60,000 nucleotides of DNA from Malacoraja senta (taxonomy: Eukaryota): positions 622,001 through 682,000 of the forward strand of contig CM075993.1 of the NCBI GenBank assembly GCA_038087875.1. Direction: 5' to 3'. The notes below the pieces were generated by a model, which saw nothing but the letters and a program-made list of their open reading frames with translations, searched no databases and had not been told where the DNA came from. Positions 1 to 60,000 of the stretch are shown piece after piece. Position numbers and translations under genes: made by a program. Position 1 is the stretch's first letter. Every line of letters begins with the position of its first letter.

Positions 1-1319
1 ACTGGGGATTTGAAATATTGATTGGAAAGTGAATATTGATCTGGAGCTTGAGATTATTCTGGCATTTTACGGCTAGCTGTCCCAGCGACGCTAGAGAGCA
101 GTGTTGCAGAGTCAGGTGGTGGCGCACATTGCCTGCACTGAGGCCGAGTAATGCAGGTACTTGCAATGCTGCAGCCAGGTCTTCCTCTACATCAGTATGA
201 ATGCTTCAATGAATATGATCAGTCCAATGAACATCAGAAAAAAACAGATACTGAAAGTCTGGTTAATCTAACAGCAGGTCAGGCATTATCCATGGAAAGG
301 AAAACAGTCTTACAGTGTTTTACAGTGAAGACCCTTCATCATAATAGAAGAAGTGAGAAAACAAGTCTGTTCTGAGGTACAGAGATAATGGGAGGGGGAT
401 GGATATGGTGAAGGGGCGGATATGGTGAAGAGACGATCTCGGATAAGGCCAGTGGATATCTCTGATAGGGGAGGCCAGGGTTGCTGAGGTGGTTCCAGTG
501 TTCAGATGTTTAAAAGAATAGCGAATGCAGAGAGAGAGAGAGAGAGAGAGATGTTGAATGCAGTGCAGGGGTTTAGGTTCAAGCTCATTATTGTCACCTG
601 TACCAAGTACAGTTGTTCTGCACGCTATCCAAACAGATCAGACATAAGTACAGGCACATTGGATAGAGCAAAGTGGAAGATACAGAGTGAAGATATACTT
701 CTCTGCCCAATATCGTTAGATTTCTTAACATCAGCCCAGGGTTCTTTCTGCTGTCAGCGTTGCGATTACAAAATATTTAGTGTGATTAGGACAGCGTCAT
801 GGAGTCGTACCCCGAGGCTTTGCTCCATCTGGCATCAGCTCCACCCAAGGAGTGTGTCCTGGCCTCCTCCCCCTCCCCCAAACTACACCCAGATGCTGCA
901 CACAGATCTCTCCCTCTCCATGGCTGCTTAAAGTTACTTATACAGAGACAGAAACTCGTCTGCTTTTAGGCAGAGGTCGGGGGCACTGAGCCGTGGGTCA
1001 GGGGATGTTTCTGCATTGTGTTGCCATGTGGAATGGAAGACCAGAAACTCCAGGTTTATCTGGAATGGTGTGTGGTTCCTTGCTCTGTCCATCTGGTTCT
1101 GATCATTCCTTGTCAAAAACCCGTTTAAAATAGAAAACAAACAAAAACAAATGAGAAAACAGTCCTGTCCAGATGCCAAATTCATCCGAGATTTCCATTG
1201 AATCTGAGAATGGGTTCCACTTTAGTGGGAGACTTTGGGCAGAGTGTGAGAAGGTTCAGTTGTGCTGACATGGTGTACTGTTTGTGTACTGTGTCGCTGT
1301 GTGGTTGTGTTACTGTGTG

Positions 1320-2260
1320 TGTGTGACTGTGTCACTGTGTGGGTGTGGCCCTGTGTGACTGTGTCACTGTGGGTGTGGCCCTGTGTGAGTGTGTCACTGT
1401 GTGGGTGTGGCCCTGTGTGACTGTGTCACTGTGGGTGTGGCCCTGTGTGACTGTGTCACTGTGTGGGTGTGGCCCTGTGTGACTGTGTCACTGTGGGTGT
1501 GGCCCTGTGTGACTGTGTCACTGTGGGTCTGGCCCTGTGTGACTGTGTCACTGTGGGTGTGGCCCCGTGTGACTGTGTCAATGTGGGTGTGGCCCTGTGT
1601 CACTGTGGGTGTGGCCCTGTGTGACTGTGTCACTGTGGGTCTGGCCCTGTGTGACTGTGTCACTGTGGGTGTGGCCCTGTGTGACTGTGTCACTGTGGGT
1701 GTGGCCCTGTGTGACTGTGTCACTGTGGGTCTGGCCCTGTGTGACTGTGTCACTGTGGGTGTGGCCCTGTGTGACTGTCAATGTGGGTGTGGCCCTGTGT
1801 CACTGTGGGTGTGGCCCTGTGTGAGTGTGTCACTGTGTGGGTGTGGCCCTGTGTCACTGTGGGTGTGGCCCTGTGTGACTGTCAATGTGGGTGTGGCCCT
1901 GTGTGACTGTGTCACTGTGGGTCTGGCCCTGTGTGACTGTGTCACTGTGGGTGTGGCCCTGTGTGACTGTGTCACTGTGGGTCTGGCCCTGTGTGAGTGT
2001 GTCACTGTGGGTGTGGCCCTGTGTGAGTGTGTCACTGTGTGGGTGTGGCCCTGTGTGACTGTGTCACTGTGGGTGTGGCCCTGTGGGTGTGGCCCTGTGT
2101 GAGTGTGTCACTGTGGGTGTGGCCCTGTGCGAGTGTGTCACTGTGGTGTGGCCCTGTGTGAGTGTCACTGTGGGTGTGGCCCTGTGTGAGTGTGCCACTG
2201 TGTCATTGTGCCACTGTGAGTTTGTTTACTGAGTGGGTGTGGCCCTGTGCGAGTGTGTCA
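1320..2260. repeat. 30-bp TG-rich minisatellite
   Basis: Unit ctgtgggtgtggccctgtgtgactgtgtca with variants; grades into a ~24-bp gtgtgccagt-type repeat to ~2706. Confidence 0.9.
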
Positions 2261-2908
2261 CTGTGCCACTGTGAGTGTGTTGTCACACGGGTGTGTGAGT
2301 GTGTTGCTATGTACTGTGTGTGTGTCTTACTGTGTAGTGTGAGCGTGTCACTGGTGTGTGAGTGTGTTACTGTATAAGTGTGCCAGTGTGAGTGTGTTAC
2401 TGTGTACAGTGAGTGAGTTACCGTCAGTTACTTTGCCAGTGTGCCAGTGTATTTGTGTGTCAGTGTGCTAGTGTGTCAGTGTATTCGTGTGCCAGTGTGT
2501 TAGTGTGCCAGTGTGGCAGTGTATTCGTGTGTCAGTGTGCCAGTGTATTCGTGTGTCAGTGTGCCAGTGTATTTGTGTGTCAGTGTGCCAGTGTGTCAGT
2601 GTGCCAGTGTGTTAGTGTGCCAGAGTGCCAGTGTATTCATGTGTCAGTGTGCCAGTGTGTCAGTGTGCCAGAGTGCCAGTGTATTTGTGTGTCAGTGTGC
2701 CAGTGTCCTCATGGTGCTATTGCAGTACTGCCTCCCTTTAAGTTCAGCAGTGAGCTGCCCACTTGCCCCTTGTGTCCGTTCATTTTGTGTTCCCATTGTG
2801 CTTTGGTTTGGTTTATTTTCTTTACATTTTTCCCTTTGTTTTATTTTGTGTTTGTTCTGTGTGTCACATTGTGTGCCGTCCACCCCACCATCCCTGCCTG
2901 TCCCCAAG

Positions 2909-3125
2909 ATGTTCCCATCCCTACTGTTCCCCCCACCCCACTGACCAGTGCCACTGCTGACCATCTAGTGACGGCCACTGCTGGACTGCTGCCCTCTGCC
3001 CCCCGCGATGTGGTGGCGCTGCTGGTCTCCACCCGCTTCATCAAGCTCACGTGGCGACCTCCTGCTGAACCCAACGCCGAGATCCTCGCCTACACCGTCT
3101 ACTACGCCAGGGACGGCGCCAACAG
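2909..3125 (+). CDS. NEO1: Neogenin exon: Ig4-FN1 linker and start of FNIII-1 (alternative short acceptor at 2969)
   Basis: ccccaag|AT...AACAG|gtgag; encodes (D)[51 protein letters not shown]...DGAN(R), matching neogenin [22 protein letters not shown]; second in-frame AG at 2967-2968. Confidence 0.93.
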
Positions 3126-6100
3126 GTGAGAGCTCGACACCGACGGGCATCGACCAGCCTGTCCATGTCCATGCAACAGTGCCAGCTTCTCCATGCACCG
3201 TAACAGCGCCCATCCCCCTGTGGTTACTCCTCCATATAACCATATAACCATATAACAATTACAGCACGGAAACAGGCCATCTCGACCCTTCTAGTCCGTG
3301 CCGAACACGTATTCTCCCCTAGTCCCATATACCTGCGCTCAGACCATAACCCTCCATTCCTTTCCCGTCCATATAACTATCCAATTTATTTTTAAATGAT
3401 AAAAACGATCCTGCCTCCACCACCTTCACTGGAAGCTCATTCCACACAGCCACCACTCTCTGAGTAAAGAAGTTCCCCCTCATGTTACCCCTAAACTTCT
3501 GTCCCTTAATTCTCAAGTCATGTCCCCTTGTTTGAATCTTCCCTACTCTCAGTGGGAAAAGCTTATCCACGTCAACTCTGTCTATCCCTCTCATCATTTT
3601 AAAGACCTCTATCAAGTCCCCCCTTAACCTTCTGCGTTCCAAAGAATAAAGCCCTAACTTGTTCAACCTTTCTCTGTAACTTAGTTGCTGAAACCCAGGC
3701 AACATTCTAGTAAATCTCCTCTGTACTCTCTCTATTTTGTTGACATCCTTCCTATAATTAGGCGACCAAAATTGTACACCATACTCCAGAATTGGCCTCA
3801 CCAATGCCTTGTACAATTTTAACATTACATCCCAACTTCTATACTCAATGCTCTGATTTATAAAAGCCAGCACACCAAAAGCTTTCTTTACCACCCTATC
3901 TACATGAGATTCCACTTTCAGGGAACTGTGCACAGTTATTCCAAGATCCCTCTGTTCACCTGCATTCTTCAATTCCCTACCATTTACCATGTACGTCCTA
4001 TTTTGATTTGTCCTGCCAAGATGTAGCACCTCACACTTATCAGCATTAAACTCCATCTGCCATCTTTCAGCCCACTCTTCCAACCGGCATAAATCTCTCT
4101 GTAGACTTTGAAAATCTACTTCATTATCCACAGCCCCACCTATCTTAGTATCATCTGCATACTTACTAATCCAATTTACCACACCATCATCCAGATCATT
4201 GATGTACATGACAAACAACAGTGGACCCAACACAGATCCCTGTGGCACCCCACTAGTCACTGGCCTCCAACCTGACAAACAACCATCCACCATTACTCTC
4301 TGGCATCTCCCATTCAGCCACTGTTGAATCCATCTTGCTACTCCACCATTAATACCCAACCATTGAACCTTCTTAACGAACCTTTCGTGAGGAACCTTGT
4401 CAAAGGCCTTACTGAAGTCCATATATACAACATCCACGGCTTTACCCTCATCAATTTCCCGAGTAACCTCTTCAAAAAATTCAAGAAGATTAGTCAAACA
4501 TGACCTTCCAGGCACAAATCCATGTTGACTGTTCCTAATCAGCCCCTGTTTATCCAGATGCTTATATATATTATCTCTAAGTATCCTTTCCATTAATTTG
4601 CCCACCACTGACGTCAAACTAACAGGTCTATAATTGCTAGGTTTACTCTTAGAACCCTTTTTAAACAATGGAACAACATGCGCAGTACGCCAATCCTCCG
4701 GCACTATTCCCGTTTCTAATGACATTTGAAATATTTCTGTCATAGACCCTGCTATTTCTACACTAACTTCCCTCAATGTCCCAGGGAATATCCTGTCAGG
4801 ACCTGAAGACTTATCCGTTTTCATATTTTTCAAAAGTGTCCACACTTCCTCTTCTTTAAATCTCATAGTTTCCATTGCTACTCTGCTCGTTTCCCTTACC
4901 TCACATAATTCCATATCCTTCTCCTTGGTGAATACCGAAGAAAAGAAATTGTTCAATATCTCCCCCATCTCTTTTGGCTCTGCAGATAGCTGTCTTTTAG
5001 CTTTTCTAATTTATTTCTTAATATTCTTTTTACATTCTTTATACTCCTCAAGCACCTCATTTACTCCATGCTGCCTATAATTATTGTAGATATCTCTCTT
5101 TTTCCGAACTAAGTGTCCAATTTCCCTTGAAAACCATGGCTCTTTCCAATTTTTACTATTTCCTTTCAACCGAACAGGGACATAAAGATTCTGTACTCTT
5201 AAAATTTCACCTTTAAATGTCCTCCATTTCTCTTCCACATCTTTCCCATAAAACAAACTGTCCCAATTTACTCCTTTTAAATCCTTTTGCATCTCCTCAA
5301 AGTTAGCCTTTCTCCAATCAAAAATCTCAACCCTAGGTCCAGTTCTGACCCTCTCCATAATGATATTGAAACTAATGGTATTGTGATCACTGGTCCCGAA
5401 CTGTTCCCCAACGCATACCTCTGCCACCTGACCCGTCTCATTTCCTAACAGGAGGTCCAGCACCGCCCCTTCTCTAGTAGGTACTTCTATGTATTGCTGC
5501 AAAAACCTATCCTGCACACATTTTACAAACTCCAACCCATCCAGCCCATTTACAGAATGTGTTTCCCAGTCTATGTGTGGAAAATTGAAATCTCCCACAA
5601 TCACTACCTTGTGCTTACTACTAATATCTGCAATCTCCTTACATATTTGCTCCTCCAATTCTCGCTCCCCATTTGGCGGTCTATAATACACCCCTATGAG
5701 TGTTGCTACCCCTTTCCCATTTCTCAGTTCCACCCAAATAGCCTCCCTAGAAGAGCCCTCTAATCTATCCTGCCAAAGCACTGCTGTAATATCTTCCCTG
5801 ATAAGCAATGCAACACCTCCACCTCTTGCCCCTCCAATTCTATCACACCTGAAGCAACGAAATCCTGGAATATTTAGTTTCCAATCACAGCCCTCCTGCA
5901 ACCATGTTTCACTGATCGCCACAACATCATACTTCCAGGTGTCAATCCAGGCTTTAAGTTCATCCACCTTTCTTACAATGCTCCTAGCATTAAAATATAC
6001 ACATTTAAGAAACCCACCCTCTCTTATTCTCTGTTTATTGTCTTTTTCTTCTCTCTCCCCTACATTTTGGGTCAGAGTGCTTCCATTCTCTGCCTCCTGC

Positions 6101-6381
6101 CTCACACACTGACTGCTAGCTTTCCCAATTTGAGTCCCCCCCCCCAACCATACTAGTTTAAAGTCTCCCCAGTAGCCTTTGCAAATCTACCCGCCAGGAT
6201 ATTGGTTCCCCTCGAGTTCAAGTGCAACCCATCCTTTCTGTACAGGTCGCACCTTCCCCAAAAGAGGTCCCAATGATCCAGAAACTTGAATCCATACCCA
6301 TTGCACCAGTCCCTCATCCACTCATTTATCCTCCACCTCGCTCCATTCCTACTCTCACTGTCGCGTGGCACAGGCAGTAAT

Positions 6382-6507
6382 AATAATAATAATAACTAAT
6401 AATAACTTTATTTATAAAGCACTTTAAACAACCACAGTTGCCACAAAGTGCTGTACATGAGAAATCACGAACAAAAAGCTATTACAAACAATTAAAAACC
6501 ATTTAAA
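6382..6507 (-). mobile_element. 5'-truncated LINE 3' end (L2-like) nested in CR1 ORF1
   Basis: Interrupts ...ISGL|LPVPRD...; flanked by a TAAT duplication (6378-6381 and 6508-6511); ends AAGTGCTTTATAAATAAAG(TTA)n, resembling the L2 tail at ~38655-38720. Confidence 0.7.
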
Positions 6508-7348
6508 TAATCCTGAGATTGTTACCTTTGCAGTCCTTCTCCTTAACTCTCTACCTAACTCCCTAAATTCTTCTTTCAGGACCTCTTCTCTTTTTTTACC
6601 TATGTCGTTGGTACCTATATGTACCACAACCTCAGGCTCCTCTCCCTCCCATTTCAGGATTTCTTCGACACGTTCAGACACATCCCTGACCCTGGCACCA
6701 GGGAGGCAAACTACCATCCGGGTCACCTGTCTGCGTCAACAGAAACGCCTATCCGACCCCCTGACTATAGAGTCCCCTATTACAATTGCCCTCCTCTTCT
6801 TTTCCTTACCCTTCTGAGCAACAGGACCGGTCTTTGTGCCAGAGGCCCGGCCGCTGTCGCTGCCCCCAGGTAGGCCATCTCCACCACCATTACTCAAACA
6901 TGAGTACTTATTTTCAAGGTGTACAACCACTGGGGTACTCACCAGTCCCTGCCTCTGCCCATTGCCCTTCCTAACTGTGACCCAGTTTTCTGTCTCCCGT
7001 GGTCTTGGAGTGACCACCTCCCTGTAACTCCTTTCTATGACCTCCTCGCTCTCCCTGAGCAGACAGAGGTCATCGAGTTGCTGCTCCAGGTTCCTAACAC
7101 GGTCCCTTAGGAGCCCCATCTCGACGCACCTGGCGCAGATGTGGACGTCTGGAGGGCTATCAGACTCCATGACTTCCCACATCTGACATCCAGAACAGTA
7201 AACTGCCCTGGCCCTCATACTCCCCTTACCTAGGATACAAGCCAATCAGCTGCTTTCTCTAGTCCGTTCGACCAATCAGAGGCTTCCCCCATACTCCTTC
7301 TCTGGAACGTTGCAGTTGCAGATGGAACGTTGCAGATTTGGGTTCCAA

Positions 7349-7715
7349 CGGCTCCAGGTAACTCCTCCTCGCTCCAACGGCTCCCCGGGCCTCTGTAGAA
7401 GCAAGCCCCGCGCTGTTTTTCTACTCACAGCTCCAGGTAACCTCCTCCTCGCTCCAACGGCTCCCTGGGCCTCTGTAGAAGCAAGCCCGCGCTGTTTTTC
7501 TACTCACAGCTCCAGGTAACTCCTCCTCGCTCCAACGGCTCCCCGGGCCTCTAGAAGCAAGCCCCGCGCTGTTTTTCTACTCACAGCTCCAGGTAACTCC
7601 TCGCTCCAACGGCTCCCCGGGCCTCTGTAGAAGCAAGCCCCGCACTGTTTTTCTACTCACAGCTCCAGGTAACTCCTCCTCGCTCCAACGGCTCCAGGTA
7701 ACTCCTCCTCGCTCC
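7349..7715. repeat. ~78-bp tandem monomers (about 4.5 copies) forming the CR1 5' UTR
   Basis: Unit ctccaggtaactcctcctcgctccaacggctccccgggcctctgtagaagcaagccccgcgctgtttttctactcacag starts at 7352, 7431, 7510, 7587, 7663. Confidence 0.9.
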
Positions 7716-7931
7716 ATCACCCGTCACTGACGCTCCCATAGTCACAACCCTCCTGGCACCAGATTGAATTGAACTGGAAGATCCAGCAGAGCATGTAACC
7801 ATCGATCGCCCGTTCACATTGATCTCACTCTTGCATCCACTGCCTACACACTGGGGCCAATTAACCTACAAACCTGCACGTCTCTGAGACGTGAGAGTGA
7901 AACCAGAGCATCCAGAGGAAACTCATAGGGA

Positions 7932-8312
7932 AAACATAGAAACATAGACAATAGGTGCAGGAGCAGGCCATTCGGCTCTTCGAACCAGCACCACCATTTC
8001 AATATGATCATGGCTGATCATCCAGAATCAGTACCCCGTTCTGCTCTCTTCCTTATCCCTTGATTCCGTTAGTCCTAAGAGCTCTATCTAACTCTCTCTT
8101 GAATACATCCAGTGAATTGGTCTCCTTCTGCGGTAGAGAATTCCACAGATTGACAACTCTTGGTGAAGAAGTTTTTCCTCATCTCAGTCCTAAATGGCCT
8201 GCCCCTTATTATTAAATTGTGACCCCTGGTTCTGGACTCCCCCAACATCGGGAACATTTTTCCAACATCTACCTTGTCCAATCCTCTAAGAATTTTATAT
8301 GTTTCCATAAGA
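7932..8312 (-). mobile_element. CR1 LINE 3' fragment
   Basis: GDLMETYKILRGLDKVDVGKMFPMLGESRTRGHNLIIRGRPFRTEMRKNFF, plus (TATGTTTC)n tail. Confidence 0.85.
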
Positions 8313-9390
8313 TCACCGGGATGTTCTCTCTCATGCCCTGGGCAATACTTAATGGCAGCCAACATTACATGTTCTGGCCTTTACCACAGTGCTGTGATTT
8401 TGCTGTGTATAATCCAGTGTCACTGTGGCTCCAGTGCACACTGGCTACAGCTCAACAGTGATGAGTCTGAAATGGAGCCCGCTGCACAGTGCCATTACCT
8501 GCAGTTTGCCCATCCTATATTCTTCCAAATGTGTATGTAATACTTCTTTATAATTACTCTCCAGCCTGGCTCTCATTTGCTCTGTGTGTGTTCACTACAT
8601 GTGTGAAGAGCAACATCCCCTTTGTCCACTGGTTATCCTGAGCTCATTCACCAGATGCTGGGGTTGATTTTTCATCATTTACCCATTCTATGACAGGAAA
8701 AGATTATTGCCATTGCATGAACTTTTCTCTGTAACTCTTAGCATTTATCCACTGTAATAAGTTCCAAAATATCATGGCAGTGCCCTCTATGGTGCCAACA
8801 CCACCCCAACCATCTATCCTGATATGTTTCACTATGCCCCAAGTGACCCTGGTGCTCCAGCATCCCCCAGTCTCACTCTGTGTCTCTGACCTTCCTTCCT
8901 GCTCCTTATCTGCAGCCCCCCATCACTAGCTGTTTGTCTCTGCACTGCCCTCTCTCTGTGAATCTATTCATCTCCTAGTTTTGTCACCCAAATAGCCATC
9001 TCCTGTGTATTTAAAAACCTTGTAGGGGACTGGTTGTGTTGAGCAAAGCAACTTGTCACTGCCTTACTTCAGATTCACACACCAGATCAAAACTGGGATA
9101 ATGAGTTGTGGAAAATTGGATGTTTATTCTAGCCCATTGTAGCACGGAGATGGACTGTAACCCTCACTGATGGATGCTGTGGTGTCAATTAGCTCCACCC
9201 GGGAGAGGGAGGAGTGGTGAGTGGTTCAGCCAAGGCTCCCATGCCAGAGTAGTGAAAGAGCTAATGGTTGATGAGGCAGCGGCTGTGTACGGACCGGTTA
9301 CAGCCTCAGTGTGACTAGGCAGTGGCTGGCTGTATACGGACCGGTTACAGCTGAGCTGTACTCATCCTCTGCTCTGCTGCATCCCAACAG

Positions 9391-9545
9391 GGAACGTGTG
9401 GAAAACACGAGTCGACCGGGTGATCTGGAAGTAACGATCAGAGACCTGATGCCGGAAGTGAAGTACGTGTTCCGTGTAGTAGCTCACAACAAGCATGGAG
9501 CAGGGGAGAGCTCGGCCCCCTTCAGGGTGGCCACCCAGCCCGAAG
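9391..9545 (+). CDS. NEO1: Neogenin exon, FNIII-1 second half
   Basis: ccaacag|G GAA CGT...GAA G|gtcag; [51 protein letters not shown]; phase fits neighbours. Confidence 0.95.
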
Positions 9546-9897
9546 GTCAGTTTGTGTGTCCCTGCCCTCAGTCTGTACGTTACTGCTCTGCCCTCTCAGC
9601 ATGTCTGACCATGTACATAGCAACTGGCTCTGGATCCCATCCAGACGGCAACCTTTTATTTATTCCAGAGAGGTCACTTTTACTCTCTAATCTGTTCAAG
9701 TTGTTCGATCTGCTGGGGTAGCGGAGCCAGTATGTGTCACCCTCCTCACACTGTTTGATGCTGGGTCAAGATCATCCAATTCCACACGTCTTTGCTCAGA
9801 CAATCTTCTCATGCCCTGCTTTACCCAATCACTATAGATATAAAGCTTCATCTCTACACGTCTCTTGTTACCTGATCATACACCTCCTCACCACTGA

Positions 9898-10578
9898 TCC
9901 CCACCACACACCCCCACACATCCCCACACACACACCCGCACGCCCCCCCCACACACACACACCCCCACACACACACCCCGCACACACCCCCACACACACA
10001 CCACCCCACCCCCCCCACACACCCCCCACACACCCACACCCACACCCCCCCACACACACACACCCCCACACACACCCCACACACACCCCCCACACACACA
10101 CACCCCACACACACACCCACACACACCCCCACACCCCCCTACACACACATCCCCACACACACACCCACACACCCACACCCACACACGCCCACACACACAC
10201 CCCGCACACACCCCCACACACACACCACCCCACACACCCCCACACACCCACACCCACACACACCCCCCGCACACACCCGCACACACCCCCACACACACCC
10301 GCACACCCCCCCCACACACACACACCCCTACACACACACCCCGCACACACCCCCACACACACACCATCCCACCCCCCCCCACACACACACCACCCCCACA
10401 CACACCCCCACACACCCACACACACACACCCGCACACCCCCCCACACACACACACCCCCACACACCCACCCCCACACACACACCCACACACACACACCCC
10501 GCACACACCCCCACACACACACCCCGCACACACCCCCACCCCCACACCACCCCACACCCCCCCCACACACCCCCCACA

Positions 10579-10609
<31 letters not shown>

Positions 10610-10840
10610 CCGCACACCCCCCCCCACACACACACACCCCGCACACACCCCACACACACACCCCCCCACCCCCCCCCACACCCCCCACACACCCACACCC
10701 ACACACCCCCACACACACCCCCACACCCCCCTACACACACCCCCCACACACACCCCCCGCACACACCCGCACACCCCCCTACACACACCCCCCACACACA
10801 CACACACCCGCACATACCCCACACACCCCCCACACACCCT
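9898..10840. repeat. CA/CCC low-complexity repeat
   Basis: Almost entirely C and A. Confidence 0.9.
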
Positions 10841-11910
10841 CCCCGTCTCCTCACATCTTCCTGGTTCCATGCGAGCAGGACATTCCAATTGAAGATATTT
10901 CCTCCACTGGTGAACAGATCTGTGGAGTATCCCTTTGGTAGAAGGTTGTGAGACTCAGTGATCTGGCTCACACTGCCGTCTCTCCATATTCAACGGGAAA
11001 GAAATTGCAACTGCTGCAAATCTGAGCGAAACAAAGAATGCTGGAAACACTCAGCTGGTCGGGCAGCATCTGTGTGAAGAGAAACCGTCAATGTTTCAAG
11101 TCTGGGACAAGTCCTCTGTTTCCATTTCTATGGGGCATGGGAGGGCAGAAGCAGGGGGTACAGGTTTAGGGTGAAGGAGGGTGATGAATATTTGTAGTGA
11201 GCTGTCACGAGCTGGTGGAGGCAGATACAATCACAATGTTTAGGAGACGTTTGGGTAGGTACTTGAATAGGAAAGACGTAGGAGTTTATGGGCCTCTACA
11301 ATGTGGGCTAGTGCGATTAGTATCAACAGGCATGGAGGTGGGGAAAGGGCGTTTTGTGCTGCTGTATGATTGTACGATTGCCTGACCCCAGTTTTCCAGC
11401 ATTCACCGCTTTTATTTCTCCTCTGCCGTCACGTTGGCCTCTTGCTTGAGATGCTTTGAATGTGTGGCAGGCTGTCTGAGTTCTGCCCTCACTCTGTCTG
11501 CTGCAGCTGCCAGCCCGTGGTGAGGAAAGGGTTAGTTGCTGTTGGAGCAGCAGCCTGTACCGAGGCATTCTGTGTGATCACTTGAGTATAGCAGCAGAGG
11601 CTGAGTGCCAGCAAGCAGCATAGCGTTGCCAGCTGTATATCACACAGATTAGGATCAGGGCCACATTGTCGGCTGTCTCCTTGGTTGAACACACCCTCGC
11701 AGTTTCCCTGCAGGATTGAGGACCCCATTCAAAGTGGACACGCACTGTTTGCACTCAGTCTGAAGAGAGAGATTGAGTTCTCCATCTCAGGGTTACCTTC
11801 AGGGTGATTGTGATCCAATCCTGAACTGAGAGACTGCGACACAGTTCGCTAAAGACCTGTGGGTGAAGGGTGAACCTTCTGAATGTAAATTACCTGATTA
11901 TGGGAAATGT

Positions 11911-12057
11911 GTGTAGGAAAGAACTGCAGATGCTGGTTTAAATCGAAGGTAGACACAAAATGCTGGAGTAACTCAGCGGTACAGGCAGCCCATTCCTTCT
12001 CTCCAGAGATGCTGCCTGTCCCGCTGAGCTACTCCTGCATTTTGTGTCTACCTTCGA
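11911..12057. mobile_element. Penelope-derived fold-back terminal repeat fragment
   Basis: tcgaaggtagacacaaaatgctggagtaactcagcgg...ccgctgagctactcctgcattttgtgtctaccttcga inverted repeat. Confidence 0.7.
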
Positions 12058-12775
12058 TGATGGGAAATGATCTGTGTCTGAAGCAGTACTAGGCTCCTGG
12101 CTGTTACCAGCTCTTGGGAATTTTAATTTGTCAGGTAATCTTTTCAAAATGTTTTAAACTATTTTTTGGAGATTCTGCGATGTTTTTGCTGTACTTGTAC
12201 ATTATTGGAGTTGTCTGTGTGTGGCTACTGGGTTGTCAGCACTTTGGGCACATGGGGGCACCTGACTAAAGGTTTCCAGCTCATCCAATCCATTGGGCAA
12301 CGCTCCTCGTTCACCCACTTGGACATAGAACATGGAACAGGACAAAGGATCAGGCCCTTCAGTTCAGGATATCCGTGCCGGACGCGATGCAAGATAAACT
12401 AATCTCCTCTGTCTGCACGTGACCTATATCCCACTATTCCCAGCATATCCTCAAGCCTCTTAAACGCCACTATCATATCCAGCCCTGGCAGTATCTTCCA
12501 GGCACCCACCAATCTCTGTGTAAGAAAGATCTTGCCCTGCACATATCAAAATCTTGCCCTGCACATATCATTTCCACTTTCCCCCTCTCACCTTAAAGTT
12601 ATTCCACAGGTGTTTGACATTGCTATCATGGGAAAAAACTCTAACTATCCATCCTATTTATACCGTATAATTTCATATGCTTCTCGCAAATCTCCCCTCT
12701 GCCTGTTACTCCCCACTGTGATAGGACAAGATGCCAGCGACTGTTTCCTTTTGTCGGGTTGGTGGTGTGTTTGGA

Positions 12776-14145
12776 ATGGCAAGGTGTGTGTGGGGCCAGG
12801 TGTGTGTGTGGGGCCAAGTGTGTGTTGGGCAAGGTGTGTGTGTGGGCAAGGTGTGTGTGTGGGGCCAGGTGTGTGTGTGGGGCCAGGTGTGTGTGTGGGG
12901 CCAGGTGTGTGTGTGGGGCCAGGTGTGTGTGTGTGGGGCCAAGTGTGTGTGTGGGGCCAGGTGTGTGTGTGGGCAAGGTGTGTGTGTGGGCAAGGTGTGT
13001 GTGGGGCCAGGTGTGTGTGTGGGCAAGGTGTGTGTGGGGCCAGGTGTGTGTGTGTGGGGCCAAGTGTGTGTTGGGCAAGGTGTGTGTGTGGGCAAGGTGT
13101 GTGTGGGGCCAGGTGTGTGTGTGTGGGCAAGGTGTGTGTGTGTGGGGCCAGGTGTGTGTGTGTGGGGCCAAGTGTGTGTTGGGCAAGGTGTGTGTGTGGG
13201 CAAGGTGTGTGTGTGGGGCCAGGTGTGTGTGTGTGGGCAAGGTGTGTGTGTGGGGCCAGGTGTGTGTGTGGGGCCAGGTGTGTGTGTGGGGCCAGGTGTG
13301 TGTGTGTGTGGGGCCAGGTGTGTGTGTGTGGGGCCAGGTGTGTGTGTGGGGGGCCAGGTGTGTGTGGGGCCAGGTGTGTGTGTGTGTGTGTGTGGGGCCA
13401 GGTGCGTGTGTGTGTGGGGCCAGGTGTGTGTGTGTGTGTGTGGGGCCAGGTGTGTGTGGGGCCAGGTGTGTGTGTGTGTGTGGGGCCAGGTGCGTGTGTG
13501 TGTGGGGCCAGGTGTGTGTGTGTGTGGGGCCAGGTGTGTGTGTGTGTGGGGCCAGGTGTGTGTGTGTGTGTGTGGGGCCAGGTGTGTGTGTGTGTGGGGC
13601 CAGGTGTGTGTGTGTGTGGGGCCAGGTGTGTGTGTGTGTGTGTGGGGCCAGGTGTGTGTGTGTGTGGGGCCAGGTGTGTGTGTGTGTGTGTGGGGCCAGG
13701 TGCGTGTGTGTGTGGGGCCAGGTGTGTGTGTGTGTGGGGCCAGGTGTGTGTGTGTGTGGGGCCAGGTGTGTGCGTGTGTGTGTGGGGCCAGGTGCGTGTG
13801 TGTGTGGGGCCAGGTGCGTGTGTGTGTGGGGCCAGGTGTGTGCGTGTGTGTGTGGGGCCAGGTGCGTGTGTGTGTGGGGCCAGGTGTGTGTGTGTGTGGG
13901 GCCAGGTGTGTGTGTGTGTGGGGCCAGGTGTGTGCGTGTGTGTGTGGGGCCAGGTGCGTGTGTGTGTGGGGCCAGGTGTGTGTGTGTGGGGCCAGGTGTG
14001 TGTGTGTGTGTGTGTGGGGCCAGGTGTGTGTGTGTGTGTGGGGCCAGGTGTGTGTGTGTGGGGCCAGGTGTGTGTGTGTGTGTGTGTGGGGCCAGGTGCG
14101 TGTGTGTGTGGGGCCAGGTGTGTGTGGGGCCAGGTGTGTGTGGGC
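12776..14145. repeat. GGGGCCAG(GT)n compound minisatellite; short second copy at 17660-17742
   Basis: Dozens of ggggccaggt(gt)n units. Confidence 0.92.
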
Positions 14146-15456
14146 ACTTTCCCAGGGATGGGTTGGCTGCAGGTGTATGTTTGCAGCCGGCTCCGCCAGG
14201 CAGCAGCAGCTGGGAGAGGTGAGACCTGGTGCTGCGGCACTAATGGAAAGAAATGGACGATGACTGAATAAAGCAAACACCTGTCGGGCTTGTTTGAGTT
14301 GTTTTAGTTCCTTGCTTGCACTGCTAACCACCGTCAATTAAACATTGACTTCTTCCAGCTACATGTTCACTGTGGACAATGCAGTCTGCCGCTGGCCAGT
14401 CGGAGAGAGGTTCCTCGTGCTCAGGCCGCCCTGCAGTGGGTGTTGCAACACTAATTGAAAGAAGCACGGGCCCTGGCAGCTCCCGCAGAGGCACTCTGAT
14501 GGCCGGTGGGCCGTCATGGAGCTCTCTATGGAAACAATAACATTCTGTGGGGACAGACTCCATCCTGCAGCCACTGCTTTAGCCAAGCTCGAGGTGGCAG
14601 CATTGGCGTTACACATCAAGTATAAGTTCATGTTTGCAGACCCCGCATATCAGGACTGATAATGTCCAGGACAGCAGCGAGGATCAGAACCCTCCCCCCC
14701 CCCCCTTTGGTACTAAGCCATCTCCCCACTCTCACTGTATTCCTCAACCCCCAACCCACCCACCCCACACCCCCAGCTCTGGAACCTCCTCACTAAATCC
14801 CTTCTTCACACAGAGCCTCCTTACATCCTCTCTCTGACCAACTCATTCCTTGTTTCACTGTTGCCAGCTCCAGCCTCAGCACGTGCATCTTACACAACAT
14901 TCCTGGTGCCATGGAAAGGCAGATTGTTGACTTGGAAGAATCATGTTACTGGGATTATTTTTTTCCGTTATTTGATTTGGATTCTGAGCGCCATCCAGAG
15001 GGAATTTTACAATCAAGCCAAGTTTAGTGTTGAGCATGTGTTTATCAGATTATAATTTGAGACGTTACTGAGCTTGCCGTGAGTGTCACTGAAGGGTGAA
15101 GTACACAGGTTTAATATCAGCAGCGTGATTTTTCTGTGTGCCGTGCTACTTACAGTCAGTGTTCCTGGCCAGCATTAGTCTCCAGTGAGAGGGACACCAC
15201 ATGATGTATAAAACATCCCGGCTTGTATAGACAGTGACCTGCATTGTTAGAGATTATGCAAGTTCTGTTGACAAGTGCCCACTTTTGTTAACATAATGTC
15301 CTTCTCTCTCACTGGAGGGCATCAGCAAGGACCAGCCTGGTCACCTGGTCACCCATGGTCTTTCATGACCGGGGGGGGGGGGGGGGCCTACACCTGGTCA
15401 CCTGACATGGGTTAACTGGGACAAACGTGTGAATGGAAACTTGCTTTGTTTTGCAG

Positions 15457-15605
15457 TCCAAGTGCCAGGAGCTGTCCAGAATCTGGTAGCACAGGCGAAC
15501 TCTGCCACCTCGATCACTGTCACATGGCAGGAACCTCACTCTGACAATGGGCCCATCAACAACTACAAGCTCTACTACATGGAGAATGGGGCTGGCAGTG
15601 AGCAG
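15457..15605 (+). CDS. NEO1: Neogenin exon, FNIII-2
   Basis: tttgcag|TC CAA GTG...GAG CAG|gtgag; [50 protein letters not shown]. Confidence 0.95.
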
Positions 15606-16157
15606 GTGAGCAAAGCGTCTGTCTCCGTCATCCTGGTGGACACACCAGACACTGCTGCTGCTGGAGTCTTCAGCAAAGAACAACCTGCTGGGGGAACGCA
15701 GCGGCTCAGGCAGGGAATGGACAGGCGAGGTTCTAGGGCAGGACCTTCGTCACAGTTCCTCCAGCACTTTGTTATTTGCCTAGTGAGTGGTGGGATGACC
15801 AATGGTAGCAGGGGCCTGATGGCAGTGAGTTCTCCCCTCCCGTGTTGAGTGGCCCTGGTCAGTTGTAGATCATCCCCACCAGCGGTTTATCCCTGGCCAG
15901 GGGCGGGACAGGGACTGGGTGGGACAGGGAATGGGACTGGGAGCGGGGTGGGACAGGGAGAGTGGGTGGGACAGCGACTGGGACAGAGATGGGATAGGGA
16001 GCAGGGGCTGGACAATAGCCTTTACCTATAGAGCCGACAGTGCCACTGGTCACAATGGGACGGGCCGTTCTTTAACATCCTGGCTGCCAGGTGAAGCTTG
16101 GCGTAAGGTGAATAGAAAGCTGGACGTTTCAGATTGTCTGCTGGCCTTTCCTTGCAG

Positions 16158-16296
16158 GATGTGGATGTCGGAGCTCTGTGGTACACCATGAATGGGCTGA
16201 AGAAGTTTACAGAGTACAGCTTCAGGGTGGTGGCGTACAATAAACACGGTCCCGGCGTCTCCACAGAGGAGGTGGTGGCCACCACCTATTCAGGAG
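16158..16296 (+). CDS. NEO1: Neogenin exon, FNIII-2
   Basis: cttgcag|GAT GTG...GGA G|gtgag; [46 protein letters not shown]. Confidence 0.95.
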
Positions 16297-16387
16297 GTGA
16301 GTGTCAGGCATGTGTGTCTGTGTCACTGGCGTGTTGTCCCGTGTGGTATGCACTGACATTCTGTGACTGACCTGTCTTGTGTTCCAG

Positions 16388-16437
16388 CCCCCAGTGCACC
16401 CCCCCAGAACGTCACGCTGGAGGTCCGTAACTCCAAG
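16388..16437 (+). CDS. NEO1: Neogenin 50-nt exon, start of FNIII-3
   Basis: gttccag|CC...TCC AAG|gtgag; (A)PSAPPQNVTLEVRNSK. Confidence 0.93.
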
Positions 16438-16756
16438 GTGAGTGTCTCCCTCATCCTGCATGAGTTCACCAGCCTCCGAACACTAGCTCGATTAATGCAG
16501 AGCCCAGATAGAGAGCCAGTGGGGAGAGCGGGCGTACTGTGGGGCTGCAGGCATTTTCTGCTGGGTGGGAGCTTCATTTATTCACAGCTTCATCTCTGAC
16601 TTGTGAACTGTCTGCATTACAAACCGTTCACAGGAACACTGGGGGAGGATAGCGATAGTTCAACGTGTGATGCATCTGTAACCCTCGATATTCTGAAGCA
16701 AGGTGGATCCAGCAAACTTGCAGTGTGTTGTGAGCGAATGCTTCAGGTTTTGCTCC

Positions 16757-17052
16757 TAGTTTAGTTTAGTTTAGTTTAGAGATACAGCGTGGAAACAAGC
16801 CCTTCGGCCCACTGGGGACAGTAACACTATCCTACGCCCACTAGGGACAATGTTTACATTTATACCAAGCCAATTAACCTACAAACCTGTACGTCTTTGG
16901 AGTGTGGGAGGAAACCGAAGATCTCGGAGAAAACCCACGCAGGTCACGGGGAGAACGTACAAAGACAGTACCCGTAGTCGGGATCGAACCCGGGTCTCCG
17001 GCGCTGCATTCGCTGTAAGGCAGCAACTCTTATCGCTGATCCACCGTGACCG
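16757..17052 (-). mobile_element. tRNA-derived V-SINE (HE1-like)
   Basis: On -: B-box-like GGGTTCGATCCC, V-domain-like CCCCGTGACCTGCGTGGGTTTTCTCCG...TTTCCTCCCACACTCCAAAGAC, CR1-type tail GGGCTTGTTTCCACGCTGTATCTC(TAAAC)n. Confidence 0.8.
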
Positions 17053-18683
17053 CCCTTTTCTGCGGTCATCCTTGTATGTAGAAGTGTTTCCTTTCATCAC
17101 CCTGAATGCCTGGCACTAGTTTCCCTGCTGTGCAACCTATCTATGGCCCTCTTGATTTTTTATAAACCTCTCTAAGGTCACCCCTCAATCCCCTTTGCTC
17201 CATAGAAAACAGCCCCACCCCACCCTGTCTCTCCCCTCATCTCAAGCCCTTCAGTCCCAGGAACATCCCTGTGAATCTTTTCCAGTTTAATTGCCTCCTT
17301 CCTATAGTACGTCGACCAGAACTCCACACAAACTCCAGGTGCGGTCTCATCAATACCATGTACAACTGCAGCAGGATATCCTCGTATCTTGTGCCCTGCC
17401 TGATGTAGGCAAACGAGCCACATCTTCACCACCTTGCCCTTCACTCCCCCTTTCTTACTTTTCCATCCTCCCACTTGCCACACCTTCCAACAGTCTCTGC
17501 CAATCAGGCTTTACAAGTTGGTGTCTTACACGATAAACATTGACTTTACCTTGTGCACTGTAGGACTAGTCTGTACATGACTGTTTTAAAACTAATAAAA
17601 TTATTACTTTGCTTTCATCTCCAGTGACAACTAAGTCCCTCCCTGGGACTTAGTTGTCACTGGGGCCAGGTGTGTGTGTGTGGGGCCAGGTGTGTGTGTG
17701 GGGGGCCAGGTGTGTGTGTGTGGGGCCAGGTGTGTGTGTGTGTTCCACAGGTGCCAGTACTCCTCTGGATCCTCACCCGGGCCACGTCCTGGTCTATCCT
17801 CGAGCATCAAAGGCAATCTGAGCCGTCTCTCCTGTCCCTACACCTGGGACAGGAGAAGCATCTAATCTTACCCTCCCCTGAACCTTCACTCTCGATTAAC
17901 GAGGCGCAGAAGTGAGTTGGGTCTGTCTGATCTTTGTGGCTGAGCAATGCCTTGGTTTTGGCTCTATTATTAAGCACTTATTTCTGATGTGATTAAACCT
18001 CATAACTACATTAGGCTCTCAAGTGTTTACTGTGATGCTTGTTAAACATGTTTAAATAATCACTTAGGCCCTGAGAGAGGGAAGTTTATGTGTAATGAGG
18101 AGGGCTTGCAGCTCATAATATTCCTCTGGGGATTGAAGAGATAGAGATTTGTTTTCTGAATGGATTTCAGAGTTACTGTCCTTTGGGGTAGAGCAGGTTA
18201 GATCGATGACTGGTGGGAAGGCGGCGGCTCAGCGGCTTAGCCCATTCACAGGGTATTGTAGGGGAAAGGTTTGGGAGAGAGATGTGAAGGAGAGGGGATG
18301 ATCAGGGAGGGTGCTGGCAACAAGATGCTGGGTAGAAATACACAAGGGAGCTGAGTGGAGGGAGTGCAGTGGTACATCGAATGGTTGTGGGGTGGGGTAT
18401 TGGGTAGATGTGAAGGTGGGGCAGTGGTCAGCTGGGGTGGGGAGTGGTCAGCTGACATTGGCGTGGGGCGGGGTCAGCTGGCATGGTGAGGGTGCGGTCA
18501 GCTGACATTGGCATGGGGAGGGGTCAGCTGACATTGGTGTGGGGAGTGGTCAGCTGGTGTGGGGTGGGGAGTGGTCAGCTGACATTGGCGTGGGGAGTGG
18601 TCAGCTGGGGTGGGGAGGGGTCAGCTGGCGTGGGCTGGTATTGCTCTGCCTTCCGTTACTATCTGAAGCCTCTCCATCCCCAG

Positions 18684-18825
18684 AGCATCGTGGTGCACTG
18701 GCAGCCTCCGCCCCCAGGGACACACAACGGCGTGATCACCGAGTACAACATTCGGTACAAAAAGGCCGGTCGCCGTGGGGAGACGGACTCCACGGGAGGG
18801 AACCAGCTCTCTCAGACTATCGATG
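18684..18825 (+). CDS. NEO1: Neogenin exon, FNIII-3
   Basis: tccccag|AGC ATC...GAT G|gtggg; SIVVHWQPPPPGTHNGVITEYNIRYKKAGRRGETDSTGGNQLSQTID. Confidence 0.94.
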
Positions 18826-19854
18826 GTGGGTACACGGGGATCTGGGCTGTTAGGGATATGTATAAATCACTTGGACACAATGTACATGAGTTGGTCGGTA
18901 AGTTTGCAGATGACACCAACACAGCGGGACTGTGGACTCTGACAATGGTGTTGAGGTTTACAGATCCGCAACTGAAATGGGCAGAAGAATGGCAGATGGA
19001 GTTTTAGCCAAGCAAGTGAGAGGTGTTGCAATTCAGGAGGTCAAATGTAAGTGGGAAATACAACAAATGGCACAAACTATGTACAGGTAGATAAGAGATG
19101 ACCGTGTCATATTTAGCAGGGACATTGTGGGCTGAAGGGCCTGTTCTTGTGCTGTACTGTTCTATGTTATAACATACCGGGGGGGGGGGGGGGTGCACAG
19201 ACGCAATGGTCCCTGACAAGAGAGAGGGTTTTCTACAGCTCAGCAGGGGCCTCTGGTGGTGGCAGTGTGGAGCTGCAGCTCTTGAAGGAGCAGCTTCAAG
19301 AACTGAATATGAACCCCAACCAATTTGGTCACAGAGTCACCCAGTACGAGGCACGTCCTTGGCCAGGCCAGCCCAGCTCACACCCAGAGTCATCCAACAT
19401 TCACAATCAGCCCCACATGGTCTCACAATTATAGGACGTTCCTTTAGGAAGGAGATGAGGAGGAATTTCTTTAGAGGGTGGTGAATCTGTGGAATTCTTT
19501 ACCACAGAAGGTTGTGGAGGCAGTTAGTGGAATATTTAAGGCAGAGATAGATAGATTCTGATTAGTACAGGTGTCAGAGGTTATGGGGAGAAGGCAGGAG
19601 AATGCGGTTAGGATGGAGAGATAGATCTCTTAGGAGGGAGAGATAGGGTGTGTGCGTGTGGGTGGGGAGGCGTAGGTCAGGGGTGTGTGTGTGTGTGTGG
19701 GGGGTGGGGGGGGTGTGGGGTGTATGTGTGTGTGTGGGGTGTATGTGTGTGTGGTGTGTGTGTGGTGTGTGTGAGTGTGGGGTGTGGAGTGTGTGGCTGT
19801 GTCCAGCCCCAGGGGGAGTCAGTGTGCGGTGTTTAACCTCTCTGTGTGTCTCAG

Positions 19855-19965
19855 GGCTGGAGCGCAACACCGAGTACAGTTTCCGAGTGTCCGCGATCAC
19901 CGTCAATGGCACGGGGCCGTCATCAGACTGGGTGTCTGCCGAGACCTTTGAAAGTGACCTGGATG
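19855..19965 (+). CDS. NEO1: Neogenin exon, end of FNIII-3
   Basis: tctcag|GG CTG...GAT G|gtaag; [37 protein letters not shown]. Confidence 0.95.
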
Positions 19966-20460
19966 GTAAGAAAAACGGAACGGCCATTCCTGTGTCTCCG
20001 CTCGTGTTACATTCTGTGAGAATGCCTATATTTCTGCAGTTATCCTTCATGTTTAACATTCGTTAGAGATGCTTTGCCATTTCAAGTAACCAGTCACAGG
20101 CAGACCAAGTACAACATGAGCTCCTCTGTCCAGTCACTTCCTACATGTTTAGGTTTGGGTTTCGTTATGTGCACGGAGGTACAGTGAAACGTTTTGTTGT
20201 GCAGGCGGTACAATCAAACCAAACCCAAGTACAATCGGTAGATGAAAGAGGTTCAGAGTAGTTCCCAGCATTGTAGCCCATCAGTTCCAGAGACCCCAAC
20301 ACACATGACCATCAAAGGACGTTGACACCAGTTTCAGTTCATTGGAAAAGTGCACCCTGTCACCAAGGGAAGGAACTGCAAATGCTGGTTTACATCCAAG
20401 ATAGACACAAAGTGCTAGAGTAACTCAGCGGGACAGGCAGCATCTCTGGAGAGAAGGAAT

Positions 20461-20496
20461 GGGTGACGTTTCAGGTTGAGACCCTTCTTCAGACTG
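20461..20496 (-). ncRNA. Minimal hammerhead ribozyme motif (Penelope type)
   Basis: Reverse complement: agt-CTGAAGA-AGGGTCTCAACCT-GAAAC-GTC-accc. Confidence 0.55.
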
Positions 20497-20724
20497 AGAG
20501 TCAGAGCCCCTGACTGTGGATGGGAATATTTCTAAATGTTGCTAAGGTGGGCCATTAATAAGAGACGGATAAGTAGAAGATGGGAAAGGTCAACACAGAG
20601 CATTATAAAAGCTGTAAACATTTCTATAGATGTGTCAAAAGTAAACAGTTGACAAAAGTTAACGTGTGGCCCTTACAGACTGACGCTAGAATACGTTTTA
20701 GAACATAGAACAGCACAGGAAAAG

Positions 20725-21445
20725 GCCCACAGTGTGTGTACTGAACCCACAGTGTGTGTACCGAGCCCACAGTGTGTGTACTGAGCCCACAGTGTGTGTA
20801 CTGAGCCCACAATGTGTGTACTGAGCCCACAATGTGTGTACTGAGCCCACAGTGTGTGTACTGAGCCCACAATGTGTGTACTGAGCCCACGGTGTGTGTA
20901 CTGAGCCCACGGTGTGTGTACTGAGCCCACGGTGTGTGTACTGAGCCCACAGTGTGTGTACTGAGCCCACAATGTGTGTACTGAGCCCACAATGTGTGTA
21001 CTGAGTCCACGGTGTGTGTACTGAGCCCACAGTGTGTGTACTGAGCCCACAGTGTGTGTACTGAGCCCACAATGTGTGTACTGAGCCCACAATGTGTGTA
21101 CTGAGCCCACAGTGTGTGTACTGAGCCCACAGTGTGTGTACTGAGCCCACAATGTGTGTACTGAACCCACAGTGTGTGTACTGAGCCCACAGTGTGTGTA
21201 CTGAGCCCACAGTGTGTGTACTGAGCCCACAATGTGTGTACTGAGCCCACAGTGTGTGTACTGAGCCCACAGTGTGTGTACTGAGCCCACAATGTGTGTA
21301 CTGAGCCCACAGTGTGTGTACTGAGCCCACAGTGTGTGTACTGAGCCCACAATGTGTGTACTGAGCCCACAGTGTGTGTACTGAGCCCACAGTGTGTGTA
21401 CTGAGCCCACAATGTGTGTACTGAGCCCACAGTGTGTGTACTGAG
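20725..21445. repeat. 20-bp near-perfect minisatellite (~36 copies)
   Basis: ctgagcccac(a/g)(g/a)tgtgtgta. Confidence 0.95.
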
Positions 21446-21756
21446 CATGATGGCAGGACCAGCTCTTATCTTTCTGCACATAATCCATATCTCCATCCCC
21501 TGCATGTCCATGTGCCGATCCAAAAGTCTCTTAAATGGCACTTTCATATCTGTCTTCACCAGCGTGCACCCTGCATGTCCCAGACACTCCCCACCCTGTG
21601 TGAATAAACTTGCCCCACACATCTCCTTTAAACGTTGTCCCTCTCACCTGGAGGCCATGCTCTCTAGTATTTGATTTTTCCATCCTGGGAAAAAGGATCT
21701 GACTGTCTACCCTATCTATGCCACTCATAATATTATATACTTCCCTCTTAATGCAG

Positions 21757-21946
21757 GATAGACACAAAAAGCTGCAGTAACTCAGCGGGTCAGACAGCAT
21801 CTCTGGTGAGAAGGAATGGGACGTCTGAAGAAGGGTCTCGACCTGAAATGTCACCGTTTCCTTCTCTCCAGAGATGCTGTCTGACCCGCTGAGTTACTGC
21901 AGCTTTTTGTGTCTATCTTCGGTGTGAACCAACATCCGCAGTTCCT
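21757..21946. mobile_element. Penelope-derived terminal repeat in fold-back arrangement, hammerhead motif (21825-21852) in the loop
   Basis: ~60-bp inverted repeat gatagacacaaaaagctgcagtaactcagcgggtcagacagcatctctgg / ccagagatgctgtctgacccgctgagttactgcagctttttgtgtctatc around CTGAAGAAGGGTCTCGACCTGAAATGTC. Confidence 0.75.
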
Positions 21947-22099
21947 TTACTCATTTCCTCTTAACCAAGGCATCATTCTGGTAAGTCCCTTTCCAAAGCC
22001 CCCACGTGCCTTTATGGGAGAATAAGGAAATGGTGGCAAAATTCAACAAATATTTTGAATATGTATGGAAAATCTAATGGGAATAGTGCAAATTAAAAC

Positions 22100-22470
22100 A
22101 TCATCTGATCTTATAGAGGTGTACAAAATCATGAGAGGAATAGATCAGGTAGATGCACAGAGTCTCTTGCAAGAGTAGGGAAATCGAGAACCAGAGGACA
22201 GGCTCAAGGTAAAGGGGAAAAGATTTAATAGGAATCTGAGGGGTAACTTTTTCACACAAGGGGTGGTGGGTTTATGGAACAAGCTGCCAGAGGAGGTAGT
22301 TGATTGCTGGGACTATCCCAAGGTTTAAGAAACAGTTAGACAGGTACATAAATAGGACAGGTTTGGAGGGATATGGACCAAGCGCAGGCAGGTGGGACAT
22401 GTTGGCCGGTGTGGGTAAGTTGGGCCGAAGGGCCTGTTTCCACACTGTATCACTCTGTGACTATGAATCT
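22100..22470 (+). mobile_element. CR1 LINE 3' fragment
   Basis: DLIEVYKIMRGIDQVD...RTRG...LRGNFFTQ and the GGGCCGAAGGGCCTGTTTCCACACTGTA tail; similar fragments at ~12310-12700, 17130-17400, 18890-19150, 19430-19630, 21426-21745, 23015-23310, 35085-35330, 59350-59610. Confidence 0.8.
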
Positions 22471-23489
22471 ATGGTATAATTGAGGAGCTAAAAAAATAGC
22501 ATTTATGAAAAAAACAACAGGAGAAATTCATGGAACGGAAAGTGGATGAATCCCCAGGAGAGGGGATGAAAGGGATGGATGCCCAGGAGCCGACCCTTTG
22601 CTCTTAATTACTCCGTCTGCTGCACCAGCTCCCAGGATTCCTCCCACTCATTGGAGAGGACCTCTTGTTTCAGTCAAGATGGTGGATAGATCCCTCACCC
22701 CTGACTGTGTCCTGCAGTTCTGCTCTCACTCCCCCTTCCCCCACAACCAAGCATACAGTCCCCCAAGTCCTCATCTTTGACCCCACTAGCCTCTGCTTCC
22801 AACACATCATTCTCTGACATTTCCGCAACCTTCAACGTGATCCCACCACCAGTCACTTCTTCCCGTCCCCTCCCTTTTCATGAACCGTCGGTAGATCCTG
22901 GTCCAGCCTCAGCTGGAGCATTGGCACGGGATAGGGAATATTGGAGAGGATGCAGAGAATGTCTGGGATGTGGACCACAGTTACAGGCAGAGATTGGAGA
23001 GACTGGGACTGTTTTAGACAATAGGTGCAGGAGTAGGCCATTCGGCCCTTCGTGCCAGCACCACCATTCAATGTGATCATGGCTGATCTTCCCCAATCAG
23101 TACCCCGTTCCTGCCTTCTCCCCATATCACCTGACTGCTATCTTTAAGAGCCCTATCTAGCTCTCTCTTGAAAGTATCCAGAGAATCGGCCTCCACCGCC
23201 ATCTGAGAGAATTCCACAGACTCACAACTCTCTGTCAGAAAAAGTGTTTCCTCGTCTCCTTTCTAAATGGCTTACTACTTATTCTGAAACTGTGGCCCCT
23301 GGTTCTGGACTTTTGTTTGGAGGCCGAGAGGAGGTAGAGGGCGAGGTCATCTCTGGAGGGAGTGGATGGGGAAAGCAGTGCAGAGTGAGTGGGGTATTTG
23401 AGCAGCTGGCAGTGGGTGGGCAGCGGGCAGTGGGTGGGCAGGGGTGGAGAGTCTGCCCTGGGATGTACTGACCGTTCCATCCTACACAG

Positions 23490-23684
23490 AGTCGCGGGTT
23501 CCGGACAAGCCCAGCTCTCTCCATGTGCGCCCTCTGATCAACCACATCGTGGTGAGCTGGACCCCGCCTGAAGACCAGGACATCGTGGTGAGGGGTTACG
23601 CCATCGGCTACGGCATCGGCAGCCCCCATGCAGAGACCATCCGTGTCGACTACAAGCAGCGTTACTACTCCATTGAGAACCTGG
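23490..23684 (+). CDS. NEO1: Neogenin exon, FNIII-4
   Basis: tacacag|AG TCG...CTG G|gtgag; [65 protein letters not shown]. Confidence 0.96.
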
Positions 23685-23850
23685 GTGAGTGCCCGGACCC
23701 TGGGTGAGTGCCCGGGGGGGGGGGGGGACACGGTATGGTGGGGGGGCCTGGATGGAGGGGAGCATGGGCTGGGGTCTAAGGGTGGGGTAGGTGGGGGCTA
23801 AGGGTCTAAGGGCTGGGCTCCAGGTACTCAGCATTGCGTTTCTCTTCCAG

Positions 23851-23946
23851 AGCCCAACTCTCACTATGTGATCACACTGAAGGCATACAACAAGGTCGGA
23901 GAGGGCATCCCTCTGTACGAGAGTACGGCCACCAGACCACTAACCG
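23851..23946 (+). CDS. NEO1: Neogenin exon, end of FNIII-4
   Basis: cttccag|AG CCC...ACC G|gtaac; [32 protein letters not shown] (read by hand, not in the ORF track). Confidence 0.94.
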
Positions 23947-24819
23947 GTAACAGCACATGATTCCACATGTCTACAGCACACCCTGCCCACCTTGCCAATG
24001 TTCCTCTCAGGCTGCTTGCTCCTTTATAACTAACTCAGTGTTGGCTGCTGGACCTGTTGTCTGCTGGAGTAGTGGGTGGTTGTGTGTAGAGGCTGCTGCT
24101 GCTTCTGCTGCTGGTGACCTCTGGTTCACTGACGAGGCTGCCCCCTCCTCTCCAGCGCGGTGAGGACTGATGCCGGCTTCCCATGCGTGCTCTCCTGGGG
24201 TGTGATTGCTGCTTCCCCCTTCTTCACTCCCCACACACTCAGTACCCTGGCAGCTAGCCACAGGTGTGGATGTGTCTGGGGCACAACTGGGGTCAGTGTG
24301 ACCCTGCCCGTATGGCCCTGCCTGCACCCACGCTGACCGCCCGCCTGGGGATTTCTAGTACCTCGGGGGAATGCTGTGCCAAGCCCTGCGTGAAATCCAG
24401 TATCTCCCTGAATGATCGCAGTAAGTTAATATTCCCAGTCTGTTTATCAATAGTATATTTATAATCACCTGCTCACTAGTTGTTCTCCTTCACACTGCCC
24501 ACAGAGGTAGAGACGTGACAGGAGGCAGAGGGTTGGGACAGGACGTAGGGAGAAAGGGGAGTTGTGGGGAGAGGTGACCTGGGTGACCAGGGTGTCAGTG
24601 ACGGCCATCAGTGGAGATCAGGGTCTAAATTCTCGACCGTGATGTGAGCTCTTCCTGCAATGTCACCCAGTGCCCATGGGCCTTTGGGGTCACAGTGTCC
24701 AGGTCGGTGTCCAGGGTATTGGGACGTATGAACCTGCTGGCTGTTGACTGTCTGGCTGATTCAGTCGTTGCATTAGTCAAGAGTGTGTGCTCTGTGTTTG
24801 GGCCTGCGACCGTTCCAGT

Positions 24820-25810
24820 TGTTGGCTGTGTGTGTGTGTTGGCTGTGTGTGTGTGTGAGTGTGTTGGGTGTGTGGGTGTTGGGTGTGTGGGTGTTGGGTG
24901 TGTGGGTGTGTGAGTGAGTGTGTTGGCTGTGTGTGAGTGTGTTGGGTGTGAGTGTGTGGGTGTGTGAGTGTGAGTGTGTTGGGGGTGTGAGTGTGGGTGT
25001 GTGTTGGGTGTGAGTGTGTTGGGTGTGAGTGTGTTGGGTGTGAGTGTGTTGGGGGTGTGTTGTGTTGGGTGTGTGGGTGTGTGAGTGAGTGTGTTGGCTG
25101 TGTGTGTTGGGTGTGAGTGTGTTGGTGGGTGTGTGTGTTGGGTGTGTGGGTGTGAGTGAGTGTGTGGCTGTGTGTGTTTGGCTGTGTGTGTGGTTGTGTG
25201 TGTGTGTGTGTGTTGGGTGTGAGTGTGTTGGGTGTGAGTGTGTTGGGTGTGTGTGTGTTGGGGGTGTGAGTGTGTTGGGTGTGAGTGTGTTGGGGGAGTG
25301 AGTGTGGTGGGTGTGTGTGTGTTGTGAGTTTGTTGGGTGTGAGTGTGTTGGGGGTGTGAGTGTGTGTGAGTGTTTGGTGTGAGTGTGTTGGGGAGTGAGT
25401 GTGTGGGGGTGTGGTGTGAGTGTGTTGTGAGGTTTGGTGTTGTGAGTTTGTTGGTGTGAGTGTGTTGGGGGTGTGAGTGTGGGTGTGATTGGGTGTGTGT
25501 TGGGTGTGAGTGTGTTGGGGGTGTGAGTGTGGGTGTGTGTGAGTGTGGGTGTGAGTGTGTTGTGAGTGTGTTGGGTGTGTGTGTTGGTGTGAGTGTGGGT
25601 GTGAGTGTGAGTGTGTTGGGGGTGTGAGTGTGGGGTGTGAGTGGGTGTGTGTGAGTGTGTGTGGGTGTGAGTGTTGGGGGTGTGAGTGGGTGTGGCGTGT
25701 GAGTGTGTTGGGGTGTGAGTGTGGGTGTGAGTGTGTGTGTGTTGGGTGTGTGTGTGTTGGGGTGTGAGGTGAGTGTGTGGGGGTGTGGATGTGGGTGTGA
25801 GTGTGTTGTG
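24820..25810. repeat. GT-rich low-complexity repeat
   Basis: gtgagtgtgttgggtgt-type units. Confidence 0.9.
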
Positions 25811-26060
25811 GCCCACGTGGGGAGTGCTAGGTGGGTGAAAGAGCTGTCCTTTGACAGATGAGCGGGTTGTCATGTCTGTACATGGATCGCTTGCTCTAAT
25901 CCGTAACTCTGGCTTTCTTTGTTTCTCCTCCACTTCATCCTCCTGCATCACTGCTTTCCCCACCTCGCTCTGCCTTCTCTTCCCCCTCCTTGCTCAATTC
26001 ACCATTTACTTTTTCACAAACATTGTTTAATTTATCCCTCAAATCCTTTTGACCCTTCAG

Positions 26061-26279
26061 ATGTTTATTTATTTGATCTTTTCAATAATCCATACACTCC
26101 AGTACCAGACCCCAGCCCCATGATGCCCCCGGTTGGTGTACAGGCCACTGTGCTGACCCACGACACCATCCGTGGTTACCTGGGCAGACAGCTCGCTGCC
26201 CAAGAACCAGAAGATCACCGACTCCCGTTCCTACACGGTGCGCTGGAAAACCAACTACCCCGCCAACACCAAGTACAAG
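26061..26279 (+). CDS. NEO1: Neogenin exon, FN4-FN5 linker and FNIII-5 (acceptors at 26061 long / 26103 short; apparent +1 frameshift near 26173)
   Basis: [38 protein letters not shown], then after one extra base [35 protein letters not shown]|gtggg. Confidence 0.88.
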
Positions 26280-26677
26280 GTGGGCTGCCAGCCCCCACCT
26301 GCCTCCCACATCTATGCAGGGTGTGGGGGGGTGGGTGTGGGTGGGTGAGGGGGTGAGGGTGTGGGGGGGGGTGGGGTGGGGGGGTGGCGGGGTGGGGGTG
26401 TGTGGTGTAGGGGTGGGTGTGGGGGGGGTGAGGGTGGGGTGGGGTGTGTGTGAGGGGGTGGGGTGGGGTGTGTGGGGGGTGGGTGAGGGGGTGGGGTGGT
26501 GTGGTGGGTTGTGAGGGGGTGGGGAGTTACAGGGTGGGTGTGGGGTAGGTGGTATGGAGGGTGGATTACGCGGTGGGGGGTGGGGTGAGCCTTTGCCCTG
26601 TGAGGGGCTGGATACCTGGTAAATGTGTTCAGCATTCACCCTGTGCACTGACACTGTAAACATGGTTGCTTCCCCAG

Positions 26678-26816
26678 ATGGCAGACACCAACACGCTGAG
26701 CTACATCGTCTCGGTCCTGAAGCCCAACACTCTCTACGAGTTTTCTGTGAAGGTGACGAAGGGTCGGAGGTTGAGCACCTGGAGCATGACGGCACATGGG
26801 ACCACGTTTGAAACGG
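26678..26816 (+). CDS. NEO1: Neogenin exon, FNIII-5
   Basis: tccccag|ATG GCA...ACG G|gtacg; [46 protein letters not shown]. Confidence 0.95.
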
Positions 26817-27327
26817 GTACGGTACATCAAACACAATGGGGATCAGTGATAGACTAACGTGTTGGAGCTGCCGCACCAGTGTGTGTGGGTATGTGTCCAC
26901 AGCACTGTCCCAGGGGGCGGTGTGTGTGGGTACATGTCCCCAGCACTGTCCCCAGGGGGTGACCGCTCCATTGGGCAGCCCCGCTCCGTCCACTCTGCCC
27001 ATCTAGCCCAGCCATATCATACTAACCTGCCTCCCACTGCCAGGCTCACCACACCACCCTCCACCCCAATGCTGCTGAGAGCCAACTGCAAACTAGAGGA
27101 GCAGCATCCACACTGTTTACAGCTCAATGGTGTGAACATTCAGTAATGTGGTGCGGTGCTGTGTGGTGCGGTGGGACGGCAGGTTATGATGAGCCCGCCA
27201 AAGGGAGTAATTGCCAGCTTCACTGTCTCCCATGAGGCGCGGCACTTTAAACACGGCGCCTCTCTGCACCTCGGTCCACGTGACAGTAATAAACCAGAGT
27301 GCCCTTCGTTTCCCTGCCTATCCGCAG

Positions 27328-27435
27328 TGCCCACATCTCCCCCCAAGGATCTGACCGTGGTCAGCAAGGAGGGCAAGCCCAGAACCATCATCGTCAACTG
27401 GCAGCCACCGTCAGAGGCCAACGGCAAGATAACAG
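27328..27435 (+). CDS. NEO1: Neogenin exon, FNIII-6
   Basis: tccgcag|TG CCC...ACA G|gtact; [36 protein letters not shown]. Confidence 0.96.
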
Positions 27436-27454
27436 GTACTGGGCAGGCTGCACT

Positions 27455-27785
27455 CGGGCATGCTGCACGGGGGCCGGGACAGGCTGCACGGGGGCCAGGG
27501 CAGGATCACTGCGAGCCGGGGCTGGGACAGGTTGCACGGGGGCCGGGACAGGCTGCACGGGGGCCAGGGCAGGATCACTGCGAGCCGGGGCTGGGACAGG
27601 CTGCACGGGGGCCAGGGCAGGATCACTGCGAGCCGGGGCTGGGACAGGCTGCACGGGGGCCAGGGCAGGATCACTGCGAGCCGGGGCTGGGACAGGCTGC
27701 ACGGGGGCCAGGGCAGGATCACTGCGAGCCGAGGCTGGGACAGGCTGCACGGGGCCAGGGCAGGATCACTGCGAGCCGGGGCTGT
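27455..27785. repeat. 48-bp GC-rich minisatellite
   Basis: gcacgggggccagggcaggatcactgcgagccggggctgggacaggct x ~6. Confidence 0.9.
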
Positions 27786-28081
27786 GGGGCTGATGCTCAT
27801 CTGTAACTGCAGTGGATAAACAGGGTCAGCTGGGGGTCAGGGAGTGGCCGCAAGAGACCGGTGGGGTCAGGGTACTGGGCATGGGTAGCAGACAGGGGCG
27901 AGGGAGGGGTGGCTACTGGTAGTGTCGAGGGTGTAGGCTTGTACCCACAGAGGGGCAAGTGGTCAGGAATGTTCGTACTTGTGTCGAGGAGTTGTGCATG
28001 GCGTAAGGTTGGAGGTGGAGCGTGGTTTGGCTGTGCCTGTGAATGGGTGGAATATTGTCTGAGCCGTCTCTCTCTCCACAG

Positions 28082-28276
28082 GCTACATCATCTACTACAG
28101 CACGGACATCAATGCCGAGATCCATGACTGGGTGATCGAACCGGTGGTCGGGGACAGACTCACTCACCAGATCCAGGACCTAACGCTCGACACCACCTAC
28201 TACTTCAAGATCCAGGCCCGCAACTCCAAAGGCATGGGCCCCCTGTCCGAGTTCGTGCAGTTTCGTACGCCGAAAG
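28082..28276 (+). CDS. NEO1: Neogenin exon, FNIII-6
   Basis: tccacag|GC TAC...AAA G|gtgag; [65 protein letters not shown]. Confidence 0.96.
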
Positions 28277-28317
28277 GTGAGGGGCCACTCAGCGATGCAG
28301 CGTGTCTGGGCCACAGC

Positions 28318-28752
28318 CCACGGCAGCAGCAGGGGCCAGTGGACAGCAGCAGGGCCCAGTGGACAGCAGCAGGGAGCCAGTGGACAGCAGCAGGGGGGGG
28401 CCAGTGGACAGCAGCAGGGGCCCACGGCAGCAGCAGGGGCCAGTGGACAGCAGCAGGGGGCCAGTGGACAGCAGCAGGGGCCAGTGGACAGTAGCAGGGG
28501 GCCAGTGGACAGCAGCAGGGGGCCAGTGGACAGCAGCAGGGGGCCAGGTGGACAGCAGCAGGGGGGCAGTGGACAGCAGCAGGGGCCAGTGGACAGCAGC
28601 AGGGGCCAGTGGACAGCAGCAGGGGGCCAGTGGACAGCAGCAGGGGGCCAGTGGACAGCAGCAGGGGGCCAGTGGACAGCAGCAGGGGCCAGTGGACAGC
28701 AGCAGGGGCCAGTGGACAGCAGCAGGGGCCAGTGGACAGCAGCAGGGGCCAG
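28318..28752. repeat. 20-21-bp minisatellite
   Basis: gccagtggacagcagcagg(g)n x ~20. Confidence 0.9.
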
Positions 28753-31700
28753 TAGGCTGTGGACCGAGCATCAACAATGTGTCTAGAAATCGATTTCCGT
28801 GACCCACGTCACGGAACTACCTGACATTTCCCACAGATTGAGATGAAATATAATTGAGAAGGAAGACATAACTCGTCAGTGCCAAACGTTGCACATTAAT
28901 TAATTAAACTAATTAGAAAATGAGATCGTGAACGTAAGCGTCATCTAGTGGCCAATGCCCATATTACACCATGGGCAGCCTATTTCCATGTTGCAGTCCA
29001 TTTAAACTATATATTATTATACCTATATATATATGACGTAAATATGACTGTAATCATATATAATTAAGTATAATTATATTATATAAAAATAATATGAATA
29101 TAATTGTGAGTGTTTTTAATGACACTGTCGCAGAGGTCCTGCTCCTGAACCAGCCTAATTAATGGGTGAGGGCAGTTCTTGTGGGTTCCTCCCTTTACTG
29201 AACCCCACTGACTGCCAGTGTGCAGAGTGGGGGGCACCGCCATAGTGGGACTGGGGCAGTTCCAGGCTGGGGGACAGTCCAGCAAGGCATCTTCCAGTCG
29301 CTTTAATAGGAAATGTAATGAGACTGTAGCAGAGGTCCCAGGTTTTAAGGCTCATGAACCTGCCTAATTAAAGGGTCAGGACAGATCCTCTGGGTTCCCC
29401 CGTTTACTGAACCCTACTCACTGCCATAGTGGGGAGAGTGGGGGTAACGGCCATAGTGGGACTGGGGCAGTGCCAGACCTGTAAGAGACCTGTCTTATTT
29501 CTGATGTAAATGTCACATCCTGACCAAGAATCGAATGCTCTGATGTTCACTCGATGAGTATTCATTTTAAGCTACAATGAGCCTATATTTATGTTAGAGA
29601 CCCCCCCCCCCCCCCCCCGATGGTGCCTTTGCAAATGAGGGCTATTACCTTTAACCTAAAATAACCCTAAAAGTGTTGCATTGTTTGAGTGTGTGTGGAT
29701 GGGTGGGTGGACTGTCGCACTGTCATTCACCAGCACGCCATTATCATAAGTAATTCACTCATTGTTTAAATAATTTGACCAAATAAACAGTGAAACGATA
29801 GACATTAAAATAAAACTTTATATAATCATTTATTTCCCCAATTTATTTGTTTACATTACATCTGATCTTCATCTGAATATTCTTCATCAGATTCCAAGTC
29901 TTTTGATAAGTTTTGATAAGTCCATTGATAAGTTAGTTCAAGTTCAGGGTCAGGCAGAGGCTACAAAAAACCCCATCTCATAGTCATTAACTCTGCATGG
30001 ACTTCAATTCATAAAATGTCAACCTCTTCTTAATGTTAATGAGAATAACACTGTTACTACCATAGATAAATTAGTTCAAGTTCACATACACCAATTCATT
30101 TCTACATAAACATCAGCCATTTCTGACCATTTCTCACTCCAATGGAAACCTATAAAGTGCAGTCAATATCCCTCCGTTTTCCTCCCGTGGTCGAGGCCTG
30201 GAAACGGCCGCTACGGACGGCACTATGTACAGCCTCCCCGCCCGCGGAGAAGAACCAAACACACTCTGTGGCTCCGCGTTCGCGAATCGGACGCTTTTTA
30301 ATTGAGACCGCGGCTTCATTATGTTAAGTACATAGGCCCGGTAAGTTAACGCAGGCAGCTCCGAGAATAGATTTTAAAGAAAACTTATTAGACTTCAACA
30401 AGCTGGCATTAGAGAAAATGTTTAATGTACTTTGTTATGGATACACATAGTTTAGGCCCTCAACTTCATGAATGAACGAGTGAATGAATGAATGAATGAG
30501 TGAGTGAGTGAATGAGTGAATGAATGAGTGAATGAGTGAATGAATGAATGAATGAGTGAATGAATGAGTGAATGAATGAATGAATGAATGAATGAGTGAA
30601 TGAATGAATGAATGAATGAATGAGTGAATGAATGAATGAATGAATGAGTGAGTGAGTGAGTGAATGAGTGAATGAATGAATGAATGAATGAATGAATGAA
30701 TGAATGAATGAATGAATGAATGAGTGAATGAATGAATGAATGAATGAGTGAATGAGTGAGTGAATGAATGAATGAGTGAATGAATGAGTGAATGAGTGAA
30801 TGAATGAATGAATGAATTAGTGAATGAATGAATGAATGAGTGAATGAATGAATGAATGAATGAATGAGTGAATGAATGAATGAATGAATGAGTGAATGAG
30901 TGAGTGAATGAATGAATGAGTGAATGAATGAGTGAATGAGTGAATGAATGAATGAATGAATGAGTGAATGAATGAATGAATGAATGAATGAGTGAATGAA
31001 TGAATGAATGAATGAATGAGTGAATGAATGAATGAATGAATGAGTGAGTGAGTGAATGAGTGAATGAATGAATGAATGAATGAATGAATGAATGAATGAA
31101 TGAGTGAGTGAATGAATGAATGAATGAATGAGTGAATGAATGAGTGAATGAATGAATGAATGAATGAATGAGTGAATGAATGAATGAATGAATGAATGAG
31201 TGAATGAATGAATGAATGAATGAATGAATGAGTGAGTGAATGAGTGAGTGAATGAGTGAGTGAATGAGTGAGTGAATGAGTGAGTGAATGAGTGAATGAG
31301 TGAGTGAATGAGTGAATGAGTGAGTGAATGAATGAATGAATGAATGAATGAATGAGTGAATGAATGAATGAATGAATGAATGAGTGAGTGAGTGAATGAA
31401 TGAATGAATGAATGAATGAATGAATGAATGAATGAATGAATTAGTGAATGAATGAATGAATGAGTGAATGAATGAATGAATGTACAGCCTCCAAATCTCA
31501 TTTTTTCACATTATAAAAGGGTGCAATTAAATTAATTAAAGTCCATACAGATTAATTTTCATAAATTCAGACTTGAGATCTTACCTTTCAGTTCCAGTTG
31601 ATTCACAAAGTTTGAGTGGTTTCACAACTTTGTGTTGCAGCACCTCAGCCTGGGGACTTTGCTTTCAAGGCTTTGTTCCACTTCTATCCACTTAGCTGCA

Positions 31701-32036
31701 CATTCTTCAGACTTCTTAATGCTTTTCTCACTAAATTCAATTACCCTGCTGCAAGTTTCCACGACATGTATTCCACAGAACAACAAAGAACCTTCATCGG
31801 AATTTCCAGTAAAACAGGCATCAGTAGAAGCACTCTCAGCCATGATGTGTGCTCCTTGCCTAGCTAGCCTGAAACAAAGCGTTTTTTCTCTAATTTAATA
31901 AAAATGTGCAAGTTTTGTTCTTGACGAGTTTCAGGGATGATTTATATCATAGTTTTACACAATATGCGAAAATTTCATGTAGTTCTGTGAGTTGGGTCAC
32001 GAAACTGCACAAAAAGGCTCCTCGGCCCACAGCCTA
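28753..32036. mobile_element. Non-autonomous DNA transposon, Academ-like (TAG...CTA termini, 3-bp TSD)
   Basis: Left end TAGGCTGTGGACCGAG vs reverse complement of right end TAGGCTGTGGGCCGAG; sub-terminal IR TTCCGTGACCCACGTCACGGAACTAC / GTAGTTCTGTGAGTTGGGTCACGAAA; TSD CAG (28750-28752, 32037-32039); AT-rich interior. Confidence 0.8.
30468..31481. repeat. ~1 kb (TGAA)n/(TGAG)n tetranucleotide microsatellite inside the DNA transposon
   Basis: Direct observation. Confidence 0.95.
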
Positions 32037-32118
32037 CAGTGACTGGTTGTATTTCTGATTATCCTTACGTTGGATTGAAGTGCTTTTGATGTTCTCCCTG
32101 GTGTGTCTGACCCGTTTG

Positions 32119-32151
32119 CTGAGTCAGCAGACAAAGTGGCTCATGACCGAG
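32119..32151 (+). CDS. NEO1: Neogenin alternative juxtamembrane micro-exon (33 nt by homology; 24 or 21 nt if the CAGCAG acceptors are used)
   Basis: (A)ESADKVAHDR G|gtgatt resembles the mammalian 11-aa cassette ADSSDKMPNDQ; symmetric phase 1; preceded by TG, not AG. Confidence 0.7.
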
Positions 32152-32811
32152 GTGATTGCTCTGCTTCTTGTGATTGGTCACCACTCACTCATCTTGTGCT
32201 GTTTCACTCCACAATCCTTTGATCTTTGGACTTTCAGTGTGAACCAGTGTTGTCAGCTCAGTGCTGGGGGCTTGGTGACTCTCTCCCCCAGCCTCACATC
32301 TTTTATTCCCAGACATTCCTTGAGTTGTTACCCAAGGCCCAGACGTTTGTCTCGGTGAGGCCTGGTACCAGGTGGTCAGCACAGGGTCTGGTGTCCGCAT
32401 CTGAACGGGATGAACGCACTGCGTCCCTTGGCAGTGGGAGAGTCTAGGACCAGAGGCCACAGCCTCAGAATAAAAGGACGTACCTTTAGAAAGGAGATGA
32501 GAAGGAACTGCTCTGTGGTTTGGAGACCGAGAGCTGGCCAAGGATGGTCACGTTCGTTCTTCCTTCCCACACCTGACTATTGCACAAATACCCAGTGAAC
32601 CAACAGTGCCATTCAGCAAGGAACTGGGCAGCAATGGGCGCTGGCACCCGGCTGGCACTGGAACACCGAGCCGACCTTGGCTAATGGTGCCTGAGGCAAG
32701 TTTGTCCATTCCTCACTCTGCCCCCGTCTGTGTGCCGGGGCGGTGTAGTTCGTTGTCCCAGTGCATCCTGCCTGTCTGTGTGTGTGTTCACCCATCTCTG
32801 TCTCTTTACAG

Positions 32812-32886
32812 CGCCAGGATCTGGCAAACTCGGCAAACACCCGCCATCCATGGACTTGGGCACCGACACGCGGCACTCCATCGGTG
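32812..32886 (+). CDS. NEO1: Neogenin juxtamembrane exon
   Basis: tttacag|CG CCA...GGT G|gtgag; (A)PGSGKLGKHPPSMDLGTDTRHSIG, similar to ASGSGGKGSRLPDLGSDYKPPMSG. Confidence 0.85.
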
Positions 32887-33183
32887 GTGAGTAGCAGTCA
32901 CCTTCTCTCCCCCTGGACCCAGCCCCTCACCACTCTCCTCGCACAGCCCCTCTCAACCCACACACCGCCCCTTCTCCCCAGTGACCTCATGACCTCCAGT
33001 GACCTCACGATCTCCAGTGACCTCATGACCTCACGACCAGTGACCTCACGATCTCCAGTGACCTCACCACCTCGTGACCTCGCATCCCTCGGTGACCTCC
33101 CGACCCCGCTGTGACCCTGCATCCCCCGGTGCCCCCCGTCCTGTGATCCTGCCCCCCCCTCACGGCCGATGTTTCGCCCACAG

Positions 33184-33328
33184 GTCATAGCCCCCACGGC
33201 AGCCCCACCTCCACCCTGGACAGCAACATCATGCTGATCATCATCATCTCTGTTGGGGTCTTCACCATCATCATGGTGGTCATCATCGCCTTCATCTGCA
33301 CCCGCAGGACCAACTACCAGCAGAAGAA
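33184..33328 (+). CDS. NEO1: Neogenin transmembrane exon
   Basis: cccacag|GT CAT...AAG AA|gtgag; [48 protein letters not shown]. Confidence 0.95.
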
Positions 33329-33513
33329 GTGAGCCGGTGGGGTGGGTGGGGGTGGGGGTGGGGGTGGGGTGGGCATGCGGTGGGTGGGGGTGGGGGTGGG
33401 GTTGGCATGCGGTGGGTGGGGGTGGGGTGGGCATGCGGTGGGTGGGGGTGGGGTGGGTACCGTACATAAGCGCGCGGCCTCCTGCACTCACTCCCGCTGC
33501 CCCTCCCCTGCAG

Positions 33514-33746
33514 GAAGCGAGCTGCTTGTAAAGCTGCCAACGGATCCCACAAGTACAAAGGCAACTCGAAGGATGTGAAGCCCCCAGACCTGTGGATCCA
33601 CCACGAACGTCTGGAGCTGAAGCCCATCGACAAGTCCCCCGATCCCAACCCCGTCATGACCGACACCCCCATTCCCCGCAATTCCCAGGACATCAGCCCT
33701 GCGGACAACGTGGACAAAGAGCACACGCGCAGGAACTCTTACCTGG
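33514..33746 (+). CDS. NEO1: Neogenin cytoplasmic exon, P1 motif
   Basis: cctgcag|G AAG CGA...CTG G|gtcag; [62 protein letters not shown]. Confidence 0.96.
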
Positions 33747-34031
33747 GTCAGTCATGGCCACGTGACCCCTCTCCCCCACCCTGGGGTGACAGACGGGTCT
33801 GTGGGTGCCGGGTGGACCCGGGTGAGGGAAGTGGGTGGAGATGGGTGGTTGGGAAGGAGAGAGCGAGGGTGGGTAGGTGGGAGAGAGGGTGGGTGGGTGT
33901 GAGGGTGGGTGCGAGGGTGGGTGCGAGGGAGAGAGGGATTGTGGGTGCGAGGGTGGGTGGGTGGTTTCTGTGCCGGCTCTGCCCGGTTGTGCTGGCTGGA
34001 GTTGTGGGGTGACGGCTGCTTGTGTTCACAG

Positions 34032-34124
34032 GTCGGGAGCAGGAAGACGGCGTGTCATCTCTGAGCAGTCGGCGGGGACTGCGACCCAAGATCATGATGC
34101 CCTTCGATGCTCAGCCTCCACAGC
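34032..34124 (+). CDS. NEO1: Neogenin cytoplasmic exon
   Basis: ttcacag|GT CGG...CAG C|gtacgt; [31 protein letters not shown]. Confidence 0.93.
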
Positions 34125-34224
34125 GTACGTCAGCTGCTTCTTCACTCCCCGGGGTGATGTTCATGCAGAGCGAGCGGGCGGTGAGGGTCTGTCCCCCCAG
34201 AGCGAGAGGGTCACCCACCACCCC

Positions 34225-34445
34225 TCCCTGACCCATGACCACTCCATGACCCCTCCCTGACCCATGATGCCTCCCTGACCCATGACCCCTCCCTGACCCA
34301 TGACCCCTCCCTGACCCATGACCCCGCCCTAACCCATGACCCTTACGGACCCATGACCCCTCCCTGACCCACAACCCTAATGTAACCAGTCAGCGCCTCC
34401 CTGACCCACGACCCCTCGCTGACCCACAGACTCCGTCCCGACCCA
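34225..34445. repeat. 18-bp minisatellite
   Basis: ccctccctgacccatgac repeats. Confidence 0.85.
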
Positions 34446-35640
34446 TGGTCTCGGGGGAAACCCCCTCTCTGTCTGATGACCCCTCCCCCAGCGTTAGGTC
34501 ACCCAGGAGGGCAGCACCACTCACACACACCACATCCCCACATAGTCCGTCTCCACAAATCCCTCTCCATTCATTCCAAAATCACCCGTAGTTGTAAATC
34601 TGTTCAGTGCAATCGAAAGAAATAGATCGTTGATGCCAAATATTTCAGGTCAAAATTCACTGGAAAGTTTCCAACATATTCGGAGAATTTCTATCACGTT
34701 ATTTTAAATGCAGACTCAGGTTTCATTAACATTGTGGAGGTATAATTAATGATAGGACATTGACCAGACCGTGCTGCTGCTGTCTGCTCCCACTGTCACT
34801 GATCACGGGCGTACTTTACTAAAACGTGTTCGGATAACTAACGATCGTGCTGTCAGCTGTTTAAATCCATTTTGTCTGTGGCTTCTGTTGGCTGATAAGC
34901 TGCAAACTCCATTCCAGTCGTGCGTGTTGTGTGTGCGCGTGCGTGCGTGCGAGTGTGTGTGTGACTGCGATTTAAAACGTCTCCAAATAATGACCGTAGC
35001 TAAGGAGATGACAGCAAGCCTCAGTGTGGGGGAAGAAAGGCAGCCTGCAGCAAGCAGTCTGGACACCTGTGAGGACCCTGAGTAGTGTTGTAGAGCAGAG
35101 GGATCTAGGAGTGCAGGTACATAGTTCCCTGAAGGTGGAGTTGCAGGTAGATAGCGTGGGCAAATAGGCTTTCGACACATTGGCCTTCATCAGCCAGAAT
35201 GTTTATAGAACTTGGGAGGTTATGTTGCAGTTGTATAAGATGCTGGTGAGGCCGCATTTACAGTATCATAGAAACATATTGTGGTCAGTTCTGGGCATTG
35301 TATTATGGGAAAGATGTTGTCAAGCTGGAAAGGCCCAGCTTGACATCACCCCAGACGTGGCACCCAGACGTGGGTCCCTGCGTTTTTTGGAAATAGTTCC
35401 ATGAGATTTAGTTCTGAGCAAGGGAGAGGCAGACAGGGCCTTGGTGTAAGGAGAGGTGGAGTGATGGGGATTGAGTTGGGCACCAGCAGGTCTGCAGGCA
35501 CTGTGCGGGCATGGGATTGGAACGGTGGTGTGTCTGGGGTGTGGATGTTGCTTTGACTGTGTCTGGGGCAGTGGGTGGAGTCTGGATCGCTGCAATCAGC
35601 TCTGTGTATGAAGTGCTCTCTGTGTTATGTTCATTCACAG

Positions 35641-35790
35641 CTGTGATTAGTGCCCATCCCATCCATTCACTCGACAACCCTCATCATCATCACCACTGTG
35701 ACGGGCCTTCCTCCCCAACCCGCAGCTACCTCCGCCACCAGATGGCCGCCCGCCCACTCGCCTCTTCATTAGACAGGGCCAATTCCACAG
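35641..35790 (+). CDS. NEO1: Neogenin alternatively spliced His-rich cytoplasmic cassette exon
   Basis: ttcacag|CT GTG...ACA G|gtgag; (P)[49 protein letters not shown]; 150 nt, symmetric phase. Confidence 0.93.
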
Positions 35791-36467
35791 GTGAGACCTG
35801 GCAACGCAAGTCAGCCGCAGCCGCAGCCGCAGCCCAGCACGCGGGCTAGGTGAACCCTGGGCTGAACACAGCGTTGGCCTTTAAACTCTGAGGGGCTACC
35901 GAGCTTGACGTGTTTGTGGAGCGGAGGGAACGGTGGGGAGAGGAGGGGAACAGTGGCGGCATCTCCTGTGTGGCAGTAGATAGTAAACGGACAGGAGGAG
36001 AGGGGAGAGATTGAGACCACAGGCGGGGAGAGATGGAGTCATGACTCCAATCCAAGGAAGGATCGGATGGGTCACTGTTAGTGCAGCTCATGTGTTCAAA
36101 GATTGAGGGTGATACGAGCAAAAAGTGGAGTCATTATTGTGACAGTTTATTGGGAAATGTTCACAGACGTCTGGACCAGGGAGAAAGAGCGATGTCAACA
36201 GAACAAGAGGAGGGAGTGTGTGTGGTGCACTGCGGGACCACTGCTGCATTGTAGACTGGGTGGGGTGTACGGATACAAGGATGGCAGAGTGGGGCACTGG
36301 GCTGGGAGTGGGGATCTCACCCGCATGTCCTGCTGGGACGGTCACACCCCCTCCTTTTGAAACTTTGGTTCTGCTTTGGATTTTCTGGATTAAATTGTTG
36401 CTGACAAACGGTGGTTTAGTTGAAAGGTTTCAGTGTACAGGCATGGCACCCTCTGTGTGCAGCTCTG

Positions 36468-36712
36468 CTCTCCCAGTTACAGGCGGAGACTCTGCTCCCA
36501 ATTACAGGCGGAATCTCTCCCAGTTACAGGCAGAGTCTCTCCCAGTTACAGGCGGAGACTCTCCCAGTTACAGGCGGAGTCTCTGCTCCCAATTACAGGC
36601 GGAGACTCTCCCAGTTACAGGCGGAGTCTCTCCCAGTTACAGGCAGAGTCTCTCCCAGTTACAGGCAGAGACTCTCCCAGTTACAGGCGGAGTCTCTCCC
36701 AGTTACAGGCGG
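36468..36712. repeat. 23-26-bp minisatellite
   Basis: ctctcccagttacaggc(g/a)gag(a/t) x ~10. Confidence 0.88.
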
Positions 36713-36777
36713 AGCTGAGGATTGTGGACGGCTTGGCTTGTGTCTGGAGTGCTGACCTTTGACCCTTTGTGTTCCAG

Positions 36778-37035
36778 AATCGGTACGGAACACCCCGAAC
36801 AGCGACATGTCTCCAGCATTGAGCTCACAGACTCACACCGTGGACAGCCTGGAGACGGACGTGCCGAGCGTCACCTACCTGCCCGGCTCACAGGACGAGG
36901 ACTCTAACCGCAGCGTCCCCACTGCCCATGTCCGCCCCTCACACCCTCTCAAGAGCTTTGCGGTCATCGCCATCCCTCCGGCCAGCACCGGCTACGAGGC
37001 AGCCTCATCCAGCACACCACTGTTGGCCCAGGCGG
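36778..37035 (+). CDS. NEO1: Neogenin cytoplasmic exon, P2 motif
   Basis: gttccag|AA TCG...GCG G|gtgag; ESVRNTPNSD...VPTAHVRPSHPLKSFAVIAIPP...STPLLAQA. Confidence 0.94.
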
Positions 37036-37398
37036 GTGAGTGAGGGCAGAGCCAGAGGCACTGGCACCGTTTCTGGCCCCACAGCCACTGGAGTTCTAAA
37101 CCCTCGCTTACAGCAGCGCAGCGGGTGGAGCCGCTGCCACACAGCTCCAGTGACCTCCAATGCTGTCTGTGTGGTGTTTGCACGTTCTCTCTGTGAGCTC
37201 CGATTTCCTCCCACATCTCAAAGACGAGCGGACTGATTAGAGAATTAGCCGCTGTAATTTGCTGCCAGTGTGTGGGTGAGGGGTGGAATGTGATTAGTGG
37301 CCAGCACAGACTTTGTGGGCCGAATGTTCACTGCCTTATCCTCAATAACAAGGCTGGGTCATCTATAATGTAACAATAAATTAAATTAAAATACTTTG

Positions 37399-37670
37399 TA
37401 GTTTAGAGATACAGCGCAGAAATAAGCCCTTGTGACCACTGATTCCTCGCCGACTAGCGATCACCTGGGCACTAGTTCTACCCTGAGCACCAGGGACAAT
37501 TATCCAACTAACCTCCACGTCTTCGGAATTTGGGAGGAAACCGGAGCACCTGGAGAAAACCCACATGGTCACAGGGGGGAACATACAAGCTCCACACAGA
37601 CAGCACCTGTAGTCAGGATTGAACCCGGGTCGCTGGCGCTGTTAGGCAGCAACTCTACCGCTGCGCCACC
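37399..37670 (-). mobile_element. tRNA-derived V-SINE (HE1-like)
   Basis: Same head, V-domain and tail as 16757-17052; older copies at ~7770-7935 (-), ~37110-37330 (+), ~53865-54120 (+). Confidence 0.75.
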
Positions 37671-37892
37671 GAGTTGCCATCTTACCATGGGCTCATGGAC
37701 TAGACTGACTCGTGCCTAGTGAGTTTGTCTAGACTGGGCAGGTGTGGCAGACTACTGGACAGACCTCTCACTTGTTAAGAATGTCCCAATCTTCCAATCT
37801 ACCTCATTGCAGCCTAGCGCTTGTTTTATCTGCCCTTTGTGACTGTAAGACTATGATCTGCTCTGCTTATTCTTCTCTTTGCACAACCTTTT

Positions 37893-38720
37893 GTGACAAC
37901 CTTTTCGGACTCAATCAAAATGATAGCAGGCAGCCTTGGAAGCCTTACCCCACTACTCAAACCTCATGTCAAAAACCTTGGCGTGATATTTGACTCAGCA
38001 CTGAAATTTGACAAACAAGTCAATGCCATGGTAAAAGCTAGCTTCTTTCAGCTTCGGACGATAGCTAAAATAAAACAATTCCTCCAGTTTGATGACCTTG
38101 AAAAGATCATCCACACATTCATCTCCTCCCGCCTAGATTACTGCAACTCCCTTTACACTGGCATCAGCCAATCTTCCCTGTCCCGCCTGCAACTGGTCCA
38201 AAACGCCGCAGCGAGACTCCTGACGGGCACCCGAAAAAGGGACCACATCACCCCGATCCTGGCCTCTCTCCACTGGCTCCCTGTGCGGTTCCGTATAAAC
38301 TTCAAGATCCTCCTCCATGTCTACAAAGCCCTCAATGGGCTTGCCCCCACCTACATAAAAAGTCTTCTCACCCACCACTCCACCTCCAGGCCCCTCAGAT
38401 CGGCCGACTTGGGGTTGCTGAATATCCCGCGGTCTAGGCATAAGCTCATGGGCGACCGTGCCTTTGCGGTTGCAGCCCCTAGACTGTGGAACAGCATCCC
38501 CTTTCCCATCAGAACTGCCCCCTCCATCAACTCTTTTAAGTCAAGACTAAAGACTTATCTATACTCCCAAGCCTTTCCTGACGTCCTCTGAATGAGGGCT
38601 ACATGTATATATGTGTGTAGTTTGTTTTGTTTGTGCTATTCTTATAACAAATGTAAAGCACTTTGGCCAACGAGAGTTGTTTTTTAAATGTGCTATATAA
38701 ATAAATGTGACTTGACTTGA
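37893..38720 (+). mobile_element. 5'-truncated L2-clade LINE (C-terminal ORF2 and 3' UTR)
   Basis: KNLGVIFDS...SRLDYCNSL...LQLVQNAAARLL...HITPILASLHWLPV; tail ATAAATAAATG(TGACT)n. Confidence 0.9.
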
Positions 38721-38803
38721 CGACTTTTATAGTCAAGTTTGATGTGATTTGAATAGATAGCAAGCAAAACAAGGTTTTTCACTAAATCGGTACAATAATA
38801 AAG

Positions 38804-39207
38804 CACTGCCCAGTCCATCATCGGCTCCGACCTCCCCACCATCGAAGGGATTTATCGCAGTCGCTGCCTGCCAACATCATCAAGGACCCACACCATCCTG
38901 GCCACACACTCATCTCTCCGCTGCCATCAGGTAGAAGGTACAGGAGCCTGAAATCTGGTACATCCAGGTTCAGGAACAGCTTTTTCCCCACAGCCATCAG
39001 GCTATTAAACTCGCCATCAAACATACTCTGAACTATAACAGCCTATTGCACTTTATCTGTTTATTTTTGTGTATATATATGGTCTATGCTATATAGACAC
39101 ACTGATCTGTTCTGTATTTATGCTTACAATACTCTGTTGTGCTGAAGCAAAGCAAGAATTTCATTGTCCTATCTGGGACACATGACAATAAACTCACTTG
39201 ACTTGAC
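38804..39207 (+). mobile_element. Rex1/Babar LINE 3' fragment
   Basis: Translates to AQSIIGSDLPTIEGIYRSRC..IIKDPHHPGHTLISPLPSGRRYRSLKSGTSRFRNSFFPTAIRLLN; ends ACAATAAACTCACTTGACTTGAC. Confidence 0.8.
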
Positions 39208-39303
39208 AATATCAATATTGGTTTATGGATTGTGAATGTTTATCTAATGTTGGAAGATGTGAGGGAAGTTGTGCTAAAGCTGTGACGTGGTGTTCCACTG
39301 CAG

Positions 39304-39440
39304 GGGCCAACCCTCAGGTGCACTCGGTGAAGACGGCATCCATAGGAACATTGGGTCGTAGCCGTTCCCCGATGGCTGTCACCGTGCCCAGTGCCCCAGA
39401 CGTGGCTGAATCTGCCAAGATGCTGGACGACACCGACACT
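39304..39440 (+). CDS. NEO1: Neogenin cytoplasmic exon
   Basis: actgcag|GG GCC...GAC ACT|gtaggt; [46 protein letters not shown]. Confidence 0.93.
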
Positions 39441-40321
39441 GTAGGTTTGCTGCTGGCTCCTCGCCTCTGCTCTGTCTCTGCTCTGCTCTTCCCTTCCCCA
39501 CACCTCACCGGATCAAACTTTCACCTTTATTTTCAGGTGTTGGTGTTCATCGATTTTGCTCAATCCACCCAAACATCTCACCTTTAAAAAAATATTTAAA
39601 CACTTTTTCTTATTCCTATAACTAGCCTTTCGCTTTCACTCCCATACCTCTCATTTCTTAATCGCTGGCATTGGTGAATACATCAGCGTCCCCCGAGCCT
39701 GGTTCACCTTTCAGTCAGCGCCCTGTGATCTGTCACCTCCCAACAGATCCCCCCACCACCACCCACCTGAAGAGCCTTATCCCTTACACAAACCTTACCC
39801 TGACACTGTGCCTTCCAGGTCATGACTCTCCAGACTATAGGAGCGAGCCGGTGGAGGCCATTTGGTCCCTTGATGTTGTTCTGCCATTGAACAATGGCTG
39901 ATCTTCCGTCCCAAGAGGGAGAAACCTCTCAGTCCCTTCCTTGATCTCATGCTTCAGTGACTTGTGTAGGCTTGTTACACCCCTACGCTGGGGAGTCATG
40001 GGGACCATCACCATCACTGATTGAGTCTCCCCCCCCCCCCTGCCTCACTCGGATCCTGAGCTGATTCAGAGTCCCTGAAGGGGCTGGTGATTTCCTGCAA
40101 CATGGAGGAAGAATCAGGGAGTGGAGATCAGGCAATCACAGCTTCTGTAAGTGTTTGCAGCTTTGTCCCTCTGGGACAATGCCTGGACACCACTCACAGG
40201 TCTGTCCCTGTGAAAGACCCTCACTCAAACTGAGCCATCCTTTAACACAACCTGTTCCCTTAGATGGTCTTAGCCTGAGTAGAGACGGGCCAACACAATA
40301 ACCTGCTGCCTCTTTTTGCAG

Positions 40322-40405
40322 AACTACAGCCCAGATGAGCTGAGTGAAGAAATGGTGCACCTCACGGGCTTAATGAAGGATCTCAACGTTATTACCACAG
40401 CATAG
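40322..40405 (+). CDS. NEO1: Neogenin last coding exon, P3 motif and stop
   Basis: tttgcag|AAC TAC...[33 protein letters not shown], matching the neogenin C-terminus (GLMKDLNAITTA). Confidence 0.95.
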
Positions 40406-41830
40406 ATCGGAGTTCCATCAGTCACTCAAACTGAAACCGGAGCGGGTGTGCGCAAGTACACAAGACTCCCGGAGGGCCGACTGCAACATGACGTCATGTG
40501 TTAAGTCTCGTGGGAAATGCCTTTGTCACAATTTCAGTCCAGTGGATCCAGACTTGTGGATGTCATGCAAATCCAATCAAGGCCTTGGAATCTGATGAGC
40601 CTAGACTCTGATGGACCCCTGCTGGTTTGGAAATGTACTGCAGGTACCGATATAGTGTTGGACATTCGATATCGTCTATTTACTGCGTGTTTACATTGTT
40701 GGTGTTATAAAGAGAATGTTGAATTGTTACTTTGGCATCCAGATGTGACATTTGACCGCCTCACCATCAGCTGGTGTAAGATGCTTCAATAACATGGCCA
40801 TTTCCTGCTTCCTGCGCATCGCACTCAGACTGCAACAAAACTGCCACCGTATCCGCACTCATCACTGTGATCTGTCAGCAATTCCTGCTGGACTTGGCAA
40901 GTTCGCTGATTAAAGCACAATTAGAAAGATGCAACCAGCACAATCTATCCACAAAGAGGCTCGGCAACACTCAAAGCACATTGGTTTAAGCAAACGTGTG
41001 CAGCAACTGACATTTTATATGAAGACTGTCTTTATGTATTCTACTGGAGAATCATTTAGCCGTAAGGAGAAAGATAAGCTCGCCCTACCCCGGGGTTTGC
41101 TTGCACGATCTTTATTAAACCTATCAGTGAGTTTTGATTATATAGCCAGCATTAAACCCTCAAATCCAGTTTGAGTTCCTGCCCTCATTAATTGTGTTGT
41201 GGGTAGGTTTCAGTTACTTGCCCTCAGTGGACTGGGCTGAACTGGTCCCAGGTATATGGATCTCAAACTAATCCCATCAATCTGCTTCTGATGAGGTTAC
41301 ATGTTAAACCATATATGGGTTCAGTTACAGGAAGCTCTCTCCATCTCATTCTCCCCATATCATTGTACTTGCTTCGTTCTACAGTCATGGTTTTACTATG
41401 TTTGTGAATATTGCTCCCTATGTACATCACCATGAATGTTAATATAACTGTTTAAGGAAATTTATTGTAATGAATATAACTGAACGAAGCTGTTGTGAAA
41501 GTTTAGAGAACATGCCCCCTGTTGTAGGCAGTCAGATCTGTTTTGCACTTTTTCCATCTTTTACAAAGAACCTTTTTCTTTCTGGCCTGTGTTCAGAATT
41601 GGTAAACCTCTGGTGTACTTCTGTAGTGTCTTCATTAGCAAAAGCAACTTCTGTTTCCACGGACACAGAAGGTGCAGATTGTTTATTAATCACGATTGTA
41701 GAAATGATGCAAACTACTGTAGTTTTATGTACAAAGAACTTTGCTAGTAGCATACTTAGTGGCTTTTTTTAAACTTCATGTTCTAATGTAATATTGGAAT
41801 TCCAATACATTTTGTATTCAACCAATAGGA
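40406..41830 (+). other. NEO1: Probable NEO1 3' UTR (3' end uncertain)
   Basis: Repeat-free, AT-rich sequence after the stop; only non-canonical poly(A) hexamers seen (ATTAAA ~41114/41151, AATACA 41804-41809). Confidence 0.45.
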
Positions 41831-43295
41831 AGAAGTGTGAATGGAGACATTTATTTGTGGTCTACATTGCCAACAGGTAACACTCCCTGTATATGATGAT
41901 TCATGCATCATTGTCATCCATTAGTTTGGTTCACAGCTTGAGGGGTGACCAGGTTCAACTGCTTTCTGCTCGCAGAACGGTGAACTTTGCCAGGAATGAG
42001 GATGTGGTCTTCAGGATGGGAAGATGCAGCCAGCTGTTGGTGGGAATAGGGGATGAGTGACTTCACGATGATCTGTGGACGTTTGCCCAATTGGAGCTAG
42101 GCCAGAGGTGTACAGGAAAGCTGGATGCCAGTTTATGCTGGAGGCTCACATCACAAACTGGTCTCAACTTAATCAGACTGAAGTTAAGAGAACAGTTGCT
42201 CCTACTCACTGAGCTGGACTTTAGCCAATGTGCTGCCGAGCCAACCATTTCAAGTAAACACAGAAAACCACTGAACGGCCTTCCGTTAAACCATCAGGTG
42301 GAAAGGTTGTGGATGAAGGAACTCCTGCAGGGATGAAGGAGCTCTCTCTGGATGGTCTTTGTGCAAGGTACATTGCCAGACAGGGGAGTTTCCTCACCAT
42401 ATTCAGTGGCAGCAGTTTACCCCGGATCACACTGGGTCAAATGATTGCTTGATTTTCAGGACACTTACTTTCATCATGCATTTGGAATTTAGCTGTTTGT
42501 CTGTGTCTGGACTGAGGCTATGGAGCTGGGAGGTCCTGATGACTTTGTGTCACTCGGTAGGACAGTCAACAATACTTTCCATGAGTTTGCTGATGATTGG
42601 GATAAGAGAGTAACTAGTTTTTTGGACGGGGCTATCTTTCATGTTTTCAGCCGGTGAAAGATGATGTGTAAATTAGCTGGGGAATCTGCAGACAGGTGTT
42701 TCCAGGGTGGATCTTGCATGAGTCTGGTCAGTCAGTTCTTGATGTCAGGTAGAGAAAATCAAATTGGTAGAAGGGGATTGTTGGTGGCACTCATCCAGGC
42801 TAGGACTGATCTTGGTGACTCACACCTAGTGGTCCCATCATCATTCCTGATTGCACGATCAGATTACAGAGCTTGGATCTGACGTGGTGTGGGGTTGTTA
42901 GTTCAGTCTCGGGCATGTGCTTAGTCAAGTTGGCAAATCACCATGTTAAGGTGTGCCAGTTGCTTTAGGGCACACCTCATTGAGCAGGAGTGAAGCGCAC
43001 CCCCCCCCCCCCCCCACATTGTGATGGTACGATAAAGGATGTGTCAGGCCAGATTACGACAGAGTGATTACAGACAAACAGGAGAGGAGTTGTTCAGAGC
43101 GGACAGAGGGCTGATGGGTCTACTGCTGCTTCCAGTTCCTGTGTCTGCACGTTGAGTGACGCTCATTCCTTATGTAGTGACGCTCCACAGAACCCAGCCG
43201 CACGCAGCTCTGAGCAGTCAGACTGATGTCATGAGGATGTTTCCAGATGTAATCCAGAGGTCTAGTGAGCAATGCAGCCAACATCAGCGGCCCAC

Positions 43296-46200
43296 CCAGA
43301 TAACCATTACAGCACGGAAACAGGCCATCTCGGCCCTTCAAGTCTGTGCCGAACACGTTTAAAAAAATATATATATTTTTATTACTTCCCCCTACCTGCT
43401 CTCAGGTCCCATTTACCTGCACTCAGACCATAACCCTCCATTCCTTTCCCGTCCATATACCCATCCAATCTATTTTTAAAGGATAAAATTGAACCTGCCT
43501 CCACCACTTCCACTGGAAGCTCATTCCACACAGCTACCACTCTCTGAGTAAAGAAGTTCCCCCTAATGTTCCCCCTAAACTTCTGTCCCTTAATTCTCAA
43601 GTCATGTCCCCTTGTTTGAATCTTCCCTACTCTCAATGGGAAAAGCTTATCCACGTCAACTCTGTCTAACCCGCTCATAATTTTAAAGACCTCTATCAAG
43701 TCCCCTCTTAACCTTCTGCGCTCCAAAGAATAAAGACCGAACTTGTTCAACCTTTCTCTGTAACTTAGTTGCTGAAACCCAGGCAACATTCTAGTAAATC
43801 TCCTCTGTACTCTCTCTATTTTGTTGACATCCTTCCGATAATTAGGCGACCAAAATTGTACTCCATACTCCAGAATTGGCCTCACCAATGCCTTGTACAA
43901 TTTTTTTTTTTTTTTTTTTGAAAATATTTTTTATTGGAGATACGTACACAACCTAGTTACATCATTACAGTCTTACATTTTTAAATTGATAATATTGTCA
44001 ATTATTATTACATTGTCTCCAATACCTTTTGCCTTTTTTAAAAAACTAAATAGAACTATTACATCCCAACTTCTATATTCAATGCTCTGATTTATAAAGG
44101 CCAGCACACCAAAAGCTTTCTTTACCACCCTATCTACATGAGATTCCACCTTCAGGGAACTATGCACAGTTATTCGTAGATCCCTCTGTTCAACTGCATT
44201 CCTCAATTCGCTACCATTTACCATGTACGTCCTATTTTGATTTGTCCTGCTGAGATGTAGCACCTCACATTTGTCAGCATTAAACTCCATCTGCCATCTT
44301 TCAGCCCACTCTTCCAAATGGCCTAAATCTCTCTGTAGACTTTGAAAATCTACTTCATTATCCACACCACCTATCTTAGTATCATCTGCATACTTACTAA
44401 TCCAATTTTCAACACCATCATTCAGATCATTGATGTACATGACAAACAACAGTGGACCCAACACAGACCCCTGAGGCACCCCACGAGTCACCGGCCTCCA
44501 ACCTGACAGCCATCCACCATTACTCTCTGGCATCTCCCATTCAGCCACTGTTGAATCCATCTTGCTACTCCACCATTAATACCCAACAATTGAATCTTCT
44601 TAACCAACCTTCCATGAGGAACCTTGTCAAAGGCCTTACTGAAGTCCATATAGACAACATCCACTGCTTTACCCACATCAATTTCCCTAGTAACCTCTTC
44701 GAAAAATTCAAGAAGATTAGTCAAACATGACCTTCCAGGCACAAATCCATGTTGACTGTTCCTAATCTGACCCTGCTTATCCAGATGCTTATATATATTA
44801 TCTCTAAGTATCCTTTCCATTAATTTGCCCACCACTGACGTCAAACTAACAGGTCTATAATTGCTAGGTTTACTCTTCGAACCCTTTTTAAACAACGGAA
44901 CAACATGCGCAGTACGCCAATCCTCCGGCACTATTCCCGTTTCTAATGACATTTGAAATATTTCTGTCATAGCCCCTGCTATTTCTACACTAACTTCCCT
45001 CAATGTCCTAGGGAATATATCCTGTCAGGACCTGGAGACTTATCCGTTTTCATATTTTTCAAAAGTGTCCGCACCTCCTCTTCTTTGAATCTCATAGTTT
45101 CCATTGCTACTCTGCTTGTTTCCCTTACCTCACATAATTCCATATCCTTCTCCTTGGTGAATACCGAAGAAAAGAAATTGTTCAATATCGCCCCCATCTC
45201 TTTTGGCTCTGCAGATAGCTGTCTTTTAGCTTTTCTCATTTCTTAATATTCTTTTTACATTCTTTATACTCCTGCAGCACCTCATTTACTCCATGCTGCC
45301 TATAATTATTGTAGATCTCTCTCTTTTTCCGAATCAAGTGTCCAATTTCCTGTGAAAACCATGGCTCTTTCCAATTTTTACTATTTCCTTTCAAACGAAC
45401 TGGGACATAAAGATTCTGTACTTAAAATTTCACCTTTAAATGTCCTCCATTTCTCTTCTACCTCCTTCCCATAAAACAACATGTCCCAATTCACTCCTTT
45501 TAAATCCTTTCGCATCTCCTCAAAGTTAGCCTTTCTCCAATCAAAAATCTCAACCTTAGGTCCAGTTCTGACCCTCTCCATAATTATATTGAAACTAATG
45601 GTATTGTGATCACTGGACCCGAAGTGCTCCCCAACGCATACCTCCGCCACCTGCCCCGTCTCATTTCCTAACAGGAGGTCCAGCACTGCCCCTTCTCTAG
45701 TAGGTACCTCTATGTATTGCTGCAAAAAACTATCCTGCACACATTTTACAAACTCCAAACCATCCAGCCCTTTTACAGAATGTGTTTCCCAGTCTGTGTG
45801 GAAAATTGAAATCTCCCACAATCACTACCTTGTGCTTACTACTAATATCTGCTATCTCCTTACATATTTGCTCTTCCAATTCTCGCTCCCCATTTGGCGG
45901 TCGATAATACACCCCTATAAGTGTTGCTACACCTTTCCCATTTCTCAGTTCCACCCAAATAGCCTCCCTAGACGAGCCCTCTAATCTATCCTGCCAAAGC
46001 ACTGCTGTAATATCTTCCTTGACAAGCAATGCAACACCCCCACCTCTTGCCCCTCCTATTCTATCACCACTGTAGCAACGAAATCCTGGAATATTTAGTT
46101 TCCATTCACAGCCCTCCTGCAACCATGTTTCACTGATCGCCACAACATCATACTTCCAGGTGTCAATCCAGGCTCTAAGCTCATCCACCTTTCTTACAAT

Positions 46201-47060
46201 GCTCCTAGCATTAAAATATACACATTTAAGAAACCCACCCTGGCACGTTCAGACACGCGTTCAGACACATCCCTGACCCTGGCACCAGGGAGGCAAACTA
46301 CCATCCGGGTCTCCTGATTGCGTCCACAGAATTGCCTATCCGATCCCCTAACCATAGAGTCCCCTATTACTATAGCCCTCCTCTTCTTTTCCCTACCCTT
46401 CTGAGCAACAGGGCCGGTCTCTGTACCGGAGGCCCAGCCGCTGTTGCTACCCCCAGGAAGGCTGTCCCCCCCAACAGTACTCAAACAGGAGTACTTATTG
46501 CCAAGGTGTACAGCCACCGGGGTACTCACTAGTCCTTGCCTCTGCCCCTTGCCCTTCCTAACCGTGACCCACTTGTCTGCCTCCCATGGTCTTGGAGTGG
46601 CCACCTCCCTATAACTCCTTTCTATAACCTCCTCACTCTCCCTGATCAGACAGAGGTCATCGAGCTGCTGCTCCAGGTTCCTAACACGGTCTCTTAGGAA
46701 CCCCATCTCGACGCACCTGGCACAGATGTGGACGTCTGGAGGGGTATCAGACTCCATGACCTCCCACATCTGACATCCAGAACAGTAAACTGCCCTGGCC
46801 CTCATTCTCCCCCCTTACCCTGGATACAATACAAACTGGTGGAGGAAATCAGCAGGGATCTGACTCCCAATCAGCTGCTTCCTCTTAGTCCTCTTCCACC
46901 AATCAGCGGCTTCCTCACTTATATGAAACATGAATGGAACGTTGCAGTTTTGGTTTCCTCCTCCTGCAACGGTCCCTGGGCGTCTGGAAAGTATAGCCCT
47001 GCGCTGTTTAACTACTCCCTCCCCGGACGCCGCTCCTCCTCCTGCAACGGTCCCTGGGCC
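43296..47060 (-). mobile_element. CR1 (HER1-like) LINE, copy 2, degraded, between NEO1 and BBS4
   Basis: Highly similar to copy 1 across ORF1, APE and RT; several frameshifts; deletion at ~46240 joining mid-ORF1 to the start of ORF2; nested poly(A) insert. Confidence 0.93.
43905..44057 (-). mobile_element. Poly(A)-tailed 5'-truncated retro-insertion (L1/Tx1-like) nested in CR1 copy 2 RT
   Basis: T19 run and TTTATT (AATAAA on -); absent from copy 1, whose empty site reads AATTTT/AACATT. Confidence 0.75.
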
Positions 47061-47486
47061 AAAGGTACCCTCTACGTAAGACCACTGCAGCAGGGTGGAA
47101 GACGCTATTTCAGCCCCAGTGCTTCAGCCGAGCAGGGCTGGGAGATTCATTCTTCCCACGCTGTGCTTTAGTCAAAGTGGATCATACTTGTAAAAGTGAC
47201 AGGATGAAGGGTTTAGCTTATAACTGAATCCATTCTATGTTACACCTCAACACTTCTGCAAAAGGACAGACTTTACAAATTCACAGATGCTGTTCAAACT
47301 CTGCAACATTCACTTACGAAAGTACAAGCATTTTATATATCTGAAATCCATTGTCACAAGCAATGCTGGGTGGGTAAGACATGTGACCATGCCAGGACTG
47401 TTGCTCAGGGCAAAGCTGACAGTAATGGATAGTGATTGAATGATCTGACACAGAAACCGTTAAAGAACACTATAACGCCAATAGTT

Positions 47487-47492
47487 TTTATT
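47487..47492 (-). terminator. Candidate BBS4 polyadenylation signal (AATAAA)
   Basis: TTTATT on + strand, followed on the - strand by GT/T-rich sequence (tagtgttctttaacggtttctgtg); about 1.6 kb after the stop. Confidence 0.5.
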
Positions 47493-49093
47493 TTGGGAAA
47501 TATTTATGGAGAAACCTGTGTACATTAAAACTTTTGCAGATGTTTGGAATTCTTCTGCTCCACACTGTCATCTTGCAATAGTTCACGTTTCTCTCCCTCA
47601 GTCTGAACTTTAAAATATGCCCGGTTAAAATATTGCAATCGTATTTTTGAAAATGATAAAAGGATATCTTAATGTCGAATGTGAAGGAAAATAACTAAAA
47701 TTGTGGCTGGTTTGTGCAGGATGAGGCGGGGCGGTGGAGATTATGCCATCCCCACAGCAATATTGATCTTTCTGATCAGTTTTCTTCCCTCCAGCTACCC
47801 TTCCAATTGTGGCCTTCTTCATCGTTCTGCACCTCCACCCTCACCACTGGTAGTCATGCCTACGGTCTGGAGGTAGCTCCAGAATCTGTGCCTCCCTCCA
47901 ACTGCAGTGACTTGAAGCATACACCTCAAACAATGCTCGTTTACCTGCCATTCCATTACACCTTCTTCCTGAGAAATGCAGTTAACCCTAATCGCCAGTT
48001 ATTCAGACCAATATACACTAATGGTTACACCACAGATGGAATATTATTGCAGGTATCAAGACCCAATTTGAAGAAGGATTGTTGAGGTGTGGACAAGCTG
48101 CAATTTACTGAAATCATCCCAAAGAACAGGTTTTAATTGTGAGGATAAATGAGAACAGTCCCAGTAAAACTAAGATCAGGATCAGGATGACAGGTGGGTC
48201 AAAGGTGGCTAGATAAAGGAACAAAGGAATGTTATCTCCATTGATTCAGTATCTAAAGGTGGCAAGCAAATGAAAAGGTACGAGAAGTTGAGAAATCTTT
48301 CTCCAATCCTAATCACATCAAAAATATGGATCACGAGGGGTTCTTGAAGGGAACAGGGTAATTAAATATAGGTAATCATTAGGAGCTGAGTACAGCTCTT
48401 TACTGCTTGGCCTCAGGGAATGTAGTAACCCAGCTGTGGTTCTCCTCCAGGAGAAAATTACAGCTTTCCAGCGATGACAACCCCAACTATACAAATACAG
48501 TCGACTCCAGGATGTAAGCATTAGACTGCAACTCCATCAATGTTGACCTTTTAACCTACAGTAGCATCCTCTATGGAGCCAATGCAAGGTGTTATCTTGT
48601 ATAGAGGAGCCTTTGTACAAATATACTTCAGTTTACTGAGATGCTTTTATGGGATGGAAATAATGGAATGTTTTACCTCAAAGTTCAAAGTGTCTGCCCA
48701 GAAACATAACAAAATACTGCTACCACACAGGGGTTACTGTAGACAAAGCGAATGTCCACGTGACCTTGGTACAAACAGTCCTGGGTCTGTGCCGAGTGAG
48801 TTGCCCCACTTACCTGACACTGTGGTGTCGACCTTGGGAGGGCTGGGATTCTGGCGGGAACAACCTTTCTCTTTCGGACGCTGGAGTGAATTGAACTTTA
48901 TACACAGAAGATAGAAAACCCAAACTAATGCTTTAAAATTGTGCCAAACAACAGTGATGCCGCAGTAATGACATCTAATAGCAGAGGGAACATTCTCCCG
49001 CAAGGCATTGGTTCAAGAGACAAGAGTTCAGCAATGTGCTGGTTTTAATTACCTATTCTAGGAAGCAGAGTGGGAACTGAGAGCTAAGCCAAG

Positions 49094-49188
49094 CTATCTT
49101 GGGGTTTGCTTTTTGTTCATATCCTCAGCCGTCGACTCTGGTTCCAAGGGCAACGAGGGAGGCTTCTGGACACGAGTCAGACATCCAT
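49094..49188 (-). CDS. BBS4: BBS4 last coding exon
   Basis: ctgcag|AT GGA...AGA TAG; (D)GCLTRVQKPPSLPLEPESTAEDMNKKQTPR*, with the conserved KPPSLPLEPE. Confidence 0.9.
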
Positions 49189-49356
49189 CTGCAGAAAGAA
49201 TCAGCAGTGAGTTGCCGTTAAGCACATGTTGGGGCAAAGGACTGAATGGGCTGCCCTGCCCAACACTGACTGCACTTGGAGAATCTTACTAGCCTGCACT
49301 GTCACACAGACTAACAGCTAGCGAGTGTGTTGTGCAAGAGGAAGCAGTGGTCTTAC

Positions 49357-49555
49357 CTGCCGACAGGTGGATGCTCTTGCTGTAGCCTGCGGCTGACGAC
49401 ATGGCCTGGCCCAGCGCCTGGTTGGAGCCCAGAGGCTGCTGGTTCAGGGTGAGCTTGCTGCCAGGCTTTGTTTTGGTGTTCTTGCCTGGCTTAGTCCAGA
49501 CCAGGTTCTCCCCCACCTGAAGTGCTGCTCCAATCTTCTGAGCCATGTCTACCAA
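49357..49555 (-). CDS. BBS4: BBS4 penultimate coding exon
   Basis: tcacag|TTG GTA...GCA G|gtaaga; [24 protein letters not shown]...[28 protein letters not shown]. Confidence 0.95.
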
Positions 49556-49819
49556 CTGTGAGCAACAGACAGGCATCAAAACCTCAGCTCTCCCCTCCCC
49601 AGAAAAGAGCAAAATAGTTGAAGACTTGATCAGAGCGACATTACTTCTGTGCTTGTTTTGTATACAACTCTTTGTTTTAATGCAGTTACCATGCTGCCCT
49701 ACGACAGTTACCATATGACTCGATGCCTACACCAAGTGCGTGATCTTCCATGATTGGATCAGCTCTGTTTGAATGCATATACAAGGTGCTTTATAAAGAA
49801 TGAGAAAATACTAGCTTAC

Positions 49820-49964
49820 CTCTGGATCAAACTCCAGCGAGCTGCTGCTCTCCTTCAGCCGGTTAACCTTCTTCTCCATTTGCTGATACTGGTACAGAGC
49901 TCCCTTTCGGTCCCCTTGGTTATACATCAGTATTGAATAGTTTAAATTTATCAAAGGGTTTGCC
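49820..49964 (-). CDS. BBS4: BBS4 exon (145 nt)
   Basis: ctgcag|G GCA AAC...CCA GAG|gtaagc; [48 protein letters not shown]. Confidence 0.94.
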
Positions 49965-50395
49965 CTGCAGAGGGAGGTGGTTGAGAAATGGTGAATGGCG
50001 AGCCTGCTTCATGGTTACTCTCTGTGAGATTACTCAATGTGAAACAAGATCAAAGTTCTGACACTGTGTTCAGTAGACTGACAACAATCATCATGGGAAG
50101 AGTAGCCACACAAAAGTAGCCTCACATTCTTATGTGGCAAGAGCATTTAACTGTACCCGCAACAAAACTATTAAATACTGACTTGCTGCAGTTATATAGG
50201 CCCATTAATGCACTAACACAGATAAATATGCAATAATACAATCAATTAATCGTCAGTAATACCTGGTAATAGTGCAAATTATAATGCTTAATACAACCGA
50301 TAACAGAGTCGATAGTGAAGCTTGTTGCTAAGGCAGGTGAATATCACAGGGAAAGGTGGCACTTCATCACAGCCAGAGAACAAAAGCTTTTCACT

Positions 50396-50762
50396 GGTAG
50401 ACACAAAATGCTGGAGTAACTCAGCGGGACAGGCAGCATCTCTGGAGAGAAGGAATGAGTGATGTTTCGGGTCAAGACCCTTCTTCAGACTGATGTCAGG
50501 GTAGTGGGTGGGACAGAGATAGAATGTAGTCAGAGACAGTAAGACTAGTGGGAGAACTGGGAAGGGGGAAGGGATGGAGAGAGAAGAAAGCAAGGGCTAT
50601 CTGAAGTTATAGAAGTCAATGTTCATACCGCTGGGATATAAGCTGCCCAAGTGAAATATGAGGTGCTGTTCCTCCAATTTGCGCTGGGCCTCACTCTGAC
50701 AATGGAGGAGGCCCAGGATAGAAAGTTCAGATTGTGAATGGGAGGGGGAGTTGAAGTGCTGA
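50396..50762 (-). mobile_element. Penelope-like element 3' fragment (GIY-YIG endonuclease C-terminus plus terminal repeat)
   Basis: QHFNSPSHSQSELSILGLLHCQSEAQRKLEEQHLIFHLGSLYPSGMNIDF, followed by the terminal-repeat sequence also seen at ~11911, 20368, 21757, 53334, 55290 and 56449. Confidence 0.8.
50457..50492 (-). ncRNA. Minimal hammerhead ribozyme motif (Penelope type)
   Basis: agt-CTGAAGA-A-GGGTC-tt-GACCC-GAAAC-ATC-act: core boxes, 5-bp stem II, NUH triplet. Confidence 0.7.
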
Positions 50763-51093
50763 AAAACTGTGCCTCGGTACACTATCAATAAGCTAAACTC
50801 AAACGGCAGATCACAGCACACAACAGGAGGTGGTCGACTCCTCCCTGTCCAAGCTTGCAAACACTTTGTTGGAATGGAGAGGTAAACCGAAACAACCTCT
50901 GGCCCAGAGCAAGCCAGCAACTGCTGAAATACCTGTCTGTTCCAGCACACCATTGTGGGCAGGTGCCAAAGCACAAGGAAAACAGAACCTGTAACTTTAC
51001 TGCACAACTCCTCGTCCATTCAGAAAACCTCGTGTGATCAGATGCCACTGAGTCTCTTAAGATCCATCAACTAATTGTCCCTCCGATACTCAC

Positions 51094-51163
51094 TGGTCGA
51101 GATTCACTGCTTGATCGTAAGATCTCTTTGCATTACCAGGATCCTCCAGGTTTGTTAAGGCCA
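51094..51163 (-). CDS. BBS4: BBS4 exon (70 nt)
   Basis: ttgcag|TG GCC...GAC CA|gtgagt; VALTNLEDPGNAKRSYDQAVNLDQ. Confidence 0.94.
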
Positions 51164-51970
51164 CTGCAAATAGAAAAACGTGACAAACTGAACAGCAGCA
51201 GCAAAGTCCCTTCCCATCTCTCTCCCCCCACTCCCCGCCTGTGCCTGTCCCACCACCTGCCCGGCCCAACTCTCCCCTCACCCCCCACCTGCCCAGCCCA
51301 CCTCCCCGCCTGTACCTGTCCCACCACCTGCCCGGCCCAACTCTCCCCCCCCTCCCCACCTGCCCAGCCCACCTCCCCACCTGTGCCTGTCCCACCACCT
51401 GCCCACTCAGTGCTTACTGACAGGTACATTTACATCAAGCCAACCTGTCTAATGTGCTATGTCAGTGCCTTTGATGATTTGCACTCTGGGGTACAACTTA
51501 TCCTGCAACAGATTTTACTGACGTTAAACTTGTTATTAAACAAGGCAAGATAAAATCTATTGTCACAGGGGCTCAGTGTCCCACTGACCAATGGGATGCA
51601 GCTGAACACTTCCTAATCTCTCTACAACACGGTGCCTCCGACAAACATCCCATCACAGTGCAGCCGATCTACAGGACAAATGGGAACATTCATCTGGCTG
51701 TGGTCACTCAGCTGCAGGGTGCAATTATCATTGAGTATTTTCAGAAGCAAAGCTCCACGTTCACCAAAGCATGTGAAAGGGTTATCCCATAATCAACACC
51801 TACCAACCTGCCCCTGCTCTCCCAGTCTATAGCCCTGCTGTACACCAGCACTCTCCCAGTCTATAGCCCTGCTGTACACCAGCACTCTCCCAGTCTATAG
51901 CCTGACCCCTGCTGTAGATCTGGACAAAACTGTAGATCCACAAAACTGGAGGAAAAACAAGTCATGTTCA

Positions 51971-52297
<327 letters not shown>

Positions 52298-53333
52298 TCA
52301 CAGCAACGTCAGTGTGCAAGTCATTAACATTGCCTGAATCAAGATGCAAGTACAACTCATGCAAAATCAACCCAAGGTTGCTGGATTTGCAGATATCTCA
52401 GTGATGGGTGGAGGATTGTGAAGCAGACACCAGGTATGTAGGTCGGCAAAGATCTGGCAAATGGTGAATAAACGGGCCATTGGTAAGTGTAGATGCTGGG
52501 GCAGTTGATGTGGGGATATTAGATTACAGAGAACACGGTGAAAGAACGGATTTGCTCTTTGAGTTAGCACAGGCACAATGGGCCAAATTGCCTCCTTTTA
52601 TGCCATGGTGCAGATGTGAATGGCCTGCTGAGGGTGAAGTACCCAGTGTCACATTATGGTCAGGATTCAGTGACATTTTGCTCCTGTGCTGTGAAAAATG
52701 TTGCTGATTTTAATCTGGAGTTTTGGGAATGTCAGTTTTGGGAATGTCAGTTTTTGCTACCCACATCTGACCGCAGTGCCCAGCAAGCTACCGACAACAC
52801 CAGATTCCAACTGTTGTCAGGGAGCTGGCATTTAGAAGTATCGCTGTAACACTGGGTGCCCTGAGCTGTCCTGTAAACTGGCTAGCCACTGTGCTGCATC
52901 GCCCCAGAGTGAGGACACCTGTTTCTACTGGGGTGGTACAGACTGTAGACAGCAGAGACAGACACAAGGATTTTGGATCAGCAGTGAATAGAGACAATGC
53001 TGGAAAACTCAACATCTATGGGAGGAGAAACAGTCAACATTATAGGTTGAAAACCCTTCATTGTGATTCTGTTTTTGCTGACTTTCGAAGACGTGGACAA
53101 ATTATGTGATCAGGTCGGTGGAAAGGTGTTGCTGCCTGTCAATGCGACCATCAGCAGGTGTGGTCACAGGTAGGGGATGGCACTTTATTTGTCACGTGTA
53201 CTGAGGTACCGTGAAAATACAGCTCAGTACAAACATCACTATACATAAGCAGTTAGATACATCTTAGAGCAGCATCTCAGATACAGTACCAGTGTATAGC
53301 AGTGGTATACTGAGACAGTGTTACACAGTCGTG

Positions 53334-53512
53334 TAGGAAGGAACTGCACATGCTGATTTAAACCGAAGATAGATACAAAATGCTGGAGTAACTCAGGCAT
53401 TTTGGGTCCGAAAAAGGGTCTCGACCCGAACGTCACCCATTCCTTCTCTCCAGAGATGCTGCCTGCCTGTCTGTCCCGCTGAGTTACTCCAGCATTTAGT
53501 GTCTACCTTCAG
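53334..53512. mobile_element. Penelope-derived fold-back terminal repeat with degenerate hammerhead
   Basis: Same family; loop contains CCGAAAAAGGGTCTCGACCCGAACGTC (core mutated). Confidence 0.7.
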
Positions 53513-53644
53513 TATAGTCGCCAGTATACAGTTTGGCTCCATTTTCACAGGAGCAGAGTAACTGTTGCTCACTAGAAGCTCATAACCACAGAGTGGAGCC
53601 AATCCCAGCCTCCCTGCTGATCCATCGCTCATCGACATACTTAC

Positions 53645-53798
53645 TGCGACGTATTTCTTCTTGCCGAAGAAAACACATTCCAATGTTATTCCACAGGGGC
53701 GGGCTCTCAGGGATGGCATGGGCCGCTATTCTGTACTTGCTCAATGCCACGTCATAGTCATTGTGAGACTGCATCATGCTGCCTGCAGCCAGGATGGC
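53645..53798 (-). CDS. BBS4: BBS4 exon with apparent +1 frameshift at 53670-53673
   Basis: gttcag|GCC ATC...; [42 protein letters not shown], then the frame shifts to FFGKKKYVA|gtaagt; 154 nt where a multiple of 3 is required. Confidence 0.92.
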
Positions 53799-54515
53799 CT
53801 GAACACAACAAACAGGAGCCTAGAATTACACTGCACACCTCAAGTAACACAAAGATCTAACACAACGGGTGGAGCTGTTGTCTCACAGCCCCACAGATTC
53901 AATTGGGTGCTGATGGTATAGAGTTTGCACATTCTCCCTGAGACCGGCTGGGTTTCCTACCACATAACAAAGATGTGCGGGATTGGAGGTTAATTTGCCT
54001 CTGTGAATTGGCCCAGTGTGTAGAGTGGGATAACATAGAACTAGTGTGAAAGGGTGACTAATAATCAGCATGGACTGGGTGGGCTGAAGGGCCTTTCCAT
54101 GCTGTTTCTCTAAACCTAAAACCAAATGTAGTTACCAGAGCAAGTCATCTTGATTAAACGGCCTTGATGTTGTTGAGTAAACAGCCACCGTGCACAGTAT
54201 CTTAACCTGCCATGTTCAATATCCTCAGCCCCATGCTCAGATCCCTAATTTCCCCAAAACTGAACAGGAGGATCTGCTGGGATTACACATACACTTGCTC
54301 AATCATTGCACACATTCCCGAGAGCACTAGAGAGGCTGCACAGACAAGGACAGGCTTCTCAATGTTAAATACTTTGATAAAAATAGCATTTCCCATGACA
54401 GAGGGGTCAGTAATTAGCAGATTCAAGTTAATTAGTCAACTCCTGCAATGTAAACTTCCAATTACAAAGTCAACCAAGTGAATCTTTGCTCTCCCATCCA
54501 AGGTAAATCTGTGGT

Positions 54516-54700
54516 ACGGACACCCCACAGCACCTCACGGACACCCCACAGCACCTCACGGACACCCCACAGCACCTCACGGACACCCCACGGACACCCC
54601 ACAGACACCCCACGGACACCCCACAGACACCCCACAGACACCCCACAGACACCCCACAGACACCCCACAGCACCTCACGGACACCCCACAGAAACCCCAC
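54516..54700. repeat. 11/22-bp minisatellite
   Basis: acggacaccccacagcacctc / acagacacccc repeats. Confidence 0.85.
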
Positions 54701-55154
54701 AAGTCCAGGCTGACTCGTATTCAAGCTTCAAATATCGTTTGACTTTTCCAATCTCTCACCAATGCGAATGATGTGACATTTTCCTCATTATGTTCCACCT
54801 GCCAACTCCAGCCCGGTCCTGTTAGAATGTACTCTGTACCACTTTGTAACATGAACATGAATTTACAGCTTCCTCTAGTCTGCGCGTTCCCAGCACAACA
54901 TTGCAGTTAGACACTTCCAGTGGGGAGTTCCCATTGAGGCAACACTGTCCGTAGGTTTTCTCCTCTATGCCAATGACCAGCCCTTTCATGAAGTTCTCAA
55001 TGGAAACACAAGACATCGCAGTTGTGGACCTCTCCTTAATGGGATTGTTCAGCAATAAACATTTATTGTAACTTAGTTAAGGGAGAAAGTCTGTTAAATG
55101 ATTGAATCTTATGAAGTTTCACAGCAGGTTCTATTCAAACAGATTAATCAGTAC

Positions 55155-55223
55155 CTTGTAATTGTTGGGGTTGTAGGTGAGAGCATTTCCTAGATGCTCA
55201 AAAGCTTTCTGGTATACTCCAAG
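55155..55223 (-). CDS. BBS4: BBS4 exon (69 nt)
   Basis: tttcag|CTT GGA...TAC AAG|gtactg; [23 protein letters not shown]. Confidence 0.95.
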
Positions 55224-56043
55224 CTGAAAGCCAGAAACATTTTTACATTCAGTCTTAATAAAATGTATAAACAATGTGACAGCATTATTGTGTAGAAGGA
55301 ACTGCAGATGCTGGTTTAAAACCAAAGATAAAGACACAAAAAGCTGCAGTAACTCAGCGGGTCAGACTGCATCTCTGGAGAAAAGGAATAGGTGACGATT
55401 TTCTTCAGACTGGAGAGTCAGGGAAAAGGGAAACGAGAGATATGGACAGTGATGTAGAGAAATGTATAACAAATGAAAGATATGCAAAAAGTAATGATGA
55501 TAAAGGAAACAGGCCATTAGCTGTGTGCTAGGTGAGAACGAGTAGAGAATGGGACTCAACAAGACCACTTTGAAGCTGGTTCCCAGAACCCGCCCTATAC
55601 CAAGTCGACACGACTGCATTTTTCTCTGCTCTTCATCAGAGCATCGTCAGCATGAGGAGCAGTGAGATCACCCTTCACAACCCGACAGTAAAGGCCACAG
55701 GTAAATACACTGGAGACAAGGTGTGCAAACGGACCGGGGGGGGGGGGGGGGGGGCTGCGTGGCCCAGAGACGGGCACTAACACAGTGTGGACTGCGTGGC
55801 CACGAGACGGGCACTAACACAATGTGGGCAGCATATGTGAGCAGTGTGTAAACATACCATGCCATAACCGAGCAATCACATTTTAGTAAACTCGATCTTC
55901 CTCAAAGCTTTTAAATGTTGTTTGAAAATTTCACACAAATGTTTTCTGACAAACACAGGCAGTGGCTTTGTTAACAAGGACAGGGAAAATGGTTAAAGCC
56001 AAGTGGTCGCATGGAGAGTTTACAACACAAAATGGAACTTTAC

Positions 56044-56098
56044 CTGCAAGTACAGTAAGCCCAGAGTTGTCAATAGCTCAGCATTTTCAGGTGAATAC
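56044..56098 (-). CDS. BBS4: BBS4 exon (55 nt)
   Basis: ctacag|G TAT TCA...TTG CAG|gtaaag; YSPENAELLTTLGLLYLQ. Confidence 0.93.
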
Positions 56099-56448
56099 CT
56101 GTAGGAAGGAATGGCAGAGTTAAAAGAAACTAATAACCTCAAAAACTACAGATACTGGAAATAAAAAAGATATTGGGGGTATTGAGCAGATGTGGCAGCA
56201 GATGTCCAGAAGAGAAACTGAATTGATCATTAGAATGAGAAGAAGGGTTATTGGGCAGACATGATCATTCTGTTTCTCTCTCAGTATGGTCAAAGTCTTT
56301 GCTTGGATATTCTCCCCAAATGATGCTCCACTCTGCTTATCCTCTACGGTTTGCTGGTTTCACCACAGATAACTGACCGCCACCTGTTCTCTCCCCCCAG
56401 CTACGATGTTTTGTCAAGTTTCCATTGCGAAATTCATGAAAGGGCTAA

Positions 56449-56483
56449 AGTCTGAAGAAGGGTCTCGACCAGAAACGTCACCC
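56449..56483 (+). ncRNA. Minimal hammerhead ribozyme motif (Penelope type)
   Basis: agt-CTGAAGA-A-GGGTC-tc-GACCA-GAAAC-GTC-accc. Confidence 0.65.
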
Positions 56484-57008
56484 ATTCCTTCTCTCCAGAG
56501 ATGTTGCCTGTCCCGCTAAGTTACTCCAGCATTTTGTGTCTATCTTTGGTTTAAACCAGCATCTGCAGTTCCTTCCTACACAGCCCCCCCCCCCCCCCAG
56601 CTCATCTGGTTAGCAGTCTTTGGAGACCAACCTCCAGCTATATCCCAACTTCCCTGATCTCTCCACCTTCCCACTTCTCTCCAAACTCTCTTCACTTCAA
56701 TCAACACACTGAGAAATCTCACATTACTAACCCTAACCCTCTGCCACTTCTTCTACTGTGCCCATTTAACTGTTATTATCCCTTATCATGTATCTATACA
56801 CAGTAGTTGTAATCATGCATTGTCTTTTTGCTGACTGGTTAGCACGAAACAAAAGCTTTTCACTGTACCTCGGTACACGTGACAATAAACTAAACTCAAC
56901 TGAACATGGCTCCCACTGTGCTCTGCATTATTTCCTTCAGACATCAAAACCAATGCATCATTGTAGAATGAATGAAATAATCACAATTCATCACGGTTCC
57001 ACACTTAC

Positions 57009-57136
57009 TCCACTGCTTTCTTATAAATCTCCACGGCCCCTTCGGTGTTTCCCTCTAGCAGGTAAAGTTTCCCAAACACCACGAAGGTCAGATCATGTTT
57101 GCTGCTTTGTAGTGCACAGTTCAGATGTACCTTGGC
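57009..57136 (-). CDS. BBS4: BBS4 TPR exon (128 nt)
   Basis: ccacag|GCC AAG...GTG GA|gtaagt; AKVHLNCALQSSKHDLTFVVFGKLYLLEGNTEGAVEIYKKAVE. Confidence 0.93.
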
Positions 57137-57397
57137 CTGTGGACACAGAAACATGAGCATAAGGGACAGGAGCAGGGGTAGGGGTGGGCTAACCAGCCCG
57201 AGCCGGCCCTGCCATAACACCTGATCTGTAACATCTGCCCTCCATGCACTGCTGTAAGAAACCATCACAAATGTACCCTCGAAATATATCCCCAATACCC
57301 ATGTCAAGTTGATTTGAAAAATCTAAATGATGGTTGTGATTTTCATGAATATATGGCAGTAACTTTCCTGTTTCCCCCCACATTTACTGAGTTATAT

Positions 57398-57513
57398 TCT
57401 GGTCTACAGGATAGATAGTTGGTGTTTGGGGGTTTACATTCTTTGTCACAGTGAACTCTGGTCTACAGGATAGATAGTTGGTGTTTGGGGGTTTACATTC
57501 TTTGTCACAGTGA
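57398..57513. repeat. ~59-bp tandem duplication
   Basis: tctggtctacaggatagatagttggtgtttgggggtttacattctttgtcacagtga occurs twice. Confidence 0.9.
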
Positions 57514-60000
57514 TCTTACCCTTCCTATACTTTTCTCAGACCGATCATAGCATGTTCCTTTCTGCAGTCAGTTTCCTCGTTATCCAAATATGGCAAAGTT
57601 CTTTAACTGCATGTTAGCCACATTTCAGATCAAACCCTCCAGAGATGTGCCCAATATTCTGACAGCCTTTTGTTATGACCTTGTTAATCTGCACCACTTC
57701 AAAATCAAGGACACAAATGATATGTTACATATTCTACAGCAAAGATTAACGAGTCCTTTAGCCTTCCCTGCAACCAGTGCCTTGATACCCAGGACTGATC
57801 CCTGCTGAATATCCGTAATTTAAATGTGAACTGAAAGATACAAACCATTGAGGGTTATGAGCCAAATGCAGGCAAATGGGCCCATGGGCCTGTTTCCGTG
57901 CTGCTCTATAACGACACAACCGAATATAGACAGTGTAGTTTTAGGCTGGCATTCTCAAATTCATCCCCTAATACAACAATATAATTACACTCACAATAAT
58001 AAGAATTGGCCATCCTTCCTACCTACTTCATTAGCATACTAGCCCAAAGGGAAACAAAATCTCATTATTGTTAATCATTTTCCCATCTTGTACTGGACAT
58101 GGACCTGTGGGATGAACCATCTGGAACAGACTGGCTGTTGTACAATTCACTCCCGATGCCTTGGCATGAATCCAGGAGCCAAGGTTTCAGCAATGTAAAA
58201 GCAGTAGCTCTTCTTGCACGGCATCCTGTCTGGTCCAGGTTCACTCATTTTCTCCTGTCTATCTTGCTGCAAGGATGCCCAGATCCTCTCCTTCCTCCAG
58301 ACGGCAGTGTACCCTCTGGTAATTACCCTTCACTTCGAGTCCTTTTAAACTAACCTCACCATCTTTGTGCTTTTAATAATCAGATACTTAAGTGCCCTTC
58401 AGGAAGTAAAACTATACAAGATGTCTCTCGGGAACATTAACAATGGATACTGGGGTATCTAACAATTTGTCAGTAATAACAAAAGATGCTGGAAATATTC
58501 AGGTCAAGCCACATCTGTGGGAAGAGAAAGGTGACGTTTTAGGTTGAAGATGTTTCATCAGAATTGGGAAAGAGGCAAAGATGTTTGTGAAGCTTCAGGA
58601 AGGAACGATGTCTATGATAGGTAAATCTTGAGTTTCCATTGGGGTAAGCTGTGAGGAAGCAGTTAGTGAGTGAGAACAGAGGCAGGTCAGACAGGGCATG
58701 TCTGCAACTCAGAGGGGGAAATTAATATTAAAGTTATAAGTATATTACGACAGGTGACTAATAGCTCGGGCAAGAGGTGGATTTAGGCAGCCTCATAATG
58801 GAAGAGATAGGGAGATTTTGTGAAGGAATTTAAGGGAACATAGTCCAGGCATCATAGTCCAAGCTTCCAATGGACGTGCAGTTAATAACAAACAGAATGT
58901 GGATCAAAGTTAGAAACTGCAGAATTGTGCTGATACTGGAGTTAAATAGACAAGATGCAATCAACGCACGATCACACTCTGGGTCTCACGTGATCCTCAC
59001 GCCACTAAATCACTTACCTTCCAGCCGTCATATCCCGAAGGCTGAAGGGAGCTAATCTGCGGGCTTGCTGAAGATGCAGCTCATGGTGCACAGAAGATAT
59101 TTTGGCTCCCCATTTAGTCCATGAAGCCAGTGCGCCACTGACATATACTGTGGACGGTCAGCACCACAAGTCCCTTAACCTCAGTACCGTTACCCAACAC
59201 AGATCCCTCACTTAGTTTTGTAATATCCAAATGGCAGGAAAGTGTTAAAAATCAGGTTGGAAGCATTGGCAATCATGTTGAGCCAGAAGTACTGAGATAA
59301 CAATGCGTCTCACCTTCATCAGAGACCAGTGGCAGACAGTCACTACCTTTCTAGATGGTTTTAAGGTGAGAGCTCAAAGTCTAAAGGAGATGTGCGGGGC
59401 AGCTTTTATTTTACACACAGAGGGTGGTGAGTGCCTGGAACATGCTGCTAGGGTTGGTGGTCGAGGCCAATATAATAGTGGAATTTAAGAAACATTTGGA
59501 TAGGCACGTGGATATGCAGGGAATTGAGGGATATGGATTATGTGCAGGTAGATAAGAGGTAGTTTGGCATCATATTTTGCACAGACGTTGTAGGCCAAAG
59601 CCTGTTTTTGTGTTCTAATTTCCCTTTTCTAGCTTGCAGTTAACGCCGCACTTTCCCACTAGGGGACGCCGTTTCTCCGAACTTACACCATCAGTTTTTT
59701 TCAATATTTTCAATATTCTTGAGTCAGTATAAAGAAAGGCCTTCAGGTCCACAACATTCATGTTGACCATCCAAGTTCCAATTATTCTTGCAGTTTTCTA
59801 AACAATAACTTCATGACATATAAAGACAAGCTAATTTAATACAGAAGGCATGACATTTTACTTTGCATCCAATCCATGGTGTTTCTCTTCTGGAAGTGTT
59901 TGATGGGATAGTATAGACGTTTTGTTGCTTATCTAACCCTTGCTGTCCCTGCCATGGGAGTGTTTGACTGGACAATGCAGAGGCAGTATCCATCTCATGC

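What the first reader, a model, noticed from the sequence alone, without database searches (positions are those of the whole stretch)
32105..32212. Hidden NEO1 micro-exon with TG at the homologous acceptor, tandem CAGCAG alternatives and a downstream YCAY cluster
Seen: ctgacccgttTG|CT GAG TCA GCA GAC AAA GTG GCT CAT GAC CGA G|gtgatt gives exactly 33 nt (AESADKVAHDR), the length of the mammalian 11-aa cassette ADSSDKMPNDQ, but only if TG is the acceptor. In-frame AG options give 24 nt (32128) or 21 nt (32131). A UGC lies ~10 nt before the first CAG, typical of SRRM3/4-dependent micro-exons. Six YCAYs at 32178-32212 occupy the NOVA-enhancer position. This is the second alternative NEO1 site with the same TG / CAG-9-nt-downstream geometry, while all constitutive acceptors are AG. 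Rare TG acceptors beside an AG are documented in vertebrates; two in one gene would be notable.
Basis: partly seen in the sequence, partly recalled or inferred. Interest (0 to 1): 0.7.

Follow-up and report, generated by a model that had tools for sequence, protein, structure and literature searches.

The report
Decaying neogenin mini-exon in a skate
In a skate's neogenin gene, a tiny exon shared by most jawed vertebrates has TG where a splice signal normally reads AG and has changed two otherwise invariant amino acids, so it is likely a dying exon rather than a rare working splice site.

Summary
The sequence is as described. TG precedes a 33-nt in-frame segment (32119-32151, AESADKVAHDR) that is the orthologue of the vertebrate neogenin 11-aa cassette. 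A read-derived contig matches it letter for letter, so TG is not an assembly slip. Six YCAYs follow (4 of 2000 shuffles). (1) The exon looks released from selection. All 96 orthologous inclusion peptides have Met7 and Gln11; the window has Val and Arg. That is 2 of 5 invariant residues changed, against 0 of 301 elsewhere in the gene (p about 2e-4, post hoc). (2) The 'second TG site' is not one. Its homologous acceptor lies 9 nt further upstream and reads AA, and the closest skates' models use the downstream CAG (14-aa instead of 20-aa linker). The UGC is the TG itself. Best reading: a known cassette exon that likely lost its AG and is decaying (0.62). Rescue by the downstream CAG is 0.24, a working TG acceptor 0.09. 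No RNA from this species was available, so splicing was not observed.

The parts
28082..28276 (+). Upstream constitutive exon (FN6 domain, ends ...FRTPK + G), GT donor, phase 1
   Evidence: tblastn with shark, ray and skate neogenins; boundaries
32107..32111 (+). CTGAC branch-point-like motif; its A is 8 nt from the TG and 17/20 nt from the two CAGs. A weaker TTGAT has its A 29 nt before the TG
   Evidence: role inferred
32117..32118 (+). TG at the homologous acceptor position (likely a lost AG); the same bases form the 'UGC'
   Evidence: identical in X1 contig
32119..32151 (+). 33-nt remnant of the 11-aa cassette exon, AESADKVAHDR; Val codon 32136-32138 and Arg codon 32148-32150 replace invariant Met and Gln
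32121..32130 (+). Exon-internal AGs: GAG (28 nt, frameshifting), CAG (24 nt), CAG (21 nt); the CAGCAG lies in the S-A-D codons, a peptide also seen in Rhinoraja, chimaera and coelacanth
32152..32157 (+). Intact donor GAG|GTGATT
32178..32212 (+). Cluster of six YCAY motifs 27-61 nt after the donor
   Evidence: 4 of 2000 and 8 of 2000 shuffles
32812..32886 (+). Downstream constitutive exon (APGSGKLGKHPP...), CAG acceptor
26041..26042 (+). AA at the position of the acceptor for the 20-aa FN4-FN5 long form of other cartilaginous fishes
   Evidence: base not checked in reads
26050..26060 (+).

Best explanation
This is the skate copy of the vertebrate neogenin 11-amino-acid cassette exon, and it carries TG at its acceptor position; that TG likely replaced an ancestral AG, so the exon is likely skipped and its sequence is likely drifting. 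Shown: position, length, phase, peptide homology, the TG in reads, and two replacements at invariant residues. Inferred: the ancestral AG (no orthologous DNA was obtained), skipping (FN6 exon 28276 joined to 32812, giving the common short isoform), and that the GT donor and YCAY cluster are leftovers of the old regulation. How far the loss extends among hardnose skates is unknown.
For: All 96 in-register inclusion peptides among 321 proteins covering the junction are 11 aa with Met7 and Gln11; the window has Val and Arg (isoforms are not independent). 2 of 5 invariant residues changed in the exon against 0 of 301 in 22 other exon pieces, Fisher p 2e-4; 2 of 6 vs 2 of 508 at 95% conservation, 2 of 7 vs 3 of 550 at 90% (post hoc). 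The skate Rhinoraja longicauda includes AESADKMAHDQ in 8 of 9 RefSeq models; Amblyraja radiata in 0 of 8, Leucoraja erinacea in 0 of 1 and two Logan-derived proteins in 0 of 2. The window differs by fewer residues from Amblyraja and Leucoraja than from Rhinoraja. NEO1 is absent from two human catalogues of non-AG acceptors (with RYK and SMARCA4 found as controls), which implies AG in human. Human AG>TG mutants do not splice at TG. The same gene lost another alternative acceptor (AA at 26041-26042).
Against: No RNA of this species was examined, so skipping is not observed. Absence from RefSeq models is weak: the fetched sets of Scyliorhinus torazame (0 of 10), S. canicula (0 of 5), Heptranchias (0 of 7), Heterodontus (0 of 5), Pristiophorus (0 of 4), Narcine (0 of 3) and others also lack the exon. 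Counting all sites, 2 of 11 vs 38 of 974 differences from Rhinoraja is not significant (p 0.07). The donor, frame and a non-random YCAY cluster persist. The test rests on two changes.
Confidence: 0.62

Rival explanations
1. Acceptor shift: after the AG was lost, the exon is still included through the internal CAG at 32125-32127 or 32128-32130, giving a 24- or 21-nt micro-exon (8 or 7 aa).
For: The same thing appears to have happened at the FN4-FN5 linker of this gene: 14-aa long form in 6 of 8 Amblyraja models and 1 of 1 Leucoraja model, 20 aa in 7 of 9 Rhinoraja models. CTGAC lies 17 and 20 nt before the CAGs. AG>TG mutants activate neighbouring AGs. The donor and YCAY cluster are kept.
Against: Both replaced invariant residues lie inside the shortened exon. 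No 7- or 8-aa form in 321 proteins. The pyrimidine share before the CAGs is 0.60 and 0.55, at the low end of this gene's 0.55-0.85 (four of those 20 starts were off by one base). A frameshifting GAG comes first.
Confidence: 0.24
2. Working TG-AG tandem acceptor: the downstream CAG defines the intron and the TG 9 nt upstream is used for exon joining, keeping 11 aa.
For: TG is real. The layout TTG + 9 nt ending in AG matches RYK, SMARCA4, FBXL10 and HNRPR in Szafranski's table. TG gives exactly the orthologous length. An alternative GG acceptor derived from an ancestral AG is reported for BANP.
Against: The length match follows from homology and says nothing about use. Szafranski found no working TG site with an AG orthologue and says AG>TG mutants never spliced at TG. 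Efficient TG sites sit in strongly conserved context, while this exon's invariant residues have changed. +1 is C, not the preferred purine. The claimed second site is not TG. In-frame TGs near an AG occur at 17 of 20 ordinary acceptors.
Confidence: 0.09
3. Assembly error or a private allele: the species normally has AG here.
For: The assembly likely has errors elsewhere: the constitutive exon 26103-26279 is 177 nt and shifts frame near 26174. X1 may be the same individual as the assembly.
Against: The X1 contig matches 31998-32307 with no difference at full depth. The Val and Arg codons lie in the same contig, so three separate changes are present.
Confidence: 0.05

Closest known systems
Neogenin (NEO1) 11-aa cassette exon between FN6 and the membrane (by my count from the gene's end, exon 21)
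   Same: Position, 33 nt, symmetric phase 1, peptide (9 of 11 identical to Rhinoraja; mouse ADSSDKMPNDQ is in the PDB 4bq6 construct).
   Different: TG instead of a canonical acceptor, and Val/Arg for invariant Met/Gln; inclusion not shown.
TG-AG tandem acceptors of U2 introns (Szafranski 2007, PMC2374985: RYK, SMARCA4, GNAS)
   Same: Genomic TG with T at -3 and a CAG 9 nt downstream, within the 28-nt limit.
   Different: Those are transcript-supported and often conserved, with no AG orthologues found. Here there is no transcript support, the TG is likely derived from AG, and the exon shows decay.
Evolutionary splice-site shift or loss (described as a routine class in the TOGA2 preprint, 10.64898/2026.06.30.735536)
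   Same: A non-AG dinucleotide at the homologous acceptor with an in-frame AG nearby; matches the FN4-FN5 site directly.
   Different: At the micro-exon the evidence favours loss over shift.
NOVA-regulated Neo1 exon 26/27 (53 aa, cytoplasmic; PMC2014790, PMC4930328)
   Same: Same gene, YCAY clusters; that silencer cluster is present here across the acceptor at 35641.
   Different: It is a different exon. In mouse Nova double knockouts, other Neo1 alternative regions were not significantly altered in dorsal spinal cord (PMC4930329).

Membership tests
NEO1 11-aa cassette exon orthologue | 33-nt, phase-1 symmetric segment between the FN6 exon and the stalk exon, with homologous peptide | tested here: met
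NEO1 11-aa cassette exon orthologue | Invariant Met7 and Gln11 kept | tested here: not met
   96 of 96 orthologous peptides keep them; the window has Val and Arg
NEO1 11-aa cassette exon orthologue | Included in some transcripts | not testable with these tools
   no RNA run of this organism listed
TG-AG tandem acceptor | TG is genomic, not an error or a masked AG allele | tested here: met
   X1 contig identical, single form at depth 31.4; one individual, perhaps the source sample
TG-AG tandem acceptor | Partner AG within 28 nt | tested here: met
   AGs 5, 9 and 12 nt downstream; the feature is common
TG-AG tandem acceptor | Transcripts spliced at the TG | not testable with these tools
   no RNA of this organism
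TG-AG tandem acceptor | TG conserved in orthologues, with no orthologous AG | tested here: inconclusive
   no orthologous DNA obtained; human NEO1 missing from both catalogues suggests AG there
SRRM3/4-type microexon | Length 3-30 nt (definition in PMC12626420) | tested here: not met
   33 nt; only the unproven 24/21-nt forms would qualify
SRRM3/4-type microexon | UGC plus UC-rich tract directly upstream | tested here: inconclusive
   the UGC is the TG|C itself; 10 of 20 ordinary acceptors have TGC within 20 nt
NOVA-enhanced exon | YCAY cluster downstream of the alternative exon (position rule recalled) | tested here: met
   six YCAYs, 4 of 2000 shuffles
NOVA-enhanced exon | Inclusion depends on NOVA | not testable with these tools
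   mouse knockout passage reports no change in other Neo1 regions

The most novel reading that the evidence does not exclude
A skate lineage turned the AG of a conserved neogenin cassette exon into TG, and the spliceosome still uses it, held in place by the exon-internal CAGCAG and a NOVA cluster: a young TG-AG tandem born from an AG, which the 2007 human survey found no case of.
Probability: 0.09. Interest if true: 0.6.

Novelty: new member of a known kind. Interest (0 to 1): 0.2.

Why it matters
Modestly. The exon is known and acceptor loss or shift is a known evolutionary process. The new facts are lineage-level: in this skate, two alternative acceptors in neogenin's extracellular part have changed. 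One likely killed the 11-aa cassette; the other shortened the long FN4-FN5 linker from 20 to 14 aa. Linker length there sets the netrin complex's architecture in the paralogue DCC (as summarised in PMC4930328 and PMC4930329). A skate lacking the cassette would be a natural knockout of an exon kept from chimaera to mammals. If TG were used after all, it would show how rare TG acceptors arise.

Tried and rejected
No whole genome is held. No RNA holder listed for this organism. RNA-like contigs X22 (organism C) and X18 (organism not given) hold 32810-32888 only, with nothing laid on the micro-exon and no joint 32151->32812; contigs drop rare forms and the upstream exon was outside the stretch, so this is not used as evidence. 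DNA run X7 (organism C) has no cover at 32059-32156; a hole proves nothing. Its low-depth contig over 32181-32476 has 17 other letters, against 20 over 32480-32926, with the letters not shown, so YCAY conservation could not be read. A degenerate motif of the exon found 0 stretches in metagenome contigs. A search of shorter proteins gave 9 hits, none from a skate with the exon. The representative-protein search gave FN6 read-through ORFs that say nothing on the acceptor. An 8-bp hairpin (32114-32132) covers TG and both CAGs and depends on T at 32117. It is not unusual (z -0.89; z 0.67 for the wider region), and many ordinary acceptors also fold paired, so it was dropped. No Rfam match in 23000-41000. 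No inverted repeat in 25850-26320 to support editing of the AA site. Earlier findings: none. Literature searches for skate + neogenin + splicing gave 0 papers; neo1 + microexon gave 3 with single mentions. Supplement file 1 of PMC4176328 could not be searched, and the supplements of PMC2374985 and of the preprints were not seen.

Full report
Setting. The window holds the 3' two-thirds of a neogenin (neo1) gene on the + strand. Its FN6 exon matches shark and ray neogenins at 95-100%. tblastn maps the exons from about 2970 to 40405. The translation differs by fewer residues from Amblyraja radiata and Leucoraja erinacea than from Rhinoraja longicauda, so this is likely a hardnose skate. All 20 acceptors mapped from 9391 to 40322 are CAG and all 20 donors GT. 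No whole genome was available.

Observation. TG is at 32117-32118, followed by 33 nt to a GT at 32152. Six YCAYs lie at 32178-32212; 4 of 2000 dinucleotide shuffles of the downstream intron and 8 of 2000 of its first 150 nt reach that density. Only two other such clusters exist in the gene span, both in exons. A 310-nt contig of run X1 covers 31998-32307 without a difference at depth 31.4. X1 may be the sample that was assembled, so this rules out a consensus slip but not a private allele.

What the segment is. Of 321 neogenin proteins that cover this junction, 96 carry an in-register insert. All 96 are 11 aa long with Met at 7 and Gln at 11, from chimaera and coelacanth to mammals; none is 7 or 8 aa (the 150 hits were left out, and isoforms of one species are not independent). 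The window reads AESADKVAHDR; the skate Rhinoraja reads AESADKMAHDQ. So this is the known cassette, one of the mouse splice regions cited in PMC4930329 and present in the PDB 4bq6 construct. By my count from the gene's end it is exon 21. [quoted passage not shown]

Sign of decay. I aligned 93 of the 96 inclusion proteins (3 short ones dropped) and asked how often the window departs from invariant columns. In 22 exon pieces outside the cassette, 0 of 301 invariant residues differ; inside it, 2 of 5 do (Fisher p 2e-4). At 95% and 90% conservation the counts are 2 of 6 vs 2 of 508 and 2 of 7 vs 3 of 550. Two of the five columns are invariant by my selection rule, which only weakens the test. The test was chosen after seeing the changes and rests on two residues; over all sites the excess is not significant (2 of 11 vs 38 of 974, p 0.07). 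Both changes would be translated whichever acceptor is used, so they count against selected inclusion by TG and by CAG alike. RefSeq models include the exon in 8 of 9 Rhinoraja isoforms and in 0 of 8 Amblyraja and 0 of 1 Leucoraja isoforms. This is weak, because many sharks' model sets also lack it (for example Scyliorhinus torazame 0 of 10, Heptranchias 0 of 7).

Was it AG before? Not seen directly: the relative's DNA run had no cover there and a motif scan found nothing. Indirectly, NEO1 is not in Table 1 of Szafranski 2007. Nor is it in the searchable supplements of Parada 2014, where RYK and SMARCA4 are found (file 1 not searchable). That automated models in so many species include the exon also suggests a canonical site (my inference). 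Szafranski further states that human AG>TG mutants always activated neighbouring AGs, and that no working TG site had an AG orthologue. Parada gives one counter-example of a non-AG (GG) acceptor derived from AG, in BANP.

The 'second TG site'. In other cartilaginous fishes the long form starts three codons earlier (DPFDPS..., 20 aa; 16 aa from the same start in chimaera). That places the acceptor at 26041-26042, which reads AA here. Amblyraja (6 of 8 models) and Leucoraja (1 of 1) have a 14-aa long form that matches the window from the CAG at 26058-26060; no model starts at the TG. So this site is an acceptor loss with a shift to AG, and the claim of two TG sites falls. The geometry is also ordinary: 17 of 20 acceptors have an in-frame TG within 27 nt.

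Regulatory motifs. The UGC is the TG|C itself, so it cannot support both readings, and 10 of 20 ordinary acceptors have one nearby. At 33 nt the exon is outside the 3-30 nt microexon definition of PMC12626420. The YCAY cluster is real and sits where NOVA enhancers act (position rule recalled). The documented NOVA target in Neo1 is the cytoplasmic exon 26/27, whose cluster is present here near 35641. Other Neo1 regions did not change in mouse Nova double-knockout spinal cord. The cluster may be a leftover or may still drive some inclusion; I could not tell.

Mechanism and verdict. Most likely the acceptor AG was lost, the spliceosome joins the FN6 exon to the stalk exon, and the 33 nt drift (0.62). 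Second, the internal CAG took over, as at FN4-FN5 (0.24). A working TG acceptor is possible but has no support beyond geometry (0.09). An error or private allele is unlikely (0.05). None of these was observed in RNA. The finding is a real, lineage-level change in a known exon and a new member of a known kind; interest 0.2.

Papers seen: PMC2374985, parts 1-4 of 6 of the text; PMC4176328, passages and searches of supplement files 2-3; PMC2014790, PMC4930329, PMC4930328, PMC12626420, 10.1101/2024.10.15.618524 and 10.64898/2026.06.30.735536, passages only; all others, search listings only. I found no paper on skate neogenin splicing, in a library that lacks most subscription journals.

Noticed in passing
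window 26041-26102: The acceptor for the 20-aa FN4-FN5 long form reads AA, and Amblyraja and Leucoraja models use the CAG 18 nt downstream, giving a 14-aa linker insert: an apparent hardnose-skate acceptor shift in the netrin-binding linker. Insert length in the fetched proteins is mostly 20 aa in sharks and rays, 19 in teleosts, 16 in amniotes and chimaera.
   Followed up: partly
window 26103-26279 (near 26174): The constitutive FN5 exon is 177 nt and shifts frame by one extra base; likely an assembly error, since 0 of 301 invariant residues are changed elsewhere. Not checked in reads.
   Followed up: no
window 33184-33195: The exon lacks the Asn codon of GHNSP that the other skates have (reads GHSP).
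   Followed up: no
window 35631-35696: YCAY cluster spanning the acceptor of the 150-nt cytoplasmic alternative exon, the layout described for the conserved NOVA silencer of Neo1 exon 26/27.
   Followed up: partly
window 25930-26017: Seven YCAYs in a long AG-free, pyrimidine-rich stretch (180 nt without AG) upstream of the FN4-FN5 alternative acceptors, recalling the intron-16 cluster that controls Dcc long.
   Followed up: no
window 32432-32507 and 31520-32036: High-copy repeat fragments flank the single-copy island that holds the micro-exon (very high summed contig depth).
   Followed up: no
window 23947-23960: Two Logan-derived proteins (P0138, P0140) end in GNST, the read-through of the intron after the FN4 exon, identical to the window: retained-intron transcripts or genomic ORFs in a close relative.
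   Followed up: no
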